Positions 1 to 64,000 of a stretch of DNA of 64,000 bases are shown piece after piece; within the stretch, counting starts at the first letter, position 1; the number at the start of each line of letters is the position of its first letter. This stretch comes from Promethearchaeia archaeon (GTDB lineage: Archaea > Asgardarchaeota > Lokiarchaeia > Sigyniarchaeales > SOKP01). The DNA is taken from contig JAHQWJ010000148.1 of the NCBI GenBank assembly GCA_029856125.1, positions 1 through 64,000 on the forward strand. The letters are read 5' to 3'. The notes beneath the pieces were generated by a model, which searched no databases, had not been told where the DNA came from, and saw nothing but the letters and a program-made list of their open reading frames with translations. Made by a program: the position numbers and the translations under genes.

Positions 1-686
1 GAAAAGACATTATCTCCCTCTGTAATGGTTGCTTTCAAACATTAAAGTTGGTAAATTCTGAATTGATTGATAGCGATCACGAGAGGAAAAAGATAAATGA
101 AATATTAAGTAAAGTAGGACGAGAATTTAAAGGTAGTATTAATATAAAGCATTTTGTCGAAGTTTTGTACGATTATGGTCTTGAAAAAATTAAAGAATTT
201 GTCACTCATGACTTTTCCGGATTGAAAATAGCGTGCCACACAGGATGCCATTATAATAGGCCTTCAGAGATAGTTCAAACTGACGACCCAATGGAGCCCA
301 AGAAGTTACGAGAGCTAGTTGCTGCAATTGGAGCAACACCAGTAGCATATGAAGAAGAGTTTATCTGCTGTGGAACGGGAGTTGGAAACGCTGAACCAGA
401 AGTGGGAATGCAAATGTTAGCAAATAAGCTGTCCAGTGCTATAAAAGCCGGAGCAGATGCATTTGTTGCTATATGTCCTGCGTGTTTTCAACAATTAGAC
501 ACAAATCAAAAGAAAGCGGGCACTCAATCAAATAACACATTTGATATTCCAATACTCTACTTAACCGAACTTTACGCTTTAGCTTTCGGGTTTAACCCGG
601 ATGATCTTGGTCTGAAATTCCACCGAGCTCGATTAACCGGTTTTCTTGAAAAGTTTGGGCTTAAAGAAGCAAAAAAAGCAAAATAA
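1..686 (+). CDS. hdrB: CoB-CoM heterodisulfide reductase subunit B (5'-truncated by window edge)
   Basis: Frame is open from base 3 (KDIISLCNGCFQTL); CCG-domain motifs HTGCH, CCGTG, ICPACFQQLD, PILYLTEL. Confidence 0.88.
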   Translation, partial: KDIISLCNGCFQTLKLVNSELIDSDHERKKINEILSKVGREFKGSINIKHFVEVLYDYGLEKIKEFVTHDFSGLKIACHTGCHYNRPSEIVQTDDPMEPKKLRELVAAIGATPVAYEEEFICCGTGVGNAEPEVGMQMLANKLSSAIKAGADAFVAICPACFQQLDTNQKKAGTQSNNTFDIPILYLTELYALAFGFNPDDLGLKFHRARLTGFLEKFGLKEAKKAK

Positions 687-698
687 GCTTTTTTTAGA

Positions 699-735
699 TT
701 TTAATTTTTAATTTTTAATTTTTAATTTTTAATTT
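699..735 (+). repeat. (TTTTTAA)n heptamer tandem repeat, ~5 units; probably doubles as a T-rich terminator after hdrB
   Basis: ttttaa-tttttaa-tttttaa-tttttaa-tttttaa-ttt read directly. Confidence 0.8.
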
Positions 736-759
736 ACATAACTTAGGTGAGATTATTAT

Positions 760-1656
760 ATGGAAATTTTAAGAACTCCAGACGAAAGATTTAGTAGTTT
801 AGTTGATTTTCCCTTTACGCCTCATTATATCTCAAATCTTAAAAATTACGATGATTTGAGGTTACACTACATTGATGAGGGATCAAAAGCCTCCAAGTAT
901 ACATTTTTATGTTTACACGGTCAACCCACTTGGAGTTATTTGTATAGAAAAATGATTCCTATATTTGTGAATGTGGGGTATAGAGTAATTGCACCAGATT
1001 ATTATGGTTTTGGGAGATCAGATAAACCAGTAAATGACTCTGTTTACACGTTTGATTTTCATAGAAATTCGATAATAAATTTTATAGAAAGTCTCGATTT
1101 GAACAATATTATATTAGTTTGTCAGGATTGGGGAGGTTTAATTGGCCTAACTTTACCCATGGAAATGCCAACTAGGTTTTCCAAATTGATCTTAATGAAT
1201 ACCGCCCTCGGTACGGGTGAAGGTGTACCATCACCGGGGTTTAAAGCTTTTCGAGATTGGGTTAATAAGACACCAGATATGGACGTTGGTCGCTTGATGC
1301 TTAGGGGAACTCCAATTTTATCGCCAGAAGAAGTAGAAGCCTATAACGCTCCATTTCCAGATATTAAGTATAAAGCAGGAATTCGACGATTTCCCGACTT
1401 AGTCCCAACTACACATGATGCTCCAGGAGCGGAAATATCAAGAAAAGCTCGAGATTGGTTTCAAAACGAATGGTCTGGGGATTCGTTTATGGCAATTGGA
1501 ATGCAAGATCCAATATTAGGTCCTTCAGTTATGCGTAAATTAAGGAAGATGATTCCAAGATGTCCTGAACCTCTAAAAATTCAAGATGCAGGTCATTTTG
1601 TCCAAGAATGGGGAGACATTGTAGCTGAAAAAGCGTTAGAATTTTTTGGTCTATAA
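760..1656 (+). CDS. Haloalkane dehalogenase (alpha/beta hydrolase, DhlA-like subfamily)
   Basis: LRTPDERF N-terminus, HGQPTWSYLYRKMIP, GFGRSDKP, nucleophile QDWGG, AGHFVQE. Confidence 0.9.
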   Translation: MEILRTPDERFSSLVDFPFTPHYISNLKNYDDLRLHYIDEGSKASKYTFLCLHGQPTWSYLYRKMIPIFVNVGYRVIAPDYYGFGRSDKPVNDSVYTFDFHRNSIINFIESLDLNNIILVCQDWGGLIGLTLPMEMPTRFSKLILMNTALGTGEGVPSPGFKAFRDWVNKTPDMDVGRLMLRGTPILSPEEVEAYNAPFPDIKYKAGIRRFPDLVPTTHDAPGAEISRKARDWFQNEWSGDSFMAIGMQDPILGPSVMRKLRKMIPRCPEPLKIQDAGHFVQEWGDIVAEKALEFFGL

Positions 1657-1682
1657 GGAAATAATGAGATTTGTTTTTCTAC

Positions 1683-2996
1683 TTAAATCAATTTAGCAAA
1701 CAAATTGAAGCCATCTACCTTGTATATTCGAGATTGTACAAAGGTTCCAAAGGCTTCTTTAGCATTTTCAATAAAGATATTTTTATAAGCGATATTTCTA
1801 CCAAAGACTTGATTTGGAGTTTTTCCTTCGTGCAATAATAACACTTCCCCTTCCCTATCTTGCCATTTTTCATTTATTGTAATCAAAGATTCCCTGAAAA
1901 TTTTTGAAAGTCTAATTGAACGTTCTTTGATTACCCTACTATTGATTTGTTTCATATCCCTTGCTTTTGTTCCTGGTCGTGGAGTAAATTGTGAGATGTT
2001 GAGAATTTCTGGTTTCAACCATCTTATTAAGTCAATTGTTTTCGTAAAGTCATCCTCGGTCTCTCCAGGAAAGCCACATATTATATCTGTTGAAAGGGTT
2101 AAGTATGGAAATTCTTTCCTTAAAATTTTTAGATTTTCTGCAATATCTGAAATCAAGTAAGGACGATTCATTTTTTTAAGAACAGCATCGCTTCCAGATT
2201 GAATGGGGATATGCAAAAATTGGTACACCTTATCAAGCTTAAACATGGAAATTAACTGATCAAAATTGTCAACAATAAACCTTGGATTGAGCATTCCTAC
2301 TCTTAAAAAGAACTTGTAATCCAAATGTACAATTTCTTGAACTAAATCGATTAATCTCGTATTTTTATACTGGAAAGTACTACAATCTTGAGATGTCAAG
2401 TATACTTGCTTAATTCCTTGTTTTAACTGGTGTTTTACGTTCTCTACGATATTTATTGGGTTATAGCAATTTAATCGACCTCTGGCGTTTTTCACGCAGC
2501 AGTATGTACAAGAACCTAAACAACCTTCAGAAATTGGAATTATTCCTGTTATTTTTCCTTTAGGGTAATCAATTAAGAAATTAGATTTATCGATTGAATC
2601 TTTTGATTTATAGATGAGATTCGTTTTCCCGGATTTAATTTCTTCAAAAATGAGGGGGACATCGTCCAAATTATCAAGATCTATTATTGCTGAAAAATTA
2701 GGTATCAAATTTTTTATAACTTCAATATATCCTGGTTCGATATGAGGTAAACACCCCGCAATAATAAAATGTTTATTTGTATCGTTCTTAAAACTATTAT
2801 ATAGTTCGCTCAAACGAGCTTTGATTTTATTTTCAGTTTGTTGTTTCACAGCACATGTATTAATTACCACAAACTCTGCTTCTTCAATTGTAGACGAGAA
2901 ATATCCCGATTTATTTAAGACGCTTGAGATAATATATGAATCTGCCTTATTGGAAACGCAACCGTAGGTCTCCATATAAAAAGAATTCTTTTCCAT
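1683..2996 (-). CDS. tRNA methylthiotransferase, MiaB-like (archaeal CDKAL1/MtaB type radical SAM)
   Basis: ETYGC..N, INTCAVK, AGCL, CLGSCTYC, HIPIQSGSD, DIICGFPGETE, TRAM-like C-terminus. Confidence 0.9.
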   Translation of the reverse strand: MEKNSFYMETYGCVSNKADSYIISSVLNKSGYFSSTIEEAEFVVINTCAVKQQTENKIKARLSELYNSFKNDTNKHFIIAGCLPHIEPGYIEVIKNLIPNFSAIIDLDNLDDVPLIFEEIKSGKTNLIYKSKDSIDKSNFLIDYPKGKITGIIPISEGCLGSCTYCCVKNARGRLNCYNPINIVENVKHQLKQGIKQVYLTSQDCSTFQYKNTRLIDLVQEIVHLDYKFFLRVGMLNPRFIVDNFDQLISMFKLDKVYQFLHIPIQSGSDAVLKKMNRPYLISDIAENLKILRKEFPYLTLSTDIICGFPGETEDDFTKTIDLIRWLKPEILNISQFTPRPGTKARDMKQINSRVIKERSIRLSKIFRESLITINEKWQDREGEVLLLHEGKTPNQVFGRNIAYKNIFIENAKEAFGTFVQSRIYKVDGFNLFAKLI

Positions 2997-3160
2997 GCTT
3001 ACGCAAAATCTAAGTGGGTTAGTAATTACATAAATGAAAAGCTTGTAAAAAATTTATGAGTTCAGCACAATTATTTTGTCGAAAATCGTGAGATAATGGA
3101 AATTTTTTAATTAAAACATTCAATTATTAGAATTAATTAATTTTAATTAATAAGTGGATT

Positions 3161-3598
3161 ATGACAAAATACGCATACTGTAAGATTTGTGATAAACAAG
3201 TTGAGAACCCTGTTAGAGAGCCAATGAAGACGTCTCAAAAGGTAGTCTGGGTTATGTTATCAATAGCGACGGTTGGGATCGGGGCGATAATATTTGCTAT
3301 TGTTTATGCGAATCGGAAGAAGATTCATTGTCCTACATGTCGATCAAAAGTACAATTTTCAAGCGAACCACACGCAAAATCAAAAAAAGAAGGAGAACCA
3401 TTGACGCAAAGGGAAAGAATTCTTAAAAAAGCTGGGAAAGCAAAGGAGGAGAAAGCTAAATCAGAAGAAGACACGCCACCAGAAATTCCGGAAGAAGAAG
3501 AGGAAGAAGAATTAACTTTTTGTCCTTATTGTGGTGAGGACATTAAGAAGGGGATTAGCCGGTGTCCTTATTGCCATTCAACTCTAGCGATTCGATAA
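3161..3598 (+). CDS. LITAF-like membrane zinc-ribbon protein with C-terminal double CPYC zinc ribbon
   Basis: CKIC - ~23 aa hydrophobic stretch - HCPTC, acidic linker, CPYC-x10-CPYC. Confidence 0.65.
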   Translation: MTKYAYCKICDKQVENPVREPMKTSQKVVWVMLSIATVGIGAIIFAIVYANRKKIHCPTCRSKVQFSSEPHAKSKKEGEPLTQRERILKKAGKAKEEKAKSEEDTPPEIPEEEEEEELTFCPYCGEDIKKGISRCPYCHSTLAIR

Positions 3599-3724
3599 TA
3601 ACGCCTTATTAATTTCAATATTTAGTATCTTATCAAACACACAATATTTAAATTCGCAAAATATACAAATAACTAAAATAGAAATATTATAATTAAGTTT
3701 TAAAATCTAATAGAATAAGAGGAA

Positions 3725-4501
3725 TTGAAAATGCCAAGAAAAGCTCGAAAAGAACCGACTAGAACGGCTGATCCATTAGACGCCTATAGTACATGGGATT
3801 TACGCATTGCAAAAACTATTTATTATTCGATCATCTTAGCTTCCGTTATAACAATTTTAGGTATATGGTTAACAATAATAGGTTGGCTAATAGAATCAGG
3901 TAAATGGGCTACTATTGAAAGTTGGGGGTTTGGTGCGGGGGTGCTTATTATTGTTGGAATAATAGTTCTCCATCTTTTCTTACTCGTACTTTTTTACGTG
4001 TTATTTAGAGGGGGAATATTAAGGCTATGCCAACGATTATTCAAAGACAGAGTGCTAGCTAGAAAATACGAAGATTATACTACTTTGAGACTTTTAATAG
4101 CAGTGACTCTTGCCAGTATTTATTTATTTCTAATTACGCTCCTAATAGTAATTTTACCGTCATTTTTCGTGGAACTTGTAGCAGATATGTGGTATTTCAT
4201 CGTAACAACATTTAATCTTGGAGAATGGGTTCTATTTGTCGGACTCATTATGTTCGTAATCGTAATTCTGGTATACTTAGCATTTGTCATCTGGAATCAT
4301 GGAGTATTCTCAGTACTTAAACGCGTTAAAAGAATAGAAGAGGAAGATGAAGTCGATGCACAAATCAAAAGAGAAGAATTGAAAGGATTAGACGACGAAA
4401 CTCTTAAAAAAGTATACAGCAAACAAACGGGTAAGAAAGCAGTCTATCGCGGAAAAGAAACTAAAGCATTTCTATCTTGGAAAAGAAGGATGCTTTCTTA
4501 A
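3725..4501 (+). CDS. Hypothetical polytopic membrane protein (~4 TM)
   Basis: Four long hydrophobic segments, charged C-terminal tail. Confidence 0.7.
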   Translation: MKMPRKARKEPTRTADPLDAYSTWDLRIAKTIYYSIILASVITILGIWLTIIGWLIESGKWATIESWGFGAGVLIIVGIIVLHLFLLVLFYVLFRGGILRLCQRLFKDRVLARKYEDYTTLRLLIAVTLASIYLFLITLLIVILPSFFVELVADMWYFIVTTFNLGEWVLFVGLIMFVIVILVYLAFVIWNHGVFSVLKRVKRIEEEDEVDAQIKREELKGLDDETLKKVYSKQTGKKAVYRGKETKAFLSWKRRMLS

Positions 4502-4571
4502 AAAATTAAGAAATAAAAAAAATTTATATTTTTATTTTATTTTTATTTTATCTTTATTTAAATCTTCCAGG

Positions 4572-5498
4572 TTATCTTCTCATCATACGTGGATTTCTAA
4601 ACAAATCCATTTCAGTCTTGGGAGGTATGTAATCAGAAGTACCAGTAGCTTTCATCTTTTTATACAATCTCTTAACGATTTTCTTAGCACCGTCCATGAA
4701 ATTACATGTTAGACCAAACAAAATCATATAACGCACGAAAGTTCTATCTTTAGCGTAATCTTCGTCGAATATCTCAATTTCATATTCTTTTTGTATAGGG
4801 TGGCCATCAACTCTTGCAATTAACTTCTTACCGATATACAATTTATAATTTCTGCCCGGACCAACAACTCCCTTACATAAGATCATTTGAAGTTTATCCC
4901 CCTTTTGTTCTGGAAGGAGAGGGAATGTCCAACGAGTACCCCAGAATCTCCAACCCCTAACAAATCGAACTAAAACTTTTACACCGGGAATTTGTGCGTA
5001 GAAAACTGGAGCAGGGTGTTTTATTTCAAAACTTTGAATCAGAGAATGAGTTATGCTTAGCTCAATACCACCTTTAAAGTTACCGCCCTTGGCTTTTGAA
5101 TCCATCGTTTCTTCCATGATGGTGAAGTATCTGCACACAAGTCTTTTTTCCTCGATAGGACTTTCTTCCCATTGTTGCTTATTGAAAGCAATAATACTTT
5201 TCTTTTCATCGTCAATTTCGATGACACCTTCTATGTCAAAACTTTTTGAAAACCAACGCGTCTTAGCAGTATACTTTAACTGCTGGTGTACTCCTAACTC
5301 CTCGTCGTGTAGCCGAGTCCTCCAAAAATTAATCTTTAATTTTTTATGTACAATTTTTTTTGAAGGTGGTTTAGGAGTCTCACCAGGTTTTACCGTTGCT
5401 GCTTTCTTAGGCGTTGCTTTCGACTTCTTTTTGGGTGTATCTCTTGCTTTCTCGCGTTCTTTCCTTGTTTTCTTATCTTCTTCTGGATCTTGTTCCAT
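4572..5498 (-). CDS. Hypothetical protein, possible Tubby C-terminal/LURP-one/scramblase-like fold with Lys/Pro-rich N-terminus
   Basis: C-terminal YKLYIGKKLIARVDG..EYEIEIFDED..YMILFGLTC beta-strands followed by a hydrophobic helix. Confidence 0.5.
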   Translation of the reverse strand: MEQDPEEDKKTRKEREKARDTPKKKSKATPKKAATVKPGETPKPPSKKIVHKKLKINFWRTRLHDEELGVHQQLKYTAKTRWFSKSFDIEGVIEIDDEKKSIIAFNKQQWEESPIEEKRLVCRYFTIMEETMDSKAKGGNFKGGIELSITHSLIQSFEIKHPAPVFYAQIPGVKVLVRFVRGWRFWGTRWTFPLLPEQKGDKLQMILCKGVVGPGRNYKLYIGKKLIARVDGHPIQKEYEIEIFDEDYAKDRTFVRYMILFGLTCNFMDGAKKIVKRLYKKMKATGTSDYIPPKTEMDLFRNPRMMRR

Positions 5499-5640
5499 AA
5501 ATAATCACTTTTGATTTAAATCTAATTTTATAATTTAATAATTTAAAATTTCTTAGTAATAATAATATGAATTGATGTTAAAAATCTTATTCACTTTAGA
5601 CTAATATAATTTAAAATAAGTTGAAGCTAAGGGTCGAAAT

Positions 5641-7896
5641 TTATCCGCCGATTGTCTTATCATCGAAATTTACTTCGCACTTATCACTGTCACAGAATTT
5701 TTCTCCGATTGCTCTATCTTTTGTATCATCTAAGAATACAGGTTTGAGGTTTGCGCTCATTTCTTCATATTTTTCTTTGGTTATTTCTTCGTAAGGTGCT
5801 TGCTTGTAACCATGTTCTTTAATTGGCAAAAATGAAACGCTTTTTAATTTGTCTTCAAAACATTCAAGGACGTGTTTGATCTGACTTGCTTCGTGTGGTT
5901 GAAAAGTTATTGTTATTGACACTTGATTGTCAGACCAATATTTCTGATAATCTGCAGCATTTTCTGCTTGTTCCCATATAGAAACATCGTTTTTTGAGCG
6001 TTCAAAATATTGTTCGTGCACAGGAAATTCAACTACAACGGTATTGGGAGAATATGAATCGTCTTCAACGAAGTATCCTGCATTGTTTATGGGTTCTATC
6101 AAGTCTGAATTCTTAGAAATGCGTATCCGTCTAATATAATACTCAGAATGAGGGTAATGGATTCCAGGAGGAACGCCTGGAAGGAGGCTTACTGTTCCAC
6201 TCGGCTTAACAGTTGTTATCTTAATACTTCTTGGAATGCATAACCATCCAGAATATTGTTCGTCTAAATCTTGTAAATATTTATATCCTTTCTCACACCA
6301 TTCGAGCATAGTTCTCCTGCCGTTTTTAACAAATGCTTCAATTATTCCTGTTTGTGAAACTCCCATCCGTCTGTTTTTAAGCATTACTGCGTTAGTTTCT
6401 TGCCAATGCGTGTTTACAAGCGTTACAGATTTAGAATACAAATAGGCATACTTCAAAGTCTCTTTAAATTCCTCGTAAGAGTCGTGGCGCGATGGAAAGG
6501 TTTCTACTAGGCAGCAAAGTTCAAAGGATTCTAAAGTTTGTTCTCCGCACGGATTTACGCCAGCAGCTTTCTTATCTTTATAATCTGGTTTATCTCCCAT
6601 TCGAGAATATGCTTTTGCGTTATCCAGCCAAAAGATTCCAGGCTCTCCATTTACTGCAACCTGATCGGCAATAAATGAATAATCTAATCCTTTAACAGCA
6701 AAAACGCTATTATTACTTGCCCACCTATGAGAATATAGTTTTTCTTCGTCTTGTTTAGATGTAATAAAATCTAAATCGGTAGCGTCTCCAAGAGCGATCT
6801 CAGCGGATCTCCTGACATTTCCCGACACAACACATTTTCCTATTAGATTCATAATGTCGAGTATGTCAAGTGAACTTATTGGTTGACCAATTCGAGCTTT
6901 TAAAATTTCTTCAATATTCATCAACATACCCTTTAAGGGTGCTGGACCGCTGGCAATTCCTCCAAAACCTCTAATTGGCTGACCTGCGGACCTGATTAAG
7001 GTATAATCAAACTCTGGGATTTGCTTACCCAACAAATACGCATCTATAATAAGTTTAAGCGATTCTACCCAACCTTCTCTACTATCAGGAATCTCAAAAG
7101 CAATATCACCTTCTTGGGGCTTCTTAATTGTTATTTTTCCAGCACCTTTAGTATCGAATCCAACACCCACACCAAGCATTAGAGCGTCCATTACGAACTC
7201 GAATGCTTTTGAGTATTTTAAATCAATGTCTTCAGTGGAGGCAAAGCCGCAATTGTTTAACGACATTGACCCATGTCGAGCAATAAATTCCGTGCCCATC
7301 ATCCAAAGTCCTCTTCCAGGAGGTAAGAACTTAAAATTCCAGATTTTCTGGTACATTGTCTGAGCCGATCTTTGAGCCTTTGAATCGCTCCAAGGCAAGC
7401 TTAATTTCATACAATGTTCTTTTTGTATCGAATAACAACCTTCGACGACTCTCCTAATAGTTTCCCAAAAATCTTCTTTCCTTCCTTCTTTTTCAATAAA
7501 TCTGGCATAGGTTCTTTTATACGTAATCTGTCCTAATGGCCCCCAATCTGGTTGCTTCCCTTTGAATTCTTTAATGAAAACTTCGTCTAAAGTAAACGAA
7601 ATGCTTTCTAAATTAATAGCACGAGCAAATAAATTTCGGTATTTATTCAATCCTCTTTGAGTGAGTTCTACGCACACTAATTCTCTTATGTAATTAGTAG
7701 ATATTTCATCAATGCCAAGCCCAATTATTTTACGCACGACTTCCTCTGTAACTTTCTCGGCAATGTTTATGTCAAGCCCGGTTTCCTTATTTAAAACCTT
7801 AGCTATGCTAGAAACTTCAAACTCTTTTTTTTCACCCTTAGAGTTAATTACATACTTAGGATATAAATCTCCTAACGAAAACGAATTATCGGTCAT
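5641..7896 (-). CDS. nrdJ: Adenosylcobalamin-dependent ribonucleotide reductase (class II, monomeric RTPR type) with N-terminal ATP-cone
   Basis: YKRTYAR, FLPPGRGLW, LNNC, GNVRRSAEIALG, NPCGEQ (radical Cys), TTVKPSGTVS, C-terminal CDSDKC. Confidence 0.93.
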   Translation of the reverse strand: MTDNSFSLGDLYPKYVINSKGEKKEFEVSSIAKVLNKETGLDINIAEKVTEEVVRKIIGLGIDEISTNYIRELVCVELTQRGLNKYRNLFARAINLESISFTLDEVFIKEFKGKQPDWGPLGQITYKRTYARFIEKEGRKEDFWETIRRVVEGCYSIQKEHCMKLSLPWSDSKAQRSAQTMYQKIWNFKFLPPGRGLWMMGTEFIARHGSMSLNNCGFASTEDIDLKYSKAFEFVMDALMLGVGVGFDTKGAGKITIKKPQEGDIAFEIPDSREGWVESLKLIIDAYLLGKQIPEFDYTLIRSAGQPIRGFGGIASGPAPLKGMLMNIEEILKARIGQPISSLDILDIMNLIGKCVVSGNVRRSAEIALGDATDLDFITSKQDEEKLYSHRWASNNSVFAVKGLDYSFIADQVAVNGEPGIFWLDNAKAYSRMGDKPDYKDKKAAGVNPCGEQTLESFELCCLVETFPSRHDSYEEFKETLKYAYLYSKSVTLVNTHWQETNAVMLKNRRMGVSQTGIIEAFVKNGRRTMLEWCEKGYKYLQDLDEQYSGWLCIPRSIKITTVKPSGTVSLLPGVPPGIHYPHSEYYIRRIRISKNSDLIEPINNAGYFVEDDSYSPNTVVVEFPVHEQYFERSKNDVSIWEQAENAADYQKYWSDNQVSITITFQPHEASQIKHVLECFEDKLKSVSFLPIKEHGYKQAPYEEITKEKYEEMSANLKPVFLDDTKDRAIGEKFCDSDKCEVNFDDKTIGG

Positions 7897-8373
7897 TATC
7901 TTACTCTTTTTTTGTGATGAAGTTCAATTAATTAATTTTATCGGCGTTCTTAACGAAATCTAAATTTATATTGCCTTAACCTAATTCTTAATTTAAGTTT
8001 TTTACTAATTTAAAATTATTGTTTGGAAGATATTAAGCGATTGATTAAACCACTAAATTCGAGTCGCGGGTTAATTTGCTGAATCCATGTATCTAGTAGT
8101 AATTCGCGCATTAGTTTTTATCGCTTTATTTGCATAAGATTTTTTTCTGATTGAGTCGTAATTATGTCGATACTGTTATGTTAATGAGTAGTAGATTGCT
8201 TTTAAACAAAAAATGAATGCTCGATTTATGATTTTTTAATTAGCATATTTAAAAGAAAAACACTGAAATGAATAATAGCATTATATAATATATATTAACT
8301 AATTCAAATTTGATCTGGTAAGCTTAATTAGCAAACCTAACTAAAATCAAGAATAAAAGAAAGGTAAATAAAA

Positions 8374-9291
8374 GTGCTAGATGAAATTGAAGTGAATGAT
8401 GAAGACGATACGGAAGTTCCAAGAGAAAAAATTAAACTCCAGTTTCATTGGTACTTAAGTATTTTCTTTGTAATTTATTATTTATCTTATGTTGTTGCTG
8501 GAATCATTTTTATGTCTTATGTAATTGTTATATTTGTTCCAAATGTCTTGTTAGTAGATAACCTCATTACGATATTTACTAATCTTGATTCGTTATTGGC
8601 GTTTTTAGCTTTACCTTTAGTTATTATTGTCAGTTATTTATATCGCTTACTTACCGTAGGTTTAATAACTCGATTTTTCTGGAAATTTACTGAATATAGA
8701 AGTCCAACGAAGGATGGCGTAATTCCACGAAATATCGGTTCCAAGACCGCTAATTATTACCATATTAGATCTTTTATGCTAAAATACGGAAAAAACGCAT
8801 TTATGAAAGGAGTCTTCCCATGGTTAGCTAATTTTTACTTTAATTTTGTGGGTTCTGGTATCATTAAGAAAGGCTCCACATTAGAAGAATCAGTTGTTAC
8901 AGATAAAAATATAAATGTTGGAAGGAATTGCTACATCGGTGTTAATTCTGCATTATCATCTCACTTTGTAGAAGGAATATTTGGCAATATCGTCTTTTTC
9001 GAAATCAAATTGGGAGAAAACACCACATTAGGAGGATTTAACAATATTGCTCCTGGATGTGAACTAAGTGATAATTCATATCTTTTACCAATAGCGGCCG
9101 CGACAAAACATAATAAAACTAAAGGGAATAATTATTACTTCGGGATGCCATTCCGACGCATATTTAAGAAGAAAATTATGGATTACTTAAAAGTGAGCGA
9201 AGGGGATTTAGATCGAGCTGAGGAATTAAGAGCTAAACAAGAGAATGAAAAATTAAAAAGACAGTTAAAAGCTACAAATACTGAGAACTAA
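8374..9291 (+). CDS. Membrane-anchored left-handed beta-helix (hexapeptide) acyltransferase-like protein, paralog A1
   Basis: Two N-terminal TM segments; VGRNCYIGVNSALSSHFVEG, LGENTTLGG, YYFGMP. Confidence 0.75.
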   Translation: MLDEIEVNDEDDTEVPREKIKLQFHWYLSIFFVIYYLSYVVAGIIFMSYVIVIFVPNVLLVDNLITIFTNLDSLLAFLALPLVIIVSYLYRLLTVGLITRFFWKFTEYRSPTKDGVIPRNIGSKTANYYHIRSFMLKYGKNAFMKGVFPWLANFYFNFVGSGIIKKGSTLEESVVTDKNINVGRNCYIGVNSALSSHFVEGIFGNIVFFEIKLGENTTLGGFNNIAPGCELSDNSYLLPIAAATKHNKTKGNNYYFGMPFRRIFKKKIMDYLKVSEGDLDRAEELRAKQENEKLKRQLKATNTEN

Positions 9292-9308
9292 AAATTAAAT
9301 AAAGAGGA

Positions 9309-10217
9309 ATGTATAAGATTTTGATTGAAGATATAAGTGATTCTGGATCGGATATTCCACGGGAATTAGTTCACTTCCAGTATCATAAATACATGGCATT
9401 TTTCTTTGCTATCTATGTTGGTTCTTATTTAGTGCCAGTCATAGTTCTAATGTTTTACCTCTTCCTAATCTTAAAACCCTTGTTCTTTGCAGTAGAAAGT
9501 TTTATTATTATCCTTACGAGTTTTGATTCTTTAATAGTTTTTTTAACCATTCCACTTGTGGTTATTATATTCTATTTATCTCACCTATTTTTCTTAGGAG
9601 TGTTTACCCGAATCTTATGGAGGTACACTGAAAAGAAGAGTCCTACGAAGGACGGTATAATTCCTCGCGATATACAGTCAAAAACGGCAGATTTTTACCA
9701 CTACAGAAGTTTCATGATTAAATACGGAAAGAACGCTTTCATGAAAGGATTTTTCCCTTGGTTGGTTAATTGGTTTCTTAATTTTGTGGGTGCTGGTGTT
9801 GTAGATAAAGGCACAACATTTGAAGAATCGGTACTTAACGATAGAAATATAATCGTAGGGAAAAATTGCTATATAGGTGTAAACTCCACGCTATGTACTC
9901 ACGTAGTAGAGGGGATCTTCGGAAATATTATTTACTTTAAAATTGTATTAGGGGAAAATGTCACCCTTGGCGGATTCAATCAAATTGGACCCGGGGGCGA
10001 TTTAAAAGAAAATTCTTTCTTATTACCAATGGCCGCCGCAACAAAATTTAATACAACGAAGGGAGATAATTACTACTTCGGGATGCCATTACGTCGCATA
10101 TTTAAGAAGAAAATTATGAATTATTTAAAATTAAGCGAAGATGATTTATCTCGATCTGAAGAATTAAGAGTTAGACGAGAAGAAGAAAAATTAGGAAAAC
10201 ACAATAAAGTGAACTAA
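9309..10217 (+). CDS. Membrane-anchored LbetaH acyltransferase-like protein, paralog A2 (true start possibly TTG 9321)
   Basis: Same architecture as A1 and A3; VGKNCYIGVNSTLCTHVVEG. Confidence 0.75.
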   Translation: MYKILIEDISDSGSDIPRELVHFQYHKYMAFFFAIYVGSYLVPVIVLMFYLFLILKPLFFAVESFIIILTSFDSLIVFLTIPLVVIIFYLSHLFFLGVFTRILWRYTEKKSPTKDGIIPRDIQSKTADFYHYRSFMIKYGKNAFMKGFFPWLVNWFLNFVGAGVVDKGTTFEESVLNDRNIIVGKNCYIGVNSTLCTHVVEGIFGNIIYFKIVLGENVTLGGFNQIGPGGDLKENSFLLPMAAATKFNTTKGDNYYFGMPLRRIFKKKIMNYLKLSEDDLSRSEELRVRREEEKLGKHNKVN

Positions 10218-10255
10218 GAAAAATTTAGATAAAATAAAGAGGAATGTAGTAGATT

Positions 10256-11176
10256 TTGATTGAAGACACAAGTGATTCTGGACCTGAACTTCGAAAGGAA
10301 ATTGTTCAATTCCAATATCAGAAATATATAGCTTTCTTCTTTTTTATTTATGTAGGGTCTTATTTAGCGCCAGTCATAGCTCTAATGTTCTACCTTTTCT
10401 TAGTATTAAAACCCTTATTTTTAGAAGTAGATAACTTTATTGTTATCCTTACGAGTCTTGATTCATTAATAATTTTTTTAACAATTCCACTTGTGGTCGT
10501 TGGCTTCTATTTAACACACCTATTTTTCTTAGGAGTTTTTACAAGAATTTCATGGAAATTTACAGAGAAAAGAAGCCCATCAAAAGATGGAATAATTCCT
10601 CGCAATATCGCTTCTAAAACCGCAGATTATTACCACTATAGAAGTTTTATGATTAAATACGGAAAGAATACTTTCATGAAAGGAATTTTTCCTTGGCTGG
10701 CAAACTGGTTTTTTAATTTTGTAGGTGCTTGTGTTATTGATAAAGGCACAACATTTGAAGAATCTGTAAGTAATGATCGAAATATTGAAGTCGGAAGAAA
10801 TTGTTATATTGGAGTGAATTCGGCATTAGCATCTCATGTTGTTGAAGGTGTTTTTGGTAACATCGTCTATTTTAAAGTAAAAGCAAGAGATAATGTTACG
10901 TTTAGTGGTTTTAACGTTGTAGCTCCAGGGTGCGAGTTAAAAGATGATACTTACTTATTGCCAATGGCTGCAGCAACAAAATTTAACACAACTAAGGGGA
11001 ATAATTTCTATTATGGTATGCCTTTTAGACGGATCTTCAAGAAGAAACTAATAGATTACCTAAAAGTAAGTGAAGATGATTTGAACAGAGCAGAAGAACT
11101 AAGAATTAAGCAAGTAAACAAGAAACTGAACAGTTCGAATAAAGAAGAAATAAAAAGTAGAGAAAAATTAAATTAA
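10256..11176 (+). CDS. Membrane-anchored LbetaH acyltransferase-like protein, paralog A3
   Basis: VGRNCYIGVNSALASHVVEG, FYYGMP; TTG start. Confidence 0.75.
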   Translation: MIEDTSDSGPELRKEIVQFQYQKYIAFFFFIYVGSYLAPVIALMFYLFLVLKPLFLEVDNFIVILTSLDSLIIFLTIPLVVVGFYLTHLFFLGVFTRISWKFTEKRSPSKDGIIPRNIASKTADYYHYRSFMIKYGKNTFMKGIFPWLANWFFNFVGACVIDKGTTFEESVSNDRNIEVGRNCYIGVNSALASHVVEGVFGNIVYFKVKARDNVTFSGFNVVAPGCELKDDTYLLPMAAATKFNTTKGNNFYYGMPFRRIFKKKLIDYLKVSEDDLNRAEELRIKQVNKKLNSSNKEEIKSREKLN

Positions 11177-11194
11177 AATCATATGTGAAATAAA

Positions 11195-12109
11195 ATGACA
11201 GAAGAAGAAAAAGACAAGCAAGATATTGTTAAGGAAAATGATGAGACAGATGATGATTCAGATTTCGTTATAGACTTTACAACAAGTTCAGCAATAAATA
11301 AAGTAACTTTGAAATTTTTAGTTGTGTATATCCCAATATTTTGGTTTAGTGGTTTAGTAGTAGCAACTCTATGGTATGGATACACAGTAAGTCTAGTTCC
11401 TTGGATCATCAAATTATTATTTTTACCGTTATTATTGTTATTCTTTTCGTTTCTTTTCATATTTAGTTGCTTGTTCTTCAGTAAATTATTCCTTATATTT
11501 ATTAATCTTATTCACCTCCCTAAAGAAGGGATTTTCCGCACTGATTCGGGTAACCCTGACTTTGAGTTTTGGCGATTTAGAACTGAGATAAAGAAGATTA
11601 CTTTGTGGCTGATAAGAAATTGGCCTCTACCGTGGATTGATGTAATAGCTTTCCGCTGGTTTGGAATAAGGATGGATTTTTCAAGCCATTTAAACGACGC
11701 ATGGTGCGACGCAGAATTCATTTCTTTTGGAAAAAACGTGACTATCGGCCAAGGCGCGGCTATTATGAGCTCAATGGTTGTAGGTAATTACCTTATCATT
11801 AAAACGATCAGATTTGATGATTATTCGCTCATAGGAGGTCAGAGCACTATCGCCCCAGGAACGCATTTTGGAGAAGATACAGTGCTCGGTGCTGTTTCTG
11901 TAACAACCCTTAATCAAGAATTAGAATCTGGATGGATCTATTCTGGAATCCCCGCAAGAAAATTAAAACCTAACAAATACGCTGAAATGCGGAGGGATAT
12001 TATTCATAAAGTAGATGTTGACGAAGAAGAAGCAGTCGAAACCGAGCACGAAGTTAATATTGACGAAGATAAAAAGCACCTAATTAAAAAAAAGAGCGAG
12101 GATGATTGA
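11195..12109 (+). CDS. Membrane-anchored LbetaH acyltransferase-like protein, paralog B1 (His-less)
   Basis: 2 TM; PKEGIF..FEFW, FGKNVTIGQGAAIMSS, IGGQSTIAPG, WIYSGIPARK. Confidence 0.75.
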   Translation: MTEEEKDKQDIVKENDETDDDSDFVIDFTTSSAINKVTLKFLVVYIPIFWFSGLVVATLWYGYTVSLVPWIIKLLFLPLLLLFFSFLFIFSCLFFSKLFLIFINLIHLPKEGIFRTDSGNPDFEFWRFRTEIKKITLWLIRNWPLPWIDVIAFRWFGIRMDFSSHLNDAWCDAEFISFGKNVTIGQGAAIMSSMVVGNYLIIKTIRFDDYSLIGGQSTIAPGTHFGEDTVLGAVSVTTLNQELESGWIYSGIPARKLKPNKYAEMRRDIIHKVDVDEEEAVETEHEVNIDEDKKHLIKKKSEDD

Positions 12110-13007
12110 GATGAGCGTTCCTAATTCTATGCGTATTGGTCCTTTCTGTGCCTCGGTCTTAGTTAAGAAAAAATACTTGATAGCCTACATTTTTTTGATT
12201 TGGATAAGCATCCTTCCCGCTATTTTAGAAATTTGGTGGTACTGGCAGATGTTATGGTACGACCCTCGGCCACTCCATTTCTACGTGTTCCTGCCCCTTT
12301 ATTTGATAGTAATTTATGTTACAACTGTCTTTGCAGCCATCTTTTCCGCAAAAGTTATGTTAATGATCGCGAGTATTTTCCATAAGCCTAAAGAAGGAGT
12401 ATTTCTTCGAGATCCTTCTGATAGGGATTATCGTTATTGGAGCCTTAGAAACACGATAAAGAAATGGCCTACTTGGCTCGCACATAAGTTTCCATTTCCC
12501 TTCTTAGATAATATTTGCTTTAAAGTGTTTGGCGTAAAAACTAAATTTTCTAATTCCCTTTTTGAAGGCTGGGTAGATACAGAATTTATAGAGTTCGGTA
12601 AAAATGTAGTTATTGGACAAGGTGCTATAGTTCAGTCTTCGGTTATTATAGGGAATTTTTTAATTATTAGAAAAACAGTTATCGAAGAAAATGTCAGAGT
12701 TGGAGCACACGTGATTATTATGCCAGGAACTCACATAGGAAAAAACTGTATTTTAAATACGTGGTCTTCTACGATGGTAGGACAGGAATTAGAAGAAGGT
12801 TGGATATACAATGGAGGTCCGGCAAAAAAATTTAAGAGAAATAGGTTTTTTGAAGATATCCCAATTGAAAAACTTACTAAATCTATTGGAGACATGGGCG
12901 AATTATTAAAGAAATACGATGACCAAAGAGTCGCTAGAGTAATGAAGAAGCGGAGATCGATTAAGAGAAAAGATAAAGAAGAAAAAGACGCGGAAGAAAA
13001 AGAATAA
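12102..13007 (+). CDS. Membrane-anchored LbetaH acyltransferase-like protein, paralog B2 (His-less)
   Basis: 2 TM; PKEGVF..YRYW, FGKNVVIGQGAIVQSS, VGAHVIIMPG, WIYNGGPAKK; overlaps B1 stop. Confidence 0.75.
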   Translation: MIEMSVPNSMRIGPFCASVLVKKKYLIAYIFLIWISILPAILEIWWYWQMLWYDPRPLHFYVFLPLYLIVIYVTTVFAAIFSAKVMLMIASIFHKPKEGVFLRDPSDRDYRYWSLRNTIKKWPTWLAHKFPFPFLDNICFKVFGVKTKFSNSLFEGWVDTEFIEFGKNVVIGQGAIVQSSVIIGNFLIIRKTVIEENVRVGAHVIIMPGTHIGKNCILNTWSSTMVGQELEEGWIYNGGPAKKFKRNRFFEDIPIEKLTKSIGDMGELLKKYDDQRVARVMKKRRSIKRKDKEEKDAEEKE

Positions 13008-13009
13008 AC

Positions 13010-13798
13010 ATGAAGATCGGTTACGTACAAACTTCTCCAATTTTTGGTGAAATAACTCAAAACTTTAAACAAGTTGAAGATTTACTAGGAAATGCTAAAG
13101 GAGATTTGCTTGTTTTACCCGAACTATTCGCAATAGGATACACATTTATATCTAAAGAAGAAGCAGAATCTATGGCTGAAACTACTGAAGGAAAAACTGC
13201 CAATTTTTTAATAGGGTTAGCTAAAAAAACGGGTGCTGTGGTTGTAGGCGGATTCATAGAAAAAGATGGTAAACAAATTTATAATTCGTCTATGATAGTA
13301 TCTGGTAGCGAAGTTCTTGGGACTTATCGGAAACTCCACCTTTATTACAAAGAAAAACTGTGGTTTTCTCCGGGGAACAAACCTTTAGAAATATTTGAAG
13401 TAAAAAAAACAAAGGTAGGAATCATGATTTGTTTCGATTGGTTCTTTCCTGAGACTCTCCGAAGTCTTGCTCTTCTTGGAGCAGACATTATAGCTCACCC
13501 CGCTAACTTAGTGCTTCCGTATTGCCAAAGGGCGATGACAACTCGTTGTTTGGTAAATCGAGTTTTCGCTGTAACATGTAATAGGATTGGAAACGAAGCA
13601 AGGGGAGAAGATAATTTTGTATTTACGGGGGGTAGTCAAATTACTTCTTATAAAGGCGAAGTTCTCTCATCCGCCCCAAAAGATAAACCACATATTGACT
13701 TTGTTGAAATAGATGTTAAACAAGCGAGAGATAAAAACCTTAACAAATATAATAATGTATTTAGTGATAGAAGAACCGAGTTTTATTCTCTTGAATAA
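13010..13798 (+). CDS. Carbon-nitrogen hydrolase (nitrilase superfamily amidase/acyltransferase)
   Basis: Glu-Lys-Cys triad: LPELF, YRKLHL, ICFDWFFPE; starts 2 bp after B2. Confidence 0.9.
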   Translation: MKIGYVQTSPIFGEITQNFKQVEDLLGNAKGDLLVLPELFAIGYTFISKEEAESMAETTEGKTANFLIGLAKKTGAVVVGGFIEKDGKQIYNSSMIVSGSEVLGTYRKLHLYYKEKLWFSPGNKPLEIFEVKKTKVGIMICFDWFFPETLRSLALLGADIIAHPANLVLPYCQRAMTTRCLVNRVFAVTCNRIGNEARGEDNFVFTGGSQITSYKGEVLSSAPKDKPHIDFVEIDVKQARDKNLNKYNNVFSDRRTEFYSLE

Positions 13799-13814
13799 TA
13801 GATAGAGTGATGTT

Positions 13815-14822
13815 ATGAAAGCGGCTGTATTCGACGGGCAAGATATCTCCATTAAGGAAGTACCGATACCAAGACTTGAAGATTCTCAAGTTTTAATTCA
13901 AATAAAAGCGTCAGGAATATGTGGGACCGATATAGCTATAGCAAAAGGGGATTTACCAACGCCAACGCCGATCATTTTAGGTCACGAGTTTGCAGGTGAA
14001 GTTATAGAAGTCGGTAAGAAAATTAACTCAAACTGGGAAGGAAAACATGTCACATCCGAAATTAATAGCAACATCGATTTCAGCTGTTATTACTGTCAAC
14101 GAAATATTTTCTCTCAATGCCTATCGCGCAAAGCCTTAGGTATAGATATTAATGGCTCCTTTGCTGAATACATAGTTGTTGAGCCATATATGCTTCACGA
14201 AATACCGAGAAAGATTTCTTACAAGGAAGCAACATTTATAGAACCTTTAGCAGCAGCGTATCAAACATTTGAAATGATGCCATTAGCAGATGAAGACAAA
14301 ATTATCGCAATCTATGGGCTTGGAAAATTAGGTTTATTACTAGCCCAAGTGGCCTTAGTTAAAGGATTGGATGTAATAGCAGTTGATGGTTCAGATAAAA
14401 AGCTTTCTATGGCTGAAAAGTATGGTGCAAAGCAACTAATTAACCGTTTTGAGGTAGAAAATATAAGTGATGAAATCAAAGGTTCAACTGATAATCTTGG
14501 AGCAGATATTGTCGTAGATACTACAGGCAATCCAGAAGCTCTTATAGATATCGTTGCTTCGTGTAAAACGCGAGGTAAAATCCACATTAAAAGTACTCAT
14601 GGATTAAGAACTCCAATCAATCTTACTGATATAGTAGTTCGAGAAATCACCGTTTACAGTAGTAGATGTGGTCCATTTGATAAAGCAATTGAGGGACTAA
14701 GCTCTGGAGATATTAAAGTTAAAAGTTTAGTCTCCAAAATGTATGACTTAGAAAAAATTAGAGAAGCATTTGCTGCTTACGATGAAGATCCAGATTTTAT
14801 AAAAGCAGTTATCATAATTTAG
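13815..14822 (+). CDS. Zinc-dependent medium-chain alcohol dehydrogenase
   Basis: GICGTD, GHEFAG, C-x2-C..C structural Zn site, EPLAAA, GLGKLG. Confidence 0.9.
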   Translation: MKAAVFDGQDISIKEVPIPRLEDSQVLIQIKASGICGTDIAIAKGDLPTPTPIILGHEFAGEVIEVGKKINSNWEGKHVTSEINSNIDFSCYYCQRNIFSQCLSRKALGIDINGSFAEYIVVEPYMLHEIPRKISYKEATFIEPLAAAYQTFEMMPLADEDKIIAIYGLGKLGLLLAQVALVKGLDVIAVDGSDKKLSMAEKYGAKQLINRFEVENISDEIKGSTDNLGADIVVDTTGNPEALIDIVASCKTRGKIHIKSTHGLRTPINLTDIVVREITVYSSRCGPFDKAIEGLSSGDIKVKSLVSKMYDLEKIREAFAAYDEDPDFIKAVIII

Positions 14823-15207
14823 TAAATAATACCTGATTTTCCAAGAATCTAACAATTTTTTTACATGTTTGCATCTGGTAGTTTTTATTAGGATAAAATA
14901 CTTCTGGTCTCGGGCAGTCTTGGTCTAAAGTACAGTGTCCTTTATCAGGATCATAAATCAATGGGTAAAAACGGCACCCTTGTGGCCTCACATCATATAT
15001 TGTACACAATTTAGCAGCACTATCAAAGAACACACAATATCCTTTAACATTTATTAATTGATTAAATCCTTCTTCGGTTCTTCGAATAAAACTGGTTATT
15101 TTTAAATGTTTAGGGTTATTTTTTTTAATACGAGCAATATCCTTACTAGATAAGAGCATCTCCGTTTCAATACAGCATTTTCCACAATCCTTACATATAT
15201 TTTTCAT
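14812..15207 (-). CDS. YkgJ-family (CxxCxxCC) cysteine-cluster protein
   Basis: CKDCGKCC, CVFFD..CTIYDVRPQGCRFYP. Confidence 0.88.
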   Translation of the reverse strand: MKNICKDCGKCCIETEMLLSSKDIARIKKNNPKHLKITSFIRRTEEGFNQLINVKGYCVFFDSAAKLCTIYDVRPQGCRFYPLIYDPDKGHCTLDQDCPRPEVFYPNKNYQMQTCKKIVRFLENQVLFTKL

Positions 15208-15388
15208 TTTCCTAATTCTTCTCTCTTAATTAGAACTTCTTTTACATTATAGTCAATCTAGATTGAAAATCATCATGTTTTTAAACATAAACAGCATAAT
15301 TTATAGTAAATTATTATTTTATTGAAATCCTAAGAATACTAATTATAATAGAGAGACGAGATTATTAAAATTAGATGGAGGTAATATT

Positions 15389-16510
15389 ATGTCTATTTTA
15401 AAACAACTTATGGAGGCAACTCGACTTACCAATCCTTGGATTACTAGCTGGAAAAATGAAGGAAAAAAAGTATTAGGATATTTTTGTTCGTATATTCCTG
15501 AAGAGATTATCTACGCTGCAAATATTTTGCCGATTAGGGTAAGAGCAAGAAAGTGTACTGATACACCAATGGCGGATGCCTATTTAAGTTCTACCATGTG
15601 TAGTTATACGAGATGTTGTCTTGAGCAAGCCAATAGAAAAGAATTTGGATATCTTGATGGAATTGTTTCGTGTAATTGCTGCGACCAAGTTAGGAGACTT
15701 TACGATAATATAAGATATAAGGCCCCGTTTCCTTATCATTACATCATGGGAGTTCCCGGTAATATCAGTGAAACTACATTAGATTGGTTTAAACATGAAC
15801 TCTCTAAATTTAAAGTAAGTATTGAGAAAAATTTCAATACTAGAATTACTGATGAAAAGTTAGGTGATACGATTAGATTATATAATAATTCTCGTAAATT
15901 GCTTAAAGAGATATATGAGCTCAGAAAACATGATTCCCCTCCTATTACAGGTAGTGATGTACTAAATATCATTTCAGCAGGAATCTCTATTCCAAGAAAC
16001 GAGTTCAATGCTTTATTAACACAGCAACTTGAGGAGCTTAAAAGTAAAGAGGGTATTTCCGATCATAAATCGAGAATAATGGTAATCGGTAGTATGCTTG
16101 ATGAGCCGGAATATATACAAATTATTGAACATCTCGGCGGATTAGTAGTTACTGATTCTACATGTATAGGAACTCGATATTTTTGGGATATGGTTGATGA
16201 AACTTCAAGTCCTCTTGATGCACTTGGAGAACGTTATCTATCGAAAATCTCATGTCCTCGTATGACTGGTGAACATTTGAAAAGAGCGCAATTTATGATG
16301 GATATGATTAAAGATTTTAATGTAGATGGAGTAATTTTTCAAAGAATGAAGTTTTGTGCGATATGGTGGGCTGAAATTTTCATGTTAAGGGACAAATTAA
16401 AAGAAGAAGGTATTCCATTTCTTGATTTAGAAAGAGAATATGTGTTAAGCGGTGCTGGAGCTATGAAAACTCGTGTCCAAACCTTTATAGAAATTTTAGA
16501 AGCGAGGTGA
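15389..16510 (+). CDS. 2-hydroxyacyl-CoA dehydratase / benzoyl-CoA reductase family subunit (HgdB/BcrC-like)
   Basis: GYFCSYIPEEII, CD..RR, CPRM, VDGVIF..KFC, TRVQTFIE. Confidence 0.85.
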   Translation: MSILKQLMEATRLTNPWITSWKNEGKKVLGYFCSYIPEEIIYAANILPIRVRARKCTDTPMADAYLSSTMCSYTRCCLEQANRKEFGYLDGIVSCNCCDQVRRLYDNIRYKAPFPYHYIMGVPGNISETTLDWFKHELSKFKVSIEKNFNTRITDEKLGDTIRLYNNSRKLLKEIYELRKHDSPPITGSDVLNIISAGISIPRNEFNALLTQQLEELKSKEGISDHKSRIMVIGSMLDEPEYIQIIEHLGGLVVTDSTCIGTRYFWDMVDETSSPLDALGERYLSKISCPRMTGEHLKRAQFMMDMIKDFNVDGVIFQRMKFCAIWWAEIFMLRDKLKEEGIPFLDLEREYVLSGAGAMKTRVQTFIEILEAR

Positions 16511-17835
16511 AAAATATGGATATAGAAGTGTATAATAAATATAAAAAACTTGGAAGAGGAAATTGGGGAAAAGATCTTACTATGTGGAAAATGATGTATT
16601 TGGGATTGTTAAATCAAAATAAAGATGAAGAATTTACACCAGTTTTCGAATTATTATTTAATATCTTCCTTGACCTCCCTAAGGCAAGGAAAGAAGGAAA
16701 ACTTGTTATAATGCATTCATTTAATTATGGTCCTGAATTATTTCACGCAATGAACTTAGCACCTCTCATGCAGGAATTATTTAGTGTTGGATTAGCCCCG
16801 TTACATCTAAATGAACCTTATATAGATTTTAGCAATCAAATTGGATATGGAGACAATCCAACAATCTGTAACGCTCAAAGGCCATTGATTGGTTCATTTC
16901 TGCAAGGTGCCTCGCCAATTCCTGATTTATTATTCTTTCTTTCAACGCCTTGTAATTCTCTTGCTATGACTTATCAAGTTTTTGAACACATAGCAAAAAT
17001 TCCTGCACATAGTATAGATGTTCCTTATTGGGCTTATGAACACAAAGATAACGAATTTTATGATGAGAATACTATTTCATATATGGTAAAGCAAGTAAAA
17101 GATTTAATACTATGGTTAGAAAAAGAAACAAAGCAGAAGTTAAATCCTGAAAATCTCCAAGAAACAATGAAAAATGTGAATCAATCAAGGGAATATATAT
17201 TAGAGTTTAACGAACTTTTAAAAACTGTTCCTTGCCCAGTGCCGAGCCGAGCAGGTTTTGGAAACTTTCTTTCCATGGTGACTCGTGGCGGCACTGATGA
17301 TGCTGTTAAAGCTACCAAATGGTTACGTGATTCTGCTTTAGAGAATGTTAGGAATGGGATAGGAGGTGTACCTGATGAGAAGATTAGAATTGCTTGGCCT
17401 TATACTCATGTCTTCTTTGATGCTGACCTTCTCATTTGGTTAGAAGAAACATTCAATGCAGTGGTGATTATGGATATACTTGGATACTACCAAGTCCTAC
17501 CTCACGATATATCTACACTCGAAAAATGTTATGAGAATTTAGCTAAGGGAACATTAGATTTCTCAATGGTAGGAACGTGTCGTGGCCCAATTGAGTTTTA
17601 TATCGAATTTTTATTAAATTATGTAAAAGAATATAAAATAGATTGTGTGATTATGCCAATGCAATTTGCGTGTAAACATGCATATGCAATAGCTCGAGTT
17701 GCTTCTGAAGCTGTGCGAGAACAAACAGGAATTCCGACTTTAATTTTTGGTTGTGATCCGTACGATTCACGAGAAGTAACTTCAGATGCTATAAGAGAAA
17801 GGATTTCAGAATTTCTGACTCAAGTAGTTTTATAA
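16507..17835 (+). CDS. 2-hydroxyacyl-CoA dehydratase / benzoyl-CoA reductase family subunit (HgdA/BcrB-like)
   Basis: PELFHAM, IC..Q, PCNS, IDCVI..ACKH, GIPTL..D..D; GTGA overlap with the upstream gene. Confidence 0.85.
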   Translation: MKNMDIEVYNKYKKLGRGNWGKDLTMWKMMYLGLLNQNKDEEFTPVFELLFNIFLDLPKARKEGKLVIMHSFNYGPELFHAMNLAPLMQELFSVGLAPLHLNEPYIDFSNQIGYGDNPTICNAQRPLIGSFLQGASPIPDLLFFLSTPCNSLAMTYQVFEHIAKIPAHSIDVPYWAYEHKDNEFYDENTISYMVKQVKDLILWLEKETKQKLNPENLQETMKNVNQSREYILEFNELLKTVPCPVPSRAGFGNFLSMVTRGGTDDAVKATKWLRDSALENVRNGIGGVPDEKIRIAWPYTHVFFDADLLIWLEETFNAVVIMDILGYYQVLPHDISTLEKCYENLAKGTLDFSMVGTCRGPIEFYIEFLLNYVKEYKIDCVIMPMQFACKHAYAIARVASEAVREQTGIPTLIFGCDPYDSREVTSDAIRERISEFLTQVVL

Positions 17836-17853
17836 AAGAGGTTTATTATAGAA

Positions 17854-18624
17854 TTGTTAGTAGCTGGATGTGATGTTGGTTCATTAACAGGAAAAGCAGT
17901 AATATTACAGGATGGTGAAATTTTATGTTATAGTATTGTTCCTACAACACCCAAACCTGAGAAGACTGCTCAAAATGCAATGGATGCGGCACTTCAAAAA
18001 AAAAACTTATCTCTGAATGATATTGAATTCATTGTAGGGACGGGATATGGTAGAATAAAAATTCCTTTTGCCACGTCTCAAATATCAGAATTGACATGTC
18101 ATGGTAAAGGCGCTCACTCTTTAATCCCATCAATTAGAACAATAATTGATGTGGGCGGTCAGGATTGTAAGGTAATTAAAGTGGATAAGAACGGAAAGAT
18201 TCTGGATTTTGCCATGAATGATAAGTGTGCCGCAGGAACGGGACGATTTTTGGAAGTGATGGCTAGAACTCTGGAACTCAAGCTTGAAGAGCTCGGCCCT
18301 ATATCTTTAGAGTCAAAGAATCAGGCTAAAATAACTGCTCAATGTAGCGTTTTTGCTGAAACAGAGGTAGTTAGTCTTATGGCTGATGGTATAGAAGTAT
18401 CAGACATAGTTGCGGGGATTCATGACGCTGTAGCCTCTAGAATTATGTCTCTTGTGTATAGAGTTGGCCTTGAAGAAGATTTGACAATAACTGGAGGAGT
18501 AGCAAAGAATATAGGAGTTGTAACCTATTTAGAGAAAAGGCTGGAGGTCACATCTAAAAAATTACCGGTTGATCCTCAAATAATAGGAGCGTTAGGAGCT
18601 GCATTAACAGCAAAAGAACAATAA
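17854..18624 (+). CDS. ATP-dependent activator of 2-hydroxyacyl-CoA dehydratase (HgdC/BadF-BcrA/D ASKHA family)
   Basis: GCDVGS, GTGYGR, ELTCH, DVGGQD, MNDKCAAGTGRFLE, CSVFAE, GGVAKN. Confidence 0.93.
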   Translation: MLVAGCDVGSLTGKAVILQDGEILCYSIVPTTPKPEKTAQNAMDAALQKKNLSLNDIEFIVGTGYGRIKIPFATSQISELTCHGKGAHSLIPSIRTIIDVGGQDCKVIKVDKNGKILDFAMNDKCAAGTGRFLEVMARTLELKLEELGPISLESKNQAKITAQCSVFAETEVVSLMADGIEVSDIVAGIHDAVASRIMSLVYRVGLEEDLTITGGVAKNIGVVTYLEKRLEVTSKKLPVDPQIIGALGAALTAKEQ

Positions 18625-18676
18625 AAAAAAATTATTTTTTATTTTAATTTTAAGAAAAAATCTATTTATTTCTTTA

Positions 18677-19918
18677 TCATTTAATCGTTTTCTCTATTAG
18701 CTGAGAAATATCGTATGCCTTGATTTCATCATTTTTAATATTAGTCTTGAATTGATTTAGACAAAATGGGCAAGATGAGACTATTGCTGAGGCATCAGTA
18801 TCTTTAGCTTCTTCAATACGCTCACGAGCAGCGAATTCTGACAAGTCTTTAAATGCAGATCTCACTCCACCACCAGAACCACAACACCATGCGTTATGCT
18901 TATTTCGATTCATCTCAACGAGTTCAATCCCCGGAATTTCTTCTAAAACAGCTCTGGGTTCTTTATACATTCCCATATGACGACCTATATGGCAAGGATC
19001 ATGATACGTTATTTTCATATTAACATTTTGTTTAAATTTTATTGTCCCATTTTTTAAGTTTCTTAGTATAAACTCGGGTAAATGCAAAACTTCAATTCCA
19101 TGCTTAATTCCAAACTTTTTGGGATAAACTTCCTTTAACGCTCTATAACATCCAGCACAGGAGGTTATTATCTTTTCTACCCCCGAATTCGTAAACATCT
19201 CAACATTACCTTCAGCTATTTTTCTTGCATAATCCACTTGACCCGTCATATATACAGGAGAACCACAACAACTTTCGTTTTCAAGAATCTTAAAGTCAAT
19301 ACCAAGTGTATTCAAGATTCTAACGGTAGAAATAGCAATTTCTTTTTCTCGATAACTCGATGTACAACCAACAAAGTATGCTAATTTAGCGTTTGGAGAT
19401 TGGAAAGCATCTGAAGGAAACCAATCTTGTCGACTTTCATGTTTTTCTCCATAAGGATTATGAAGATCTTCTACATATTTCGTATACTGTTTTTGTTCGG
19501 GCATTGGACCATATCCCGCTCGAACGGCTTCTTCTCTCATCGCCATTAACCATTCGCCAGCATAAGTGTGAAGCTCTGGTATTTGACATTGCTGTGTGCA
19601 TGCTAAACATAAAGAACATTCGTAAAAAATCCGAGCTAGATTATTAGTCCATTTTAGTTTATTTGACATTAAACCCCAAGAAAGCAAATTTTTTCCTCCC
19701 AAATAATAAGCTTCAAATTGCCCAAATTCACCTGAGGGACAAACCCGAGCCCAATTAACATCTTGAAAAACAGTTCTACAGGTTCCACATTTTCCACATT
19801 GGTATATTATATCCTTATAATGTTCAATTTCTTTATGTCTATCTATCTCATGATCTTCTTGTTTCATATCTATCTTTTCTATACCCGTACCTCTTATATA
19901 TCTGATTTTCTTTGCCAT
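18677..19918 (-). CDS. Fe-S oxidoreductase, HdrD/GlpC-like (4Fe-4S plus two CCG domains)
   Basis: CGKCGTC, CSLCLAC, FVGC, CCG, SCAGC, YHDPCHIGR, CCGSGGG, CPFC; start placed at MAKK. Confidence 0.88.
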   Translation of the reverse strand: MAKKIRYIRGTGIEKIDMKQEDHEIDRHKEIEHYKDIIYQCGKCGTCRTVFQDVNWARVCPSGEFGQFEAYYLGGKNLLSWGLMSNKLKWTNNLARIFYECSLCLACTQQCQIPELHTYAGEWLMAMREEAVRAGYGPMPEQKQYTKYVEDLHNPYGEKHESRQDWFPSDAFQSPNAKLAYFVGCTSSYREKEIAISTVRILNTLGIDFKILENESCCGSPVYMTGQVDYARKIAEGNVEMFTNSGVEKIITSCAGCYRALKEVYPKKFGIKHGIEVLHLPEFILRNLKNGTIKFKQNVNMKITYHDPCHIGRHMGMYKEPRAVLEEIPGIELVEMNRNKHNAWCCGSGGGVRSAFKDLSEFAARERIEEAKDTDASAIVSSCPFCLNQFKTNIKNDEIKAYDISQLIEKTIK

Positions 19919-19919
19919 A

Positions 19920-21341
19920 CTAACTACCCCAACCATGTCCTGGATTCATTATCGCATTTGGATCCAAAAGCTTTTTTATTTTTTTGATCAATTCGTTAGT
20001 AGCTGGTAATGTCTTTTCCTCATATACCTCATGAGCCCAAAGTGGAGCCTTATACATTACAACACCATCAATTGATTGAACTTCTTCATGAATTTCCTTT
20101 AATACTTGGCGAGCAGATTCAATTTCCTCGGGATCGTCTTTATTAAAATTTATGTTAGTTCGAGCAACACAATAATGACCGCCAAATAAAATTCGGGAGT
20201 AAAATTGCGGAGTACGTCCGTATTTTAGAGCTTTTTCTCTTGCTAGAGCGTAAAATTTTGCAATGTCTCGAGTTGAACAATAACTCCCAATCCATTGGCC
20301 CCCACCTCCCCTAGAGAAATTCCAGCACCCCCATAATTGAATTGGTATCGCATCAAGAAGAGTTGTATCAATTCCTTGGGGTTCAATAAGCCCACCTTCT
20401 TTTAAGATGGCTTCAATTGCTTCGCATTGAGCTTCATGTTGTTTTTGGGTATAGGCTTGTGTAGTAATAATTCCTGCGAAATCTGGTAATTTTTTTTCTA
20501 AGGGATCTATAGGAATCTTATTTTCATTTGCAGCGAATGAGGATTGAAGCCACCCATAATTTTGAATTACAAGATCACATATACCTAAACCCACCTTAGA
20601 AAGCTTAAGCATAACTGGGACTCCATCATCCATAGTTCTCCCCATCACAACATAATTCCTTCGATATGGTAGTTTTGGCCATAATTTTATAGCCGCTTTA
20701 GTCACGATTCCTGTAGTGCCTTCCCAGCCAATGAACAAACCTGCTAAATCAGGTAATGGTTGCCTTCCATACCAGTAATCAGAAAGACAACAAGAACCTA
20801 CTTTCACTAATTCACCCGAACCTAAGACAGCTTCTAAACCATTAATGAATTCTGCTCCTGTTCCACCAAGCATTCCCAAATCAAACATACCATAACATAA
20901 GCAAGAAGCTACTACCCCTGTTCCGGGTGGTGACCAAGTTACGCCCGCTCTTAAACCAGAATGGTGTTTTTCAAGATATCCTACTAAATCGGCCCATGTA
21001 GTTCCCCCTTCGACTAAAGCATACATATCATCTTCATTTACTTCAATTATTCGATTCAGCCTTCTCAGGTCAACAACAATTCCTCCCTTTATTGGAGTAG
21101 CAGTAGAACCAAAGTTGATCCCCGAAACCCAAGGTACTAGTGGAATTTTGTGATTATTTGCAATTTTAACGATTTCTTGGACTTCTTCTGCTGAATTTGG
21201 CATTATTACAATATCACATATTCCTTCTGGTTCAGCCGTGATAAAATCGTAGTGATAGAGAAATGTTATTTCAGGTTGATCTGAAACGTATTTTTCTCCA
21301 ACAACTTTTCCTAATTCATTAACTATTTCACTATTAATCAT
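19920..21341 (-). CDS. FAD-binding oxidoreductase (VAO/PCMH, GlcD/Dld-like)
   Basis: P..AEEVQEIV, GGIVVDLRRLNRI, LFIGWEGTTGIVTK, LDPNAIMNPG. Confidence 0.88.
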   Translation of the reverse strand: MINSEIVNELGKVVGEKYVSDQPEITFLYHYDFITAEPEGICDIVIMPNSAEEVQEIVKIANNHKIPLVPWVSGINFGSTATPIKGGIVVDLRRLNRIIEVNEDDMYALVEGGTTWADLVGYLEKHHSGLRAGVTWSPPGTGVVASCLCYGMFDLGMLGGTGAEFINGLEAVLGSGELVKVGSCCLSDYWYGRQPLPDLAGLFIGWEGTTGIVTKAAIKLWPKLPYRRNYVVMGRTMDDGVPVMLKLSKVGLGICDLVIQNYGWLQSSFAANENKIPIDPLEKKLPDFAGIITTQAYTQKQHEAQCEAIEAILKEGGLIEPQGIDTTLLDAIPIQLWGCWNFSRGGGGQWIGSYCSTRDIAKFYALAREKALKYGRTPQFYSRILFGGHYCVARTNINFNKDDPEEIESARQVLKEIHEEVQSIDGVVMYKAPLWAHEVYEEKTLPATNELIKKIKKLLDPNAIMNPGHGWGS

Positions 21342-21468
21342 AATTTATTCACCCATTAAATAATATTAATTCGCACCCATTATTTAAATAAATTTTTGAG
21401 AATTTAATTTTTATTTAACCAAATTATTATTTAAATATAAAGAAACAAGTATAGAAGTCCCATCAGTA

Positions 21469-22566
21469 ATGAGAAAAAAAATTAAAGTCTTTGGTGCTGC
21501 AGTTGATGCGAGTGACTTCCCTCTTAGTATTCAGATGAAACTTGCCTACTTAAATCAATTAGCTCAAAATTTTGGTAAGAGGACAAATTTCATTGATCCC
21601 TACGAAGCTTTTCTTATGCATTCTAGTATTTTAACAGAGCAAAAATTCCTCAAGATTGGTAAATTTCCTATTGACTCTTGGCTAACACCTAAACCCAAAC
21701 TGGAAGATTCCCATCTAATAAATCAATTAAATTTTTCAAAATTTACAAATGATGGCTTATTAAAACCAATTTCAGATAAACTTAAGAGATATATAACTAC
21801 TAGTGTATTGCCAGACATTCCCCTAATGGTTGGAGTGGATCACTCGCTAACGGGAGGAGTTTTGACTGCTCTTTCTAAAGAATACGGACCTGAAAATCTA
21901 TTAGTCTTAATTTTTGACGCCCATTTTGATGGATTACCAGCGAATATATCAATCGACATCGCAAAATATACAAACGAACATCCCAATGAAGTAAATCCTT
22001 TAATACCTGAATATTATTATTCACAAATGGAAGGTCGTGAGATTAGAAATACTTACACATGTGCTTCGTTTCTAAATAATTTGATAAATGCGAAAATCAT
22101 AAGACCTGAAAATTTGATAATTTTTGGATGTCAAGATTATCCAGATGAAAAATATCGAGCCTTAAATGACCCAAGAATTGTAGAATTTGTTGAGTTTTAT
22201 GATACAATGGAAAGAAACGGTGTTAAATTCATACCCAAAGCAGAACCTTCACAAATGCTTGATAAATTAAAGCAAATCCTAAAGGATACAGCGAAATCAA
22301 ATTTTTATCTGTCCTTTGACGTAGATGTTGGTGCTTTAAAAGAAATTATTGCTTCTCGATTTAGAAATGTTCTAGGACTTGATCAATCTACTATCCTTAG
22401 TGCTGCTAAAATAATTAACAACACAATAAAAACCGCTAATAATAAGCTAGTCGGTCTTGATGTGATGGAAATTGAAACTTATTTGTTGAAAAAGGTTTTT
22501 CCTAAGTCAGGGAGGGAAGATCAAACAATTGAAGTGGTGGATAATTTTCTTAGAATCTTTTTTTAA
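21469..22566 (+). CDS. Arginase/ureohydrolase family protein
   Basis: GVDHSLT, FDAHFD, YLSFDVDV, GLDVMEI. Confidence 0.8.
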   Translation: MRKKIKVFGAAVDASDFPLSIQMKLAYLNQLAQNFGKRTNFIDPYEAFLMHSSILTEQKFLKIGKFPIDSWLTPKPKLEDSHLINQLNFSKFTNDGLLKPISDKLKRYITTSVLPDIPLMVGVDHSLTGGVLTALSKEYGPENLLVLIFDAHFDGLPANISIDIAKYTNEHPNEVNPLIPEYYYSQMEGREIRNTYTCASFLNNLINAKIIRPENLIIFGCQDYPDEKYRALNDPRIVEFVEFYDTMERNGVKFIPKAEPSQMLDKLKQILKDTAKSNFYLSFDVDVGALKEIIASRFRNVLGLDQSTILSAAKIINNTIKTANNKLVGLDVMEIETYLLKKVFPKSGREDQTIEVVDNFLRIFF

Positions 22567-22618
22567 TTAAAATGGATTTTTTATTAATTAAAAAAAAAAA
22601 TAGGAATTAATTTGATGC

Positions 22619-23017
22619 CTATTTCTTCTCTTCTCTTAGATAGAAAAAGACATTGAAGACAATTAATACTATCATTACTATGGTGTCTAACCAATGAAAG
22701 ACGAGATTAGTTGCTGAGCGAGTTACGTATATATTAGAGGTAAGATTGACAAGAGCCATTATAATAAGAGCTATAATCGCAAATAAATAAAACAATTTGA
22801 TATGTTCCCAATCTCCTTTTAGTATTCCAAGCAAAATTGGAATTCCCATAGCAATTAAGACTCCACCAAAAAGACGCCAAAAGTGAGGATCAAAATAGGG
22901 GGCATCGTTAAGAGAATATACAGCTTCTGGAAGAAACACATACATTATACCATAGACGAATGCGACGATCATGTTAATAATTAACACAATTTTCATTTCT
23001 TTTGAGAATTCTGCCAT
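22619..23017 (-). CDS. Hypothetical 4-TM membrane protein
   Basis: Four hydrophobic helices. Confidence 0.7.
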   Translation of the reverse strand: MAEFSKEMKIVLIINMIVAFVYGIMYVFLPEAVYSLNDAPYFDPHFWRLFGGVLIAMGIPILLGILKGDWEHIKLFYLFAIIALIIMALVNLTSNIYVTRSATNLVFHWLDTIVMIVLIVFNVFFYLREEKK

Positions 23018-23221
23018 GATTTTTATGCCTTGAATTTAGTTTTATTAGTTTTATAAAAAAATTACGAATAATTATTATGAATAATACGCAAGACGCATAT
23101 AAAAGGTTTTACAATAATGTAAATCAAAGTGTAATAATAAAGGGATTTTATGATTTACTAGCTTGGTATTTCATACAAAATTATAAAAAGAATAAAAAAG
23201 ATTAGCCATCTTGATTGTTAA

Positions 23222-23929
23222 TTATTTGAGAACAAAGTACATTCTCCTATTATTCTTTCCCTTATTTACCGTTTTAGTCATCTCAATTTCGCCAATTTCC
23301 ATGAGACTTTTAACGTGGGTTCCACCGTCTACTTGTTTATCGATGTCTCCGATTTTAACTATGCGGAATTCTTGTAAGTTTTTAGGTAAGCCAACTGCTA
23401 ATCTTGCAAGCTCGGGTTCTTCCAGGACAGCGGCTCTAGACATCGTCTCAATAGTGATGGGAAGGTCGTGCTTAATAATTTCGTTAGCTTCTTCAACAAA
23501 GGTCCGCAATTTTTCTGGTGAATAATCCTCCATAGAGAAATCCATTCGTGCTTTGTCTAATTCAATCTGGTTTCCGGTGATTTTAGCGTTCGTTCTACGA
23601 TATAGCAGGTTTGAAAGAAGATGACAAGCAGTATGGTATCGCATATATGTATATCGCCTCACCCAATCGATTTCGCACGAAACTAAGTCTCCTTCTTTTA
23701 GTCCCGGTTTTTCTACTTCGTGGCTAATTTCTCCAGAAAATTTACCTACATACACTACCTTGAATTTCTCACCATTTTTGATTATATATCCTTCGTCCCA
23801 TGGTTGGCCGCCTCCTTTAGGATAAAAGGCGGTTTTATTAAGGACAATGAATTTATCATCTTTCACAGAAATAACTTTTGCATCCCACGTCTTTAAATAG
23901 GAGTCGTTCATGTATAAAGCTTCAGTCAT
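23222..23929 (-). CDS. alaXM: Alanyl-tRNA editing protein AlaX-M
   Basis: MTEALYMNDSY start, TAFYPKGGGQPWD, MRYHTACH, DGGTHV; start moved to internal ATG. Confidence 0.9.
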   Translation of the reverse strand: MTEALYMNDSYLKTWDAKVISVKDDKFIVLNKTAFYPKGGGQPWDEGYIIKNGEKFKVVYVGKFSGEISHEVEKPGLKEGDLVSCEIDWVRRYTYMRYHTACHLLSNLLYRRTNAKITGNQIELDKARMDFSMEDYSPEKLRTFVEEANEIIKHDLPITIETMSRAAVLEEPELARLAVGLPKNLQEFRIVKIGDIDKQVDGGTHVKSLMEIGEIEMTKTVNKGKNNRRMYFVLK

Positions 23930-24126
23930 AGAGTATAAAAAAGTAGTTATGCTTATAATTTTGATCTTAAAAAATTTTTGTTTACAACGCACAAAATTAA
24001 CAGAAATGTATACAAAGAAGACCTCTTTAACATTTTTGTATATGTATAATGAATAATTATGCTAAATTTTAAATCCTTTTAAATTTTTAAGAGAAATAAT
24101 TAAATAAATTAATTTATCGACAAAAA

Positions 24127-26766
24127 ATGAAAAATCTAAAGAATTGTATAATTTTATCTGTATTTGTATCAATACTTTTGATGCCAATCACTTTTCATCT
24201 AATAGATATACAAGGGAATAATAAAAATGATGAGCTAGAATTTGGTTATCTAAATTCTGCAGGTTCTTGGGTGTTAGCCCCATTTGCAATTAATCCCTAC
24301 GGCACGCGAGACTATACATGGATTGAAGCTAATGCAACTGAATGGTGTTCTGGAGCAGGAACGGAATTAGATCCTTGGATAATAGAAAATGTTACTATTG
24401 ATTCTGGAGGCTTAAGTCATTGTTTAGAAATAGGTCAATCAGTTGATTATTTTATCATTAGAAATTGTACGTTTAACAACGCTTATCCAAATTATGGTAT
24501 TTATAGTTGGAGTACGAGTAATGGGATTATCGAAGATTGCACTTTTTTTGATAACTTATATGGGGTATACATAAGCGGTAGTGCTGAGAATAATACGCTT
24601 CAACATAATTATTTCTATAACAATACTGGAGCAAACGTTAGGCTTTCCGGTTCGTCTACTTGTATTAATAATACTATTTCCAACAATATATTCGTTAATC
24701 GCCTTACTGCCACACTCCCAACAGGGCTTAGGATTCAAGGATACAACAATAAAATAATCAACAATACGGTGGATAATTTTTTCTGGGGAGTAAATTTAGA
24801 CTATGCTCACGATACAATAATAAAATCAAACACTTTCATTTCATCGTGGCGAGGGATATCTATGGGAAGCAACAATTTTAATGCCACAGTTTTTAATAAC
24901 ACGATAAGAGATAATCACAATGATTATGGCGTGTATGTGAATGGTAATGGATCACTATTTTATAGGAACAGATTCATTAACAATAACATAAACGCAAAAG
25001 ATAGTGGTAATTTCAATCGTTGGGATAATGAAGTAATAGGGAACTATTGGGACGATTATGGAGGATTAGATCTCAACGATGATGGTATAGGTGATACGGC
25101 TTATATTCTTCCTGATTCTGGAGGTTCACAAGATAATTATCCTATCTGGGACGATGGTTTTAATGGTACTAAAATTCATATTGATGATACTGGTGTTAAT
25201 TCATTTGATTGGGAATCTGCTTCTAAACTGATTTGGTGCACTGGTTCCGGAACGTACGATGATCCTTACACTATCCAAGACTTAGCGATTGACGCTGGTA
25301 ATGTTGGTTCACCTATTTTTATTGAAAGCTCAAGCGTCTATTTCGTTATAGAAAACTGTAATTTGACAAATTCTCAAGCAACTGGAGAGGACGCAGGTAT
25401 TAAGTTTGAAGATGTATACAATGGCAAAATAGTTGAGAACAATATAACAGATAACTATGCCGGTGTCAAATTAATACGTAGCGATAATAACTCGATTTCA
25501 GCAAACTATATCTACGATAATACAGGGCAAGGAATAGTTCTTCAACAAAGCAAATATAATGTGATTGCGGGTAATACTGCAAACAATAGTAATTATTATG
25601 GTCTAATAATTGTTTCCGCGAGTCATAATAATACAATAGAAGAAAACACTTTTGGCAATAATAAGGGAGCTAGTGGATACGGTTCAGGAATTAAAATATC
25701 TGGTAGCAACGATTGTGAAATATCAGAGAATCTGTTAAGCGATAACGATCAAGGAATTAGGATTACTGATAATTCCCATGGCAATAAATTCTACGACAAT
25801 GTAATTCATAACAACGCAAAGTATGGCATTCTGATACAAGATCTTACTAGAAATTGTAATAATTCCGTTTTTTACAACAATAGCCTCAAAAATCCTCTAG
25901 GAATTAACGCTTACGATAATGGATCGAATTCTGAATGGGATAATGGGATACGTGGAAATTTCTGGAATGATTATGAAGGTGCTGATAATAACGGAGATGG
26001 AATTGGAGACACACCATATTTAATCAGTGGTGATGCTAATAGACAAGACAATTATCCAATATGGAACAAAGGTGACGAAATATACCCTACAATATCAATT
26101 AATTCTCCCTCTGGAGGATCTATCTTTGGAACTGATGCTCCTACGTATAGTCTAAATATCTTTGACTTGTACTTAAATTCGTCTTGGTATACACTAAATA
26201 ACTCAGCAACCAGATATTTTTTCACACCGAGTAATGGAAATAATGTCGTCATTATTGATGAAACCGGATGGGATATTTTTTCTGATGGATCAATGCTAAT
26301 GACTTTTTACATAAACGATACTGGCGGGAATATTGCAAGTGTCTCAAATATGATCGAAAAAGATGTAACCAATCCTACGATTGCATTAAATTCTCCTATT
26401 GGAGGTACAGTATTTGGTTCTGACGCTCCGCAATTCAACTTAACAATATTCGACTTAAATTTACACGATGCATGGTATACAATAGGCTCTTCTGTTACGC
26501 CACACTCTTTCTCGCCTAGTAATGGTATAAACATTATCCCGATTGACGAAAGTAGCTGGGATACCCTCCCTGATGGTAGTATTACAATTGATTTCTTTGT
26601 AAATGATATCGCTGGAAATATTCACACTATTCAAGTTATTCTTACTAAGGACCTACCTTCAAGTGATCCAGAACCAGCAATTCCTTTTGGAGATTATTAC
26701 ATCTTATTTCTTGGAATTGGAATCGCCGCGATATTAGTAGTAGAGCGTAAAAAAAGGAAAAAGTAA
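24127..26766 (+). CDS. Secreted/surface NosD-like right-handed beta-helix protein with Ig-like repeats and Loki-CTERM-like anchor
   Basis: Signal peptide; two PbH1 blocks each ending GN(Y/F)W.DY.G.D.N.DGIGDT.Y; two PTI.(I/L)NSP.GG..FG.DAP repeats; C-terminal IPFGDYYILFLGIGIAAILVVERKKRKK. Confidence 0.85.
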   Translation: MKNLKNCIILSVFVSILLMPITFHLIDIQGNNKNDELEFGYLNSAGSWVLAPFAINPYGTRDYTWIEANATEWCSGAGTELDPWIIENVTIDSGGLSHCLEIGQSVDYFIIRNCTFNNAYPNYGIYSWSTSNGIIEDCTFFDNLYGVYISGSAENNTLQHNYFYNNTGANVRLSGSSTCINNTISNNIFVNRLTATLPTGLRIQGYNNKIINNTVDNFFWGVNLDYAHDTIIKSNTFISSWRGISMGSNNFNATVFNNTIRDNHNDYGVYVNGNGSLFYRNRFINNNINAKDSGNFNRWDNEVIGNYWDDYGGLDLNDDGIGDTAYILPDSGGSQDNYPIWDDGFNGTKIHIDDTGVNSFDWESASKLIWCTGSGTYDDPYTIQDLAIDAGNVGSPIFIESSSVYFVIENCNLTNSQATGEDAGIKFEDVYNGKIVENNITDNYAGVKLIRSDNNSISANYIYDNTGQGIVLQQSKYNVIAGNTANNSNYYGLIIVSASHNNTIEENTFGNNKGASGYGSGIKISGSNDCEISENLLSDNDQGIRITDNSHGNKFYDNVIHNNAKYGILIQDLTRNCNNSVFYNNSLKNPLGINAYDNGSNSEWDNGIRGNFWNDYEGADNNGDGIGDTPYLISGDANRQDNYPIWNKGDEIYPTISINSPSGGSIFGTDAPTYSLNIFDLYLNSSWYTLNNSATRYFFTPSNGNNVVIIDETGWDIFSDGSMLMTFYINDTGGNIASVSNMIEKDVTNPTIALNSPIGGTVFGSDAPQFNLTIFDLNLHDAWYTIGSSVTPHSFSPSNGINIIPIDESSWDTLPDGSITIDFFVNDIAGNIHTIQVILTKDLPSSDPEPAIPFGDYYILFLGIGIAAILVVERKKRKK

Positions 26767-26777
26767 CCAAAAAATCT

Positions 26778-26791
26778 CTTTTTTTTTTTTT
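26778..26791 (+). terminator. Poly-T archaeal terminator between convergent genes
   Basis: Run of ~13 T just after the 26766 stop. Confidence 0.55.
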
Positions 26792-26802
26792 AATTTATTT
26801 CA

Positions 26803-26955
26803 TTATTCTTTCTCGTAAAGTTCTCCGGGTTTCGCACCGCAGAAAGCTTCAATCTTTAAGAATTTCATTTCTTTGGAACAATTAGGGCAAAAAAACTTTC
26901 CCGGTTCTTTATTTTCGAAAGAATAACCACATTCTTTGCAAGCTACAGCATTCAT
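26803..26955 (-). CDS. 50-aa zinc-finger micro-protein (not in ORF track)
   Basis: MNAVACKECGYSFENKEPGKFFCPNCSKEMKFLKIEAFCGAKPGELYEKE; CxxC-x13-CxxC. Confidence 0.75.
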   Translation of the reverse strand: MNAVACKECGYSFENKEPGKFFCPNCSKEMKFLKIEAFCGAKPGELYEKE

Positions 26956-27198
26956 ATTATTCAAATGAGGAATAGAATTTTAAAATGTTCTTATTATGAA
27001 AAGAAGATGATTCATTTAATTTTATATTGAAAAATAAGGTTTCTTAAGGTTATTACATAATATAAAAGTCAAATCGGTAAAAAGTGAAAATTTATACCCC
27101 TTAACCTTTAGCGAGGTTGTCAACAAACATCTATAATTTTTTATATTTGTTTCATTCTTCAAAGGGTATTTCATTTTATTATCGCACAAAGCTCCCTA

Positions 27199-27309
27199 TC
27201 ACTTAAATCTTAGCGTAAAGAACTTAGTAAATTTTTCACATACATGACAATAATAGTAGCCTTCTTTTGAGCCACTAGCTTTTGTTCTACAATTAAGACA
27301 AAATATCAT
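27199..27309 (-). CDS. 36-aa zinc-finger micro-protein, paralog of 26803-26955 (not in ORF track)
   Basis: MIFCLNCRTKASGSKEGYYYCHVCEKFTKFFTLRFK; identical CxxC-x13-CxxC spacing. Confidence 0.6.
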   Translation of the reverse strand: MIFCLNCRTKASGSKEGYYYCHVCEKFTKFFTLRFK

Positions 27310-27499
27310 TTTAATCACTTATTAAAGCGCTCGATTCGTTTTAAAGCTTCAATTTATAAGATATAGGTGGATAATTGGCTTGATTAATATTTAAAAATGT
27401 AAGGAATTTAAGGTAAAACTATATATTTTAAAGAATTTATAATAATTCTCAGATATATCATATTATTTTAATACCGAATTATAATATCAAGTGTTATAT

Positions 27500-28534
27500 A
27501 TGGCAGCTGTGGAATACAAGGGCGAAAAATACGAAGTTAAAGACGGATTTTTAGACCTGGGCCTACTAGAAATTGAAGACATATCTGATATTAAAGGATT
27601 AGATAAACTTGATATCAAACATTTAGAGCTGAGTTCCAACGAAATTATCGAAATACAAGGTTTAGAAGAGCTTCACAATTTAGAAATTCTTAATTGTGGA
27701 AGTAATAACCTATCCAAGATATCTGGGTTGGAAGATTTAACAAATTTAGAAGTTCTACATCTAGCGTCTAATCAGATTACCGAAATTAAGGGACTTGATC
27801 AGTTATCTAATTTAAAAGAAATATATCTAAGAGCTAATCAAATAACTCACTTAAAAGGTTTAGATTCTTTAAAATCGCTTCAGAAATTAGATTTGTCTTG
27901 GAATATGATTGAAAAAATCGAAGGATTCGATAGTTTGGAGAATTTAGAAGTTTTGTGGCTAGCAGGAAATCAGCTCACAACAATCCAAGGATTGGAAAAG
28001 TTGAAAAAATTAAAAGTTTTAAATTTAGCAGGAAACCAAATTTCTGAGATACAAGGACTTGATCATTTAAAAAATGTAAGTGAAATATATCTTAACGATA
28101 ATAAAATACAAGAAATCAAAGGTTTAGAGAATCTTACCGAATTAGACACGCTGTGGATAACAGCAAACCAAATTGAGAAAATCAACAACCTTGATAAATG
28201 TAAAAACTTACAAGTTCTTAACTTGAAAGATAATAACATTGCTGAAATTAGTGGTTTATATCCGTTAACTAAATTAAATAAACTATTTTTATCTAGCAAT
28301 ATTATTTCGACGATTAAAGGATTAGAAACCCTCCAAAATTTAGAGACCTTAGATTTAGGGAATAATTATGTTAAAGCTATAAGAGGTTTAGAATCTTTAA
28401 TGGTTTTGAAGGATTTGTGGCTTCAGGGAAATGAGATTGACGAAGAATTGCTAGCTCAATTAGGTGGATTGGATTCAGGTGGTTGTGCCTTAGAACCGTT
28501 AAAATTTGTGGAATATTGCCTTGTTAACTTATAG
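27500..28534 (+). CDS. Leucine-rich repeat protein (SDS22-like 22-aa repeats)
   Basis: ~13 repeats of L..L.L..N.I..I.GL..L..; ATG at 27500 preferred over GTG 27491. Confidence 0.92.
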   Translation: MAAVEYKGEKYEVKDGFLDLGLLEIEDISDIKGLDKLDIKHLELSSNEIIEIQGLEELHNLEILNCGSNNLSKISGLEDLTNLEVLHLASNQITEIKGLDQLSNLKEIYLRANQITHLKGLDSLKSLQKLDLSWNMIEKIEGFDSLENLEVLWLAGNQLTTIQGLEKLKKLKVLNLAGNQISEIQGLDHLKNVSEIYLNDNKIQEIKGLENLTELDTLWITANQIEKINNLDKCKNLQVLNLKDNNIAEISGLYPLTKLNKLFLSSNIISTIKGLETLQNLETLDLGNNYVKAIRGLESLMVLKDLWLQGNEIDEELLAQLGGLDSGGCALEPLKFVEYCLVNL

Positions 28535-28561
28535 ATAACTTGTTACAAAGAGAATTCGCCA

Positions 28562-29332
28562 TTATTCCAATATCTGATGAATATTATCTTTTATTATTTG
28601 ATAACTAGTTGATTTATCGGATATGTCGATTATTGGTTTACCTTCTAAATCAAATTCTGTTAAGATTTCATCCTCGGGAATCGAAGCAATCGCAGTTAGA
28701 TCGTACTCTTTAAGCTTATCTGTGATTTTAGCAATATCTCCTTTAACTCTATTAATAATAACCCCGATTTTTCTGTAATTTGTAAATTTTTTAGCACTTT
28801 GACTTATCGAATACGCCGTTTCTACGCTCCTAAGAGAAATATCTGTTACGATTATTACGTAATCTACAGATTTTATTACCATCCTATTAATTTGTTCGAG
28901 ACCGGCCTCACAATCAATCAATACGATATCAAAATCCTGTGAAATAGATTCAATAACTTTTCGTAGAAGAGCGTTGGAAGGGCAAAAGCAACCTGGCCCT
29001 TCAGGTTGACCAATTGAAAACAAGCTAAAATCTTTACTTTCCTTTATGGCGCTATAGACCTTAAAATCTATTGACTCTGCTATCGCTTGAATATTTTCCT
29101 TTTTACTAATTGTGTTATCAATTAGATCTGCTCTTATCTTTTCGAGACTTTCCTCCGGGACTAATTTAACCATTTTACTGAGGTGTGGATGGGTTGGATC
29201 CGCATCAATCAATAATAATTTAAACTTATAGGATGTAGAAATAGCTTTAGCAATAAGAGTAGTTATAATTGTTTTACCGACGCCTCCTTTTCCGGTGATA
29301 GCAATTATAAGCGGGGTTTTTTTCAGTTCCAT
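28562..29332 (-). CDS. cooC: CooC/AcsF-type nickel-insertion ATPase (CODH/ACS maturation)
   Basis: GKGGVGKT, IDADP, GPGCFC, DCEAGLEQ. Confidence 0.85.
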   Translation of the reverse strand: MELKKTPLIIAITGKGGVGKTIITTLIAKAISTSYKFKLLLIDADPTHPHLSKMVKLVPEESLEKIRADLIDNTISKKENIQAIAESIDFKVYSAIKESKDFSLFSIGQPEGPGCFCPSNALLRKVIESISQDFDIVLIDCEAGLEQINRMVIKSVDYVIIVTDISLRSVETAYSISQSAKKFTNYRKIGVIINRVKGDIAKITDKLKEYDLTAIASIPEDEILTEFDLEGKPIIDISDKSTSYQIIKDNIHQILE

Positions 29333-29363
29333 TATTTGATTCCATCTATTCGCTATTTTTAAT

Positions 29364-30125
29364 TTAAATCTCTTCTCGAGAAACTAACACTTGTTTGATT
29401 TTGAAGCATTCTTCTCTATACGGGCATATTTCACAGCCCCAATCGTAATCACAATCAATTCTTTTTTTCCATTCGTCTATTTTCTTTTTCCATTTTTCTT
29501 TTAACTTAGAATGGATATCTGCCGAATGCACAATAAATTGCTCAATAGAGTCTTGATAAGAATTAATGAAAATGATTTCTACTGATTTAATTAAACCTTT
29601 AAATTTTTGTTGATACAGAGAAATTATCGCATTTCCTAAGAATTCGAACGAAAAGCCTTTCTCTAGAGCTGAAGTATTAATTCTACACCAAAACCTACGA
29701 GGAATTGTTCGAATTGAAAACCCTTCGATACCATTTGAGATGAAATTCAAATGTCTTAACTCATCGATTTCCTTATCAGTACCTTTATTGATTCCAATTA
29801 ATACCATCATTCCAAAATCTATGTTCGTCTCTCCTATCGCATTTATTTCTCTCCCTAATAATGTTATTTTTCCGTGCTCAACTAATCGAGCGTCGCTAAT
29901 TGGAAATATAATTGAAAATGATTTTCTATTGACCCCACCAAGCTCTAAACCAGTTTCCTCTCCAAGGATTATTTCTTTGTGGCTATTTAATCCTACTTTT
30001 ATGTTAGAATTATGAACTAAATTGATCTGGTTTGAGTCACATCGATAGGAAAATAAGGTTTTTCCACGATTCTGCTCTTGTTCTAAGAAATCTCTTATCT
30101 TTTCAAGAATAACTTTATTTTCCAT
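29364..30125 (-). CDS. Short CO dehydrogenase/acetyl-CoA synthase beta-subunit-related protein with C-terminal Cys cluster
   Basis: IILGEETGLELGG, GKITLLG, C-terminal CDYDWGCEICPYREEC; adjacent to cooC. Confidence 0.6.
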   Translation of the reverse strand: MENKVILEKIRDFLEQEQNRGKTLFSYRCDSNQINLVHNSNIKVGLNSHKEIILGEETGLELGGVNRKSFSIIFPISDARLVEHGKITLLGREINAIGETNIDFGMMVLIGINKGTDKEIDELRHLNFISNGIEGFSIRTIPRRFWCRINTSALEKGFSFEFLGNAIISLYQQKFKGLIKSVEIIFINSYQDSIEQFIVHSADIHSKLKEKWKKKIDEWKKRIDCDYDWGCEICPYREECFKIKQVLVSREEI

Positions 30126-30328
30126 TAAAATTTTTACCTTATTCAGAATAGTCCAGTATAAAATTATAATAAAGGGGTATTAATCTTTATTTAGGTTTTA
30201 ACCGTTTTTTAAGATTTCTATTACCAATTATGCTTTAAATTAGTACTGCCCAACAAGAAATAGTCTTTTATATTTGGAAGTAGAATAAAAATTAGAAAAA
30301 ACAAAATTACTTGAAAAAATGAATAAAA

Positions 30329-31024
30329 ATGAATTTACATTCTAAAGAGGAGGAAGAGAAAGATCCAACATGTCACCAATGTGATAGTTTTAAATATTGT
30401 GTTAGGGGCAGAGCGAATAATAAGAAAGATAACTGCCCAATGAAGATTTCTCCGGAAATTGAGAAAGAAGCTCTTGAACTGTACGAAAAAGATGATTTCG
30501 TAAAAAGATCAACGGGCGTAGCTTCTATTGTAGAAGCTAAAGGATATATAAAATGGCCTAGATTAAAAGATACGGTTGAATACGCTAAAGGAATGGATTA
30601 TAACAAATTAGGTTTAGCATTCTGTATAGGGTTACACGCTGAAGCAGAACAAATTGCTAAGATTTTAATTGATTATGGTTTTGAGGTCGCATCGGTTTGC
30701 TGTAAAACAGGTAGCGTTCCAAAAACAAAAGTAGGCGTCCCTGAAGAATACACAATGTTTTCTAAGACGGGATATCCTATCGGAACGATTACTTGTAATC
30801 CTGCAGCCCAAGCATTGTTGTTTAATAAGGCTAAAACAGATCTGAATATCATAATCGGTTTATGCGTTGGACACGACATAACTTTTACTCATTTATCGAA
30901 CGCACCAGTTACCACGTTAATCGCAAAGGACAGATCCTCACCTCATAATCCAGCAGCGTGTTTACTCAATCACTATGGAAAAACGTTCTTCTCAATGGAT
31001 CTTAGTGAGATGAAACGAAAATAA
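30329..31024 (+). CDS. DUF1847 family metal-binding protein
   Basis: LGLAFCIGL, SVCCKTG, CNPAAQA, GLCVGHD, PVTTLIAKDR..HNP. Confidence 0.88.
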   Translation: MNLHSKEEEEKDPTCHQCDSFKYCVRGRANNKKDNCPMKISPEIEKEALELYEKDDFVKRSTGVASIVEAKGYIKWPRLKDTVEYAKGMDYNKLGLAFCIGLHAEAEQIAKILIDYGFEVASVCCKTGSVPKTKVGVPEEYTMFSKTGYPIGTITCNPAAQALLFNKAKTDLNIIIGLCVGHDITFTHLSNAPVTTLIAKDRSSPHNPAACLLNHYGKTFFSMDLSEMKRK

Positions 31025-31186
31025 TTTGAAAAAAAGAAGCAAATAGGATAATTGTAGGTAAAACTATTAAAACGATACCTAAGGTCTATTTTATTTCTAT
31101 TTTTTTAAATTTGGTACTTTTATAATAATTTCCAATTTTATTTCGAATAAATTTAAATAGTATATATGAGATAATAGATCGGAGAA

Positions 31187-31309
31187 CTAATTCGAATAAT
31201 TATTCAGCTCGAAAATTAATCGTAAAATTCGTATATTGGAATCCCTTTAGGAGCAAAATAGAGTAAGGTCAAAAAATTTGTTCGAGAATATCAGATAGAT
31301 TCGAATTAG
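31187..31309 (+). promoter_or_regulatory. Long imperfect inverted repeat / structured leader upstream of antiporter
   Basis: CTAATTCGAAT (31187-97) is the exact reverse complement of ATTCGAATTAG (31299-309); inner pairs TATTC/GAATA and CTCGAA/TTCGAG. Confidence 0.45.
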
Positions 31310-31333
31310 GGCTTAACTTCATAATTAGGAAAT

Positions 31334-32308
31334 TTGAGAGAGTATGGATTAATGATTGCTTTAATCATAGCTATTTTCATTCTTATAGGGGGGATTGTTC
31401 TTGTAATCTTTTCAAGTAAATACGCTGTAAAACACTCGGCAATGCTTGCCGTAGCTTTAGGAATATCGCCACTAATAATCGGAGTAACGTTAGTTTCCAT
31501 AGGTACGGATATTTCTGAAATATTTAATTCGATTATTTCTTGTTCTTTAGGTCACGGAGATATTGACGTAGGAGATTCTGTTGGCTCAGACCTTACCCAA
31601 CTCACGTTAGTCTTCGGACTTTTGCCAATAGTTTGCGGCGCGTTTCATATTCATAGAAGAGACATAATAATTCTAGGTTCTTGTGAAGTTTTATCGCTTA
31701 TTGTGATATTTTCAATTGTGGAGAAAGGATATATCACGAGGCTAAACGCAATTTTTATGGTTTTCAGTCTAACTATTTATATTTGGCTGATTTACAGTAC
31801 GAATAAAGATAGCGTTCAACATAGAATAGAACATCTAGACATAGCGCAACCAACTAAGAAAAAAAGATACCATCTCCTAATTGCCGTAATTGGCTTCGGT
31901 GGCGTGACTATTAGCGCATTTGCTATTGTACAATCCGTAATTTTCATATCACAAGCTATAAACATCCACGAATATATTATTAGTTTCTTCATCCTTGCTA
32001 TCGGCACATCCCTTCCAGAGCTTGTAGTTGATATTCACGCTCTCCGAGCTGGTCACCATGGTATAGCTATTGGGGATATTGTTGGTTCTTGTATTGTTGA
32101 TTCTACGCTATCTATTGGCATCGGTCAGGTCTTCTTCCCTCAAGCTGTCACAGCAGAATTAGCAGTTCCAACAGTGTTATATACGCTTATTGTTAGCATA
32201 ATTGTTATTATTACCGTAGCAGTAAGACAGAAAATAGACAAAAAAGCGGGAGTTTTCTTTATTATACTTTATTTTAGTTCTTACTTTATGCTTTTCACTA
32301 TAATTTAA
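31334..32308 (+). CDS. Ca2+/Na+ antiporter (CaCA, YrbG-like)
   Basis: Alpha repeats IGVTLVSIGTDISE and LAIGTSLPEL, GD.VGS twice; ~10 TM. Confidence 0.88.
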   Translation: MREYGLMIALIIAIFILIGGIVLVIFSSKYAVKHSAMLAVALGISPLIIGVTLVSIGTDISEIFNSIISCSLGHGDIDVGDSVGSDLTQLTLVFGLLPIVCGAFHIHRRDIIILGSCEVLSLIVIFSIVEKGYITRLNAIFMVFSLTIYIWLIYSTNKDSVQHRIEHLDIAQPTKKKRYHLLIAVIGFGGVTISAFAIVQSVIFISQAINIHEYIISFFILAIGTSLPELVVDIHALRAGHHGIAIGDIVGSCIVDSTLSIGIGQVFFPQAVTAELAVPTVLYTLIVSIIVIITVAVRQKIDKKAGVFFIILYFSSYFMLFTII

Positions 32309-32568
32309 TCAATATTGAATTTTAGATTAACTGAATTATTTTCAAAATTCATTCAATTATTTTTTAAATTAGTTCTAACGATAAAAAGAAGATTTAATCC
32401 AAATCTTATAAATAACAAGATCTATTTATAGTTTTCAGCCTCATTCTTCTAGAAAAAGAAAACTAGATTAGGAATTATTCCAAAGGCAAAAAATCTTTAT
32501 ATACAATAAGAAACAATCGTTTACATAATAAATTTTTAAATTTATAAAAAAAAACATGATACTGAATT

Positions 32569-34014
32569 ATGAATGAAACAATTGCTTTTACTGAAACTGA
32601 AGTAACAAGACATTCAAAAAAGACATTCCTTTCTAATGCTTCCAGTCTCCTTTGCTCTACTTTAATCGGTTCTATTCAAGGATTTACACTTGTCTATTAT
32701 GAAACTGTTATTGGATTAAATGTGTGGTTAGTCTTTGTCGCCATGAGTATCTTTCTAGTATATAACGGAATTAACGACCCTATTTTTGGTTTTTTAATCG
32801 ATCGGAATTTGAGATTTACGAGAAAATGGGGAAGACGATTTCCATGGATCGCCATAGGCATCATCCCTTGGGCCTTTTCTGTTTTCCTTCACTTCTCAGC
32901 CCCAATTATCGCTACTCCTGCTAATCCTTGGCCTGCTTTTTGGTGGTTATTATTAACATTAGTTTTACTCGACACCTTTGGCACCATTGTGAATATTAAT
33001 TACAAGGCACTTCAAATGGAAAAATTTCGGACGGAGTACGAGCGTAGAAGATTCACAAAATATTATGTACCTCTCGACATTGCAGCAATGGTCCTCGGGA
33101 TGTTATTACCTACCCTTTTCCTTGATAACGAGGCACCAAAAGCCATTCAATTAGCCAATTATTCTTTAATGGGAATAGTCGTCGCCATAGTAGCTCTTCT
33201 TTTTGGTATTTTGTCTCTTTATGGTAACCGTGAGGATAAAATAATGATTGATCGGCATTTTTCACCCGAGTCTGTGAAGCGAATGAATTTTTTTAAAGCC
33301 TTCAAAGAAGCTGTAAAATCGAAAACTTTCATGGTATATTTTATCTTTGGAACGTGTCTTGGAATTCAAATAAGCCTTGTAGTAGTAAATGTGTATTATC
33401 TAACGACTTATGTGTTAAATGCTGGTACCTTAACATATTTTCTTGTTTTAGGTTTATATCTCATAGGTACCTTGGTATCTATTCCTATCTGGCTCAGGTA
33501 TATCAAGAAAATAAATAATAACAAGAAGGCGCTAGTGGTTGCGGGTCTCGCATCGTGTGCTGCGTTATTTCCATTAACATTCTTTTATGGACCTACTGAT
33601 TTAATGATCATGGCATTCATTCTCGGACTCGCCCAAGGAGGCTTAAACTCATACGTATATACTATTATCGGTCCGAGCGTGACTGAGGATGTGATTGTTA
33701 AGATGGGGAGAAATCAAAAAGGAGTTCTCTTCGGGATTTCTGCGTTGCTTGGACGGCTTGTAGCATCTATTGACGAGTTAATTATTGCTGTCATTCATGA
33801 TATTTCAGGATTCCTTCCCGGATATCCTTCTTATAAAGAATTGGCTGCCGTGGTTTTTGACATGACCCGTATTCAAATAGGAATCCGCCTTCTTCAGGGA
33901 GTCATTCCAGCGTATATTTTGCTCATAGGAATTCTGATTATCTGGTTGTATTTCCCTCTAACTCAAGAAAAGATATTAAGTAATAAAGCTAAGATGGAAG
34001 AACTCGGATTTTAA
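32569..34014 (+). CDS. MFS transporter, glycoside-pentoside-hexuronide (MelB-like) family
   Basis: NDPIFGFLIDR..WGRRFPW, ~12 TM. Confidence 0.85.
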   Translation: MNETIAFTETEVTRHSKKTFLSNASSLLCSTLIGSIQGFTLVYYETVIGLNVWLVFVAMSIFLVYNGINDPIFGFLIDRNLRFTRKWGRRFPWIAIGIIPWAFSVFLHFSAPIIATPANPWPAFWWLLLTLVLLDTFGTIVNINYKALQMEKFRTEYERRRFTKYYVPLDIAAMVLGMLLPTLFLDNEAPKAIQLANYSLMGIVVAIVALLFGILSLYGNREDKIMIDRHFSPESVKRMNFFKAFKEAVKSKTFMVYFIFGTCLGIQISLVVVNVYYLTTYVLNAGTLTYFLVLGLYLIGTLVSIPIWLRYIKKINNNKKALVVAGLASCAALFPLTFFYGPTDLMIMAFILGLAQGGLNSYVYTIIGPSVTEDVIVKMGRNQKGVLFGISALLGRLVASIDELIIAVIHDISGFLPGYPSYKELAAVVFDMTRIQIGIRLLQGVIPAYILLIGILIIWLYFPLTQEKILSNKAKMEELGF

Positions 34015-34138
34015 TAATTTAAAACTATTTTTTTTTTTTAATTTAAAAACTACATAATATTACAATAGAAGTAAAAAGAAAGCTCAATTTTGTAAGAGTC
34101 TTACATTAAAAAGATTGTGAAGAATTTAAATGGATTAA

Positions 34139-35488
34139 GTGATTTGTATAACGAGTGAAGAAAACAAGCAAAAACATGGTAGAATCCAAGTGAGAAGAAT
34201 TGGAAAACGAAATATTTTGTCTATTCTCTTCTTAGGAACCGCAGGACAAATAGCCTGGGTTGTTGAAAATAGCTGGTTTAATACATTTGTCTTCGATCGG
34301 ATTACTACCGATCCAACACCCGTTGCGTTGATGGTAGCAGTAAGTGCTATAACTGCTACAATTACCACAATTATAATGGGTATTCTTAGCGATCGAACTT
34401 CTGGGAAATGGGGTAAAAGAAAACCATTCATTGTCTTTGGATATATTCTTTGGGGTATAATAACTGCAATCTATCCTATGGTCGAATGGATTCAAACGAT
34501 TGGGGTTGCTATTTTAATAGTAATCATAACCGATGCAGTCATGACCTTTTTTGGCTCAACCGCAAACGATGCTGCATACAATGCTTGGTTAACTGATATA
34601 GGACATTCGAGTAATCGTAATCGAATACAAAGTATTAATAATATAACTGTATATGTTGCAGCCATATCTTCACTTGTTCTAGCGGGAGTGATTATTGATA
34701 TCTTCGGGTATTTCGTGTTTTTCTATATTTTAGGTGGAGTAGTAACTATTGCTGGTTTGATTGCTACGTTTTTAATTGAATCCACTCCAATAAAAAAAGA
34801 AGATATTAAATTTGAAAAATCTTTTCTTAAAGAATTTGCAGATCTCATAAATCCGAAAATTCTGAAAGAAAATCGGACTCTTTTTTTGCTGTTTCTTAGC
34901 ATGGCTTTAGGAAGTATAGGAGCGAATGTCTACGGACCATACCTCTTTATATTCATGGAACATTACATTGGTTTCTCAAAAACGGAACTAAGTATTTTTG
35001 GGGCGCTTTTCTTGCTTCTCACAGTAGTTATATTAGTTATTGCAGGGATCTATAGTCATCGAGTTAATCGCAAGACTTTAGTCATAATTGGCTCAATCTT
35101 GGGGGCAATGCTAACGATTTTATTAGGGTTAACATCATTATTAGTTGGAGGAAATAGTTCTCTAGCAGTATTGACATTCCTCCTTTATTTTGTGGCAACT
35201 ATACCATCATTACTTTCTTCAGTTGCGTTTGGAGGGTGGCTTTTTGATAATTATCCTGAAGGAAATATTGGAAAATTTCAAGGTATCCGCATGATTTTCA
35301 TGGTACTGATACCTATGGTGTTAGGACCTCCGATTGGATCGGCTATTATCAGCACATTCGGAATCCCTATAGCTGATGGATACATTCCTACACCCGAGAT
35401 ATTCATTTTTGGAGGACTAATTTCCTTGTTGTCAGTGATTCCAATATTTTTTATTAGTAAATCTGAAGGACAAATAAACCTTGATTAG
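34139..35488 (+). CDS. MFS sugar transporter
   Basis: MGILSDRTSGKWGKRKPFI, FFGSTANDAAYNAW, ~12 TM; exact start uncertain. Confidence 0.85.
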   Translation: MICITSEENKQKHGRIQVRRIGKRNILSILFLGTAGQIAWVVENSWFNTFVFDRITTDPTPVALMVAVSAITATITTIIMGILSDRTSGKWGKRKPFIVFGYILWGIITAIYPMVEWIQTIGVAILIVIITDAVMTFFGSTANDAAYNAWLTDIGHSSNRNRIQSINNITVYVAAISSLVLAGVIIDIFGYFVFFYILGGVVTIAGLIATFLIESTPIKKEDIKFEKSFLKEFADLINPKILKENRTLFLLFLSMALGSIGANVYGPYLFIFMEHYIGFSKTELSIFGALFLLLTVVILVIAGIYSHRVNRKTLVIIGSILGAMLTILLGLTSLLVGGNSSLAVLTFLLYFVATIPSLLSSVAFGGWLFDNYPEGNIGKFQGIRMIFMVLIPMVLGPPIGSAIISTFGIPIADGYIPTPEIFIFGGLISLLSVIPIFFISKSEGQINLD

Positions 35489-35534
35489 TTTTGGTGATTT
35501 ATCAACACTTAAAAAAATTAAATCGTCATCTTAT

Positions 35535-35648
35535 CTATTTATTTAGATTACGATTGATTCTTACTACCATCTCGCCCTTACCACGATGGGCCCATGCGTA
35601 ATAAGATATCGCTACAATATCTTTTTCAATTTGTTTCTTTTTGATTTC
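35535..35648 (-). pseudogene. Remnant of the C-terminus of a GH127 (beta-L-arabinofuranosidase/DUF1680) gene
   Basis: Translates EIKKKQIEKDIVAISYYAWAHRGKGEMVVRI, matching the GH127 terminal motif AIPYYAWANRGxGEMxVW; in-frame stop just upstream. Confidence 0.7.
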
Positions 35649-35755
35649 TTAAGATGTCATATTAAAAAAAAATTGAATCGACCTAAGAAGTAAATTTTTA
35701 ACACTTCGAACCATATAATTTATTAATTTTTATTAGATATTAGCAAGGTAAAATT

Positions 35756-37012
35756 ATGGGTAATAAAGAAGAAAATGAATCATCGTCCAAGAAGATTTTG
35801 AAAGAAACAAAAGAAAATGGCGAAATAGCCATGCGAGAGAAGGAAGCTAAAGTTAGAGGGCTTTACGTGAAGATGTTGGAAGATGCCGCGAAGTATGCAG
35901 TGCAGTATGAGTTCTACGCAGAGGACATGAAGGATTTCCACGAAGTAGTGCAATGGAAGTTCGGTCCTATCAGAGGATATCAAGTATTCGACGAAACAGA
36001 GTATTCATTCAAAATCGACGAAGAGGCTGAAGATCCGACCTTAATACTGGGGTGCAAGGATCTTGATCTGGCCTACCAGTTCCTCAACGACGAAATCAGT
36101 CATTGGCCGGCCCTTCTGGGGACTAAGTTCTTGGTTGGCACAAAGGGCCCCGACGGGACTTATAAGGAAAAGAGAATTGGAAAGTTAACTGGTTTTGCCC
36201 CCGGCAATGCCCCTAGGTTGAGTACCGCAAAAGAGAATGCCCCCCCCGAGCAAAAAAGATTGTCTTCTCGTCTGTTGAGAATACCCGTGTTTCGGCCGAT
36301 CATGGAGCGAACCACAGATCCCGAGAACTCGAACGACGTTCGCATTCCAATCAATGAGTCCTTGGGTACATATGAGAACCAGTCGATACCGCTCGCAGTT
36401 CTCGAATACTTCATAAACAAGGCAAGTGACGTCTATATCTTCAATATGTGCCCGTGTCGCTCGCTCGCCAATTGCGAGAATTATGACCATTCCATCGGAT
36501 GCATGGCCCTGGGTAAGGGGGCCCTGAGGATGAATACCTTTGGAAGGATCGGTACCAAAGAAGAGGCATTGGAACGATCGCGACGTGCTGTTGCTGCTGG
36601 TCTCCTGCCTTCTCTGGGGAGAGTCAAATCCGATACGATCGTCTATAGGGCTTTGCCTGAACAGGGCGATCTGATGCATATTTGCTTCTGTTGCCCCTGT
36701 TGCTGTGTCGAGGGCTCTGGAAAGGACTCGCCAAGGTATCTAAGGCTGTGGCATCAGAAGATGGAGGGTGTGTCCGTCACGGTCAATGAGGATCTCTGTA
36801 ATGGATGCGAGCTATGCCTCGAGGTGTGCATATACGGTGGAATGGAGGTCATCGACCACATAGCCGTGATTGACCGGGAGGGCAAGGATCACTGCAGAGG
36901 CTGCGGAAGGTGCGAGAGGGTATGCCCCACTGGAGCGATAACCATCACCATCGAGGATGATGGTGTGGAGAGGATGATTGCTCGCATAGAGTCCTCCGTC
37001 GACGTCAGCTAG
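35756..37012 (+). CDS. SCP2-like domain fused to Cys-rich 4Fe-4S ferredoxin protein; GC-rich
   Basis: VQWKFG..GYQVF..DPTL N-domain; CPCR, ICFCCPCCC, CNGCELCLEVC, CRGCGRCERVCP. Confidence 0.75.
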   Translation: MGNKEENESSSKKILKETKENGEIAMREKEAKVRGLYVKMLEDAAKYAVQYEFYAEDMKDFHEVVQWKFGPIRGYQVFDETEYSFKIDEEAEDPTLILGCKDLDLAYQFLNDEISHWPALLGTKFLVGTKGPDGTYKEKRIGKLTGFAPGNAPRLSTAKENAPPEQKRLSSRLLRIPVFRPIMERTTDPENSNDVRIPINESLGTYENQSIPLAVLEYFINKASDVYIFNMCPCRSLANCENYDHSIGCMALGKGALRMNTFGRIGTKEEALERSRRAVAAGLLPSLGRVKSDTIVYRALPEQGDLMHICFCCPCCCVEGSGKDSPRYLRLWHQKMEGVSVTVNEDLCNGCELCLEVCIYGGMEVIDHIAVIDREGKDHCRGCGRCERVCPTGAITITIEDDGVERMIARIESSVDVS

Positions 37013-37087
37013 GGGGATGCCAGGTTGTCATAAAGCATATAAATGCTATATATAATAGGAATAGTTTTTAAGAAAAATGATGTGAAT

Positions 37088-38218
37088 TTATGGTTCAAAT
37101 TTTTCTACGATTTTGGAAACTTTCTTTAACCTTCTCCCATCTCCAATGCACAATTCGTCGCTTATTCCGAGGATTAGGTTTGGAGAAAATAAGTCAAGGA
37201 CTTTTTTTGTCAGGTCTATTAATCTCGATTCTTTAAATTCTCGCAAGAATAAGGTAGCTGGAATTCCGTCGACGAGTATTTTTCCAGAATCCCCTAATGC
37301 TCTTGCAATATCTTCCAAAGGCACATCTCCTAGAGGTGGTGGGGTTAACGCCTCGTATCCGTCAAAAGACATCGTGGAGAGATAGGGTAATAACTGTTTG
37401 AAAGAACCATCAATGTGAATGAAGGCAAACTTCCTTGCGTCGTGTAGTAATTTAACGCGGGTTTCATAATAATCCAAGAGGTATTTTTCAAAATATGGCG
37501 GAGACGATAAATTATGATCAATATTTTCTCCAAAATTTACGAGTTTTAAAGGGGATTTTGTTATCACTCGTTTATACTTCTTTAGATCAATGGATTCGAG
37601 ATGGTGAAAGAAATCCTCCATTTCATGCTTGTATTTTCGTAAAAAGATTATCGTTCTTTCAAAGCCGAGATAATTAAGAACGCATTTCATGTAAGGACTT
37701 CGAAAATAATAGCTTGTTGGGATGCCAAAACCTTCCATTTCCTTTTTAGCTTTCTCGTACATGACATTTGAGAAATTAAATTCAGTTTGATCCTCGAGAT
37801 ACATCATTACTTTAAGATCCTTAATTTTTTTGACGGGAAAATCAATTATTCGAGTATCTTTTTCAACATGAGATACTTCCCCTACCGGTGTTATCATTTT
37901 TATAAGATATGTTTTGTAGTTCAATCGTTTCCTAATTGTTTTTATTTGGTGATTCGGTTTTCTAGTTTCGTGAAATAAAGGATAACCAAAAGTTTCTTGA
38001 GGATATCGAATTGAACCATTAATGTCCTTATAGATTTCCTTGATATTTTTTCCGATGTACTCTTTTGGCACATATTTTTCAACGGCAGGGTATTTTTCGG
38101 GAGTAAGTGATTGAATTCTATTACTATTATACCAATACATTATTCGAGGTTGCCATACAATCCCATCGATGGATTCGTGTGCGAATGTCCGCAAAATTAA
38201 TTTGGCAAAATCAATCAC
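37088..38218 (-). CDS. Uroporphyrinogen decarboxylase-like / MtaA-type methyltransferase-fold protein
   Basis: WQPR, FGENI, FIHIDG, EALTPPP.GDV, LILGISD. Confidence 0.65.
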   Translation of the reverse strand: MIDFAKLILRTFAHESIDGIVWQPRIMYWYNSNRIQSLTPEKYPAVEKYVPKEYIGKNIKEIYKDINGSIRYPQETFGYPLFHETRKPNHQIKTIRKRLNYKTYLIKMITPVGEVSHVEKDTRIIDFPVKKIKDLKVMMYLEDQTEFNFSNVMYEKAKKEMEGFGIPTSYYFRSPYMKCVLNYLGFERTIIFLRKYKHEMEDFFHHLESIDLKKYKRVITKSPLKLVNFGENIDHNLSSPPYFEKYLLDYYETRVKLLHDARKFAFIHIDGSFKQLLPYLSTMSFDGYEALTPPPLGDVPLEDIARALGDSGKILVDGIPATLFLREFKESRLIDLTKKVLDLFSPNLILGISDELCIGDGRRLKKVSKIVEKFEP

Positions 38219-38421
38219 TTTAGCAAATTAGGACCGGATAGAATATAAAGTTACTTTATAAGGATACTGTATTTTTATTTTTGAACCTTTGATTTTCTGG
38301 AAATTATTCGCTCTAACTCAAGAAATCTTTTTGAAGTAAAACCAAGTCTGAAGAATTAAATTTATAATATTTCACCTCATATTATTTATTAATTTTAATT
38401 AGGAAATATTAAAGTGGGAAA

Positions 38422-39594
38422 ATGGTAGAAAATAAAGCTGAAATTGAATCATTGTTTAAAAATATGCTAAAAGAAACTGAAAAAAACGCTCCAAAAGACG
38501 CGATTTATCAGGAGGACATTAAAACTATCGGAACGCTTAAAGTCCAGTGGAAGATTTGTGGTATTTTGGGATATCAAATCTTCGAGCAAGATAAAGTCTC
38601 CTACAAATTTGGAGAAAAATTAGAAAAGCCAGATATATCGTTAGTTATTAGAGATAGCGAGATATCACTCACTTTCTTAAAGGGAGAACTCTTTGAATTT
38701 GATTACGGCCCGGCTTATGGCGGTAATTTTAAAATCAATCAAACTATCGGATGGAAAGAGATTGAAAAAGAAACGGGTAAAAAAAATGCTAGGATAAATA
38801 AACCTTTCCTGACAGCCCGATTTAACAAAGAAAAAGAATACCATCCTTATGTCTTATCAAAAATACCTATTTTTAGAAAACTTGTAACACAACGAGTATC
38901 AGAAGATGATTTTGGAGCATTTATACCTATCAATAAAGCTCTTGGAACATATGAAAGTCAAATCATTCCTCTCAAGGTTTTTAAACATTTTATTGATAAA
39001 GCGAGTAATATTGTCAAGATGAATGACTGTCCTTGTAGAACATACCATGAATGTAAAGATCACAATCGTGATCTAGGATGTATGCACATGGGTAATGATA
39101 CGTTAAATTTCCCTTCACCCCATTTCAGGAGTAAAGTTATTTCGAAGGAGGAAGCCTTAGAACATGTTAGACTTTGCATTGAGGACGGTTTAATTCCATT
39201 ACTCGGTAGAGTAATGGATGAAGCTGAGGGGTTTGGAGTTCCAGATACGGGACATTTCTTATCAATGTGTTTTTGCTGTCCTTGTTGCTGTATAGATGGT
39301 ACTATCGTACAAAATGCCTCAAAAGGTCTAACTACGATTTTTAAAAGGATGGAGGGTATCACTGTGAAAGTTGACGAAGACCTTTGTGTTGGTTGTGAAG
39401 AATGTTTCGAGGTTTGTGTCTTTAATGGGATGGAAATGATTGATAACAAGGCTGTAGTGAACCAGGACAACTGCTTAGGCTGTGGCAGATGTGAAACCAC
39501 TTGTCCTAACGAAGCCATCTCTATAACTATTACAGATCTTAGTTACGTTGATAATTTGATTAAAAAATTAGAAGCCCATGTTGATGTTACCTAA
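38422..39594 (+). CDS. SCP2-like domain plus 4Fe-4S ferredoxin protein (native-GC paralog of 35756-37012)
   Basis: VQWKICG..GYQIF..KPDISL; CPCR, MCFCCPCCC, CVGCEECFEVC, CLGCGRCETTCP. Confidence 0.78.
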   Translation: MVENKAEIESLFKNMLKETEKNAPKDAIYQEDIKTIGTLKVQWKICGILGYQIFEQDKVSYKFGEKLEKPDISLVIRDSEISLTFLKGELFEFDYGPAYGGNFKINQTIGWKEIEKETGKKNARINKPFLTARFNKEKEYHPYVLSKIPIFRKLVTQRVSEDDFGAFIPINKALGTYESQIIPLKVFKHFIDKASNIVKMNDCPCRTYHECKDHNRDLGCMHMGNDTLNFPSPHFRSKVISKEEALEHVRLCIEDGLIPLLGRVMDEAEGFGVPDTGHFLSMCFCCPCCCIDGTIVQNASKGLTTIFKRMEGITVKVDEDLCVGCEECFEVCVFNGMEMIDNKAVVNQDNCLGCGRCETTCPNEAISITITDLSYVDNLIKKLEAHVDVT

Positions 39595-39748
39595 TCTGTT
39601 AGTACGTTTAGTTATTCAAAGGATATTTTGATGTTATTTTTTTCTCTTTTTTTTCAAAATCTTATTTGATCCTTTTAACGAATAGTTATTTTAATTTTGA
39701 AGTTTAACTACACCTATATATAGAAAAAATTAATTTTAGGTTAACTAC

Positions 39749-40171
39749 ATGATCTCAATTCAAAAAGGGGAGGATTTGCTCTCAATTTCCTTAAGCACCA
39801 TCTTAAACCATAGGAAAGACGAGCCCGAATTTCAAAAACTTGTTATCGATTGGAACAAGAAGATTCTAATTGATATTGAAGATTTCTATCCACTTGAAAT
39901 TATATTTCATCGCAACGAGATTAAATTTAAAGTAAACGATATCGATAAAAAAGTAGATCTTAAAGTTAAAATGAACATTTACACCCTTTTAGATTTGGCT
40001 TACAGAAGACTAAACCCTGTAAAAGCCGTTTTTCAGCGTAAATTAAGATTTAAGGGATTGTTGAAATTTAGAATTTTATTAAAATTTATGAACATTTTTC
40101 TGAAAAGCATGCAAATGGTTGCTTCAGACCCTAACAATAAATATTACGAATTAAATAAAGATATTAGGTAA
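39749..40171 (+). CDS. SCP2 sterol/lipid-binding domain protein
   Basis: DLKVKM...LLDLAY.RLNPVKAVFQRKLRFKG SCP2 C-terminal pattern. Confidence 0.7.
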   Translation: MISIQKGEDLLSISLSTILNHRKDEPEFQKLVIDWNKKILIDIEDFYPLEIIFHRNEIKFKVNDIDKKVDLKVKMNIYTLLDLAYRRLNPVKAVFQRKLRFKGLLKFRILLKFMNIFLKSMQMVASDPNNKYYELNKDIR

Positions 40172-40189
40172 AATGGTGAAAGAAAACAT

Positions 40190-41665
40190 ATGACTGCAAC
40201 AAAGGAAAGAAATTTGTACGAGAAAATAAGGAAGGAGAATGTGTTTAAAAAATTAGGAGAAATATTTGGAAGTAAAAACGTCACAGATAAATCTGTAGAT
40301 TTATATCCTTACTCATACGATATGACCGAATGCGAAGCACACATGCCTGATTTTGTAGTTATTCCTGAAAATTCAGCTCAATTAATCGAACTAGTAAAAT
40401 TTTGTAATCAAAATTCCATACCAATTGTACCTTACATATCTGGGAATAACGTTGGAGGTTTGACAATTCCAGAATACGGGGGTGTTGTCGTCGATTTTAG
40501 TAAGAAAATGAACAGAATTCTCCACATCAATGAAAATATGATGTATGCTCTCTTAGAGCCAGGAGTTACCTTCGGAGAATTAAAGAAACAGTTAGACGAA
40601 CATTATCCACATCTAAGATATAGTTACCCATTTGCTCCACCTTACGCAGGAGTGGTTGGAAATGTAATTTTGAGCGGTATGAATAATCTTTCGTGTAAAC
40701 TTGGTTCAATGGGAGATTCTATCAATGGACTAGAAGTTATAACTGCTGATGGCGAACTTATTCGAATTGGTTCTTGCTTTTATGGTAAGGATACCGCAGA
40801 TGATGATTCTTGGTGGAGCAGATATCCGATGCCAGATTTAATGGGTTTATTTATCAATTGGCAAGGTATGACGGGTTTAGTAACCAAATGCGCCGTACAG
40901 TTATGGCCAAATCCCCCTCTTAAGAAAACCTATCTTGGAATTGTTTTCGGCTTACCTGATATCGCACCGGTCATAAGAGAAGTTGGGAGGACTGAAATTG
41001 TTGATGACATTTCAGCAGTAAGTATTGAAGTTGTAAAAATGGCTGTAGAACTTCCAGAACCGGTAAAAATACCTGGTGAACCAGATTTTGCTGCACTTTT
41101 TTCTATTTCTGGGAAAACTGAAAGCCTTTTCAAAGCTAAGGAGGAATATTTAAAGCTAACTATAGAAAATTTGAAGAAAAAGGGCATAAAAGTTCTTTTA
41201 GTTGATGCTGACGAGTTTACAAAGTTATTCAGTTTAAGAGTAAGATGCCATTTAGATCTACCAGCAGTCATTTTATCGTTAGTAGAATATTCGGGGTTAA
41301 CATGGTTTGGATCCTATGCTCCAACACATAAACTCGAAGATTTAATACCTCAAGTGAACGACCTGTTTATAAAATACAAAGTTCCTCCATTTATTTACAT
41401 GAAAATAATGAAGCATTCTCATTATGGAATTTTTCGACCTATCCTTAGATATAATAAATACAAAGATGAGGAAAACATTCATAGCTTACTAAACGAGATT
41501 GCAGAACTATGCATCGCCGAGGGCTGTATTCCTTATAAGACGCCTGCGTGGATGACGGAAAAAATGCGTGAGATAATCAATCCAGGTTGGCAAAAATTAT
41601 TCGACAAAATTAAAAATTGCATTGATCCAAATAAAATATTTAATCCCGGAAGATGGAATACATGA
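40190..41665 (+). CDS. FAD-binding oxidoreductase (VAO/PCMH family), copy 1
   Basis: PDFVVIP, GGVVVDF.KKMNRI, EPGVTF, LFINWQGMTGLVTK, DPNKIFNPG. Confidence 0.88.
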   Translation: MTATKERNLYEKIRKENVFKKLGEIFGSKNVTDKSVDLYPYSYDMTECEAHMPDFVVIPENSAQLIELVKFCNQNSIPIVPYISGNNVGGLTIPEYGGVVVDFSKKMNRILHINENMMYALLEPGVTFGELKKQLDEHYPHLRYSYPFAPPYAGVVGNVILSGMNNLSCKLGSMGDSINGLEVITADGELIRIGSCFYGKDTADDDSWWSRYPMPDLMGLFINWQGMTGLVTKCAVQLWPNPPLKKTYLGIVFGLPDIAPVIREVGRTEIVDDISAVSIEVVKMAVELPEPVKIPGEPDFAALFSISGKTESLFKAKEEYLKLTIENLKKKGIKVLLVDADEFTKLFSLRVRCHLDLPAVILSLVEYSGLTWFGSYAPTHKLEDLIPQVNDLFIKYKVPPFIYMKIMKHSHYGIFRPILRYNKYKDEENIHSLLNEIAELCIAEGCIPYKTPAWMTEKMREIINPGWQKLFDKIKNCIDPNKIFNPGRWNT

Positions 41666-41725
41666 ATCATTATTAAGAATTTTTAAAAATTCTGTTAATT
41701 TATCCAAATAAAGGTGATACATTAA

Positions 41726-42757
41726 ATGATCGAAACAAATATAACAAAAATGTTTGGGATTAAACATCCTATATTTAGCGCTCCAATGGGTCCCTTTTTT
41801 ACCCGCGATTTAGCTCTAGCTGTCAGTGAAGCCGGGGGATTAGGAGTGTTATCAAACGTGAATATAGCTGGTACAGATCCCGTTAAGGAACATAAAGCAA
41901 GCCTTGAACACATGATTGAACATACTGATAAACCGTTCGGTCTTAATATCCTAACATCTCGGAATAATCCTGGAGTGAGACAAATGGTCAGATCATTACC
42001 AAGAATAGTCATGGGTAATGTAAAAATGCGCGATCAGTGTAAATATTGGCTGACTTCGGCAGGTTCTTCAAGAGTTCTCGCAGAATCGAAAAGTTTTATA
42101 GAATTAAGAGAGAATTCAGAAGTTAAACACTTTCACGTTGCTCCAGCTGTATGGTTGGCTCAGAAATGTATAGCTTCAAAAGTAGATGGAATAGTGGTGA
42201 CTGGTACTGAAGGTGGAGGTCATCAATCGTATGAGAGAGTTAGTACTCTTGTTCTACTACAACAGATTAATGAGAAATTCCCTGATTTGCCAAAGATTGC
42301 TTGTGGGGGTTTTGCTACTGGAGAGTCTTTAGCTGCAGCACTTTCGTTAGGTGCAGGAGCAGTAGCAATGGGATCAAGATTTATAGCTTCTAAGCAGAGC
42401 GAATTTCACGAAAAATACAAAGCGTTAATTCCCCCTGGAAATCCGCAAGATACAGGGCTCTATACTGGATCGTTCGGTCCTATTCGGTTGTATAAAAACG
42501 AATACGCATTATCGCATCCTGCGCCCAGTAGTAAAGAGGAAATGATCGCTTACGAAAACTCTATATCTCCAGAACAAAGAGCAAAAGATATGGGTGCCTA
42601 TGATAGGGTATACAATGGGGATATTAATACTGGAGCTGTTTTACTAGGTCAATCAATAGGAATTATTGATAGTATAGAGAATGTCAATGATATTATTGAA
42701 CGAATAATGAAAAACGCTGAAACTGCTATTAGAAGAAATAGTTCCATGTTAAAATAA
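41726..42757 (+). CDS. FMN-dependent nitronate monooxygenase / FabK-like enoyl reductase
   Basis: HPIFSAPMG, AVSEAGGLG, GTEGGGH, ACGG, MGSRF, GQSIG. Confidence 0.88.
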   Translation: MIETNITKMFGIKHPIFSAPMGPFFTRDLALAVSEAGGLGVLSNVNIAGTDPVKEHKASLEHMIEHTDKPFGLNILTSRNNPGVRQMVRSLPRIVMGNVKMRDQCKYWLTSAGSSRVLAESKSFIELRENSEVKHFHVAPAVWLAQKCIASKVDGIVVTGTEGGGHQSYERVSTLVLLQQINEKFPDLPKIACGGFATGESLAAALSLGAGAVAMGSRFIASKQSEFHEKYKALIPPGNPQDTGLYTGSFGPIRLYKNEYALSHPAPSSKEEMIAYENSISPEQRAKDMGAYDRVYNGDINTGAVLLGQSIGIIDSIENVNDIIERIMKNAETAIRRNSSMLK

Positions 42758-42859
42758 GACCAAATCTAAACTAAAAATAACCAATTTATTCCTTTTTTTA
42801 TAAATTGGGCAAAAGGTTAATTTGTTTTTAAAAAAAAAAACTAATATAAGTGAATTAAT

Positions 42860-43282
42860 ATGCTTAATATAGAATTCCCGGATGATTTAATTTCTATATC
42901 GTTGTATAATGTTTTCAGTTCGAGGAAGGACGATAGAAAATTTATAAAACACGCGAAAGATTGGAATACAAAAATAGTACTTCATATCGAGCCTTTCTAT
43001 CCCGTGACAGTAATCTTCGACGGTAGTAATATAAGGTTTGAAAGGAAAGAATATCCAAAACCAGACATGAAGGTTAAAATTCATATCAACACCATGCTTG
43101 ATATCGCTAACGATAGGTTAAATCCTTTTTTTGCTATTGAAGAAAAAAAAATGGAAATTGAAGGATTAGGTGAAGATAGCGAAAAAATTATGCGGTTTTT
43201 CAATATTTTTGTCTTATCTATGCAGATGGTAGCTCAAGAGCCTAATGTGAATTATTTTGAATTAAACAAGAATACCAGGTGA
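42860..43282 (+). CDS. SCP2 domain protein, copy 2
   Basis: Paralog of 39749-40171 (DWN.KI...IE.FYP, RLNP, SMQMVA..PN..Y.ELNK..R). Confidence 0.7.
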   Translation: MLNIEFPDDLISISLYNVFSSRKDDRKFIKHAKDWNTKIVLHIEPFYPVTVIFDGSNIRFERKEYPKPDMKVKIHINTMLDIANDRLNPFFAIEEKKMEIEGLGEDSEKIMRFFNIFVLSMQMVAQEPNVNYFELNKNTR

Positions 43283-43292
43283 TATAACTCTA

Positions 43293-44768
43293 ATGACAGC
43301 AACAAAACAACGAAATGTGTTTGAAAAAATTTCAAAAGATAATGTTTATTCTAAATTAGTCGAGATTTTTGGTAGCGATTATGTTACTGATAAAAATGTT
43401 GACTTGTACCCCTATTCTCAAGATATGACTGAGAACAAACCTCACATGCCCGATTTTGTGGTTATCCCTGAAAATAAAGAGCAATTAGTGGAACTAGTTA
43501 AGTTTTGTAACGAATATTCAGTTCCATTAGTTCCCTATACCACGGGAAATAATGTTGGAGGGCTTACAATCCCTGATTATGGCGGTATTATTGTAGATTT
43601 TGGAAAAAGGATGAATAAAATCTTACATGTAGATGACAATATGATGTACGCCCTCTTAGAACCCGGTGTTACCTTTGGTCAACTTAAGAAACACCTAGAT
43701 GAGAATTTCCCAAGTCTAAGATATAGCTACCCAAACGCGCCCCCTTACTCAGGTGTAGTTGGAAACGCCTTATTAAGCGGCATGACAAATTTGGGTGCAA
43801 AAATCGGCTCAATGGCAGATGGCATTAATGGTCTTGAGGTTATAACCTTTGATGGAACTGTATCTCGAATTGGATCGTGCTTCTACGGAAATGATAAATC
43901 AGAAGACGATAGCTGGTGGTGTAGATATCCGATGCCTGACCTTATGGGATTATTCGTCAATTGGCAAGGCATGACCGGCTTGATAAGCAAATGCGCCGTT
44001 CAATTATGGCCAAAAGAACCAATTGAAAAACCTCAGCTCGTTGTCTTTTTTGGGTTAACAGATTTAGGTCCTTTTTTGAGAGAGGTAGGTAGAGCAGATA
44101 TTGTTAACGATGTTGCTGCATTTTCAGTGGAGGTTGCTAAAATGGAGGTTGGAATACCAGAACCCGTAAGATATCCTGGAGAACCTCTTTATACTGCCGT
44201 AATGCCGATGACGGCAAAAACTGAAAACCAAATGAATGCCAAATTAGAAATTCTTAACGATATAATTGAAAAGCTAAATAAAGAAGGAACTGATATTCAT
44301 TTAATTGATTATAACGAGTTTGCTAAGCTTTTTGGTCTAAAAGCTCTCAATATTTACAACTTACCATCACAGATTCTTTCCTTACACGAATATAGCGGAC
44401 TTACGTGGTTTGGCGCCTATGCTCCCTCTCATAAATTTGAAGAATTAATTGAGAAAACAGATGCGTTGTATCATAAACATGGGGTACCCCCGTTTAACTA
44501 TCTTAAGATTATGAAAGGAGGTCATTATGGTATATTTAGACCTATCTTTCGGTTTAAGAAATTTACAGATCAAGACAAAATCGTTAAGTTATTGGAAGAA
44601 ATAGCTGATGTTTGTATAGACTTAGGGTGTATACCTTATAAAACGCCATCGTGGTTGACTGCAAAATTGCGTAAGAAAATCAATCCAGGATGGATTAGTC
44701 TTTTTGAAAAGATAAAACATTGTATGGATCCTAATAATATATTTAATCCAGGAAGGTGGAACACATAA
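43293..44768 (+). CDS. FAD-binding oxidoreductase (VAO/PCMH family), copy 2
   Basis: Same length (491 aa) and collinear with 40190-41665. Confidence 0.88.
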   Translation: MTATKQRNVFEKISKDNVYSKLVEIFGSDYVTDKNVDLYPYSQDMTENKPHMPDFVVIPENKEQLVELVKFCNEYSVPLVPYTTGNNVGGLTIPDYGGIIVDFGKRMNKILHVDDNMMYALLEPGVTFGQLKKHLDENFPSLRYSYPNAPPYSGVVGNALLSGMTNLGAKIGSMADGINGLEVITFDGTVSRIGSCFYGNDKSEDDSWWCRYPMPDLMGLFVNWQGMTGLISKCAVQLWPKEPIEKPQLVVFFGLTDLGPFLREVGRADIVNDVAAFSVEVAKMEVGIPEPVRYPGEPLYTAVMPMTAKTENQMNAKLEILNDIIEKLNKEGTDIHLIDYNEFAKLFGLKALNIYNLPSQILSLHEYSGLTWFGAYAPSHKFEELIEKTDALYHKHGVPPFNYLKIMKGGHYGIFRPIFRFKKFTDQDKIVKLLEEIADVCIDLGCIPYKTPSWLTAKLRKKINPGWISLFEKIKHCMDPNNIFNPGRWNT

Positions 44769-45946
44769 TGGTTGAAATTAAAGAAGATTTAATGGGAAAA
44801 GAAGTTTTGGAAATGGCATTTGATCGTTGTATCAAGTGCAGTACTTGTAAATATAGCTACAAGGATTTCGAAAAAATGTGCCCAAGTGGAGAAAAATTCC
44901 TATTCGAATCGTATTGGGCATCAGGCCGAATCAGAATAATACGAGGTGTTTTAAATGGCGATCTGGAGTGGACGGAGGATTTACTAGATCCTATTTTTGC
45001 TTGTACAACTTGTGGCGCTTGTATGGACGCTTGTCAGGCACCCCACGCGGATTATATTGTCGAGATGATAGAAGCCCTAAGAGAATTAGCTGTAAAAAAC
45101 ATTGGACCAGCGGAAAACCAAAAATTCTTAGTTACCCGATGCGAAGACAGTTGTAATCCTTACGGCGATCCAAACTCAGATAACGCAGAGTTGAAAAAAG
45201 AGTACGACCTACCGGATAAAGCCGAATGGGTCTATTTTATAGGATGTACCTCAAACTACCGTCAAAAAAGCCTAAGAGATTCTACTCTGAGGTTTTTGAA
45301 AAAAGCGGGTATTGATTTTACATTAATAGACGAACATTGTTGTACAAGCCCTATGATTAGAACTGGTCAATTGAGCATTGTTGATGAATATATGAAATAT
45401 AATATCGATCAAATAAAAAAGGCTGGTGCGACTAAAGTAATCACCTCATGCGCAGGATGTTATAAAACTTTATCGAAAGATTTCGAGAGGTTTGTAAACG
45501 CATTAGAATTTGAAATCTACCATTCGCTCGAATTAGTGAAGAACCTCTTAGACGAGAAAAAGATAGAGTTTAAATTTGAATATAATAAAACCGTTACCTA
45601 CCACGATCCGTGCCATTTAGGAAGACACATGGGGGTCTATGAGTTACCAAGAGAGATTTACAAACAGATACCCGGATTAAATTTAGTAGAAATGAAAAGA
45701 AATCGAAATTTTGCGTGGTGTTGTGGTGCAGGCGGCGGAGTGAAAATTGGTTATCCTGATTGGGCGTTAGAGGTTTCTAAAGATCGCTTAGAAGAAGCAC
45801 AGGAAACCGGAGCAACGGTTATAACATCAACATGTCCATTCTGTAAAACTAACTTAAGCGACGCTAACGATAATTATAACTTTGATTTTGAAGTACTTGA
45901 CCTAATGGAAATCATAGATCAATTGGATATTGAAATTGAGAAGTAA
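44768..45946 (+). CDS. Fe-S oxidoreductase, HdrD/GlpC-like
   Basis: TAATG coupling at 44766-70; CIKCSTC, CTTCGAC, FIGC, YHDPCHLGR, CCGAGGG, CPFC. Confidence 0.88.
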   Translation: MVEIKEDLMGKEVLEMAFDRCIKCSTCKYSYKDFEKMCPSGEKFLFESYWASGRIRIIRGVLNGDLEWTEDLLDPIFACTTCGACMDACQAPHADYIVEMIEALRELAVKNIGPAENQKFLVTRCEDSCNPYGDPNSDNAELKKEYDLPDKAEWVYFIGCTSNYRQKSLRDSTLRFLKKAGIDFTLIDEHCCTSPMIRTGQLSIVDEYMKYNIDQIKKAGATKVITSCAGCYKTLSKDFERFVNALEFEIYHSLELVKNLLDEKKIEFKFEYNKTVTYHDPCHLGRHMGVYELPREIYKQIPGLNLVEMKRNRNFAWCCGAGGGVKIGYPDWALEVSKDRLEEAQETGATVITSTCPFCKTNLSDANDNYNFDFEVLDLMEIIDQLDIEIEK

Positions 45947-46081
45947 AAACAAATAGAATTATCACTTTTCCTTAATTTTTTATTCTAAAATTACTTTTTA
46001 GTAAAAATCTTTTTAAACTAATTTAGTAAATTAATAGTAATAATTGATTTTGAAGAGAGATATTGTATAAGGGTGTAAAAT

Positions 46082-47131
46082 ATGGAATTAGAAGATGAAA
46101 GATTTTCGGAAGACGAAAACCTATGGGAAGACCATAAGATTCCATTGACTTATGATCAAGAGAGTATGACAGAATGGTTTAATGAAAAAAGAGGGGGGAT
46201 TAAAGGAAGAGCAGATGTCTTCTATCTTATGTTTGGTATAACATATAACTGTCAGCTCAAATGTCCACATTGTTGTGTGGGTAATTATAAAAATGAACCG
46301 CGTCGGGAACTTTCAACGGATGAAATTAAGGACATATTAGATCAATCTGCTAAAGCTTTTGTGGTCAACTTCTTTGGAGGTGAACCAACCATGAGAGCAG
46401 ACATAATGGAATTAATAAAATACGCTTCAGAAAGAGCTGTATACGTATTTTGTGATACAAATGGATTAAAAATCACGAAGGATTTTGCAAGACAATTAAA
46501 GGATAGCGGTTTAGAAATGCTTTATGTTAGCATCGATAGTCCAATTCCAGAAAAACACGATCAATTGCGCGGAATGAAAGGAACATATAATAAAGCCGTT
46601 CAGGGTATAAAAAATGCGCTTGAAGTGAGACTAAAATGTTGTCTTTCAACTTATGTAACCAAAGAAAATCTAGCTAACGGTGAATTTGAAGATGTAATCA
46701 AATTTGCAAGAGAGTTAGGGGCAAATGGAGTGAGATATTTATTACCTACCCCAGCGGGTAGATGGTTATATAATCCTGAGGTAAAATTAACGCCTCAAGA
46801 AGAGAGAAAGGTTAGAAAAATTGCGACATTTCCATATGTATGTAGAGATTTTTATTTTCAAACTCAAAGTTCAAATCAATGCAGGGGAATAGCAGATAAC
46901 GTGTATTTTTATATTTCGCCTTATGGAGATGTCCAGCCTTGCTGCTTCATGCCACTTACTTTCGGAAATGTTAGGGAAGAACCTCTGAAAACAATTTTAG
47001 AAAGAATGTGGGGGCACCCAATGATGTGCGAAAGTTGGACAAAAAAAGAATGCCCGATGTTACATGAAGAATTCAGGAGCAAATATATAGAAACTATTCC
47101 TCCTAAAGCTAAACTACCATTTAAAATGTAA
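46082..47131 (+). CDS. Radical SAM protein with SPASM/twitch domain
   Basis: CQLKCPHC, GGEP, DTNG, VSIDS, C..I...GDVQPCCF...GN, ECPM. Confidence 0.88.
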   Translation: MELEDERFSEDENLWEDHKIPLTYDQESMTEWFNEKRGGIKGRADVFYLMFGITYNCQLKCPHCCVGNYKNEPRRELSTDEIKDILDQSAKAFVVNFFGGEPTMRADIMELIKYASERAVYVFCDTNGLKITKDFARQLKDSGLEMLYVSIDSPIPEKHDQLRGMKGTYNKAVQGIKNALEVRLKCCLSTYVTKENLANGEFEDVIKFARELGANGVRYLLPTPAGRWLYNPEVKLTPQEERKVRKIATFPYVCRDFYFQTQSSNQCRGIADNVYFYISPYGDVQPCCFMPLTFGNVREEPLKTILERMWGHPMMCESWTKKECPMLHEEFRSKYIETIPPKAKLPFKM

Positions 47132-47147
47132 AGATTATTATATATTA

Positions 47148-47264
47148 TCAAATTTATCTGAGGCTTTGGTACACTACAATTTCGATTTCCAGGTATTGGA
47201 TTTGATGGAAATTTTGGATCAGATTGAAATTATTTTCCATTTAGGGAATAATCATTCAGATTAA
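47148..47264 (+). pseudogene. Remnant 3' end of a paralog of the 44768-45946 Fe-S oxidoreductase
   Basis: NLSEALVHYNFDFQVLDLMEILDQIEI vs NLSDANDNYNFDFEVLDLMEIIDQLDI in the intact gene. Confidence 0.8.
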
Positions 47265-47368
47265 GCCTTACAATTAGTTTCTATGTAATAATTGCAAATA
47301 CATTTAAATTGAGTGAAATTCTAATGTACCCTAACACTTGATATAACAACATTTAGAGTGAGAAAAGG

Positions 47369-47869
47369 ATGAAGTATAAAAGAAATCAATATTCTGAAGG
47401 AGTAAGCGTTTGCTCCTTCATTATAGCAGGTATTTTAATTTATATGGGAACTAACGATATATTTGTACCCCTTTGGGCAGGTACGGATATAAATTGGTGG
47501 GGGCTTGTCTGGATTGGCATTGCAGCAGCAATAATAATAGGACAGATCGCAGCGTTGGCTAACAAAAGTAAGTTAAGAAACGCAGTTTTATACGAATACG
47601 AGGAACATCCGGAAGCAACCATCGATCAAATTAGTCAAAACACGGGAATTACGATAAGAGACGTACAAGCCATAGTATTAGACCTAAAAGCAAATGGCTT
47701 ATTACGAGGTAAATTCTCTTCTACTACAGGACAAATGACGCATGCAGATATTATAAAAAAACCCCAAGAAGAAGTTTCAGAAGGAAAAGTAGTTTATTGT
47801 CCTAATTGTGGAACCGCCAAAGTTAAAGAATCGGCTATTTTTTGCTCGTATTGCGGAACTAAATTATAA
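47369..47869 (+). CDS. Membrane protein with PCI-like winged helix and C-terminal zinc ribbon
   Basis: 2 TM; IDQISQNTGI...VLDLKANGLLRGKF; CPNCG..FCSYCG. Confidence 0.65.
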   Translation: MKYKRNQYSEGVSVCSFIIAGILIYMGTNDIFVPLWAGTDINWWGLVWIGIAAAIIIGQIAALANKSKLRNAVLYEYEEHPEATIDQISQNTGITIRDVQAIVLDLKANGLLRGKFSSTTGQMTHADIIKKPQEEVSEGKVVYCPNCGTAKVKESAIFCSYCGTKL

Positions 47870-48002
47870 TATTTTAGTACGATAATGTGCTGTATGTATG
47901 TACGCTACTAAACAGCCATTTTTTTTTTCATCGATAGAGTTAATTATTAAATATTTCACGAATAGTAAATATCATATTAACTAAAATTTAAAGTGATAAA
48001 TA

Positions 48003-49484
48003 ATGGCAATAATTGAAACAAAATCCGGTAAAGTTCAAGGTTACATCGAAAATGATGTAGAAGTATATAAGGGCATTCCTTATGCTGAACCTCCTATTGA
48101 CGATTTACGTTTTAGCCCCCCAGTTATGAAAAAGCCTTGGGATGGTGTGCTTGAAGCTAAAGAGTATAGTCCTTTTGCATTTCAAGGCTACTCGATGCTT
48201 GAAGATTATTTTGGCAAAAATGAGCCTGAAAGCGAAGATTGCTTGTACCTAAATATTTGGACTCCAGTAGCAGACAATGAGAAGCGCCCAGTGATGTTCT
48301 GGATTCACGGGGGAGCTTTTATAACCGGAGGCGGAGGAGTTCCGATCTATGATGGGTCAGTCTTAGCCAAACGTGGTGATGTAGTGGTGGTTACCATTAA
48401 CTACCGATTAGGAGCTTTTGGATATTCCTACATTCCAGGAGTTACTGCCAATGTTGGGCAATTGGATCAAATAATGGCTCTTGAATGGGTTCGAGATAAT
48501 ATTGAAAAGTTTGGTGGTGATCCAGAAAACGTGACTATTTTCGGTGAATCTGCAGGAGGTTATGCGGTTCTCACTTTATCTGCTATGTCCGCTGCTAAAG
48601 GTCTTTTCCATCGTGTGATTGCCCAAAGCGCTCCGTTTATTAATCCAAAAGTAACTGAGAAACATACTAAAGGTTTGATGAAAATGTTGAACCTTAAGAA
48701 GGGGGATATAGACGCCTTTCGAAAAACTCCTCCGGAAGATATTATTGATGTCCAAAATAAATACCTTGAAAAAATAAACTCAGCAATGGAATTCAGGCCT
48801 TTAATCGATGGTGTCTCTCTTCCAATACACCCATTAAAAGTATTTCAAAATGGCGATTGCTTAAATATAGATTTTATGATAGGGAGTAATTTAGACGAAG
48901 CTAAAATGTTTACTTCAATGGGAGGGGAAGTATTTGCTAATCCTGAAAAAGCAATATTAATGTTTTTAGGTATGTTTGGAATTGATGCAACTAATAGTGC
49001 CAAAATGTACGAAACTTATAAAAAGGCAAGGGAGGGTAATCTTTCTACTGATCCAAAAGACATTGCAGATGCGATTATAACAGATTTCATGTTTCGCATT
49101 CCTACAATACGTTTCCTCGAAGCTCAATTTAAACACCAAAAAAATACCTATAATTATTTGTTCACGTGGGAATCTCCAGGATTTGATGGACAATTAGGAT
49201 CTTGTCATGCCCTTGAACTTGCATTTGTTTTTGACACTCTGAACATTCCTGGAATGGAAAATTTTACGGGTCAAGGTCCAGAAGCAGAATTGTTAAGCCA
49301 AAAAATAATGGATGCTTGGATAGCTTTTGCTCGTACAGGAAATCCCAATCATGAAGGATTACCGGAATGGCAATCTTATGATACTGAAAAAAGAGCGACA
49401 ATGTGTTTAGGAAAAGACTGTAAACAAGTTACTGCTGCTTACGATAAAGAAAGAGAAGCCTGGGATGGGTTCTTAGAAGTTTAA
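48003..49484 (+). CDS. Carboxylesterase/lipase type B (pNB esterase-like)
   Basis: GIPYA.PP, SEDCLYLN, WIHGGAF, NYRLG, FGESAG, CHALE. Confidence 0.93.
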   Translation: MAIIETKSGKVQGYIENDVEVYKGIPYAEPPIDDLRFSPPVMKKPWDGVLEAKEYSPFAFQGYSMLEDYFGKNEPESEDCLYLNIWTPVADNEKRPVMFWIHGGAFITGGGGVPIYDGSVLAKRGDVVVVTINYRLGAFGYSYIPGVTANVGQLDQIMALEWVRDNIEKFGGDPENVTIFGESAGGYAVLTLSAMSAAKGLFHRVIAQSAPFINPKVTEKHTKGLMKMLNLKKGDIDAFRKTPPEDIIDVQNKYLEKINSAMEFRPLIDGVSLPIHPLKVFQNGDCLNIDFMIGSNLDEAKMFTSMGGEVFANPEKAILMFLGMFGIDATNSAKMYETYKKAREGNLSTDPKDIADAIITDFMFRIPTIRFLEAQFKHQKNTYNYLFTWESPGFDGQLGSCHALELAFVFDTLNIPGMENFTGQGPEAELLSQKIMDAWIAFARTGNPNHEGLPEWQSYDTEKRATMCLGKDCKQVTAAYDKEREAWDGFLEV

Positions 49485-49577
49485 CCAATTACAATCTGAT
49501 TTTATTTTTTTATTTATCTTTGTTATTTTCTGAGAAGATTTTATCAGATAATCATAAAAAATTAGTTCAATCACTCA

Positions 49578-49796
49578 TTACCAGGCAAAATGTTTTAGTA
49601 TCGCATTAGTGGGGCACGCGTCTTGGCAAGCTAAGCATTCGATGCAATCAATAATATCTTCGGCAACAACTTTACCGTTTACAAGACTGTAGACCTCTGC
49701 CGGGCAACCACTGACACAATTCGATGCTCCTACGCAGCGATCTAAATCTACTTCTACCCAATTGTCGCCATCTTCCCATCTTTTTACATTTACCAT
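49578..49796 (-). CDS. Ferredoxin (2 Fe-S clusters)
   Basis: CVGASNCVSGCP and CIECLACQDACP. Confidence 0.88.
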   Translation of the reverse strand: MVNVKRWEDGDNWVEVDLDRCVGASNCVSGCPAEVYSLVNGKVVAEDIIDCIECLACQDACPTNAILKHFAW

Positions 49797-49868
49797 ATTA
49801 TTTTCTATTTTGGTAATAAATTATTTAAAATTAATTAAAAAAAAAGTAAAAAATAAGATTTATTTCTC

Positions 49869-50969
49869 TTAAGCACTTTGAGCATTAGCATTGACACTGC
49901 CAGTAGATGTTTTTAATGAAAACACATATCTATACATCGCATCTCCGTAGTTTAAAGTCGAGTAAACGCTTCCTAAACTTGTGATCTCCATAGTTGCGTG
50001 AGGTGTGTAATTAAGTGATCCTAGACTAGTTGAACCAACAAATTTAACATTGGTGTTAATTAAATTATCTCTATAAAGCACATCAACGCTTCCTGTGGAA
50101 GTTTCCCAACTACCGGTTACATTTGCATCCATAGAGATATACTGATAAATTTCCGCATCGATACTACCTGTAGACGTTTTTAGATTTAAACTAATGTCTT
50201 TTGTGTATACCATATTATAACACTTGAAGGTCACACTGCCTGTGGAAACTGTTCCTATTAAATCATCCCCCATTAAACAGTTTGTATAGTTTAACGATAA
50301 CGATCCCGTTGATGTTAGAGCTCGAAAACCGCTGGTAAAATTAGTGTTAGCGGCAAAAGATTCTACGCTACCCGTGCTACTCGCGAGTCTAACTTTTCCT
50401 TGGAACTCGTTGTTTCCTAATGTTGTTAATTTGATTGAGCCCGTGCTTGAAGTTAATGAAGTTCCATTTAGAATGACATCATCAGAAACCAGCATTTCAA
50501 TAGATCCTACAGAAATTAAGGCGGTGAGATCGTATACTACATCTGTTCGTAAAGTAACAGCGACAGTAATGTTATATGATTTAAACCAATGCGATGGATT
50601 GAACCAGGCATCTGGTAGAGCTTGGAGATTAAAGATACCAGTCGTATTATCCCACCATTGTGTACTTGGATGAAAGAAATCCGTGTATGTCTTTCCTTCC
50701 ATATACAAGCCTGCAACTTCTATGTTTACATCGATTTTAGCGTAAGACGTAGTTGGAGTAGTATTATATGTAAAGAGAATTTTTCCGATGTCTACATTGA
50801 AGGTAAGTTCTTCTATCGGATCGGGAGAACTTGGCTCGTACGAAAAATTAAACGAGTTTTCGATACTCCCTGAAGTTGCGAAACCGTAGATAACGAATCC
50901 TGCACCGCCACCTACAATTAGAGCAACTGCAATAATTAGAGCAATTTTATAATTTCTCATTTTTTTCAC
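49869..50969 (-). CDS. Membrane-anchored DUF4097-like beta-strand repeat (adhesin-like) protein
   Basis: N-terminal TM; repeated (T/S)STGS(I/V) motifs. Confidence 0.7.
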   Translation of the reverse strand: MKKMRNYKIALIIAVALIVGGGAGFVIYGFATSGSIENSFNFSYEPSSPDPIEELTFNVDIGKILFTYNTTPTTSYAKIDVNIEVAGLYMEGKTYTDFFHPSTQWWDNTTGIFNLQALPDAWFNPSHWFKSYNITVAVTLRTDVVYDLTALISVGSIEMLVSDDVILNGTSLTSSTGSIKLTTLGNNEFQGKVRLASSTGSVESFAANTNFTSGFRALTSTGSLSLNYTNCLMGDDLIGTVSTGSVTFKCYNMVYTKDISLNLKTSTGSIDAEIYQYISMDANVTGSWETSTGSVDVLYRDNLINTNVKFVGSTSLGSLNYTPHATMEITSLGSVYSTLNYGDAMYRYVFSLKTSTGSVNANAQSA

Positions 50970-51148
50970 AATAATTTTATTTGTTTTTTTTTAAATTACT
51001 TAATAGTGAAAGATTTTGGATTATATTTAAATGAAATTTAGACTGATTTTTATAAAGATCTCTGATGATATAAACTTTAATGCAAAAATTGCCCCTTAAA
51101 TAGCATTTTATGATAATTATTCATAAAAGCTTGTTAAAAAAAATGAAT

Positions 51149-51679
51149 TTAGAGATTTTTAATTAAAGAAGTAGCAAAATTCTTAGCATTTTCGAGATCT
51201 ATTTCATTAGGACGGCCTTTCATTTTCTCCATATCTTTTATCGCTTTCTCTTTTTGATCTTCCGGCAATTTTTCTAACATCCCTAACTGAGTCTCTAAAG
51301 GAATGCCTAAATTCTCTCCAACGCAATCGAATTTTCCAATAATTTCACAATTATGTTCTTTAGCGATATTATTGATCCGCTTAAATGGTTCTTGATATAG
51401 TTTTAAACTTGCATGAGTACAAAAATAAGCGAGTTTCGCAGGGAGATCAGGAACAGCTTTTTTTACCAGAGTTAATACTGATTTATCAATTCGACTGGCA
51501 TAAACTCCTGAGCCTAAAAACACAATATCGTATGAGTTCAATGTTTTAGGTTCAACATCTTTAACAGGAATCATGTCCACATCGTGGTCTGTTAAGCCGT
51601 CTTTCAAGCTATTTGCTACTTTTTCGGTATTTCCCGTATTTGAAAAAAAAGTAATTAAAATCTTCAATTTATACATCAA
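51149..51679 (-). CDS. Flavodoxin-domain protein
   Basis: FSNTGNTEKVA, YDIVFLGSG, GRPNEIDLENA. Confidence 0.85.
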   Translation of the reverse strand: MMYKLKILITFFSNTGNTEKVANSLKDGLTDHDVDMIPVKDVEPKTLNSYDIVFLGSGVYASRIDKSVLTLVKKAVPDLPAKLAYFCTHASLKLYQEPFKRINNIAKEHNCEIIGKFDCVGENLGIPLETQLGMLEKLPEDQKEKAIKDMEKMKGRPNEIDLENAKNFATSLIKNL

Positions 51680-51772
51680 CTCTTTATAGTAGAATAAAAA
51701 TAAGAAATTTTTATGATTTTAAGATTTATGTAAAAAAAGCAATCTATAAACTGCTCATCAGATTAGAGACAA

Positions 51773-52681
51773 TTAACTTTCTACTTCTATTTTGAAGAAG
51801 TTTATAGCATTTTCAACAGTTATTCTACTTACTTCTTGTTGAGAGGTATTGTGAGAATAAGCAATTGCCGCTATAGAATATTTTACATTTAAGGGCACAT
51901 TTACGGGGCCTCTTAGATAAGGATGCTGGTAGTAACTATCTGTTTCTGTAACTAAAGCAGATAATGGAGATTGTTTTGTCACTCTACGCCATTTGTTAAT
52001 CCCATAAGCTGAACTTGGAACTGATAAAGTGTATCCTTGTTTGGGCAAACTTATTCCATACTCGTCTGGACCGGAGAAACAATGCCACATAACGCGTTTA
52101 GGACTTATATTAAAGTCTTTAATTATATTAAGAATTTCTTTTGTTGCGCCATCCTTTTTATTATATCGATGCTGAGGGTGGTCTCGATCAAATTCGTGCT
52201 CAGCTGCATTTCTAACATGTAGAACATAGGGTTTATTAATCTCCTCTGTTAATTCGAATATTTTTTTTAGTTCTGTAACCTGTTTTTCTCGTTTTTCAAG
52301 AGTTTTTGCGTGATGAAAATCCAAACCAATTTCTCCAATAGCCAGTAAGTTTTCCTTATATTTTTGAACATTTTCAACCCAATCTTTCCAATCTCTATTG
52401 TATTGGAGTTTAGCAGTGTAGGTGACAGTTTGAGGCGCCCAACCAATTGTAAAACCAATTTTCTCCTTTCCTTTAATAAAATTTAGGATTAATTCAAGAG
52501 TACTATTATTGATCGAGCTGGTTACTAAGTACACGCCTCCATTATTCAAGAAGTCTCGATATTGCTGCTCATCAGAAGGTAATCTATCGTTTTTTTTAGG
52601 TCGAGGGAATGGTAGGTGACAATGAACATCGATAATTTTCAGATTTTCTTCTGGTTCTGGGATATTGATTTTCTTGGTCAT
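51773..52681 (-). CDS. tatD: TatD-family metal-dependent hydrolase
   Basis: IIDVHCH, IGEIGLD, VLHVR, WHCFSG, ETDS. Confidence 0.85.
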   Translation of the reverse strand: MTKKINIPEPEENLKIIDVHCHLPFPRPKKNDRLPSDEQQYRDFLNNGGVYLVTSSINNSTLELILNFIKGKEKIGFTIGWAPQTVTYTAKLQYNRDWKDWVENVQKYKENLLAIGEIGLDFHHAKTLEKREKQVTELKKIFELTEEINKPYVLHVRNAAEHEFDRDHPQHRYNKKDGATKEILNIIKDFNISPKRVMWHCFSGPDEYGISLPKQGYTLSVPSSAYGINKWRRVTKQSPLSALVTETDSYYQHPYLRGPVNVPLNVKYSIAAIAYSHNTSQQEVSRITVENAINFFKIEVES

Positions 52682-52810
52682 AGGGTCACAAAACTATAAT
52701 ATGGAATTTATTTTATGATGAAGTTGTTCTAATAATTTAATCTTTGTTCAAATATCAAATTAAGGGGGGTAATAAAATTTTTAATCAATCAACTTTATTT
52801 AGATGATATA

Positions 52811-53224
52811 ATGACCGAACAATTAGAATCGAAACTAAAAGAGTTAGAAATTAAAAAACTGGAGTTACAACCTAAAATTGATGAGATTGAAGCGAGAAAA
52901 GCTGAGGAAATCCAAGAATTAAACAAAAAATACGATCACATGATCCAGGACGCTAATAGTGAAGTTGACGATTTTGAACAGAAAATTATGAACGAAATTA
53001 TTGATTTATTTTCGAAAGCCGTGATGGATGAGTTTGACGCCAAAAGAAGCACAAGTGAATATACAGTTACAGAAAATTTTAAAGATTTTAGGGAGGGCGT
53101 TTCGAAAATTGATCTTTTTCCAAGAGATTTAATAGAGAGATTAGATAAGGTCATCGAAGGCGGCCTTATAGAAAATGTGGCCTACGATTTAGAAAAAATC
53201 GAAGCAAGCTATAAGAGAAATTAG
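52811..53224 (+). CDS. Hypothetical coiled-coil protein
   Basis: Heptad-rich E/K sequence. Confidence 0.65.
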   Translation: MTEQLESKLKELEIKKLELQPKIDEIEARKAEEIQELNKKYDHMIQDANSEVDDFEQKIMNEIIDLFSKAVMDEFDAKRSTSEYTVTENFKDFREGVSKIDLFPRDLIERLDKVIEGGLIENVAYDLEKIEASYKRN

Positions 53225-53373
53225 AAAAGAAATTTAATTTCATCTTTTTCTTTATCCATAATTACAACCAATTCTTAGTGTCATTCTTGGTATTATGTGG
53301 ATATTAGTGGGTTAAATATGTTCTAGTGAGGCTAGACTTTTCAATATTAAGAAATAATGAGTATATAGGTAAA

Positions 53374-53517
53374 ATGGAAATATTTGAAGAGGAAGTCGAG
53401 ATTTATAACGCAAAAATGCGATTATTGACGTGGTTATACGACGAAATCAAAATCCAATCGGGTTTATCTAAAGATTTACTCAATGAAAAAGGTCAAAAAC
53501 TACCAATAAATCAATAA
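53374..53517 (+). CDS. Small hypothetical protein (possibly a gene remnant)
   Basis: MEIFEEEVEIYNAKMRLLTWLYDEIK...; coding-like composition only. Confidence 0.35.
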   Translation: MEIFEEEVEIYNAKMRLLTWLYDEIKIQSGLSKDLLNEKGQKLPINQ

Positions 53518-53538
53518 TTCAATCGATTACTTATTGTG

Positions 53539-54102
53539 TTAACAGATATTCAATATTTCTTCAATAATTTTCTTAATATAAGATATGCAATCCTCTAATT
53601 TACCTTTTCTTGGAATATGAATAAAAATCACAGGGTAATTATTTTTTGAAATATCTAAAGCCCAATGGTATATATAATTACATAAATAGAATCCAGGAAA
53701 ATAAGAAATAGAGAGCCTTAAGCTATCTTTGAGAGCTTTATAAATTTCTTTTATATTTAAAATTGTATTAAATTTTATTGATTTTTTTATATTAATAAAA
53801 CCCATTTTATAAAATCCATCCACATCTTTACCAAAAGCCAAATTTAATGAAAATTTTTCTAAATAAATTCTTTTTTTTGAATGGATTCCCATAAGTATAA
53901 CTAAATACGGTTTTACTTTAGTTGACTTTAAGAATTCTAGGTATGACTTGACGCACCTTTTCCAACTAACAGGTAAAATGATTTTTTCAATAGAATACTG
54001 TTGAAAGTTATCATCAAAGTATCTAACAATATCACCACTAAGATTTGAAGAAAGTTTCCCAAATTTCTCAAAACCAGTTAAAAGTATCGTATTTTTTATC
54101 AT
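53539..54102 (-). CDS. pcp: Pyroglutamyl-peptidase I (peptidase C15)
   Basis: ILLTGFEKF..N.S, LPVS, LE...N, GFYLCNY, FIHIP. Confidence 0.8.
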   Translation of the reverse strand: MIKNTILLTGFEKFGKLSSNLSGDIVRYFDDNFQQYSIEKIILPVSWKRCVKSYLEFLKSTKVKPYLVILMGIHSKKRIYLEKFSLNLAFGKDVDGFYKMGFINIKKSIKFNTILNIKEIYKALKDSLRLSISYFPGFYLCNYIYHWALDISKNNYPVIFIHIPRKGKLEDCISYIKKIIEEILNIC

Positions 54103-54179
54103 TTACCCATGAAGTGTAAAAATTCATTAAAAGTAGAAAATCTATTAGTAAAAAATAAAAGGATAATAAAAATACACAT

Positions 54180-54599
54180 TTATTCTACGGTTTTGCTTTT
54201 TAGTTCATCTGCTTCCAATTTGTCCAATTTTTTCCTCAAAGCTTTAATGTCTGTCTCGTAAGATTTTATTTTTGTCTTTTTCTCTTTGAGGATATTGTCC
54301 AGTTTCTTATTTAAAGCTTTAGTCTTTCCCTTAACTAAATTATCGTATTTCTTTTTTAATGAAGATACTTCCACAGTTAATTTATTCATTTTTTTTGTCC
54401 ATTCTTTAGATTTTTCTGTGGCTTCTTTTAAATCTACTTCACCCACTTCAAGTTTAGATTTGGTATCGTTAATCTTATCATCAAAATCAGCTTCAATTTC
54501 TTTCTCAGCAGAAGCCTCCTTTTTAGAGGCGTCCTCTTCAACCCTCGTAATCTCGTCTTCCTTTTCTGAGATTTGCGTCCTAATTTCTTGTTCTGACAT
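54180..54599 (-). CDS. Hypothetical coiled-coil protein
   Basis: Almost entirely K/E heptads. Confidence 0.65.
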   Translation of the reverse strand: MSEQEIRTQISEKEDEITRVEEDASKKEASAEKEIEADFDDKINDTKSKLEVGEVDLKEATEKSKEWTKKMNKLTVEVSSLKKKYDNLVKGKTKALNKKLDNILKEKKTKIKSYETDIKALRKKLDKLEADELKSKTVE

Positions 54600-54756
54600 A
54601 TTATTTTCTCTTAATTATAATAGTTTTGCATTATGTTTTGTTATATTTGATTCCTTAAAAATTAATAAGATTGAGTTACAAATCGATCTTATTACTCAAA
54701 ATGAAAAAAAGATAGTAATTATTTTCGTGTAGAGCGCATTGAAATAAATATAAAAG

Positions 54757-55785
54757 TTAATCTATCGACTCCCCTAAAGCTAATCGACAGAGATCGCTAA
54801 GGATATAATTTTTTAACCCTTTTCGGCCAACTTTAGAGCCTAAGCTTTCCATACACATAGAACAATTGTAAACGCATGCTTCAGCATCATGTTCTATCAT
54901 ATCATCTACGTTATCGCTTTGAGTTTTGCGCCCTAAAGCTTTTTTACCAAGAGTGGCAAATAATCCACCGCAGCATAAAGCGTTTTCTCGATCGTATTCC
55001 CTCTCTACCCTCTCAACACCTATTAATTCGCAAATTTTATCTACCCATTCGTCAACTTCAGGGAGAAAACGATTTGAGCAGGATCTTTGATAGGCTATTT
55101 TCATGCCTAGTTGTTTAACAGCAGATTTATGCTCTTTTAAATAGTTATAGAGATATTCGTAGATGTGAACAGGTTTAAAGCCAGGTGGAAGATCAATGTT
55201 ATTTCTAGGACAAAAGGAAGCGTAAAATCCATAGCACTCGTCGTGAAAACATATCATTTCTTTAATACCTTGAGCTTTGATATTTGCCAATATCATTGGA
55301 GCCCTTTCTTTGATAATAGAGTCTCTTCCGTAATGATGATACATTAGGTTGCAAAAAAAGTCAAGGCCACTCACATATTGTAAATTTTCAAACAACTGCC
55401 CTTCCATATTTTTAGCATTTAATTTACCCAATCCACATTTATTTAACACTGGTTTATCAGAGTCAATTTCTTTTAATCTTACTTGATCGTGGGGAGCAAA
55501 TCTATTTACTGTACTCTCAATAATACCAGGGTTTATATTTAACGAATTGTATTTCTCGTGCAATTCTGTTATTAGATCGAAGGGATGAGATTCATAAGGA
55601 CAATATTCCTCGCATGCAAAACAAGTAACACAGTCGGACAACACTCGAGATTCTTCCCCGTTGATCATTTTAGTTTTTTCTACTCGCGCTTCTTCAATAT
55701 CGCTAAATTCCATCCATTGACAGCGAGTCAAACAATCTATATTTTCACATTTATCACAATTAGATTCGTCGAAAATTTTCTTCAC
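54757..55785 (-). CDS. Fe-S/CCG-domain protein (HdrD-related), tandem paralog 1
   Basis: CDKC..C..RC, CVTCFACEEYCP, HDEC, YQRSC, LCCG, NCSMC. Confidence 0.8.
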   Translation of the reverse strand: MKKIFDESNCDKCENIDCLTRCQWMEFSDIEEARVEKTKMINGEESRVLSDCVTCFACEEYCPYESHPFDLITELHEKYNSLNINPGIIESTVNRFAPHDQVRLKEIDSDKPVLNKCGLGKLNAKNMEGQLFENLQYVSGLDFFCNLMYHHYGRDSIIKERAPMILANIKAQGIKEMICFHDECYGFYASFCPRNNIDLPPGFKPVHIYEYLYNYLKEHKSAVKQLGMKIAYQRSCSNRFLPEVDEWVDKICELIGVERVEREYDRENALCCGGLFATLGKKALGRKTQSDNVDDMIEHDAEACVYNCSMCMESLGSKVGRKGLKNYILSDLCRLALGESID

Positions 55786-55868
55786 CCTTTTATAATTTAG
55801 TTTGATTTGTGTATATGTATTTCTCTACACTAATAATAATTATGATGAGATAAAAAAAATAGAAAAAA

Positions 55869-56903
55869 TTAGTATTCCAACTTTTCCCCTAACGCAAGTC
55901 GAGCCAAGTCGCTAATGAAATAGCACTTCATTCCTTTAGCTGTAACTTTCCTTTCTAACGTATCTTTACACATAGGACAATTGAATATACAAACCTCAGC
56001 ACCATGGTCTACCATATCCTGAACGTTGTCATTTTGAGTTTTACGAACGAGATTTTTATGACCCCTCATTGCAAAGGGTGCAGCGCAACATAAACCATTT
56101 TCTCTATCGTATTTCCTAGCAACCCGTTCTACTCCGATAAGTTCGCATATGTTATCAAGGATTTTATCAGTTTCGGTTACATAACGATTGGAACAGTTAC
56201 GCTGATAAGCGGCTTTAAAGTTTAATTTTGTTATTTCAGATTCGTGATCCTTAAGATAATTATATACATATTCAAATATATGGACGGGTTTAAAAGGCAC
56301 TTCAATGTTATTCCTTTGACAATATGAAGTATACAGTCCATAGCATTCGTCATGCCAACAGATGACCTCAGTATCCTTCTTAACACCAGTTTTTTTGAAG
56401 TTTTCAAGAATCAACGGAACTCTTTCCTTGATAATGGAAGGTGTGGCCGTGTGTTGATACATTAATTGACAAAAGAAATGTAAACCACCAACTGATTGTA
56501 GATCATCAAACATTGGTCCTTTCATTTCTTTTGCATTCGTTTTAGGGAACGCGCACTTATCTAAAATTGGCTTTTCAGGATCAATCGGGCGTGGTACAAA
56601 TTCTCCCTTTGCTTTAAACGTATCGATTGCATTTTGAGCAATTGCAGGTAAAATATTTTGAGAACTGTACTTTTCCTGAAGCTCATTGATTAAGTCAAAA
56701 GGATGCGAATTATATGTACAATACTCATCACAGGAAAAACATAGCATACACTCCTTCAAAATACGACAATCCTCATCCTCATTAATCAATTTAGCAACTT
56801 CTTTTCTAGCTGCGTCAATGCTCTCAAAAATGATCCATTGACACTTCATCATACAAGCAACTGTTTTACAATCTTTACAATGCGATTTATCAAACATATT
56901 CAT
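55869..56903 (-). CDS. Fe-S/CCG-domain protein, tandem paralog 2
   Basis: Collinear with 54757-55785: CMLCFSCDEYC, HDEC, YQRNC, LCCA, NCPMC. Confidence 0.8.
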   Translation of the reverse strand: MNMFDKSHCKDCKTVACMMKCQWIIFESIDAARKEVAKLINEDEDCRILKECMLCFSCDEYCTYNSHPFDLINELQEKYSSQNILPAIAQNAIDTFKAKGEFVPRPIDPEKPILDKCAFPKTNAKEMKGPMFDDLQSVGGLHFFCQLMYQHTATPSIIKERVPLILENFKKTGVKKDTEVICWHDECYGLYTSYCQRNNIEVPFKPVHIFEYVYNYLKDHESEITKLNFKAAYQRNCSNRYVTETDKILDNICELIGVERVARKYDRENGLCCAAPFAMRGHKNLVRKTQNDNVQDMVDHGAEVCIFNCPMCKDTLERKVTAKGMKCYFISDLARLALGEKLEY

Positions 56904-56996
56904 ACAGCTTTTTGTTATTTTGAATAATTATTATTTATATATTTTTTTATTAGTTTTAATCACGCTACAACCATTATTAATTTTATTTTCTGGAAT

Positions 56997-57512
56997 TTAT
57001 TCTTCAATAGTAAATTCCCAAGCGCAATAATAGTTATCTGGATGTTGATCAGGGGGGCAACATATACACTTAGTTTTTATTCTTGGATCTATGGTCTTAG
57101 CGAAATCTTCGTATTCTATAATTCCTACAGGTTTACAAGGGAAATCCGGAAGTTTTCTTCTTTTTCTAGCAGATTGCACCCGACAATCATTCATCCGAAA
57201 AACACAACGATTTTCAGAAATCTCTACTGTTTCTTGTATGTTTATATTGGCGTAAACTCTATAATTTAGCGCCTTAACCAATGCTGAAATTCCTCCATTT
57301 TCTTGAATATTGAACCGTCTCATGATTCGTTTTGCTTCAACTATAGTAAATCTTTTCCACTGTGTAGCATCAAGTTCAATGGCTTTCTCCAATCCAAATT
57401 CTCTTTCAACGGCTTGGAACCAAGTTCCATCAATTGCGAGCCAATTCTTGCTTAAATCTTCAATATAGTCTATCAGTTCTTCTTTGGTTAATCCTTCTAA
57501 ATCTTTTCTCAT
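56997..57512 (-). CDS. DUF6125 family protein
   Basis: WLAIDGTWFQAVE, CRVQSAR, FPCK, CICCPPD.HP..YCAWEF. Confidence 0.75.
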   Translation of the reverse strand: MRKDLEGLTKEELIDYIEDLSKNWLAIDGTWFQAVEREFGLEKAIELDATQWKRFTIVEAKRIMRRFNIQENGGISALVKALNYRVYANINIQETVEISENRCVFRMNDCRVQSARKRRKLPDFPCKPVGIIEYEDFAKTIDPRIKTKCICCPPDQHPDNYYCAWEFTIEE

Positions 57513-57536
57513 TATTCCACCACATCATTTTAGTTT

Positions 57537-59249
57537 TTAGTTTTTTTCCTTCCACAATTTACGCAATAAATGTGCTGCCATTTTAGGTCTTCTATCTCGA
57601 GTAAACACACCTTTATAGTTTGTCGATCCCATTCGAGTAATTCCTTGAGATGTTTTAAAGTCACACATATTCCATACATGTTCTCCAATTACATAAGGTT
57701 TACTCCGACAGACATCAATATATTTTTTTATGAATTCTGTTTGGTATTCTTCGCTAAACATTTCAGGCGGTTGAGAATGCCATCCAGGAATTGTGTCAGC
57801 TCCAAATTCACTAAGAATAATAGGTTTACGATGTTTTTCATATAAATTATCCATTTCTTTTGAAAGGAGTTCGCAAGCTTCATCTATGTTTCCTGGTTGC
57901 AAATACCATCCATAATATCGATTGATACATAATACTTCGCAGAATTCAAAAGCTTTTTCTTTTACACCCATCATATTTACAACAGTTACAGGCCTTGTGT
58001 TATCTAAATCTTTTGTCTTGTCGTATAATTTTCTAAAGAATTCCCCAGATTTCAAGCTATTATGGGGTTCGTTTGCTAAACTCCACATTATAACGCTTGG
58101 ATGGTTTTTATCTCTCTTTATTAATACTTCAATGAATTGATCGCATAATTCTTGTTGCCTCTCAATTACATCTTTTCTTAACGTAAGACCTACCGCAGGA
58201 ATTTCGTCAATGACTAAAAAACCAAGGCGATCTGCTAATTCCATCATTTGTTCTGAGTAAGGATAATGCGATGTTCGAAAGGAATTAGCTCCGATCCAAT
58301 TCATCAAAGAGTAGTCTTTGATTATTACTGCTGGAACATACCCTCGCCCTGTAATTGGAAAATCCTCGTGACGCCCAAATCCTGTTAAATAAATGGGTTT
58401 ACCATTTAATAACAACTTGTCTCCTTTCACTTCAATAGTCCGAATTCCTACTTTAAGCGAATAAGAATCGATTATAGTATCTGCTTTTACGATCTCAACT
58501 ATTAGATCGTATAAATTAGGTGTTTCTGGATTCCAAAACTTCGCTTGTTTTACTTCTAAAGTCATTTTTTGAATATTAAGCTCAATTTTCGATGTATTAG
58601 TTATCTCTGAACCAAATCCTTTTAGAGATAGATTCACATAGGCATCATTTAAGCCAACAGTTTCTAAAGTAACATCTAATATTCCCGTAGTGTCTTTTAT
58701 AGATGGTCTAACAGTTATGTCTCTTAATCCTTCGTTAGGAATAGCGTAAAGCAAGACTGGTCGATGAATTCCGCAAAAGGGATAAAAATCAAAATTAGTT
58801 TGCGGATTGTTCATTGGACGCCCGCGAGGTGGCACATGATTATCTGATAACCTCCCATCCACTCTAACTACTAATAAATTATCTTCCGAGACTATCTTGT
58901 CAGATATCTCGTACTCAAAGGGTAGATGTCCTCCCTCGTGATGTCCTACCACCTCTCCATTTAACCTTACATCAGAGAGGTAATTAACCGATCCAAACCT
59001 AATCATGATTTTCTTTTTATCCCATTCCCTTGGCATCATAAATTTCAGTTGATACCAGGCAGGTCCTAAAAAATCGCGGTCGTCAGCAAATTGATCGTTC
59101 CAACTGGCAGGTACAGCTATTGGACAGCCATTATTAAATCCCTTGGTCCAATTTTCTCCAACCCCTTTATCATCAGGATCAAAACGAAAATCCCAAAATC
59201 CAGATAGGTCTACAAAATGACGATTCTTATTTCTTTGCGGATAGAGCAT
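57537..59249 (-). CDS. uidA: Beta-glucuronidase (GH2)
   Basis: AVPASWND, HEGGHLPF, GFGRHED, FRTSHYPY, WSLANEP, LSEFGAD, NYKG (GUS-type NxK motif). Confidence 0.9.
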   Translation of the reverse strand: MLYPQRNKNRHFVDLSGFWDFRFDPDDKGVGENWTKGFNNGCPIAVPASWNDQFADDRDFLGPAWYQLKFMMPREWDKKKIMIRFGSVNYLSDVRLNGEVVGHHEGGHLPFEYEISDKIVSEDNLLVVRVDGRLSDNHVPPRGRPMNNPQTNFDFYPFCGIHRPVLLYAIPNEGLRDITVRPSIKDTTGILDVTLETVGLNDAYVNLSLKGFGSEITNTSKIELNIQKMTLEVKQAKFWNPETPNLYDLIVEIVKADTIIDSYSLKVGIRTIEVKGDKLLLNGKPIYLTGFGRHEDFPITGRGYVPAVIIKDYSLMNWIGANSFRTSHYPYSEQMMELADRLGFLVIDEIPAVGLTLRKDVIERQQELCDQFIEVLIKRDKNHPSVIMWSLANEPHNSLKSGEFFRKLYDKTKDLDNTRPVTVVNMMGVKEKAFEFCEVLCINRYYGWYLQPGNIDEACELLSKEMDNLYEKHRKPIILSEFGADTIPGWHSQPPEMFSEEYQTEFIKKYIDVCRSKPYVIGEHVWNMCDFKTSQGITRMGSTNYKGVFTRDRRPKMAAHLLRKLWKEKN

Positions 59250-59320
59250 TATAATTCCTCTTTATACGTTATAAATTACAAAAAACTTCTTGAAATATTA
59301 ATATAATTGAATCCTCTCAA

Positions 59321-60610
59321 CTACAGTAAGGTCTGAACAAACATCGATATTTTGTCTTTAATAGCCTTTGCCGAGGTTATTCGGGCGTCTCCAACATCGA
59401 AATCAATGACCAACATAGGAATTCCTACTTCGTCCATGAGAGCTTCCCTTAACAGCTGGGGAACGCCTCCAAATTGCTTGCACGCAATACTCTGTGTATA
59501 AATGAAGCAATCAGCGCTAAAATCTTTTGCCATTCTAATACAATCGTCTAAGAAGGGGTAATAAAACTCAGTTGATTGTTTTATCATTGGCCAACCCATA
59601 GCTTTTCTGGCCATCTGATAAAATAGAGAATCTAAATCAGCTTTAATATCAACAGGATCTGATAAATTATAGTTAAAGATATCGAGTAAAACGCTCATCC
59701 CCATTTTACGATCCAACCATTCGCATAAAGAAATATCAAAGAAAGTAAGCATGTAAGGCCAGATTGATCTTATCTTTTCTTCGCCTCCATGATGTTCTTT
59801 GTTCTTGTATCTGGATTTTGCGATATCGAGTATCCTACGATAAAAAGAAATGTTTTCAGGAGTTCCAGAAATAATTATCGTTGCTGCCGCTGAAATTGGA
59901 TTGAATATGTTTTCAATTGGGCTTGGAACAGCTTTTATTAAGTCAAACAATTCCATTCTTAATTTAGAAACTTCATTCTCTACTTCTAAAGCCTTTCTCA
60001 TTTTATAAAAATCGGGTTCTTGACCGATTACTTCCCCCAGACTATGAAGACTTAGCTTTAATTGTTCACCGTAATATTTGTAACTTTTTTCATCGTGAAG
60101 AAAGGGCATATCAGCAATTATTAGAGGAATTTTTTTTTCAAATTGGAAAAAGGGATATGACGCACATGTGGAATCGCATGGCGCTGTTGGAGTGATAATT
60201 GCGTCAAAATGGTACAAGTTTTCTAAACTCATCCCCATTGCTCCTTTTTGTGCGGAACACGTATGAAAGGGATGACCCCAATTTCCAATTACATCGTAAT
60301 ACTTTTCAACACCGTTCATTAATAGAGTTCCTAGAAAATAAGAAACTCCTTCAATGCATATAGGTACGCAATCAAAGCATTTAAGATAATCAGCTTGAAA
60401 TGCAAAGTGGTATCCAACGATGGGCACGCCTTCTCGAGCTTTTTCAATATCTCTCCTAACTACCGTTATCATTTCTTCCAAACCTATATTTAAAGAGGGA
60501 ATTCCTGTTTCGGGAAGGATCTTTTCTACTAACTCGTAGGTCGTTTCCATCGCGTTTAATAACATTTGATAAGGGATAATCCTATTTTCATTCTTACTTG
60601 TAGTATTCAA
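59321..60610 (-). CDS. 2-hydroxyacyl-CoA dehydratase family subunit (HgdA/BcrB-like)
   Basis: TCSAQK, APCDS, IACKQ, GIPML.IDFD..D.R. Confidence 0.82.
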   Translation of the reverse strand: MNTTSKNENRIIPYQMLLNAMETTYELVEKILPETGIPSLNIGLEEMITVVRRDIEKAREGVPIVGYHFAFQADYLKCFDCVPICIEGVSYFLGTLLMNGVEKYYDVIGNWGHPFHTCSAQKGAMGMSLENLYHFDAIITPTAPCDSTCASYPFFQFEKKIPLIIADMPFLHDEKSYKYYGEQLKLSLHSLGEVIGQEPDFYKMRKALEVENEVSKLRMELFDLIKAVPSPIENIFNPISAAATIIISGTPENISFYRRILDIAKSRYKNKEHHGGEEKIRSIWPYMLTFFDISLCEWLDRKMGMSVLLDIFNYNLSDPVDIKADLDSLFYQMARKAMGWPMIKQSTEFYYPFLDDCIRMAKDFSADCFIYTQSIACKQFGGVPQLLREALMDEVGIPMLVIDFDVGDARITSAKAIKDKISMFVQTLL

Positions 60611-60656
60611 AAATTCACATCTTTTTGTTTTATTTTTATTCTGAAATTTCTCTAAG

Positions 60657-61805
60657 CTAAATCATTTCTAAAAATGCTTCTATTCTTGTTTGAAGTCTAG
60701 TGGTATCTGCTTGGTAAAATTCGCGATCTAAATTTAATACTGGAATCTCTAAATCCTTTAACTCATGGACATATAACATGTTATCGCACCCGTGTAGGTC
60801 GCAATTGTTTATTCTTTGTAAGATGACTCCATCAACCTTTGCTCTTTTAATTTCATTTTTTACAAAATCTAATCGTCGTTCGTGATCGTCCATCATTCTA
60901 GGGCAAGACATTCTGTAATACACTCGCTCGACTATGCTTCTTAGTGGATCGCGGTTGAAACCTAAATGAACATCGTCCAGGAAATTGCGAGTTCCAAAGC
61001 ATAAAAAATCGCTAACAATTAAGGCTCCAGAATCTTCTATTAATCCAGTAAAATCAGTGCTGTCAACTTCACTTCCAACAAGCATGATTCTTTTCGCGTT
61101 GGATTTAACACCTTCGCTTTCTTTTAAGGTGTTGATAATTCGTTCTAATTCCCGGTTAGCAGCTTCTTTGGGAATTGAATTGTTCGACATTGATATCTGT
61201 AACGCTTCACTACCGGTAATTTTGGGAGCGTCAATAACTCTCATTTCGTGGATTTCCCGTAAAAGTTCACGATTCTTATTGTAGATGTTAATTGTTTCAA
61301 GTAAATCTTGATTAGTTATGGTTTCTAGATTAAATTTTTCTTCTAATTCAGTTTTTAATTCTTTTATCTCATCATAATACCATTCAAAGCCTTCATCCGT
61401 AATAACATGAGGGATAGAGTAGTAAAATTGAGAAGCTGGTTTGGGATAATCTTTTCTCCTAAATACTTTTAAATCGAAAAGTTCAAACATTCGGCGAGAG
61501 TGATCGCAGGAATTACAAATCAAGAGACCATCCAAAAAATCATAGATACCTCTTAGAGCCATATCAAATGTTGCGCGAACAAAAGAGCATGTAAATCGTA
61601 CCATATATACATCCGCCAGATTCGTTTCTGTATTCCCCGTTGCTCGTATTCGATATGGTAATAAATTCGCAGCATATAAGAGTTCATCCGGGATATAAGT
61701 ACAATAGTATCCTAAAACTTTCTTACCGTCTGCTAGCCATTCTGTTATGTAGGGATTAGATATTGAGTCTGAAATATGAAGAAATTGATCGTTTTTTAAG
61801 CTCAC
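60657..61805 (-). CDS. 2-hydroxyacyl-CoA dehydratase family subunit (HgdB/BcrC-like)
   Basis: GYYCTYIPDEL, SCDHSRR, CPRM, VDGVIL..NCDLH, TRIEAFLE. Confidence 0.85.
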   Translation of the reverse strand: MSLKNDQFLHISDSISNPYITEWLADGKKVLGYYCTYIPDELLYAANLLPYRIRATGNTETNLADVYMVRFTCSFVRATFDMALRGIYDFLDGLLICNSCDHSRRMFELFDLKVFRRKDYPKPASQFYYSIPHVITDEGFEWYYDEIKELKTELEEKFNLETITNQDLLETINIYNKNRELLREIHEMRVIDAPKITGSEALQISMSNNSIPKEAANRELERIINTLKESEGVKSNAKRIMLVGSEVDSTDFTGLIEDSGALIVSDFLCFGTRNFLDDVHLGFNRDPLRSIVERVYYRMSCPRMMDDHERRLDFVKNEIKRAKVDGVILQRINNCDLHGCDNMLYVHELKDLEIPVLNLDREFYQADTTRLQTRIEAFLEMI

Positions 61806-62299
61806 GCAAATAAGCCTCCTTTGTAACTATAAACCTCGTGTTTTCCAATCATAAGACATCTTATTAGCTTAATGGCGGCTACATAGGATCCTTTAATTTT
61901 TGCTTTACCGGGGATTATATACTTCATTAATTTTATTAAACTGAAAAGGTTGTTCTTAGAGCGAATCATGCTACTAATCACACCAAGGATTTTTTCTTCT
62001 TCGACAGTTATAATGAGCCTTGCTACTGGACTGTTAGCTTTTTCGGCACGACAGTCAAAATTTCCCCTTTCGGATGTAAGAATAAATGTAATATATCCAT
62101 CTAATTCGGCGAAATACATTTCTATTTCCTGGCCGTTATGTTTTCCTACTTTTTTAAATGGAGCGTCAAGCCCAAATAAATCTACTAACATTTTTGCTAA
62201 TCTTGCTATGGTTAATACTTTAGTTTCTCTTAATAAGTCGTCTGCTCTAGAATCAATGCTTGTCTTTTCTTGGTCTTCAATTTGACTAATAATAACCAC
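61802..62299 (-). CDS. SCP2-like protein co-transcribed with the dehydratase pair
   Basis: 4-bp overlap with the downstream gene; GKAKIKGSYVAAIKL SCP2-like C-terminal motif. Confidence 0.55.
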   Translation of the reverse strand: MVIISQIEDQEKTSIDSRADDLLRETKVLTIARLAKMLVDLFGLDAPFKKVGKHNGQEIEMYFAELDGYITFILTSERGNFDCRAEKANSPVARLIITVEEEKILGVISSMIRSKNNLFSLIKLMKYIIPGKAKIKGSYVAAIKLIRCLMIGKHEVYSYKGGLFA

Positions 62300-62594
62300 T
62301 AAATTCTTATTTTTTTGAAGCCTTTGCCTAGAAATTATATTAGTTAGATTAGTTAATAAAGTTAAAGATTTTGTTTATAAAGTACGAGAATCATCCGACA
62401 CGACTTTTTTTTTAAAAACTCCTTGTTTAAAGGGAGAAAAGTAGGCAAATCGCTTGATTTATCAAAGGAAAAGTTTAATAACATTTTCAATTTCAATAAC
62501 TTGTATCTATTTTGTTCACAAATAGATTAAATTAAGACTATCAATAAAATAAAAAAATAAAAAATAAAACTAAATTGATTGGTTATAAGTTATT

Positions 62595-64000
62595 ATGGGG
62601 AAAACTTTAACTGAAAAAATAATAGAAGAGCACTTGGTTGATGGTAAATCAGAACGAGGAACGGATATTAGTATAAAAATTGACCAAACTCTAACCCAAG
62701 ATGCTACTGGTACAATGGCTTATTTACAATTCGAAGCGATAGGTATACCTCGAATACAGACAGAATTATCGGTTTCTTATGTAGATCACAATACTTTACA
62801 AACTGATTTTAAGAATCCCGACGATCACAGATATTTACAAAGTATTGCTGCTAAATACGGACTTTATTTTTCTCGCCCAGGAAATGGAATTTGTCACCAA
62901 CTTCATCTGGAACGCTTTGCACGCCCTGGAAAAACTTTATTAGGGAGCGATAGCCACACACCAACTGGTGGAGGCGTAGGCATGATTGCGGTTGGAGCTG
63001 GAGGACTTGACGTAGCAGCTGCGATTGCAGGAGAATCTTTCCATTTAAAAATGCCTAAGGTTGTAAACGTGCTTCTTACTGGAAAACTACCTGATTTTGT
63101 GTCAGCAAAGGACGTGATTCTCGAAGTCTTAAAGAGAATTGGTGTTAAAGGGGCAGTTAATAAAGTGTTGGAATATACTGGCCCAGGAGTTAAGACTTTA
63201 AGCGTGCCTGAAAGAGGTACAATAACAAATATGGGAACTGAAACGGGAGCTACAACCTCAATATTTCCTTCCGACGAGATCACAAAAGAATTCTTGATTG
63301 CTCAAGAAAGAGGAGAACAATGGGTTCTTTTGGAGCCAGATGAAGGTGCTTTATACGACGAAACCATAGAAATAAATCTAAACGAGCTCGTTCCTCTTGT
63401 ATCCTTACCTCATAGTCCAGGCAATGTAAAAACAGTAAAGGAAGTAGAAGGATTAAAAGTTGATCAAGTTTGTATTGGGAGTTGTACGAACTCAACTTTA
63501 AGGGATCTTAAAGTTTCTGCCAACATTTTAAAAGGAAAAACTATAAGCGAGAATACAGTTTTAACTGTCTCACCTGGTTCTCGTCAAGTTGTTGATCACA
63601 TGATAACATCTGGCGAGATGGCATATTTAATTGAAGCGGGAGCAAGAATTCTCGAAAACGCATGCGGCCCATGTATTGGTATGGGACTGGCGCCAAAAAC
63701 TGATGCCGTTACTTTAAGAACTTTTAATAGAAATTTTCTTGGAAGATCTGGAACTAAGAGCGCCCAAGCTTATCTTGTAAGCCCCGAAACTGCGGCTGTA
63801 TCTGCAATTCATGGCAAGATTACGGATCCAAGATCTTTTGGAAAATTACCAGAAATAAAAATGCCAGAAAAATTTATGGTTAACGATAACATGATTATTC
63901 CACCAAAAACAGGTATGGAATCTATTGAAATCGTTCGTGGTCCTAACATCAAACCTTTACCAGAATTCAACCCGTTACCAGATAAATTAGAAGGAGAAGT
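62595..64000 (+). CDS. Aconitate hydratase (3'-truncated by window edge; missing from ORF track)
   Basis: MGKTLTEKII, TQDATGTMA, DHN, GNGICHQ, GSDSHT, IGSCTN, ACGPCIG, TFNRNF.GRSG. Confidence 0.92.
   Translation, partial: MGKTLTEKIIEEHLVDGKSERGTDISIKIDQTLTQDATGTMAYLQFEAIGIPRIQTELSVSYVDHNTLQTDFKNPDDHRYLQSIAAKYGLYFSRPGNGICHQLHLERFARPGKTLLGSDSHTPTGGGVGMIAVGAGGLDVAAAIAGESFHLKMPKVVNVLLTGKLPDFVSAKDVILEVLKRIGVKGAVNKVLEYTGPGVKTLSVPERGTITNMGTETGATTSIFPSDEITKEFLIAQERGEQWVLLEPDEGALYDETIEINLNELVPLVSLPHSPGNVKTVKEVEGLKVDQVCIGSCTNSTLRDLKVSANILKGKTISENTVLTVSPGSRQVVDHMITSGEMAYLIEAGARILENACGPCIGMGLAPKTDAVTLRTFNRNFLGRSGTKSAQAYLVSPETAAVSAIHGKITDPRSFGKLPEIKMPEKFMVNDNMIIPPKTGMESIEIVRGPNIKPLPEFNPLPDKLEGE

What the first reader, a model, noticed from the sequence alone, without database searches (positions are those of the whole stretch)
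8374..13007. Five-gene array of stand-alone membrane LbetaH acyltransferases: a split Pls-like (poly-amino-acid synthetase terminal domain) system
Seen: five tightly packed ~300-aa genes, each with 2 TM helices, a P-x-(D/E)-G-(I/V) loop, a hexapeptide beta-helix and a terminal (Y/W)xxGxP. Known: this TM+LbetaH unit is what is repeated three times (C1-C3) in the terminal domain of epsilon-poly-L-lysine synthetase Pls/PosA-type NRPSs, and LbetaH enzymes act as trimers. Inference: here the units are encoded as separate polypeptides with no adenylation/thiolation gene in the window. That suggests a membrane acyl-transfer or polymerisation machine using a different donor (e.g. acyl-CoA or aminoacyl-tRNA) to decorate lipids, glycans or surface proteins in an Asgard archaeon.
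Basis: partly seen in the sequence, partly recalled or inferred. Interest (0 to 1): 0.85.

Follow-up and report, generated by a model that had tools for sequence, protein, structure and literature searches.

The report
Split Pls-like membrane acyltransferase, Asgard
Five adjacent genes of a Lokiarchaeia-type Asgard archaeon encode the separate subunits (three alternative catalytic ones and two scaffold ones) of a membrane-anchored beta-helix enzyme built like the polymer-making end of bacterial polylysine synthetase but lacking its amino-acid-activating part; its substrate is unknown and nobody has tested it.

Summary
Five co-directional ~300-aa genes (8374-13007) each encode a two-helix membrane hairpin plus a left-handed beta-helix (LbH).

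They are not five equal copies. There are three types: A (g1-g3, ~60% identical), B1 (g4) and B2 (g5).

- **Fusions:** Elsewhere these types are fused as A-B1, B2-A or B2-A-B1. In 77 of 79 species-level genomes they lie in the order A, B1, B2 (38 split, 39 fused).
- **Link to Pls:** A profile of the B types hits all three repeats of a genuine Pls/PosA synthetase (E 9e-18, membrane hairpin included). The g5 model's nearest named fold cluster is Pls/PosA (TM 0.64).
- **Catalytic His:** Only type A keeps the His that aligns with catalytic His115 of LacA. In 119 of 119 Pls/PosA proteins that His sits in exactly one repeat, the third.
- **Complex model:** An A+B1+B2 model scores 0.84 against a best control of 0.41.
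- **No carrier:** The genome (99% complete) has no carrier domain.

My reading is a heterotrimeric, single-active-site membrane acyltransferase that probably uses acyl-CoA, with three interchangeable catalytic subunits. The acceptor is unknown.

It is a new variant of a known kind. The scan has noted the same system on other Asgard genomes.

The parts
8374..9291 (+). g1, type A subunit (305 aa): 2-TM hairpin plus LbH; carries the S-H-x-V-E-G His
   Evidence: ORF and alignment. About 50-55% identical to the N-terminal halves of A-B1 fusions. The His is invariant in the A alignment and aligns with LacA His115.
9309..10217 (+). g2, type A subunit (302 aa), paralog of g1 and g3
   Evidence: Its 5' two-thirds are closer to g3 (74-86% nt identity) and its 3' end is closer to g1 (86-87%).
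10256..11176 (+). g3, type A subunit (306 aa from TTG 10256); the ATG that corresponds to the g2 start is followed by TAG TAG
   Evidence: Used as chain 1 of the complex model. Ends with TAA, and a second in-frame stop lies before g4.
11195..12109 (+). g4, type B1 subunit (304 aa): 2-TM hairpin plus LbH without the His (Ser-Ser at that position)
   Evidence: 56-59% identical to the C-terminal halves of A-B1 fusions. Best NCBIfam hit is TIGR02353, E 2.7e-9. Matches my Pls repeat-1 HMM over positions 12-227 of 231.
12102..13007 (+). g5, type B2 subunit (301 aa): the stand-alone, most conserved subunit
   Evidence: 716 homologs, with the 120 best at 61% identity or more. Best NCBIfam hit is TIGR02353, E 4.2e-11. 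AF2 model has pLDDT 78.5, and Pls/PosA is its nearest named fold cluster.
13010..13798 (+). Nitrilase-superfamily C-N hydrolase, 2 nt after g5; linked in the window's closer relatives only
   Evidence: PF00795, E 8e-38. NF040852 scores 286 bits, below its cut-off of 500. Present in 17 of 79 loci.
13815..14822 (+). Zn-dependent medium-chain alcohol dehydrogenase, a frequent neighbour of the LbH genes
   Evidence: Similar to threonine and scyllo-inosose dehydrogenases, below their cut-offs. Present in 38 of 79 loci and in L009, L010, L025 and L026.
14812..15207 (-). CxxCxxCC (PF03692, YkgJ-like) metal-binding protein, convergent; the most constant neighbour
   Evidence: Pfam family assigned in orthologous loci. 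Lies within 6 kb in 57 of 79 loci. Also sits next to a paralogous triad in another genus.

Best explanation
The five genes encode subunits of a heterotrimeric, membrane-embedded LbH acyltransferase. It is homologous, unit by unit, to the C1-C2-C3 terminal domain of Pls/PosA poly-amino-acid synthetases.

One A, one B1 and one B2 subunit would assemble into a pseudo-threefold complex: a bundle of six TM helices with three cytoplasmic beta-helices on top. Only A contributes the general-base His, so the complex would have a single active site, and B1 and B2 would be non-catalytic scaffold or substrate-binding subunits. The three A paralogs (g1-g3) would be interchangeable catalytic subunits that share the single B1 and B2, giving up to three enzymes with different specificity.

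The genome has no carrier (T) domain, so the donor is most likely a free CoA thioester rather than an enzyme-tethered aminoacyl thioester. The acceptor would be a membrane-associated or exported molecule, such as a lipid head group, an amine/polyamine or a glycan.

What is shown: the three types, their fusions and gene order, homology to the Pls unit, the His pattern, and the absence of a carrier domain.

What is inferred: the assembly (a model plus fusions), the single active site, the CoA donor, and the nature of the acceptor.
For: - **Three types:** The five proteins fall into types A, B1 and B2.
- **Fusions:** A-B1 proteins of 585-625 aa, B2-A proteins of 519-671 aa, and a B2-A-B1 protein of 797 aa (P0121) exist.
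- **Gene order:** Of 79 species-level genomes, 38 have a split A>B1>B2 run and 39 have a fused A-B1 followed by B2. Median gaps are 6, -1 and -4 nt.
- **Paralogous loci:** In another genus these loci also hold exactly three units: 2+1, 1+1+1 and 1+1+1.
- **Complex model:** A+B1+B2 scores ipSAE 0.84, against a best control of 0.41. That mark was reached by 58 of 80 solved complexes and 2 of 110 mismatched pairs. The three runs share at least 73% of contacts, the partner's pLDDT is at least 80, and contacts include both the TM helices and the beta-helix faces.
- **Homology to Pls:** The B profile hits P0268 at E 9e-18 in three stretches, the first covering profile positions 24-260. P0268 is a true Pls/PosA protein: TIGR02353 scores 471 bits against a cut-off of 423, and it has A and PP-binding domains.
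- **Shared motifs:** The post-TM P-x-G loop and the closing W/Y-x-G-x-P-A motif are shared with Pls repeats.
- **Fold:** The g5 model has the hairpin, strand, two helices and LbH that were described for the PosA model (PMC10522769). Its Atlas match to the Pls/PosA cluster has TM 0.64.
- **Catalytic His:** The His is invariant in A and aligns with LacA His115. B1 and B2 have invariant Ser there. In 119 of 119 Pls/PosA proteins this column is His in repeat 3, in 5 of 119 in repeat 1, and never in repeat 2. Three bacterial triples without A/T domains have it only in repeat 2.
- **No carrier:** No PP-binding domain was found, while 22 AMP-binding genes are present.
- **Topology:** The charge distribution places the LbH domain in the cytoplasm.
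Against: - No biochemical data exist for any stand-alone member.
- LbH trimers are abundant among solved structures, so the complex score may partly reflect likeness to them.
- Replacing A with an unrelated protein still gave 0.41, which means B1-B2 contacts carry part of the score.
- Gene counts are not 1:1:1. They are 3:1:1 here and 135:128:90 over the 79 loci, and a common layout has two A-B1 genes with one B2. Sharing of subunits therefore has to be assumed.
- g1-g3 match Pls profiles only over the LbH part, and the alignment of A to LacA is weak (E 0.0045).
- The catalytic residues of Pls itself are not established in the papers I could read.
- Neighbouring genes point to no pathway.
Confidence: 0.6

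Rival explanations
1. A true carrier-independent polymerase. Like Pls, the triad would iteratively condense an activated monomer (an aminoacyl-CoA, acyl-adenylate or similar) onto a free growing chain and pass the polymer through its six-helix bundle, making an unknown Asgard polyamide or similar polymer.
For: - The only characterised relatives, Pls and PosA, are iterative polymerases that act on a freely diffusing acceptor (PMC9205021; PMC10522769).
- They share the same unit architecture and the one-His-per-three pattern.
- The genome has 22 AMP-forming ligase genes that could activate monomers.
- A C-N hydrolase lies 2 nt downstream of g5. In principle it could trim or recycle an amide product.
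Against: - The genome has no T domain, and no ligase gene is linked to the cluster in the 79 loci surveyed.
- Bacterial relatives without A/T domains sit in sugar-nucleotide and glycosyltransferase clusters, or are fused to an SDR. That fits simple acyl transfer better.
- The C-N hydrolase is present in only 17 of 79 loci.
Confidence: 0.13
2. Five independent enzymes. Each paralog would form its own homotrimeric membrane acetyltransferase with its own substrate, and the array would be an ordinary tandem paralog family.
For: - Classical LbH acyltransferases are homotrimers (established knowledge).
- Single-unit relatives of 236-274 aa that keep the His exist, for example P0233 and the copy on contig C126 of this genome.
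Against: - B1 and B2 lack the His yet are the most conserved types, with 68-72% mean column identity.
- The fixed order A, B1, B2, the translational coupling, and the A-B1, B2-A and B2-A-B1 fusions all argue for co-assembly.
- The heterotrimer model passes its controls.
Confidence: 0.1
3. A non-enzymatic or non-acyltransferase LbH assembly. An example would be a gamma-carbonic-anhydrase-like membrane module, like the CA/CAL heterotrimer on plant complex I.
For: - g5's PDB sequence hits include gamma-CA-like complex I subunits (E 2e-5 to 1e-4) and gamma carbonic anhydrases.
- Those assemblies are also heterotrimers that mix active-type and inactive-type subunits (established knowledge).
Against: - The gamma-CA NCBIfam hit (E 4.6e-4) is far weaker than the Pls hit (4e-11).
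- The matches cover only the generic beta-helix, with TM-score by query at most 0.31.
- The A His aligns with an acyltransferase catalytic His.
- No respiratory-complex genes are linked to the cluster.
Confidence: 0.04

Closest known systems
C-terminal polymerisation domain (C1-C2-C3; TIGR02353) of Pls/PosA-family single-module NRPSs (epsilon-poly-L-lysine synthetase, delta-poly-L-ornithine synthetase)
   Same: - The repeated unit is the same: a TM hairpin, a short strand carrying a P-x-G loop, two helices, an LbH of about five turns, and a closing W/Y-x-G-x-P motif.
- Three different units make up one assembly.
- Exactly one of the three units carries the His.
- Evidence: profile, fold and motif matches.
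   Different: - There are no A or T domains, and no carrier domain anywhere in the genome.
- The units are separate polypeptides, or two-unit fusions in relatives.
- TIGR02353 scores are 36-42 bits against a cut-off of 423.
- All Asgard types resemble Pls repeat 1 most, so there is no one-to-one orthology with C1/C2/C3.
- The His unit is the middle one in the fused order B2-A-B1, whereas it is the last one in Pls.
- Three alternative catalytic subunits are encoded.
Bacterial three-unit membrane LbH proteins without A/T domains (P0188 683 aa, P0206 680 aa, P0212 960 aa with an N-terminal SDR); uncharacterised
   Same: - Three 2TM+LbH units, with no NRPS front end.
- The His is in one unit only.
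- TIGR02353 gives sub-threshold hits in three stretches, at 168-184 bits.
   Different: - All three units lie in one polypeptide.
- They share only 20-28% identity with the Asgard units.
- The gene context differs: P0206 sits among dTDP-sugar, glycosyltransferase and oxidoreductase genes.
Soluble homotrimeric LbH acyltransferases of the LacA/Maa/NodL type (galactoside and maltose O-acetyltransferases) and LpxD
   Same: - The LbH fold.
- The A-type His aligns with LacA His115.
- They are the best solved-structure matches.
   Different: - They are soluble, homotrimeric and have three active sites.
- They have no TM hairpin and no pre-LbH helical module.
- The Foldseek TM-score by query is at most 0.31.

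Membership tests
Pls/PosA family NRPS (TIGR02353 terminal domain) | Score above the curated cut-off of TIGR02353 (423.1 bits) | tested here: not met
   g4 scores 36.0 bits and g5 41.9 bits. g1-g3 give no hit at E <= 1. The control protein P0268 scores 471 bits.
Pls/PosA family NRPS (TIGR02353 terminal domain) | N-terminal adenylation and thiolation (PP-binding) domains on the same protein | tested here: not met
   The five proteins hit only Hexapep-type families in Pfam. The window has no AMP-binding gene and the whole genome has no PP-binding match at E <= 0.01, at 99% completeness.
Pls/PosA family NRPS (TIGR02353 terminal domain) | Three tandem 2TM+LbH repeats in one polypeptide | tested here: not met
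   Here each unit is a separate gene. The three-unit state exists only as a gene set, and as the fused relatives P0121 and P0124.
Pls/PosA family NRPS (TIGR02353 terminal domain) | Unit architecture: TM hairpin, strand, two helices, five-turn LbH (as modelled for PosA) | tested here: met
   The AF2 model of g5 has helices 23-51 and 57-93, a strand at 99-102, helices 108-129 and 134-142, then the LbH. Its Atlas match to the Pls/PosA cluster has TM 0.64 over residues 1-244. The PosA description is in PMC10522769.
Pls/PosA family NRPS (TIGR02353 terminal domain) | One His-bearing repeat per three (my own observation on 119 family members, not a published criterion) | tested here: met
   In Pls/PosA proteins the His is in repeat 3 in 119 of 119, in repeat 1 in 5 of 119, and in repeat 2 in 0 of 119. 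In the Asgard types it is invariant in A, while B1 and B2 have Ser.
Pls/PosA family NRPS (TIGR02353 terminal domain) | Iterative amide-bond polymerisation of a diamino acid | not testable with these tools
   This needs biochemistry.
Hexapeptide-repeat (LbH) acyltransferase superfamily (PF00132) | Hexapeptide repeats that form a left-handed beta-helix | tested here: met
   g5 passes the Pfam gathering score (41.7 bits against 27), and g1-g4 give sub-threshold hits. The model shows an LbH, and 160 PDB matches at E <= 0.001 are LbH proteins.
Hexapeptide-repeat (LbH) acyltransferase superfamily (PF00132) | General-base His in the loop after an LbH coil (LacA His115 type) | tested here: inconclusive
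   The His is present and invariant in A and aligns with LacA His115, but that alignment has E 0.0045. It is absent from B1 and B2.
Hexapeptide-repeat (LbH) acyltransferase superfamily (PF00132) | Trimeric assembly with active sites at subunit interfaces | tested here: inconclusive
   The heterotrimer model scores 0.84 against a best control of 0.41, and gene fusions agree. This supports assembly but does not show it.
Hexapeptide-repeat (LbH) acyltransferase superfamily (PF00132) | Use of an acyl-CoA or acyl-carrier thioester as donor | not testable with these tools
   Only indirect evidence is available: the genome has no carrier domain and the LbH is predicted to be cytoplasmic.
Gamma-class carbonic anhydrase | Three zinc-ligand histidines in the beta-helix | not tested
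   I did not make a residue-level comparison. The family hit is weak (E 4.6e-4, 19.9 bits against a cut-off of 250).

The most novel reading that the evidence does not exclude
The triads are carrier-independent relatives of Pls that polymerise or ligate an activated small molecule at the membrane and export the product through their six-helix bundle. Swapping the A subunit would choose the monomer or acceptor, and the constant CxxCxxCC partner would have a role in the reaction. That would be an undescribed route to a surface or secreted polymer, or to a modified lipid, in the archaeal lineage closest to eukaryotes.
Probability: 0.13. Interest if true: 0.85.

Novelty: new variant of a known kind. 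Interest (0 to 1): 0.6.

Why it matters
- **What was known:** The Pls/PosA terminal domain has been described only as the tail of bacterial and fungal single-module NRPSs. Its mechanism is unknown, and I found no solved structure by sequence search.
- **What this adds:** The same module exists on its own, split into subunits, and is strongly conserved. It was present in 25 of 25 sampled genomes of the window's family, at 4-12 copies of the B types per genome. The module is therefore an autonomous membrane enzyme that NRPSs later recruited, or the reverse.
- **A testable rule for the whole superfamily:** Exactly one of the three units carries the His. This held in 119 of 119 Pls/PosA proteins, in the Asgard triads and in the bacterial triples. 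It points to a single active site and gives a clear target for mutagenesis in Pls itself.
- **For Asgard biology:** This is an abundant, uncharacterised membrane enzyme family that may modify lipids or surface molecules.

Tried and rejected
- **Solved structure of a Pls terminal domain:** None turned up. Sequence and profile searches returned only soluble LbH proteins, and Foldseek against the PDB did the same.
- **Literature:** Nothing for 'TIGR02353', for a Pls cryo-EM structure, or for Asgard hexapeptide acyltransferases. A search for PosA or stand-alone forms returned only the PosA paper. One search failed on syntax.
- **g3 and g4 as one fusion gene broken by a stop:** Rejected. They share a frame, but two in-frame stops (TAA and TGA) separate them. 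The split is also kept in relatives, with sizes 317+303+304 and 309+314+308+298 aa and in 38 of 79 loci.
- **One-to-one orthology of A, B1 and B2 with C1, C2 and C3:** Rejected. Every Asgard unit scores best against the Pls repeat-1 HMM.
- **Wide distribution across Asgard classes:** Not confirmed. Some NCBI records are named Thor-, Hermod-, Hod- or Odinarchaeota. In the taxonomy-balanced sample, however, strong matches are confined to the window's family (25 of 25) and a sister family of the same order (2 of 2). Only four single weak matches (E ~1e-21) occurred among 124 other genomes.
- **Pathway clues from neighbours of paralogous loci:** The neighbours are heterogeneous. They include ERCC4, an SDR, a hydrogenase-like protein, subtilase, PfkB, HypF, a metallophosphatase, ThiI and an MFS transporter. 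Only CxxCxxCC and an ADP-forming acyl-CoA-synthetase-like protein recur.
- **hmmalign reading of the His column:** For P0121 repeat 2 it is off by one, giving D where the MAFFT alignment shows D-H. The 'N' and 'D' calls for some fused A units are therefore unreliable.

Full report
**Observation.** The five ORFs are real: 8374-9291 (g1), 9309-10217 (g2), 10256-11176 (g3), 11195-12109 (g4) and 12102-13007 (g5). All lie on the + strand and are separated by 17, 38 and 18 nt and then an 8-nt overlap. They continue, 2 nt and 16 nt on, into a C-N hydrolase gene and a Zn-alcohol-dehydrogenase gene, and a CxxCxxCC gene converges on them.

Each protein has two strongly hydrophobic segments near its N-terminus. 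The loop between them has no K/R, and the segment after the second helix is basic. This predicts a hairpin with both ends, and the beta-helix, in the cytoplasm. Pfam sees only Hexapep, above threshold for g5 alone.

The five are not equal copies. g1-g3 are 59-60% identical to one another (type A). g4 and g5 are about 20% identical to g1.

**Three subunit types that belong together.** Orthologs of g5 number in the hundreds, and the 120 best are at least 61% identical.

In related contigs the neighbours of the g5 ortholog are proteins of about 600 aa. Their N-terminal half is 46-55% identical to g1-g3 and their C-terminal half is 56-59% identical to g4. So there are three types: A, B1 (g4) and B2 (g5).

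An exhaustive profile search also found B2-A fusions and a 797-aa B2-A-B1 protein, P0121, from a Promethearchaeota MAG.

I then surveyed 79 species-level genomes:
- 38 carry a split A>B1>B2 run and 39 carry a fused A-B1 followed by B2. Median intergenic gaps are 6, -1 and -4 nt.
- A CxxCxxCC gene lies within 6 kb in 57 loci, the ADH in 38 and the C-N hydrolase in 17. Many loci are cut by contig ends, so these are lower bounds.
- Arrays with two or three stand-alone A genes, like the window's, occur only in the closest relatives (L034-L039, L042, L046).

Paralogous loci in another genus also hold exactly three units each.

The split between g3 and g4 is genuine. Two in-frame stops lie between them, and relatives keep the split.

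**Relation to Pls/PosA.** TIGR02353 is the best NCBIfam hit for g4 and g5 (E 2.7e-9 and 4.2e-11). It covers only the first beta-helix of the model and is far below the cut-off. For g1-g3 the best hits are ordinary acetyltransferases.

Stronger evidence came from three further tests:
- **Profile search.** A profile of the B types, run against 1.8 billion representatives, hit P0268 at E 9e-18 in three stretches. P0268 is a bona fide Pls/PosA protein: TIGR02353 scores 471 bits against a cut-off of 423, and it has adenylation and PP-binding domains. The first stretch covers profile positions 24-260, which includes the TM hairpin, and the second covers 41-242.
- **Unit alignment.** A unit-level alignment shows a shared P-x-G loop after TM2, a W..R helix, and the closing W/Y-x-G-x-P-A motif.
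- **Fold.** The AF2 model of g5 (pLDDT 78.5) has the hairpin, a strand, two helices and the LbH. This is the arrangement described for the PosA model in PMC10522769. In the ESM Atlas, after two Asgard clusters, the nearest cluster is 'Pls/PosA family NRPS', with TM 0.64 over 224 residues covering residues 1-244. PDB matches cover only the beta-helix, with TM at most 0.31.

Orthology with C1/C2/C3 is not one-to-one. All Asgard units score best against my Pls repeat-1 HMM. g4 and g5 match it over nearly its full length, while g1-g3 match only the LbH part.

Three-unit proteins without A/T domains also exist in bacteria: P0188, P0206, and P0212, which is fused to an SDR. P0206 lies in a dTDP-sugar/glycosyltransferase cluster.

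**One active site per three units.** Type A has an invariant His in the motif S-H-x-V-E-G. In the HMMER alignment to E. coli LacA (1kqa), this His falls on His115. I know that residue from the literature as the catalytic base. The alignment is weak, at E 0.0045. B1 and B2 have invariant Ser at this position.

I fetched 120 Pls/PosA-type proteins, cut them into their three repeats and read the same column. It is His in repeat 3 in 119 of 119, in repeat 1 in 5 of 119, and in repeat 2 in none. The three bacterial triples have the His only in repeat 2.

So 'one His unit plus two His-less units' is a rule across the superfamily, and type A is the Asgard catalytic unit. An earlier first-reader note on this stretch made the same His observation. 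I tested it independently.

**Assembly.** A three-chain prediction used g3, g4 and g5, each supplied with its own alignment:
- The score is ipSAE 0.84, against a best control of 0.41. That mark was reached by 58 of 80 solved complexes and 2 of 110 mismatched pairs.
- The three runs share at least 73% of their contacts, and the partner's pLDDT is at least 80.
- B2 touches both A and B1, through the TM helices as well as the beta-helix faces.

The model supports binding but does not show it. Because LbH trimers are common among solved structures, part of the score may be likeness. The gene fusions are independent evidence for assembly.

**Donor and acceptor.** The genome is 99% complete. It has 22 AMP-binding genes but no PP-binding domain, and none of the AMP-binding genes lies in the window. 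A thiotemplated Pls-type mechanism is therefore unlikely.

A cytoplasmic LbH with a LacA-type His fits a CoA-thioester donor best. The acceptor is open. Neighbours give no pathway: the ADH is a generic MDR enzyme, the CxxCxxCC protein is of unknown function, and other paralogous loci have unrelated neighbours.

I commit to a heterotrimeric acyl-CoA-dependent membrane acyltransferase with interchangeable A subunits (confidence 0.6). The main alternative is a true carrier-independent polymerase (0.13).

**Distribution.** In a taxonomy-balanced sample of 151 genomes of the phylum, strong matches occur in all 25 genomes of the window's family and in both genomes of a sister family. Each carries 2-12 B-type matches (4-12 in all but one of the window's family). 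Only four single weak matches occur among 124 other genomes.

Some NCBI records are named Thor-, Hermod-, Hod- or Odinarchaeota. They carry orthologs at the same 62-68% identity as the Promethearchaeota records. I treat those names with caution.

This genome also carries a second pair on contig C28 (286 aa with the His, 246 aa without) and a single His-bearing unit on C126.

**Novelty and verdict.** I found no paper describing stand-alone or split forms of the Pls terminal module. This is a new variant of a known kind. The scan has noted the same system on other Asgard genomes, and two follow-ups reached similar conclusions. The scores here rest on my own tests.

Noticed in passing
window 10236-10258: The g3 start region keeps the ribosome-binding-like AAAGAGGA and the ATG that corresponds to the g2 start. 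That ATG is followed at once by TAG TAG. The long ORF can begin only at TTG 10256 (or a nearby non-standard codon), yet g3 keeps every residue that is invariant in type A.
   Followed up: partly
window 9309-10217: g2 looks mosaic. Its first ~500 nt are 73-86% identical to g3 against 54-78% to g1. Its last ~200 nt are 86-87% identical to g1 against 71-77% to g3. This suggests gene conversion or unequal crossing-over among the A paralogs.
   Followed up: partly
window 15389-18624: A complete set of the 2-hydroxyacyl-CoA dehydratase / benzoyl-CoA-reductase type lies directly beyond the CxxCxxCC gene: two subunits plus the ATP-dependent activase. The best hit of the first subunit is 'double-cubane-cluster reductase'. 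It is not linked to the LbH genes in other genomes.
   Followed up: no
window 5641-7896 (-): An adenosylcobalamin-dependent ribonucleoside-triphosphate reductase lies divergent from g1 across a 477-nt spacer. The same neighbour is kept in 18 of 79 related loci.
   Followed up: no
L032 (own genome, contig C28) 1192-2805; L033 (contig C126) 6306-7109: This genome holds further members of the family. One is a His-bearing 286-aa unit followed by a His-less 246-aa unit, with no third unit detected. The other is a lone His-bearing 267-aa unit, flanked by an ADP-forming acyl-CoA-synthetase-like gene and an MFS transporter.
   Followed up: partly
L027 8001-10043 (bacterial contig of 1.34 Mb): P0206 is a 680-aa three-unit membrane LbH protein without A/T domains. 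It sits directly upstream of a GT1 glycosyltransferase, a GMC oxidoreductase, an SDR and dTDP-sugar genes (RmlA/RmlD-like). This may be a glycolipid or glycan acylation cluster.
   Followed up: no
P0294, P0268 and Atlas row 5: Pls/PosA-type proteins occur in eukaryotes. One is a Bodo saltans protein 64% identical to the terminal domain of P0268. An Atlas cluster of PP-binding plus Hexapep fragments is 52% eukaryotic, with Rotifera the commonest taxon.
   Followed up: no
Their B2 orthologs and synteny cannot be told apart from those of Promethearchaeota records, and the GTDB-based sample confines the family to one order. The submitted names may be wrong.
   Followed up: partly

Follow-up and report, generated by a model that had tools for sequence, protein, structure and literature searches.

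What enzyme is encoded by five adjacent LbetaH paralogs, three of which carry a His that the other two have lost? The genes, here A1, A2, A3, B1 and B2, lie on the forward strand of a 64,000-nt stretch of contig JAHQWJ010000148.1 from a Promethearchaeia archaeon (GCA_029856125.1); this stretch is here called the window. The five genes and the gene that follows them are:

8374–9291, forward strand: A1, 305 aa, His-bearing, with a membrane hairpin, linker helices and an LbetaH domain (ORF, weak Hexapep match, A clade in the unit tree)
9309–10217, forward strand: A2, 302 aa, a His-bearing unit (ORF, MAFFT alignment)
10256–11176, forward strand: A3, 306 aa, His-bearing, with a TTG start (ORF)
11195–12109, forward strand: B1, 304 aa, with Ser193 and no His at the catalytic column (ORF, MAFFT alignment, TIGR02353, B1 clade)
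12102–13007, forward strand: B2, 301 aa, with Ser180 and no His at the catalytic column (ORF, MAFFT alignment, TIGR02353, Hexapep)
13010–13798, forward strand: carbon-nitrogen (C-N) hydrolase gene, starting 2 bases past B2 (Pfam CN_hydrolase, E 8e-38)

B1 and B2 overlap by 8 bases at the start of B2, and the C-N hydrolase gene is probably on the same transcript as A1 through B2. Upstream of the TTG start of A3, an ATG TAG TAG occupies positions 10244–10252 in frame. Pfam detects Hexapep above the cut-off in B2 and below it in A1–A3 and B1, and finds no other match in the five proteins, all of whose genes are under purifying selection. Units of this family number about 5 to 15 or more per genome and are annotated only as 'hypothetical' or 'acetyltransferase-like'.

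The preliminary description of this DNA read the motif IGVNSxLxxH(F/V)VEG, with its His, in A1–A3 and Ser at the aligned column of B1 and B2. A MAFFT alignment shows the same distribution:

8935–8976, forward strand: A1 motif IGVNSALSSHFVEG, His197 codon at 8962–8964
9873–9914, forward strand: A2 motif IGVNSTLCTHVVEG, His198 codon at 9900–9902
10808–10849, forward strand: A3 motif IGVNSALASHVVEG, His194 codon at 10835–10837
11744–11785, forward strand: B1 motif IGQGAAIMSSMVVG, Ser at the His column, codon at 11771–11773
12612–12653, forward strand: B2 motif IGQGAIVQSSVIIG, Ser at the His column, codon at 12639–12641

The A units also contain a two-residue insert after the His, which the B units lack. 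In the multi-gene loci of 27 related Lokiarchaeia genomes, the LbetaH His is present in 63 and absent from 116 of 179 units. A tree of the units resolves three clades, A, B1 and B2 (support 0.93, 0.99 and 0.96), and residue frequencies were determined by clade for 164 units taken from 40 related loci. Of 60 A units, 98% have the His in this column; no B1 or B2 unit has it, and Ser is found there in 93% of 54 B1 units and 43% of 46 B2 units. Judged from these sequences, the His/Ser split is a rule of the clades and not a chance difference among five paralogs. The residue three positions past the A His is E, D, Q or S, with Glu common, not invariant. Gln replaces the His itself in the A unit of four type-3 sets and, going by these sets, the LbetaH His is not indispensable everywhere.

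Is this His positioned to act in catalysis? The A His had been assigned to the general-base position of LbetaH acyltransferases, and comparison with enzymes of the maltose/galactoside type bears out the assignment. In LacA, the catalytic residue is His115; the A-clade profile places the A His on this residue (E 1.3e-5), and maltose and galactoside acetyltransferases have their His where A2 has His198. In A1–A3 the general-base His sits on the coil that precedes the extended loop; B1 and B2 have Ser there. Together, these alignments suggest a catalytic role for the A His. MAT, LacA and related soluble LbetaH acyl-CoA transferases are also the best structural matches to the model of a fused relative described below (Foldseek E 8.5e-6, TM-score 0.6 on target). 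However, each of these soluble enzymes is a homotrimer whose three active sites are identical, whereas the proteins studied here are membrane-anchored and of three kinds, with the His in one kind only.

The arrangement of the genes in other genomes indicates how the three kinds of subunit may be combined. The A/B system is present in 25/25 genomes of the archaeal family and in 2/2 of its sister family. Unfused sets follow the order A-B1-B2 in 25 cases, mostly with one gene of each kind, and their junctions often overlap (-4, -8, -11). Two-gene sets pair an A~B1 fusion with B2 (10 sets) or a B2~A fusion with B1 (15 sets), and three proteins (P0138, P0272 and P0309) are full-length B2~A~B1 triple fusions. 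The A~B1, B2~A and B2~A~B1 fusions all obey a single cyclic order, and like is never joined to like. No fused form of the units is encoded in the genome under study; the 879-aa ORF at 24127–26766, considered as a fused C1-C2-C3 protein, was rejected as an unrelated protein. The preliminary description asked whether A or B genes occur alone: B1 and B2 are never found without an adjoining A unit, and the lone His-bearing relatives form a separate clade. A B2 gene is missing next to some A~B1 fusions and next to a single A+B1 pair. The expectation that a single B1/B2 pair is accompanied by a variable number of A genes stands for this locus, with three A genes, and for two close relatives, with two each; unfused sets mostly contain one of each.

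To what fold do these units belong? Given an alignment of fused proteins only, AlphaFold2 predicted the triple fusion P0138, which represents a divergent sub-type, as a single confident body (mean pLDDT 89.3, pTM 0.90). In this model, a TM hairpin, a strand, two helices and a five-coil LbetaH are repeated three times over. The repeat unit of the published PosA model consists of two membrane helices followed by a strand, another two helices and an LbetaH domain (PMC10522769). The unit plan of P0138 is that of the PosA model, and the window proteins are tied to it through alignment to the fusion family. Taken with the PosA model, the pTM of P0138 suggests that the units pack with threefold symmetry and where the His would lie, and it lends indirect support to one compact assembly. 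The P0138 fold superimposes on LbetaH acyltransferases with Z 14–16 and an rmsd of about 2–3 Å over about 100 residues (VIA). Foldseek, VIA on the Foldseek matches and VIA over 48,161 representatives retrieved no solved membrane homolog, only soluble LbetaH domains aligned over no more than about 150 residues; all clusters retrieved from the ESM Atlas were from Promethearchaeota, apart from one hexapeptide cluster of Bdellovibrionota.

Sequence comparisons also lead to the non-ribosomal peptide synthetases Pls, which makes epsilon-poly-L-lysine, and PosA, which makes delta-poly-L-ornithine; TIGR02353 is the NCBIfam model of their terminal domain. TIGR02353 matches B1 with 36 bits (E 2.7e-9) and B2 with 41.9 bits (E 4.2e-11), against a cut-off of 423.1 bits, and does not match A1–A3; in hhalign, A, B1 and B2 match Pls C1–C3 with probabilities of 96–98% and E values from 4e-9 to 2e-14. 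The C-terminal domain of Pls/PosA (C1-C2-C3) and the A/B system are alike in their repeat unit, in the three units per assembly predicted for A, B1 and B2, and in possessing one unit with a His-x-x-acid motif, which is A here and is found only in C3 of nine bacterial Pls/PosA proteins. In Streptomyces Pls, the C3 His lies in a QTH motif. In contrast to the Asgard proteins, which are about 300 aa long and contain Hexapep only, Pls/PosA proteins also have adenylation and thiolation domains. Moreover, their three repeats stand in tandem in one polypeptide, whereas the units in the window are encoded by separate genes and those of relatives also by two- and three-unit fusions. The possibility that A, B1 and B2 are one-to-one orthologs of C3, C1 and C2 was considered and rejected, as no profile pairing is preferred and the Pls units cluster in the tree. 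Profile comparison identifies B1 and B2 as each other's closest relatives which, together with the lack of orthology to C1–C3, argues for independent triplication. These sequence relationships point to parallel evolution, rather than the splitting of a fused ancestor, as the origin of the resemblance to Pls. A search of the PDB and the open literature for a solved structure or a catalytic-residue assignment for the Pls/PosA polymerization domain yielded nothing other than the AlphaFold model from the paper on PosA.

Other Asgard families contain stand-alone His-bearing 2TM+LbetaH proteins, encoded by single dispersed genes and forming a separate clade, for which TIGR02353 is the best NCBIfam match (E 1e-19 to 1e-23). 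These singletons share the unit plan, and all of them have the LbetaH His, as expected if they are homotrimers, which presumably they are. They differ from the triplet subunits in lying nearer to the Pls units and in having no B-type His after TM2. A conceptual analog of the A/B system is the gamma-carbonic-anhydrase module (CA and CA-like) of plant and protist mitochondrial complex I. This module is a membrane-attached LbetaH heterotrimer, with subunits that have and subunits that lack catalytic residues, and its CA-like subunits are among the best PDB sequence matches of B2 (6x89_L2, E 2.1e-5). However, it has a zinc site, performs no acyl transfer and is anchored to the membrane differently; the likeness is weak and does not extend beyond the LbetaH coils.

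Conserved triplets, overlapping junctions, fusions in one order, the triple-fusion model and the restriction of the His to C3 all agree with the earlier proposal that A, B1 and B2 form a 1:1:1 assembly resembling the Pls/PosA pseudo-trimer. We infer that the three proteins assemble physically; an A+B1+B2 heterotrimer is well, if only indirectly, supported. The five genes thus probably encode subunits of a membrane-anchored heterotrimeric LbetaH acyltransferase with one His-bearing subunit type. Each subunit would be equivalent to one repeat unit of the Pls/PosA C-terminal polymerization domain: two long membrane helices folded into a hairpin, then a short strand, a further pair of helices and, in the cytoplasm, the LbetaH domain. 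A, B1 and B2 would be packed about a pseudo-threefold axis, with their cyclic order fixed as A, B1, B2. A alone would supply the His which, with the acidic residue three positions on, could serve as general base on an acceptor amine or hydroxyl, so that each complex would contain a single canonical active site, placed where A meets a neighboring B subunit. B1 and B2 would complete the trimer and a six-helix membrane bundle, and would probably add to the site or to the substrate path through their invariant His at the membrane boundary. Three A proteins sharing a single B1/B2 pair could give up to three isoforms of the complex, differing mainly in the A membrane hairpin.

In three relatives (G071, G113 and G083), the A gene that comes first is the ortholog of A1; the second A gene of G071 is that of A3 (dS 0.52, dN/dS 0.18). 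A2 has no direct ortholog in the two close relatives, and sliding identity shows its 5′ half to be like A3 and its 3′ end closer to A1. dN/dS is 0.10–0.20 for A1 against its orthologs and 0.11–0.14 for A2. The different substrate specificities that the preliminary description proposed for A1–A3 are hypothetical; A1 is set apart from A2 and A3 chiefly by its membrane hairpin rather than its beta-helix. A subunits may be exchanged among complexes. A modules occur in extra copies, as three A genes at this locus and as additional A~B1 modules elsewhere.

The reading of B1 and B2 as scaffold only, made in the preliminary description, is unproven because B units possess clade-specific invariant His residues of their own. 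B1 has a B-specific His107 in LIHLPKEG (codon 11513–11515); B2 has a B-specific His94 (12381–12383) and a B2-specific His203 (12708–12710). The His directly after TM2 is 96% conserved in B1 and in B2, and no A unit and no singleton has it. It and the LbetaH His are mutually exclusive (107 vs 63 units, 0 with both). His203, in a GAH motif, is found in 44/46 B2 units, and the B genes evolve more slowly than the A genes. B units might thus be catalytic through their own invariant His, and each of these observations favors composite or multiple active sites in which B1 and B2 use the post-TM2 His and, in B2, that of GAH, either completing the A site across the interface or catalyzing another reaction, such as one at the membrane boundary. 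Nevertheless, an invariant His at the end of a helix may be structural or may bind lipid head groups, and Pls C1/C2 have no equivalent of the conserved post-TM2 His; we regard active sites of this type as unlikely.

Two further explanations concern the locus as a whole. If A1–A3 were three active enzymes, each an independent homotrimer, B1 and B2 would be separate proteins, pseudo-enzymes or regulators, linked to A only by a common operon. LbetaH enzymes are typically homotrimers, the wider family includes His-bearing singletons encoded by lone genes, and three A genes exceed a 1:1:1 ratio. Yet the near-universal 1:1:1 synteny makes such an arrangement very improbable, as do fusions that join unlike units only, in one cyclic order, triple fusions with one unit per type, and the predicted folding of a triple fusion as a single body (pTM 0.90). 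Alternatively, the locus could encode a true Pls-like polymerase that makes an isopeptide poly-amino-acid or a related polyamide from an activated monomer supplied in trans by a separate activating enzyme, with the C-N hydrolase as the matching amidase. The C-N hydrolase gene directly follows B2 in five related loci too (six including this one), much as a peptidase gene follows Streptomyces pls; the units are homologous to the Pls/PosA polymerization domain and share its unit plan, and the His-x-x-acid motif is common to A and C3. We nonetheless consider a polymerase rather improbable: PP-binding (PF00550) has zero matches in the whole, 99%-complete genome, none of 151 Asgard genomes has a Pls/PosA-type protein above the TIGR02353 cut-off, the neighbors of about 50 A/B sets include no adenylating enzyme, and the hydrolase is missing from most sets.

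For the heterotrimeric acyltransferase, acyl-CoA is the likely donor, because this genome encodes no carrier-protein domain; its AMP-binding enzymes number 22. The acceptor is probably a membrane-associated or exported molecule. A pathway could not be derived from the flanking genes (C-N hydrolase, Zn-ADH, DUF1295, UvdE, a PNPOx-like protein, a metallophosphatase and a ThiI-like protein), which are heterogeneous and give no consistent clue. It is possible, if somewhat short of probable, that Lokiarchaeia independently built an obligate single-site A-B1-B2 enzyme from stand-alone units of the Pls type. Swappable A subunits would then provide isoforms for different membrane-embedded or exported substrates, and the B His at the membrane boundary would have replaced the beta-helix His in a new role.

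By the same reasoning, the catalytic residue of the bacterial synthetases of polylysine and polyornithine, so far unassigned, would be the C3 His. If the heterotrimer model is true, the Asgard system would be a natural dissection of the Pls/PosA polymerization domain into separate subunits. On comparison alone, one His-bearing unit per trimer would be the conserved state in two independent lineages. The A/B system would also provide a clean case of a homo-oligomeric enzyme turned into a hetero-oligomer of catalytic and non-catalytic paralogs. Within the archaea that encode it, the A/B family, universal in one Asgard family, may modify the envelope or lipids.

In the window, which is DNA of an Asgard archaeon (G+C ~33%), five adjacent genes are flanked on one side by a divergently transcribed gene for class II ribonucleotide reductase and on the other by one for a C-N hydrolase:

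8374-9291, plus strand: A1, ORF of ~300 codons
9309-10217, plus strand: A2, ORF of ~300 codons
10256-11176, plus strand: A3, ORF of ~300 codons
11195-12109, plus strand: B1, ORF of ~300 codons
12102-13007, plus strand: B2, ORF of ~300 codons

Every one of the five proteins combines a hydrophobic N-terminal stretch of ~70 residues with C-terminal hexapeptide repeats, and homologues are labelled Lokiarchaeota or Promethearchaeota. The first four genes are spaced 17 (A1/A2), 38 (A2/A3), and 18 (A3/B1) bases apart; B2 starts within B1, an overlap of 8 bases, and 2 bases separate B2 from the hydrolase gene. These short gaps argue for co-transcription of A1 through B2, in which case more A than B1 or B2 would be made. 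Downstream of B2 come the genes for the C-N hydrolase and a Zn-dependent alcohol dehydrogenase (13010-14822; gaps of 2 and 16 bases); like the upstream ribonucleotide reductase gene, both are syntenic in several relatives. The A3 frame reads ATG TAG TAG ATT TTG at 10244-10258, with a ribosome-binding-like AAGAGGA before the ATG. Two stops directly after the ancestral ATG imply that A3 must begin at TTG 10256; the A3 orthologue in the close relative G071 reads ATT TAT TAG ATT TTG. The ATG TAG TAG could represent a start-stop mini-ORF; alternatively, the start may just have shifted. Elsewhere in the window, 24127-26766 encodes an 879-aa protein with no relation to the LbetaH genes. Its N-terminus is signal-like; it contains two long repeat regions rich in Asn and Gly, and its C-terminal part has duplicated domains and a membrane anchor.

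The preliminary description held that a catalytic His is kept in A1-A3 and replaced by Ser in B1 and B2. Alignment of the five proteins, with the codons located, bears this out: A1-A3 read IGVNSxLxxH(F/V)VEG, and the aligned stretches of B1, IGQGAAIMSSMVVG, and B2, IGQGAIVQSSVIIG, have Ser at the His column and lack the two-residue insert that follows it. A profile of 26 A-clade proteins places this His on the 'GH' of LacA (1kqa, E 1.3e-5), and single-sequence alignments to maltose acetyltransferases give the same placement. It is established that LacA His115 acts as general base.

A tree of 164 units from 40 fetched loci resolves three clades, A (60 units, support 0.93), B1 (54, 0.99), and B2 (46, 0.96). 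Of the A units, 98% carry the His, and no B unit does; Ser occupies the column in 93% of the B1 clade and 43% of the B2 clade. All 25 unfused sets have the order A, B1, B2, often with overlapping junctions. In 10 other sets A and B1 are fused (A~B1) with B2 next, in 15 a B2~A fusion precedes B1, and three full-length proteins (P0138, P0272, and P0309) are triple fusions of the form B2~A~B1. A single cyclic order is common to all, and no like-with-like fusion occurs among the fusions compared. Comparative evidence from clades, gene order, and fusions lends good support to the proposed A+B1+B2 heterotrimer, in which just one subunit would be catalytic in the canonical way.

All 25 sampled genomes of the window's own archaeal family and both of the sister family carry this protein family, the matches numbering 5 to 15 or more in most genomes; A2 matches just 158 clusters among 1.84 billion representatives. 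Dispersed single-gene relatives in other Asgard families have the His in 14/14 cases examined, and two singletons of the window's own order, one on contig C126 of the same genome and one in a sister-family genome, also keep it. In four 'type-3' sets (L047, L074, L075, and L076) the A unit, second in a B2~A fusion, has Gln for His (LLTNQLWD); His is retained in L077, P0138, and P0141, which are related to them. The Gln-bearing sets may be inactive or use a different mechanism. Extra A~B1 fusions elsewhere adjoin complete sets and lack their own B2. Directly after such 'orphan' fusions, or an A+B1 pair without its own B2, lies a gene for a DUF1295 membrane protein (steroid-reductase/ICMT-like fold):

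L025:13214-14047, minus strand: DUF1295 protein gene, with homologues in L026, L037, L059, and others

An ICMT-family gene also lies two genes downstream of a Rhizobium Pls/PosA gene (L085).

The nearest relatives of the window carry A-A-B1-B2 (G071 and G113) or A-B1-B2 (G083), and the window is the extreme of this local trend. Measured against orthologues in G071 and G113, dN/dS of the five genes is 0.09-0.20, which indicates purifying selection on each. Among the A genes of the relatives, the first is the orthologue of A1 and the second that of A3; dS is about 1.4 between A2 and A3 versus 0.5 in the G071 comparison, and on this reckoning the A2/A3 split predates divergence of the G071 lineage. 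A2 (9309-10217) is mosaic-like: its first 480 bases are ~80-85% identical to A3, its last 150 are nearer A1 (82-83%), and bases 480-660, around the His coil, are the most divergent from both. Identity of A1 to A2/A3 is 39-42% in the membrane hairpin, 73-76% in the linker, and 70% in the LbetaH. Any functional difference among the isoforms would more likely involve the membrane-embedded part than the cytoplasmic pocket; different specificities of A1-A3 are a hypothesis.

B1 and B2 match TIGR02353, the NCBIfam terminal domain of the Pls/PosA poly-amino-acid synthetases, at E 2.7e-9 and 4.2e-11, both far under the cut-off; in tblastn against plasmids, B2 has its top match in the C3 region of a pls gene from Streptomyces. 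In an AlphaFold model, three repeats make up the PosA C-terminal domain and pack around an approximately threefold axis; each consists of a pair of membrane helices, a strand, two more helices, and a five-coil LbetaH (PMC10522769). We modelled the triple fusion P0138 with AlphaFold2 from an alignment of 78 fused proteins (mean pLDDT 89.3). The same unit plan appears three times over, and the high pTM (0.90) across 797 residues points to one rigid assembly, for which we infer threefold packing. PDB matches of the model are soluble LbetaH acyltransferases throughout, with maltose and galactoside O-acetyltransferases at the top in Foldseek and Z ~16 to QdtC, serine acetyltransferases, and PglD in VIA; neither search gave a match spanning the membrane part.

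The B subunits have a His of their own immediately past the second membrane helix (NLIHKPKEG), conserved in 96% of B1 and 96% of B2; this position is Ser in A units and unconserved in singletons and Pls units. Among 179 units of multi-unit loci, a descriptive tally because related sequences are not independent, 63 have only the LbetaH His, 107 only the post-TM2 His, 9 neither, and none both. A further His one coil on (GAH), specific to the B2 clade, is found in 44/46 of its units. The post-TM2 His sits five residues ahead of the strand in the P0138 model; in PosA this strand pairs with the loop interrupting coils 2 and 3 (PMC10522769), and that loop starts at the His of A. The B-type His residues may therefore contribute to the active site, and a purely scaffolding role of B1 and B2 is a hypothesis, not an established one. 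A two-gene variant on contig C28 of the same genome (1192-5639, L080) pairs a 286-aa His unit with a 246-aa unit that has Phe and the B-type His; overlapping junctions link it to downstream genes for a metallophosphoesterase (534 aa) and a ThiI/THUMP protein.

The charges flanking the hairpin suggest, in our own reading of the sequence, that the N-terminus and LbetaH face the cytoplasm. The window's genome (99% complete) encodes 22 AMP-binding enzymes and no PP-binding domain, and none of 151 Asgard genomes encodes a Pls/PosA-type protein; this makes acyl-CoA the likeliest pantetheine-linked donor. Flanking genes of the compared loci vary and give no consistent clue to function. In six loci a C-N hydrolase gene lies directly 3' of B2, recalling the peptidase gene that adjoins Streptomyces pls; with this likeness, a polyamide synthase stays a reading of the Asgard complex, at low probability.

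Among nine diverse Pls/PosA proteins, a His with an acid three residues on is invariant in C3 only (Q[T/A/S]H..E[D/E]), and C1 and C2 have no conserved residue at the aligned position. In profile-profile comparison A, B1, and B2 all prove related to each of C1, C2, and C3 (probability 96-98%), with no preferential pairing; B1 and B2 match each other at E about 1e-83 and either matches A at about 1e-30. The triplet subunits are more distant from the Pls units than singletons are, and in the tree C1, C2, and C3 of Pls cluster together. The Asgard triplication, with no one-to-one match to C1-C3, thus has an independent origin; on sequence evidence, the proposed heterotrimer and the pseudo-trimer of Pls arose in parallel. 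Just as C3 alone of the three repeats bears the His, so does A alone among the Asgard subunits, and one His-bearing unit per trimer would be the rule in both lineages.
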